Source: Zygophlyctis sp. KS116 (Eukaryota > Fungi > Chytridiomycota). Taken from it: a DNA stretch of 18,027 nt. A model generated the notes under the pieces. That model made no database searches. It worked only from the letters and a program-made list of their open reading frames with translations, and was not told the DNA's origin. The translations under genes were made by a program, and so were the position numbers. Positions 1 to 18,027 of the stretch are shown piece by piece. Position 1 is the first letter of the stretch. Each line of letters opens with the position of its first letter. The stretch is from the NCBI GenBank assembly GCA_054661495.1, contig BAAFSQ010000203.1, forward strand, positions 1 through 18,027, given 5' to 3'.

Positions 1-806
1 CTGAACAATAAAATAATGCGTTGCTCAATATAAAATAGTCGCGTTGCTGATTAACTTGACTTTTATGGTGCTCAGTAAAAAAGTTTGATACTACTCACGA
101 AGAGAAATTGAGTATATTTATGCTTGGTGAAAAGGAATACTTTTCGAGACAGTAGTGGATCTTTTACGTCATATATATATCAATATAGCACAGCCTTCCG
201 GTTAATCATTTAGCCTAAATGTTGTTTTGCAAATTTGCACGGTGAATTATTTATCCTAAATGTTCCGGCGCATTTCACGATGCACAAGTACTGAATTTGA
301 CATGACGTAACGGTAATTTATAGAAAAGCCGATCTAGGCACATTATGTTTGAAATTCAATTATGTTTGAAGATGTATGTATGGCCTTTTGAGCGATCGTA
401 TGCAAAGGTGCAAAATAAAATAAAAATGTTGTGTCCGATAATCCGATTCTTTTTATGAGTACTGTGTATAACTTACGAAAATGTAACCTTGAGATTATTA
501 GACGGTGATAACGTTCATTAAAATGAAAGCAGAGGAAAAGAGAACAATTATCCAGTTGTTTGCCATATTGTTACTCAAGGCTGAAAAATATTATTTTTCA
601 GCAACCGACGAAGGTTTGGGAGTGGAAAATCATGCAATTGTTTGATGTTAATTCAAGAAAGTCATATTTTTAATTGATTAGACTATATATATTTCTATTT
701 TACCATCTAAATTCTAACAAGAAAGTTGGATAAGAAAAAAATCGAAGAAAAGGACCAAAACTAACGGACACCGAGGGCCAGTTTCGCGTCAGTGGCCTTG
801 TTTAGA

Positions 807-2956
<2,150 letters not shown>

Positions 2957-2991
2957 TTGAGATTGATGACGTATACCTCTGTGTACTAAGT

Positions 2992-4788
2992 ATGGAACAT
3001 TTCACAGACTCTAATGTCTTGGAGAAACTAAATCAACTCAAGAAATTAGTAATATTACATGTAAATACTACAAACTTGACAGTAGAAACTAGAATTAGCA
3101 AGAAAACATATACATGGGAGTGAGGATGAGCTCATGGCAAGTCTAGTATTCCCTCGTAGCTCTTGTACTGTTGGTTCTATCCATGAATACTCTACAGATG
3201 CTAATAACTCTACAGAAACTCAAATGTCAAACCAACTGCCAAAAGAGAAATCTCAAGAGACTCTCAATACTACAGACATTATACAAACAATGGTTCTACA
3301 AAATATACAATTTCAACAACTTGTAATGTCTAGACTATATTTAAACACTGAACAAACTCAAAAACATAATTTAAATTCTATAGCTACTCAGACTATAGAA
3401 TATAAAAGTAGTAATACTAACAAATCTCTAAAACTACATACAACTGATCAAATTTCACAAGAAATATTCATTCAAAGAGAAGAAAGAGTGGAAAATACAT
3501 CTAAAAGAGCTAGAATTGCATTTATTGCAGTCTTGTTTTTACAAATTCTAAAGAGGAGAGGAATAGAAAAGAGGGAAAATAGACTCAAAGTACAATATAA
3601 TATTATAAATAATGGGAAATTGTCATTATTAAGAATACTAAAAGGAAATACTCAATTTAATCAGGCTATTAATTCAATTTTACAATTAAATACAGATATA
3701 TTAGGATCAGAAAACACATTTAAATTCTTTAAATCAAAATCAAAACAAATCTCTGATTCTATTTTAGGGACTATAAGTCAAATTATTTCTAGTGTTTCTA
3801 GTATAACTTGTAAAAGTGATGATAAAGACATGAAAAATGTTATTCAAGCTTTTCAATTATTAACATCAGCAAAGATATTTAAAGGTTATTACCTTGAAGT
3901 AGAATTGGATGTTTTGCCTCTAGGTAATTTAAAAAAAGTCTTACAATAGAGATTAATCAGAAACTTTTGGGAGTAGAGTACAAGACACTATTGTTGTATT
4001 TTATAATGAGAGTAATTGTACAATTGGTAATTATAATCCTTAAAAAATATAGATTTTAGTGAATCCAGTAGAAAGTTTGGGATTAACTGGGAAATTTGAT
4101 AAATTGTTTTTCAAGAATTTAAAGGTTTTGGGATTTTTGTTGCTAAGGATTGGTATTTTCTAAAGTTTAAACAAGAATAGTTCGTGGAGTTTGTGGACAA
4201 GAGGGACAAATGGCTAATACTTCTCCAGAATTTTTAATTGGTTTGGATTCTAAAAATTCTAATACTTTTACTGATCAAGCTTTTAAAAAGTTTTTCAAGA
4301 GTAATCAGAATTGTATTGTAGAGTCTGAGACTAGACTGGCAAAATGGGTTGAAGAGATTTATAAAGATTTACAAAATTTAAATTTACAAAAAATTGGTCA
4401 ATCTTTAGAGAATAGGACGGAAAGTGGTTCAGTGAATGATTTACATGATTTAGAGACTGATGAGACGGATCAGACTCGGAATATGGAGGAAATTCTATTG
4501 CCTTGTGCTCCCACGGAATCTTTACAATCTGAAAAATTATCAAGTACAATGCAACTCCTTCAATCACAATCACTGTCGCTGCTATCAGGTCAAGTACAAC
4601 CAGTCGCGAATCAAGAATATCCAAAGGGATCACTCTCTCAATTACTATCAAATGAGTCTCAAATAAGACTTAAGGATCAGGCTCAAAATATTGTTTCTTC
4701 TCATTCTTTAAAAATTCAAGATCCTCAGATACCAGAAACAGCTCCAAACACTGTCACTCCTATAGTAGGCGTTGAATCTTCAAAATAA
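2992..4788 (+). CDS. Uncharacterised protein, ~563 aa, with a DUF4587 (C21orf58/PRR29)-like motif; exons 2992-3060, 3086-3923, 3950-4026, 4053-4152, 4181-4788
   Basis: Introns 3061-3085, 3924-3949, 4027-4052 and 4153-4180 give one open frame of 1692 nt linking ORFs 3134 and 4210. DIIQTMVLQNIQFQQLVMSRL resembles the DUF4587 core EDxxELMxxQNAQMHQ. The gene model is good; the family call is tentative. Confidence 0.6.
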
Positions 4789-4818
4789 TTATTTAATTTG
4801 TATTTCCGAAATTGCTAT

Positions 4819-7800
4819 TTACCATTCAAAGTCAAATCTATTTTATGAATGCATGCGATATTTACCTAGCCAAATTGTTAGAGGCTTCCTTCATATCTTT
4901 TTGTGCCTTTTTTCTCATATAGAAAATGGGGCAATCCTGACTTGTACTTTGTATTAAAGGAAATATTAGCATCATACCAAATTACATCCTGGTGTAAGCT
5001 TCCTTGGCAGCGTTGGCATTGCGTCCATAATGAACTAAAGTGAGTCTCCAAATTTCTGATAGAATCCATTTGTCTACTGTACAATTCAGGAACTTGTTCA
5101 GTACAATAATTACAGACTGCTGAATTATCTAAAACATTCAAAACTAATGCAAAGCTTACTACTTAAAGGAACTTTGCAGCCCAAACAAGTTGCTTTTTTG
5201 ACAGCGAATTTCATTAGTCCTCCAGTCGTTGGAGCGGCCACAGATATTGTTCGAGTATGATCACCGGCTAGATTTTAGATAAATGCTTTATACATAAGAG
5301 AGACTGGGCACGATCACCCATAACTGGCTCAAAGATTCGTAATAGTGGTTTTGATAATTGATTATCGAGATAATATTTCGAGTCAATCGGCACATTATTT
5401 TCAAGAACATATAATGGATCTTCAGCTTTTTCATAAGCCGCAGCCCCTAAAATTCATTAATAAAGAGCAATGATACCTTTGGCACCCTTGATAATGACAT
5501 ATGAAACTCGATCACCCAAAGCTGGGGCACTTCCGGCGTCTCTTTTACGCATACGCTCTGCCAATTCTGCATGTGCCTGTTTACCAGCATATTCTGATTT
5601 CCCTAAAGCTTTTGAAATCACCAAGTTTGACAAATCGATTTTATTCTGCAGCAAATCTGCGATTACGCCTTTAACATAGGCTTCAGCAGCAGTAGTGTCC
5701 CGATCAATAAGTAGCTTTCGCAGAGAAGTTTCAATAACTGTCGAAACCAGCCGACAACTATCTCTCCTCACTGTTTCAATCCCTTTGGCGTCTAGCTTAT
5801 CATAAGCCTCGGGCTTTGTCCAATACAATCCAGCGTATCGTTTTTTATTGATTAGTAGATATGGAAAGTAAACTTTTTCGAATTCCAGCTTAATCGGCCG
5901 CTCAAAATGCTCTGTGACATATTCAGCCGCTTCTTGCCCTAGCTTATAAAAAGATGGGTACATACCGAGTGCCATTGCTCCTTTTACATCAGGAGGACCA
6001 AATTTGACCATGACAGAGTCAGTATCTCCATAAATAACTTCTGCATCATGATCATATCCATTTTTAATTGTATATTTGTCTTCAACATACTAACATAAGT
6101 TTTTTGAAATATTACAGTTTTAGTCGCTTCAATCATTTCACGACCATATGCAGTTACTGATGAAGAGATTGCCAAAAGAGGCAGTTTTCCTATTGTGGCT
6201 CCAGTAAAACCGTACACTGAATTGGCACTAATCTAGAAATAAGAAACTGATGCAAACCTTGAGAGCTAGCTGACGACCATCAAGAACAGCCCGTTTGAAT
6301 GGGTCTGTTTCTTTCTTCAGATCGGCCTTTGCTTTCTTTCGTGCACTTAACAAATCTTCCAAAATCGTTGGAAGAAGACCCTTTCGAACTTCAGGCTTCA
6401 CAAATAGATCTTGCATTGAAAAATGAATCACATACCATTATTTGGCGTTTTCTTGTAATCTTTTCCTTCAATTAATTCAAACCGTTCAGCATGAGATTTA
6501 TCTTGTAAATATGTTGAATAGCATAAGTTATGCGCCATCATAATAGAGGGGTACAAAGATGCAAAATCAAGTGTGGCAATAGGAACTTGATAGAAGCCTT
6601 TGGTTGGCTCAATAACTGTAGCTCCCTCATACTGCTCATCAGATCCTAAAATTAAATAATAAAGGATTTATACCTTCAACATCCATGGCCGGAATAAGTA
6701 AATCTTCAGACATTGCTTTTCTATACAATTGGGAAACTACCTTGATTTGCTGACCTCTAGTAAGAATATAATTAAAAGGGACACCAGTAACACGAGCCAT
6801 CTCCATATAATTGATCACACACATAAGTTTATCCAAGAGTCGCTGAGGAAGATACGCATCCTAACATATTAAATAGAATTCCAAAAACCTTTAGGCAGTA
6901 AATTGCCAATCTTCTTCTAGTTTCATCATTTCCATTTTGAAGATCTGTAATTATAGAGTGATGGACATCTTCTTTTTGTTCTCCTAAAAAGTGTGCACAA
7001 ACTGAATTCAAAGAGTAAGACCTAAGCTTATAGTCTCTTTGCATAATTTGTAACAAATCAATTTGTAAACGCCCATCCAAATTTATAGCCTTGCTATCTC
7101 TAGTTCCAAAAGCCTTTGAAGAAAACCTAGTATCCTTTGCATTGGTCTTTAAATCTGTAAATTGAGTAAATCCAAAAACAAACCTTTTACACGACCGAGA
7201 AAAGGAAATTCACGAATTTCCAATGTTTCAGCTCTATCCAAGAGATATGGAAAATCAAAACCATTTATATTATACCCAATAAATATATCAGGATCAACAG
7301 TTTCAACAAATTGCTGCCATTTCTTTAATAATTCTTCTTCTGTATCAAAACTCAGAGTATGAGTTCCAGCAATATTTGCACATTGCTTTAGCGTGAAAAC
7401 ATTTCTAATAATTGGCTTAGACTGACCTTGAAGTGTCACAATATTTGCTATTTGAATCACAGGATCAATTTTTGGATCTGGAAATATCCCTTTCCGCCCA
7501 GCACATTCAATATCAAAACTTAAAATTCTTAAAGGAGCCATTTTCGACCATTCACCCTCTGGTTGATGCGCTTGAATATTTGAATACCTTGAATTATTTT
7601 GCTAGAATTTACCAAACATCCAATTGAATATTACAAGTAGAATTATTTACATTTGATTCGTAATATTTTTCTTTTTTAATTGAAATCCAGCTTCCACCTT
7701 GTATAGCCATATCAATCATAAATCTTAGAGTAAATGGAATATTAGATTCAAAACTATTTTGACAAGATACATTTCCTAATCCATTTACAACTATTCCTTC

Positions 7801-8337
7801 TCTTAAAACTCTTTTACAAGCAGCAATAAAGGAAGGAAGACGTACAATAATTTTTAAAAACAATGCCTTTGATGATCCATGATACCCATAAATATTAGAC
7901 TTTTGGACCATTTCCAAGTCTAGCACAACTGGACCAGAATTAGCCTTTTTATAACCCATTCCTGATTTTACAGATGCATCTAGAGCCTGTAAATAAGAAA
8001 TTTTAAAAGATTCATTAAATCCCTTTGGAGCTGGTACGTAGAAATAAGGTAAAAACCCATATACAGTCGCCAATACCGACGTTCCATCACTTGTCACACC
8101 ATATGCACGTAGAGCAACAACTTCTGAAATAGAATACGGATTATCAAATTTAACATTTTGTGGCAAAACAACTTCATCGATTTCAATGCAATGAAATTCC
8201 AGATTTTCCTTGACTGGACTTGTTTCTCTAGACCAGCTATTTTCATAATTTATCTCTTCAGACTCTAAAATAGCCTCAAAATCAGTCTTTTTAGACTTTT
8301 TCAGGAGAGACTCTTCGGCCGCTCGTTTCATTGCCAT
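4819..8337 (-). CDS. POL3: DNA polymerase delta catalytic subunit, ~1052 aa, 14 exons
   Basis: ExoI SFDIEC, Exo[14 protein letters not shown], region [13 protein letters not shown], region [19 protein letters not shown], region I YGDTDS, KKRYAG, and C-terminal Cys motifs ending CQRCQG...[10 protein letters not shown]. Thirteen introns (7612-7588, 7183-7155, 6888-6861, 6673-6646, 6435-6410, 6257-6233, 6115-6090, 5965-5939, 5476-5447, 5293-5268, 5159-5129, 4977-4947, 4865-4838; 360 nt in total) leave 3159 nt in frame. Confidence 0.97.
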
Positions 8338-8423
8338 GGCCCGCCTCGCCCTTAATCTTTAAAGTCTTTATAAGTCTTTAATACTTGATTTCTTACTTTT
8401 ACGCTATTTTAATATTACTTTTA

Positions 8424-9332
8424 TTAATCAGCCGACGTTTCAGTGTCTTGTAAAGATGCACTTAGTGCTAATCCCAGCTGTAATTCATAATCTTCTTCCT
8501 TTCCAGAATCATTACTTTTAAACAAGTTTTCTACTTTTCCTGCTGCATCTGATGATATATTTTTGACTCTTGTAAGAAAAGATTCTAAAAAAACTTTAGA
8601 TTTTCCAATACTAGCCTTGAAATTTGAATTTTTTAGAAATATTGAATCTTGTAAATTTAAAGTTAATGATTTTGGTGATAGATTAAAGATGAATGATACT
8701 GCTCCCATCTATAATTCTTTAAAAATAATTTAAATTACCATATTAGTTAGTGTAAATTGTACTAATCCTTCAGACACTTTTTCTGGATGTCTATATCTCA
8801 TGATATACTTTATATGAGAGATTAAATCTACTGGTTCAGATCTAATAATTGTAATAATTAGAGCAGGTAGTAAATAATCATTTCCCTTGACTCCTAATTT
8901 TGATATAATACCATTGACTAAATTCCCAAGATTTAATAAAACTACTAATTTATCCCATGGACAAGAGTAGTCTTGCAATTTAAATTCTTGTTTTGGAAAA
9001 GTATTGTCTGGAAATGGTAAATCTAAATGTCTTTCCTTGATCCAAGAGAATTCCTGAATCTTTAGAGATAATAAAGAGTTTGTAGATACTTCATCTGCCG
9101 GACAATATAGACTAGAATATAAATTACAAGTGACTATTTTCTCCCATCCTTCTAGTACTAGTTCCCGATCAAATTCTGGAAATGTGTGACTGACAGACTT
9201 GAGAAACTTGAATATTATTCTTCTCTTCAAAGGAATTGGAGCTTCTAGAGGAAATGTAGAAATAAATTCAGATAGTTTACTAGATTCTTGCGTCGTCTTG
9301 AGTTTAGAGATAAATGTGTCAATATTGATCAT
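8424..9332 (-). CDS. VPS9-domain Rab5-type GEF with C-terminal ubiquitin-interacting motif, ~292 aa; exons 9332-8739, 8708-8424
   Basis: VPS9 hallmarks FSWIKERHLD, PWDKL, GNDYLLPALI (cf. GADDLLP), YIMRYR and FTLTNM|MGAVSFI across a 30-nt intron (8738-8709). UIM-like EEDYELQLGLALSASLQD near the C-terminus. Confidence 0.8.
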
Positions 9333-9340
9333 TACGAAAA

Positions 9341-10549
<1,209 letters not shown>

Positions 10550-10583
10550 TTAATAAGAGTCAAGATTTAGGTTCACTGATCAA
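10550..10583. promoter_or_regulatory. 34-bp spacer between divergent LEU2 and dehydratase start codons (putative bidirectional promoter)
   Basis: Start codons at 10549 (-) and 10584 (+), both matching the expected N-termini of their families. The promoter role is inferred from position only. Confidence 0.55.
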
Positions 10584-12691
10584 ATGGGACAAACAAAGCG
10601 ACCAATGACTTTATGCGAAAAGATCATTTGCAATTCTGCAGTTGGTCTTGATCGCCCTTGGGTAAAACCAGGAGATATGGTGTGCGTGTCTGTAGACTGG
10701 ACGATTGCGTCAGAATTGACTTGGAAAGGGATGGAAAAAACATTTGATTCTATGAATAGGCCAAAGATATTTAGAGCTGATAGATTTTGGTTGGCGATTG
10801 ATCATACTGTTGATCCTTCAAATTATCATTTGCCAAAACCAAAGGAATTAATTGACGCTTCAGAGCGCTTTGCAAAAGAAGCTAAATTAACTGATTTTCA
10901 TGGTCCAAATCAGACAATTCTTCATACAGAATTCTATCGTGAAAGAGCTTTACCAGGTCAAATGATTATTGGTGCAGACTCTCACTCTTGTTCGGCTGGT
11001 GGACTAGGAAATTTTGCTGTAGGCCTAGGAGCTGCAGATGTAGTTATGCCACTAGTAACTGGTGAAACGTGGTTTAAAGTTCCAGAAACAGTTGAAATTA
11101 GATTTGAAGGGCAACTTAAACCTGGGATTGGAGGAAAGGATGTCATCCTGTACGTGTTGGGTATGTTGAAAAGAAATACAGTTGCTTTTGAAAGAGCTGT
11201 AGAGTATACTGGGGATGGTATGTGTTTTTACAAAATATTAAATTCTAAATGAAATCCTAAAAATAGGTTTAAAGTACTTGTCTTGTGATGCAAGGTTTGC
11301 TATTGCAAATATGACTACAGAATTTGGAGGGATTGCTGGAGTATTTCAGGCAGATGAAATTACAGCCGCTTATATTTCTAAACGTAAAAGGCCAGAATAC
11401 TCTACTGGAGGGCTTTATTTTAGAGCAGATACAGATGCTCAGTATGTTGAATCTCATGTGATTGATTTAAGTCTTGTTGACTCAATGGCAGCATTATATC
11501 CCTCTCCTGATAACGTGGTACATGTTGACAAATTTGCGGGTACTTCTTTAGATGGGTGTTTTATTGGAGCATGTACAACTGGTGAAGAGGATTTGATCTT
11601 GGCCGCATTGGTTTTAGAAGCTGGTTTAAAGAAAGGATGGATGCCTTGTTTAACTGGAAAACGAAAAGTCACACCTGGATCAGTCAGTATTGTCGCCAAG
11701 CTTCGTAAATATGGTCTTTTGGATATTTATACCAAGGCTGGATTCGAAATTGGAGCTCCAGGATGCTCTTACTGTCTGGGAATTGCGGCTGATAAGGCCG
11801 GTGAGGGTGAAGTTTGGTTATCATCTCAAAATCGAAACTTTAAAAATCGAATGGGTAAAGGTTCGATTGGGAATCTAGCTTCAGCAGCAACAGTGGCTGC
11901 TTCCTCTTTTGAAATGAAGGTGGTGAATCCTAGAATATTATTAGATGAAATTGATTATTCACGATTCAAATCAATGTCGATCGGAGAAGAAAAAGAATCA
12001 ATCGATCTTGTCATTTCAGAACCTGCTCCAAGAACAGGTGAGCCAGTTAGTAAAGCTGTATCAACTGATTCGCAAAAAGGAAATGCATTTGAGCATCTAC
12101 CCAGTACCATTTCTGGAAAGGTACAGCGATTTGAAGATCATGTTGATACTGATGGTAATAACATATACTTTTGATAATTTAGCAATTATACCAGCAGAAT
12201 TTATGCCGGGAACTTCAGACAAGGATTTAGGGACGCATTGTTTCCAATACGTTCGTCCTGATTTCCGTGAAAAGGCTGCATCAGGATCTTCCATTGTTGT
12301 TGCCGGAGTTGGTTTTGGTTCCGGTTCTTCAAGAGAAGAAGCCCCGAGAGCATTATTGGGTTGTGGAATTAAAGCTGTGATTGCCAAGTCATACGCTTAC
12401 ATATACTCTAGGAATCAGCCCAATATGGCTCTTCTTGGGGTTGTTGTGAAAGATCCAAAATTCTATGAAAAGGCTGTGGAGGGTGTTCATGTAGAACTTG
12501 ATATTCCTAATAGAGCTGTAAAAGTTGGAAGTGAAGCTTATCCATTTGAACTTGATCCTATGGAAGAAATGCTGATCGCTGGTGGTGGTGTCACCTCTCT
12601 CTACTCTAAATTTGGCTCTAGTCTTTTCCGAAAAACTATTGAAAAATCTCAGAATCAACAGTGTGGCAATAATAAAGCGATTGATTTTTAG
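10584..12691 (+). CDS. Aconitase-family dehydratase, fused LeuC-like and LeuD-like domains (isopropylmalate isomerase/homoaconitase type, HtyD/AMT8-like), ~676 aa; exons 10584-11217, 11267-12154, 12183-12691
   Basis: [38 protein letters not shown], Fe-S Cys motifs GACTTG and [19 protein letters not shown], and swivel-domain motifs VDTDAIIP and [10 protein letters not shown]. Introns 11218-11266 (49 nt) and 12155-12182 (28 nt) restore one frame. Confidence 0.9.
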
Positions 12692-12972
12692 TTTACGTGG
12701 CCATGGTAAAGAATAAAACGTTATATACTCTTAACCTTTAAACGCCCTATGTATGATTATTATTGGTTGTTGTGATCGACTCAAGCTTATCTAATTTCAT
12801 ATCTAGTCTATTATTACTTATTTCAAAACCTATTATTTTTCATCTAGAAAGGTCTATCTAATCTATGCGGATCAATAACTTTGTATTCCCAATACAGTCT
12901 TTTTCAGCTTTATATGCCAACATCAAAATCCATATTCATTAATAGATATTTTCAACCTAATATTTTAAATCT

Positions 12973-15774
12973 TCAATATTGGGCTCCAAGACTTAATGCT
13001 TCTTGTTTGTATTTGTCGGCAAGATCTGATTGGCCAATTTTATTCAAACCTTCGACAAGAGATTCATAAATATCAATCTTTCCAGATGAAAATGACTGAT
13101 CTTCAACACATTCCAACAACCTATGGAAAGACTGTAAGATCATTGGCACGTTTTTTGTTTCCAAATAACCTGCAAACAGAATATATTCTATTTCAGCTGT
13201 TGAAAACACTTTTTAATTAGTAAACTAAAATTATATACCATTCAGTTTCTCATGCATAACCGCCAAAAAATAATCAGCGCATTCGACAAATCCTTCATCT
13301 ACCATAAAGAGTACAACATCATGAATAACTCTGAATTTCATTTTTGGGGAATGAATTTTATCCATCAATTCAGCAACCATTTGAACCATTTTTTGATCCG
13401 CTTCTTCAGTCTGCATTCTTGAATAGCCCGTAATCATGATTCTAGAAGGCGAATCAGAATATGCTAAAGACTTTGACTGAACTGACTCCCAAAGAGACTC
13501 TGCTTTTTCCATATTAGAATCCAGATATGCAAAGCCTTTCAAAATCCATTTGTGAGAAAATGCATCAAATTCCAGTGAGCTTTTACGTACCATCCTTAAC
13601 ACAGCCTTGATTTTCTCTAGATCCTTTATACTAAGAAAATGTTCAAAGGCTATATTAACGGGCATAATGTTGTCGCCTTGCGGAATGTAGGTTTGAATTA
13701 CTTGCAGTACTAAGTCATCCCTTTTATGAGCAGAAAAAATATGTAACAAATGTTGATAAGACCAATTTCCAAGCTTGACCTTGTGTTCCAGAGATGTATT
13801 AAACATCTGCAATGCCACATCCAAGTTTTGATCAGCATTTGAGGCTATAAATATCATCTGTTCAACTATATCTCCAGTGTATCTTCCAGGGTTTAAATAC
13901 GCAAAAACCGATTGAGCAGATTTAAGTTGTTTTTGATTTACATCAGGTAATTTCGATAAATTATCGATGAAATCGTGTATCATCATTGACTCTGGTAAAA
14001 CATTCACCGAGGTAGCCATATCTTCAATCAATTCGGCGGCTTCAACGAATAAACCAGATTTGACCATTGAAAAAACAGTATTGTAGTAAAATGGATTATC
14101 CTTTAATTCAAAACATTTTACATACGATCTGAACAATAATCGCAGTTGGCCAAACTGTTTAAATGTAATATTTAGATTGACCAACATTAGAAAATATTTT
14201 GAAGATTCTAAAAAATCGAAACCTTCCTCCAGTAGCTGTAACGCATAAGAATTGGCACTATCCACATTCTTTGAGTCAAGAGCATAACGAAATTTGGCCA
14301 AAAGAGGGGATTTATAGAGATTAATTGTGCTTTTGGTGACAGGATTTTCTTTATTTTTCAATCGATTTATCTGAATTTTCCATTTGGAGGGTATATATCT
14401 TGCCATATTAAAGAAGCGATTAATTTCACTCAGAGTTTCATCTGCAAGAGGCCATTTTTTAAGATGGGCCGCAGTTTCAGACAAAATTATCAGTGAAGAC
14501 TCTACATCCTGCATGGAAAATGATGAATTCATAATTGCCTTGACAATAAGTTGAAAATCTTCTTTTGTTGGAATAAATTCATTCGCACTATGCACCATGG
14601 TTAAAAAATGCTCTGCCCAAATGTGAAATGCCTTTCGTAACTTTAAACTCTTCTTAAAACCATGATCAGCGTCATTTAAGTTTCTAGACGATTTCAGTTC
14701 CTCTTCTAAATCAGAATAGCAAACATCCATCAGAGGATACAATTCGGTTACATCACTTGGCCTCTTTACTGGTATAGTATTAAATACATCTTTTTTTTCC
14801 TGTAAATTCATAAACACCCTTCTTTTTTCAATCATAGACTTTAAACCACAATATAATCCATCCAAAATATCTAAATTCTGATTAATTATTTGCGGATCTG
14901 TTGATTTAACCAATCTGATAATTTCTCTAAACCTTTTCAAGACTATATAACTTTGTAAAACCATTAATCTAACACGAACATCCTTCAAAAGATTAGTTTT
15001 TACATGAGGAGGAATCTTTTCAAAATTCGAAACAAAAACGAAGGGCGGATTAGACGCAAACAGAGGCAATATTAAATATTCATAAAGCTGATCTGTAGTA
15101 AACTTGTTTGAATTCACCATTAAAGGAATCATATTTTTTTGATTATTCAGAATTGAGAATTTACAGTATTCCAAATAGACTGAATTATTACTTTTAAGCT
15201 TTGAAGAATGATAATAGTCAAAAGTCAATTCCATCCTTTTTAAATTCTCTGCCAACCCATTAGCCACTATATCTGAATGAATCAATTCCAAAACATTATA
15301 ATCTGTATGAAATGATAAAGAAAAATTAGATTTATACTCTCTTAATTTTTCAGCTGCACCTAAATGTCCCCAGACTTGTAAAATCGGAGTAGAATGATTA
15401 TTCAAAATACTCTCAATTTTCACATTTTTCAACAATGTCTCTACAAATTCCCTTTCCTATATTTTTTTAAAAAATTTAAAACTTACAAATTTCCAATTTT
15501 TCAATAATTCTAGTCTAGTTTTAGCCCAATGATTTGGAGTTTTCCTATCCAATTCCAATGCTTTATAATTCCTAGAAACCAAATGATTTCTAACAATAGT
15601 TATCAAATCACAGACATTATTCCTAGAAAGTCCATCATCTTTAATCTTTTCGTATAAAACTCTAATATATTTCAAATGAGATCTTGCAGGCAGAGATCCC
15701 ATAACACTAATTATATTATCAATTGGAATTTTCCTTGCATTGACTGCTAAAGAATACCAAGAATTCAATTTCAT
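12973..15774 (-). CDS. Large alpha-solenoid, PPR-like repeat protein (possibly a mitochondrial RNA-binding protein), ~913 aa; exons 15774-15487, 15456-13239, 13208-12973
   Basis: Two 30-nt introns (15486-15457, 13238-13209) join three ORFs in frame. Degenerate PPR-like segments: YYNTVFSMVKSGLFVEAAELIEDM, SYQHLLHIFS, SHKWILKGFA..NMEKAESLWESV, IMITGYSR. Confidence 0.6.
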
Positions 15775-15864
15775 TTTACTAATTCTCTAAAATACTTGAT
15801 CTTTCTGTAAGAAACTTTTTAAAAAACTCTGACCTTTAACCTATAGTATTGAACCTTATTCTCT

Positions 15865-15918
15865 ACTCAGTAGGACACTCTGTAGGACACTCAGTAGGAC
15901 AGGAAAACTCAGTAGGAA
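15865..15918. repeat. 12-bp tandem repeat ACTC(A/T)GTAGGAC x3 plus a fourth degenerate copy
   Basis: Copies at 15865, 15877 and 15889, and ACTCAGTAGGAA at 15907. Confidence 0.9.
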
Positions 15919-15973
15919 AAACTCTTTAAAAACCTAAAATAATCTACAAAATTTCTAAAAAAAATCTACTTTT

Positions 15974-16057
15974 AAACCTAGAAAATTCTAGTTTTTATAT
16001 TTTAAACCTAGAAAATTTTAAACCTAGAATGGAAAACCTAGAAGGCAAAACCTAGAA
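15974..16057. repeat. Five copies of AAACCTAGAA with irregular spacing
   Basis: Exact 10-mer at 15974, 16004, 16020, 16034 and 16048. Confidence 0.9.
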
Positions 16058-16225
16058 TGGAAATGTAAAATTTTAACAGTAAGTGGCAGTGCACAGACAG
16101 TGGCAGACAGTGGCGTAATGACATCATCAGAGAAAATGTGGCAGAATGTGGCGTTTTAGGGCGATCATTTGACAAACCGCCGATCATAAAATTTTTAAAA
16201 AAGAATTTCGATTCAAAAGTCCAAA

Positions 16226-17908
16226 ATGTCAAGCTTCAAAACCGATGATCTTGAGCCTCTAGACTCTATTAAATCTATTTCAGACTCTACAGTCCAACAG
16301 ATTATATCATCAGTGTCTAATAGAAAAGACCCTAAAATTAAGCTAGGACGGGTGGATTTCTCTTGTTCTTTTCTAATTACTGATGCAAATGCACAAATTG
16401 TTTTTGTGTCTCCAACATTCACTCGGACAACTGGTTACTCGCAATGTGAAGTTATTGGGAAAAATCCAAGGTTTTTACAGTCGCCAGGTGGGAATGTAGA
16501 GCCGGGCGCCGTAAGGAAATACTCTGATAATAATGTTATTTCTCATATAAAGGCATCTCTGGATAATGTCGCTGAATGTCAGTACTCTCTAGTCAATTAT
16601 AGGAAAAATTTGGAACCGTTTATTAATTTAGTCACTGTTATTCCTATATTTTTAGGAGAAAATTTGGATTATTATATTGGGCTACAGATTGATTTAGTAG
16701 AACATCCAGAGTCTATAGTAGAAAGAATGGATGATGGGAATTATTATGTAAACTATTCTAGAAAAGATGGTCAAGATTACTCTAATAATACTATAGAGTA
16801 TTTGGATTTAATTAATCAACATCCAGTAGAAGAAATTCCTATTCCAGTTTTTCATTCACAATTTATAGATAATTGTGGAGATTTGGTTTATATATTGTCT
16901 ATTAGAGGATTAGTACTATATACTTCTCCAAAATCATGTAAAGATTTACTGGGATTTGAGTCTGAAGAAGTTCAAGGTCAACATATATCTGAATTAGTTC
17001 ATCCGTCAGATTTGGTTTTTGTTCAAAGGGAATTAAGGTCTGCATCTCCAACACAAGTTATAAATCTTATTTGTAGATTTAAAATTAAACCTGGTGGATA
17101 TATTACAATGGATCTTCGTGGGCATGTGTATCAAGGAGAAACAGGGAAAAGGACAAGATGTATAGTCATGTCTGGAAGAGAAAAAAAGACTGGAACTTTA
17201 CTTTTGACAGATATACTTGAACCAAGTTTGGATAATTCAGAAGTTTGGTTAAAGATTTCTCCTCAAGGATTGATTCTTTTTGCAGATTCTGGATCCATGA
17301 ATGTTTTTGGAGTCTCTTCAGAGATTTTATATTCTAAATCTTTGCTTGATTTTGTAAATCAAGTTGATAAAACTCGTGTCAAACAATCTTTAGAATATGC
17401 AAGTGGAGTTGTTAGATTTTTTGATATTGTTAATTTACCATTGATTACACCTCTAGGACATTTAATAGCTCATGTTAGGATTTACAATCTAAGTGATGAT
17501 TCTAGAGTCTCTACAAAACATTTAGTTTTACAAATCAAACTAGTAGTAGACTCTAAAGGCCTCAATTATAGAATATCTACAAAAACTTTGACTGATTTCT
17601 CACAATGTTTTATTAATGGAAACATTCTAGACTATCATGATGGACCCTCTTCTATATACTATGAACTTAATCAGTTGAGAGTAGAAAACAAGAAGCTCAA
17701 GGATAGGCTGGAAGACTATGAGAAAAAGGTAATTTCTTTTAACTTAAATTTCTAGATTTACACAAACAAGACCTGGTCATTCTCGTCTAGTGATTCAAAT
17801 ACTGAAATACCTCTAATTTACTTTCCATTTAATGAAAAATCACCGCATGTGTCTCCTTCTGGGCCTTCTGGACCTTGTGGAGATGGTAGTTTCTATGGGA
17901 TTCTCTAA
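16226..17908 (+). CDS. White collar-1-like LOV-PAS-PAS protein with Cys-to-Pro LOV motif and no GATA finger, ~551 aa; exons 16226-17728, 17756-17908
   Basis: WC-1/VVD-type N-cap KLGRVDFSCSF; LOV core TGYSQCEVIGKNPRFLQSPGG..VNYRKN..PFINLVTVIP..IGLQIDLVEHP; PAS-B YILSIRG...HPSDLVFVQREL; PAS-C KISPQGLILF; WC-1-like tail SSIYYELNQLRVENKKLK. A 27-nt intron (17729-17755) leads to a 50-aa last exon. Confidence 0.88.
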
Positions 17909-18027
17909 GAGATATATTTAGTAGTGTTGAATAAAAGTTTGTTATATTTTATAGTCTATAAGTCTATAAGTAGTAAAAGTAATTTAGTGGTTAGGAACAG
18001 AGTTGTGAAAATGAATGAAAGTTTCTT

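What the first reader, a model, noticed from the sequence alone, without database searches (positions are those of the whole stretch)
16226..16710. Cysteine-less LOV domain (GKNPRFLQ) in a fungal White collar-1 homologue
Seen: the adduct-forming Cys of GxNCRFLQ is Pro81 (codon CCA at 16466-16468, three changes from TGY, so not a single base-call error). Flavin-contacting residues remain (NxR..Q, VNYRK, FIN, signalling Gln in GLQID), as do the WC-1/VVD extended loop (SPGGNVEPGAVRKYSD) and the N-cap Cys (DFSC). Known: Cys-less LOV domains cannot form the C4a adduct but can signal through flavin photoreduction, and Pro at this site occurs in haloarchaeal BAT-type LOV domains and the redox sensor NifL. 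Inference: a natural eukaryotic adduct-free photoreceptor, a redox/oxygen sensor, or a light-blind WC-1 paralogue. It is also a candidate flavin fluorescent protein or photosensitiser.
Basis: partly seen in the sequence, partly recalled or inferred. Interest (0 to 1): 0.8.

Follow-up and report, generated by a model that had tools for sequence, protein, structure and literature searches.

The report
Cysteine-less White Collar-1 paralogue, lake chytrid
A lake chytrid fungus keeps, beside two normal blue-light receptor genes, a third copy whose light-reactive cysteine has long been replaced by proline but which is still under strong selection, so it is a natural test of whether such receptors can work without the usual light chemistry.

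Summary
Window 16226-17908 (+) encodes a 551-aa White Collar-1 (WC-1)-type protein: LOV, PAS-B, PAS-C, coiled coil and no GATA finger. Pro81 (CCA, 16466-16468) sits where Vivid has the adduct-forming Cys108.

It is not an error or a pseudogene:
- Five metagenomic orthologues (74-99% identical) all carry Pro, encoded CCA or CCT.
- LOV dN/dS within this clade is 0.04-0.18.
- All other canonical flavin and signalling residues, the FAD loop and the N-cap hinge Cys are kept.
- The AlphaFold model fits Vivid at 1.3 Å.

The same 12.7-Mb genome has two Cys-bearing WC-1-like genes, a WC-2-like PAS-GATA gene, photolyase/cryptochrome genes and rhodopsins, so this is not a dark-living organism. The Pro clade (support 100/100) is sister to a Cys clade (95/91) and has a longer stem. 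Its LOV evolves about three times faster relative to PAS-B.

Among 150 family representatives I found one other intact Cys-less case (Ala). The mechanism is open: a flavin-reduction sensor (about 0.4) or a light-blind regulatory subunit (about 0.35). Natural Cys-less LOV domains are known (BAT-LOV also has Pro), so this is a new variant. Reads could not be checked. Apart from a note on this same stretch, the findings searches I ran returned no note of this on other DNA.

The parts
16226..17728 (+). Exon 1 of the WC-1-type gene (codons 1-501)
   Evidence: ORF. Pfam PAS_9 at residues 47-157 and PAS/PAS_3 at 212-315. Orthologues P0001 and P0005 start with the same MSSF....
17729..17755 (+). 27-nt GT..AG intron
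   Evidence: Read from the sequence. Exon 2 then continues in frame, and its product matches the intron-free C-terminus of orthologue P0003 (W-S-x-SSSDSN-x-EIPLIY ... FYG-x-L). P0002 and P0004 gene calls read through the intron.
17756..17908 (+). Exon 2 (50 codons plus stop), a conserved C-terminal tail with no GATA zinc finger
   Evidence: Translation and alignment with P0003.
16343..16705 (+). LOV core with N-cap hinge (residues 40-160)
   Evidence: Vivid alignment. AlphaFold2 pLDDT 86, with Vivid 2pd7 at rmsd 1.3 Å and TM 0.83-0.90.
16466..16468 (+). [quoted passage not shown]
   Evidence: It is CCA or CCT in all six clade members. The sister clade has TGC.
16481..16528 (+). Eα-Fα insertion (residues 86-101), the FAD-adenosine loop typical of WC-1 and Vivid
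   Evidence: Aligned with the Vivid loop and present in all fungal homologues.
16364..16366 (+). Cys47, equivalent to the Vivid Cys71 hinge
   Evidence: alignment (DFSC versus DTSC).
16685..16687 (+). Gln154 codon, the signalling glutamine (Vivid Gln182)
   Evidence: Invariant column Q135 of alignment A3, which is residue 154. Its role is described in PMC4682037.
16841..17200 (+). PAS-B (residues 206-325)
   Evidence: Pfam PAS/PAS_3. dN/dS is 0.015-0.083 within the clade.
17201..17728 (+). PAS-C-like region and coiled coil (residues 326-501)
   Evidence: Aligned with the WC-1 PAS-C and the NQLR..NK.L helix of all homologues. dN/dS is 0.07-0.14.

Best explanation
Shown: this is an intact WC-1 paralogue under purifying selection in an uncultured freshwater chytrid. 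It arose by duplication of a canonical Cys-bearing WC-1. On the stem of its clade the adduct-forming Cys became Pro. With no thiol next to flavin C4a it cannot make the cysteinyl-C4a photoadduct. Inferred: the LOV domain still binds FAD. It reports flavin N5 protonation through the retained Gln154 and N-cap hinge, the route shown for Cys-less Vivid and YF1. [quoted passage not shown] It probably acts in a White Collar complex with the genome's PAS-GATA WC-2 protein and/or the Cys paralogues. There it would serve as a low-sensitivity input gated by light, redox state and oxygen, alongside the canonical adduct-forming receptors.
For: Real and selected:
- Pro is present in six independent assemblies, encoded CCA or CCT.
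- LOV dN/dS is 0.04-0.18 at dS 0.4-2.3.
- ORFs are intact in all members except one A-run length difference in L010.

Paralogue:
- G000 has Cys-bearing copies on C49 and C110.
- The Pro clade (100/100) is sister to the Cys clade (100/98), joined at 95/91.

Flavin binding and signalling probably kept:
- G78, N80, R82, F83, L84, Q85, N124, N134 and Q154 are all invariant in the clade, which meets the Yee 2015 criteria for Cys-less LOV-like domains.
- The FAD loop and the Cys47 hinge are retained.
- The model superposes on Vivid including the N-cap.
- Only six positions in 501 show a clade-fixed change at a site that is at least 85% conserved elsewhere.

Precedent (PMC4682037):
- Vivid C108A photoreduces to the neutral semiquinone with a relative quantum efficiency of about 0.11 and forms the normal light-state dimer in a Gln182-dependent way.
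- BAT-LOV, which also has Pro at this site, binds flavin and changes conformation on reduction.

Partner and setting:
- A PAS plus GATA gene lies on C677.
- The organism has photolyase/cryptochrome and rhodopsin genes, so it lives in light.
Against: No biochemical data exist. Flavin binding, photoreduction and partner binding are all inferred. The LOV domain of the Pro clade evolves 1.8-3.9 times as fast as its PAS-B, against 0.74-0.80 in the Cys sister clade. The stem branch is 0.53 against 0.20. A 3-residue deletion removes the conserved D-x-P of the Aβ-Bβ hairpin. All three fit a loss of photocycle constraints and hence a blind subunit. Wild-type BAT-LOV, the only characterised Pro case, photoreduces poorly and bound only modest flavin. 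Conservation of the flavin residues could reflect fold stability alone.
Confidence: 0.4

Rival explanations
1. Light-blind regulatory subunit, a 'pseudo-photoreceptor'. After duplication this copy lost photochemistry and kept FAD only as a structural cofactor. It would compete for WC-2 or heterodimerise with the Cys paralogues to set gain. Alternatively it would carry the light-independent (dark) functions of the White Collar complex, much as light-independent cryptochromes became clock repressors.
For: A canonical Cys paralogue is present in the same genome, so light sensing is already covered. The stem is long, at 0.53 against 0.20. LOV evolves about three times faster relative to PAS-B than in the sister clade. 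PAS-B and PAS-C, the presumed partner-binding parts, are the most constrained (dN/dS 0.015-0.14). BAT-LOV with Pro photoreduces poorly. From established knowledge, Neurospora WC-1 LOV mutants keep the dark clock function.
Against: If sensing were lost, Gln154 and the Cys47 hinge would have no special reason to stay, yet both are invariant. The one other Cys-less WC-1-like protein found (P0153, Ala) has lost the Gln as well, which is what a truly blind LOV might look like. A flavin-bound Cys-less LOV with an intact Gln is expected to respond to strong light by default (PMC4682037).
Confidence: 0.35
2. Cofactor-less PAS domain. The LOV-derived domain no longer binds flavin and serves only as a dimerisation module or binds another ligand.
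For: The hairpin deletion and Pro in the pocket are consistent with this. Constraint is partly relaxed. BAT-LOV bound only modest flavin when expressed.
Against: All nine canonical flavin-contact and motif residues and the FAD-adenosine loop are invariant across dS greater than 1. Pocket-lining positions show only conservative changes.
Confidence: 0.1
3. Artefact or decaying gene: a base-call or assembly error at codon 81, or a pseudogene.
For: None found. One orthologue contig (L010) has an A8 versus A7 run that breaks the frame.
Against: Six assemblies from different sources (own genome, ENA, JGI, Logan) carry Pro with CCA/CCT variation. dN/dS is about 0.1 over the whole gene. In L010 the sequence stays conserved in the original frame after the A-run.
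Confidence: 0.02

Closest known systems
Neurospora Vivid and WC-1 LOV domains (FAD-binding fungal LOV; PDB 2pd7, 3rh8)
   Same: About 38% identity. Same fold including the N-cap (rmsd 1.2-1.4 Å), the FAD loop, the hinge Cys, the NxRFLQ / NY / FxN / GxQ residues, and LOV-PAS-PAS order as in WC-1.
   Different: Pro replaces Cys108. There is a 3-residue deletion in the Aβ-Bβ hairpin. There is no GATA finger and no glutamine-rich activation regions.
Sister Cys-bearing WC-1 clade of the same chytrid lineage (G000 C49; P0007-P0012)
   Same: 53-57% identity. Same length and architecture, also without a GATA finger, and same type of samples.
   Different: It has GKNCRFLQ (TGC), the full hairpin, Phe instead of Tyr120 and Gln instead of His160. 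Its LOV evolves more slowly than its PAS-B.
BAT-LOV* of Halorubrum (a natural Cys-less LOV-like domain with Pro; Yee et al. 2015, PMC4682037)
   Same: Pro at the adduct position with the other LOV signature residues kept. It is proposed to signal by flavin reduction.
   Different: It is archaeal, lacks the FAD-loop insertion and sits in a receiver-LOV-GAF-HTH protein. It is an independent origin. The chytrid protein is a WC-1 paralogue.
Engineered Vivid-III (C108A:M135I:M165I)
   Same: The window protein has Ile108 and Val138 at the two Met positions as well as lacking Cys (alignment with 3rh8).
   Different: These two positions are Ile/Met and Val/Ile/Met across the clade and also in Cys-bearing relatives, so they are not a clade-specific adaptation. 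Pro rather than Ala.
Basidiomycete WC-1 (for example Schizophyllum or Cryptococcus Bwc1)
   Same: WC-1 without its own zinc finger, relying on a GATA-bearing WC-2 (abstract of 10.1101/2024.02.13.580115). G000 has such a WC-2-like gene.
   Different: Those proteins keep the Cys (P0042 Piloderma has NCRFLQ).

Membership tests
LOV domain (photoactive flavin-binding PAS) | PAS α/β fold of the LOV type | tested here: met
   Pfam PAS_9, E 3e-18. AlphaFold2 pLDDT 86, and Foldseek top hits are Vivid with TM 0.83-0.91.
LOV domain (photoactive flavin-binding PAS) | Conserved flavin-contact and signature residues (G, N, R, F, L, Q of GxNCRFLQ; two Asn on Gβ/Hβ; Gln on Iβ) | tested here: met
   G78, N80, R82, F83, L84, Q85, N124, N134 and Q154 are present and invariant in the clade.
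LOV domain (photoactive flavin-binding PAS) | Adduct-forming cysteine | tested here: not met
   Pro81 aligns with Vivid Cys108, and Pro is present in all six clade members.
LOV domain (photoactive flavin-binding PAS) | Binds FMN or FAD and shows a blue-light photocycle | not testable with these tools
   Needs expression and spectroscopy.
Natural Cys-less LOV-like domains (LOV*, criteria of Yee et al. 2015) | Lacks the Cys but has at least 9 of the other 10 conserved LOV residues | tested here: met
   Criteria are quoted. All nine residues named there have their counterparts here.
White Collar-1 | LOV followed by PAS-B and PAS-C, with the FAD-loop insertion in LOV | tested here: met
   Pfam. 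Full-length alignment with named chytrid, Mucoromycota and basidiomycete WC-1 proteins.
White Collar-1 | Falls inside the fungal WC-1 tree | tested here: met
   It nests within the chytrid WC-1 sequences. The nearest named relative is Kappamyces.
White Collar-1 | C-terminal GATA zinc finger | tested here: not met
   Exon 2 ends the protein without a finger. The same holds for the Cys sister clade and is known for basidiomycete WC-1, so this feature is not universal.
White Collar-1 | A WC-2 partner (PAS plus GATA) in the same genome | tested here: met
   G000 C677 carries a PAS match and a GATA finger in one gene. Physical interaction was not tested.
Redox-sensing FAD-PAS (NifL or Aer type) | Signalling by flavin reduction and oxidation without light | not testable with these tools
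   This is only an analogy drawn in PMC4682037. No closer sequence relation to NifL or Aer than to LOV was seen among the PDB hits.

The most novel reading that the evidence does not exclude
[quoted passage not shown] It would have been kept for a long time beside canonical WC-1 paralogues as a high-light and oxygen/redox-gated channel of the White Collar system. That would be in-vivo evolutionary support for the idea of Yee et al. that LOV signalling rests on N5 protonation, not on the adduct.
Probability: 0.3. Interest if true: 0.75.

Novelty: new variant of a known kind. Interest (0 to 1): 0.55.

Why it matters
Adduct-free LOV signalling has been shown with engineered mutants and proposed for a few prokaryotic proteins. 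Here nature supplies a matched pair in one eukaryotic genome: a canonical Cys WC-1 and a sister paralogue with Pro. Both are under purifying selection and have several orthologues each. That makes the question directly testable: does a Cys-less LOV sense light or redox state in vivo, or does it become a blind regulator? The tests are spectroscopy, a P81C reversion and partner-binding assays. The domain is also a natural starting point for flavin-based fluorescent, photosensitiser or radical-pair (magnetic field) probes, a use now being explored for the archaeal Cys-less LOVs (bioRxiv 10.64898/2026.07.30.741865).

Tried and rejected
Neither the codon in raw reads nor transcription could be checked, and read laying was not used.
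- The metagenome scan gave only five loci, four of them in or near the Cys clade, so the Pro clade stays at six sequences plus four near-identical cluster members.
- Literature: no paper holds the string NPRFLQ. None combined 'white collar' with 'lacks the conserved cysteine'. The Entomophthora paper proved irrelevant.
- The idea that the fungus lives in the dark and is losing light sensing is rejected. It has two Cys WC-1-like genes, WC-2, three photolyase/cryptochrome hits and rhodopsins.
- The idea that Ile108 and Val138 (the Vivid M135I/M165I positions) are an adaptation to the Cys loss is rejected. These positions vary equally in Cys-bearing relatives.
- The joined two-exon protein was not sent to any search. 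Exon 1 and exon 2 were handled separately by reference. The C110 paralogue entered the tree only as its largest exon.
- No PAML or HyPhy is available, so no formal branch or RELAX test was run. Only pairwise Nei-Gojobori estimates were made, and many dS values are near saturation.

Full report
**Observation**

The window holds an ORF at 16226-17755 on the + strand. It is exon 1 (16226-17728, 501 codons) of a gene that continues after a 27-nt GT..AG intron (17729-17755) into exon 2 (17756-17908, 50 codons plus stop). The exon 2 product matches the uninterrupted C-terminus of orthologue P0003, which supports the splice. There is no GATA zinc finger.

Pfam finds a LOV-type PAS_9 domain (residues 47-157) and a second PAS domain (212-315). 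Against the PDB the N-terminal 185 residues match Vivid best (E 3.8e-29). In that alignment Vivid's GRNCRFLQ lies on GKNPRFLQ, so Pro81 (CCA, 16466-16468) takes the place of the adduct-forming Cys108. The FAD-adenosine loop and the hinge Cys (DFSC versus DTSC) are also aligned.

**Not an error, not a pseudogene**

A word-based protein search found five close relatives, from metagenomes only (P0001-P0005, 74-99% identical). All have GKNPRFLQ. The next group (P0007-P0012, 53-57%) and all named chytrid, Mucoromycota and basidiomycete WC-1 proteins have Cys.

I fetched the DNA of the five relatives. The Pro codon is CCA in the window and P0001 and CCT in the other four. The sister group has TGC.

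Pairwise Nei-Gojobori estimates within the Pro clade (dS 0.4-2.3):

| Region | dN/dS |
|---|---|
| LOV domain | 0.04-0.18 |
| PAS-B | 0.015-0.083 |
| Whole gene | 0.08-0.18 |

One orthologue contig (L010) has an A8 versus A7 run that breaks the frame. The sequence stays conserved in the old frame afterwards, so I read this as an assembly error.

**It is a paralogue**

The window's own assembly (12.7 Mb, 1175 contigs) contains two more WC-1-like genes.
- One is on contig C49 (500-aa ORF, GKNCRFLQ). It is nearly identical to P0008.
- One is a divergent gene on C110. Its Cys codon is split TG|T by a 23-nt intron.

The assembly also has a PAS plus GATA gene on C677, a WC-2-like partner. It has three photolyase/cryptochrome-type hits and several rhodopsin hits. 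Earlier notes of this scan describe the organism as an uncultured freshwater chytrid with rhodopsin-guanylyl cyclases. My Pfam hits agree with that. So the Cys loss is not part of a general loss of light sensing.

**Tree**

I built an IQ-TREE (LG+C20 PMSF) of 35 proteins.
- The Pro clade has support 100/100 and the C49-type Cys clade 100/98. They are sisters at 95/91.
- The next branches out are an unnamed metagenomic protein and then Kappamyces (Rhizophydiales).
- The genome has one gene in each clade, so a duplication preceded the divergence of the sampled species. Cys to Pro happened once, on the stem of the Pro clade.
- That stem is longer (0.53 against 0.20 substitutions per site).
- The C110 gene entered the tree only as its largest exon, and its branch is long and its placement uncertain.

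**What changed and what did not**

Only six residues are fixed in the Pro clade and differ from a residue that is at least 85% conserved in all other homologues: C81P, Q160H, L165V, F220L, M267Q and E296D. A 3-residue deletion in the Aβ-Bβ hairpin also removes the D-x-P of the usual D-x-P-I-V-Y.

The signature residues used by Yee et al. to define Cys-less LOV-like domains are all present and invariant: G78, N80, R82, F83, L84, Q85, N124, N134 and Q154.

I mapped the sequence onto the AsLOV2 pocket using numbering from memory, which was not tool-checked. On that mapping the remaining pocket positions show only conservative variation. Tyr120 is fixed in the Pro clade and is Phe in the sister clade. 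Tyr/Phe/Trp150 lies at the Phe509 position.

An AlphaFold2 model of residues 20-172 has pLDDT 86. It superposes on Vivid at 1.2-1.4 Å over 138 columns, N-cap included.

**Partial relaxation of LOV**

| Clade | LOV dN / PAS-B dN |
|---|---|
| Pro clade (10 pairs) | 1.8-3.9 |
| Cys sister clade | 0.74-0.80 |

The Cys-clade figure rests on three pairs, two of which use the same sequence. So LOV is under strong but clearly weaker relative constraint after the Cys loss.

**How rare is it**

An exhaustive HMMER search of 1.84 billion cluster representatives gave 330 proteins at E up to 1e-30. I inspected the best 150.
- Every WC-1-like LOV has Cys at this position, apart from two gene-model artefacts and the one exception below.
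- The exception is P0153, which has Ala and has also lost the signalling Gln.
- The Pro clade itself is hidden under the 50% representative P0008.
- Some bacterial GGDEF/EAL PAS proteins carry GKNPRFLQSG, but without the FAD loop.

**Known background**

- Yee et al. 2015 (PMC4682037) showed that Vivid C108A:M135I:M165I photoreduces to the neutral semiquinone and forms the normal light-state dimer in a Gln182-dependent manner. They showed that YF1 C62A still regulates its output.
- They also found about 70 GenBank proteins that are LOV-like without the Cys (Ala, His or Pro). Among these is BAT-LOV of a haloarchaeon, which has Pro. It binds flavin modestly, photoreduces poorly and changes conformation on chemical reduction.
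- Their list of architectures includes a few eukaryote-type entries, but none was studied.
- A 2026 preprint counts three characterised natural Cys-less LOV domains, all prokaryotic.
- I found no paper on a Cys-less WC-1.

**Mechanism**

Shown: the protein cannot form the cysteinyl adduct, and it is maintained by selection as a third WC-1-type gene beside canonical ones.

Inferred: it still binds FAD. Beyond that, two readings are about equally likely.

(a) Flavin-reduction sensor, about 0.4. Blue light in the reducing cytosol, or cellular reductants, convert FAD to the neutral semiquinone. N5 protonation flips Gln154 and releases the N-cap as in Vivid. Oxygen resets the state slowly. The result is a low-sensitivity input gated by light, redox state and oxygen to a complex with WC-2 and/or the Cys paralogues. 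I favour this slightly for three reasons. Given flavin binding and an intact Gln, it is the default biophysical behaviour. Gln154 and the hinge Cys are kept. The one other Cys-less WC-1-like protein has lost its Gln, which shows what a truly blind domain can look like.

(b) Light-blind regulatory subunit, about 0.35. FAD is structural only. The protein competes for WC-2 or pairs with the Cys paralogues, or it carries dark functions of the complex. The long stem, the relative relaxation of LOV, the hairpin deletion and the poor photoreduction of BAT-LOV fit this reading.

A cofactor-less PAS domain (about 0.1) and an artefact or pseudogene (about 0.02) are less likely.

**Limits**

- The joined two-exon protein was not used in any search. 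The exons were handled separately by reference.
- dS is near saturation for the deeper pairs.
- No formal branch test was possible.
From memory NifL has Glu70 there.

**Verdict**

It belongs to a known phenomenon, natural Cys-less LOV domains. It is a new variant of a known kind, of moderate to good interest.

Noticed in passing
window 15865-16154: The 450-nt gap between the upstream minus-strand ORF and the WC-1 start holds three blocks of short direct repeats: ACTCAGTAGGACA x4 (15865-15919), AAACCTAGAA x5 (about 15975-16063) and GTGGCAG/GTGGCG x5-6 (16083-16154). These may be clustered promoter elements of a divergent gene pair.
   Followed up: partly
P0153 (605 aa, Logan contig of 48.7 kb); member P0200: This is a second, independent Cys-less WC-1-like protein. 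It has GRNARFMQ (Ala) with the FAD loop kept, but the signalling Gln is replaced (GFCADM). Its origin is unnamed.
   Followed up: partly
G000 C110 (L003:67-1743, minus strand): A third, divergent WC-1-like gene. Its adduct Cys codon is split TG|T by a 23-nt intron, which is shorter than the 25-31 nt noted elsewhere for this genome.
   Followed up: partly
G000 C677 (L020:54-1058): A WC-2-like gene: one PAS domain, a coiled coil and a GATA finger interrupted by a short intron. It lies on a 2.4-kb contig next to a carboxylesterase-like ORF.
   Followed up: partly
L006:8-2921 versus window 8730-12691: In orthologue contig L006 the LEU2 (Iso_dh) and aconitase-type LeuC/D genes lie directly upstream of the WC-1 gene. 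In the window a 734-aa minus-strand ORF (13231-15435) and a 105-aa ORF lie in between. Synteny is therefore partial, with an insertion or a loss.
   Followed up: no
L010:990-1005: An A8 versus A7 homopolymer difference breaks the frame of orthologue P0005. It is probably an assembly error, because conservation continues in the old frame.
   Followed up: yes
P0048, P0051, P0056 (bacterial GGDEF/EAL or PAS proteins): Bacterial PAS domains with the same N-P-R-F-L-Q string (GKNPRFLQSG) but without the FAD loop. Pro at this position recurs in PAS domains.
   Followed up: no
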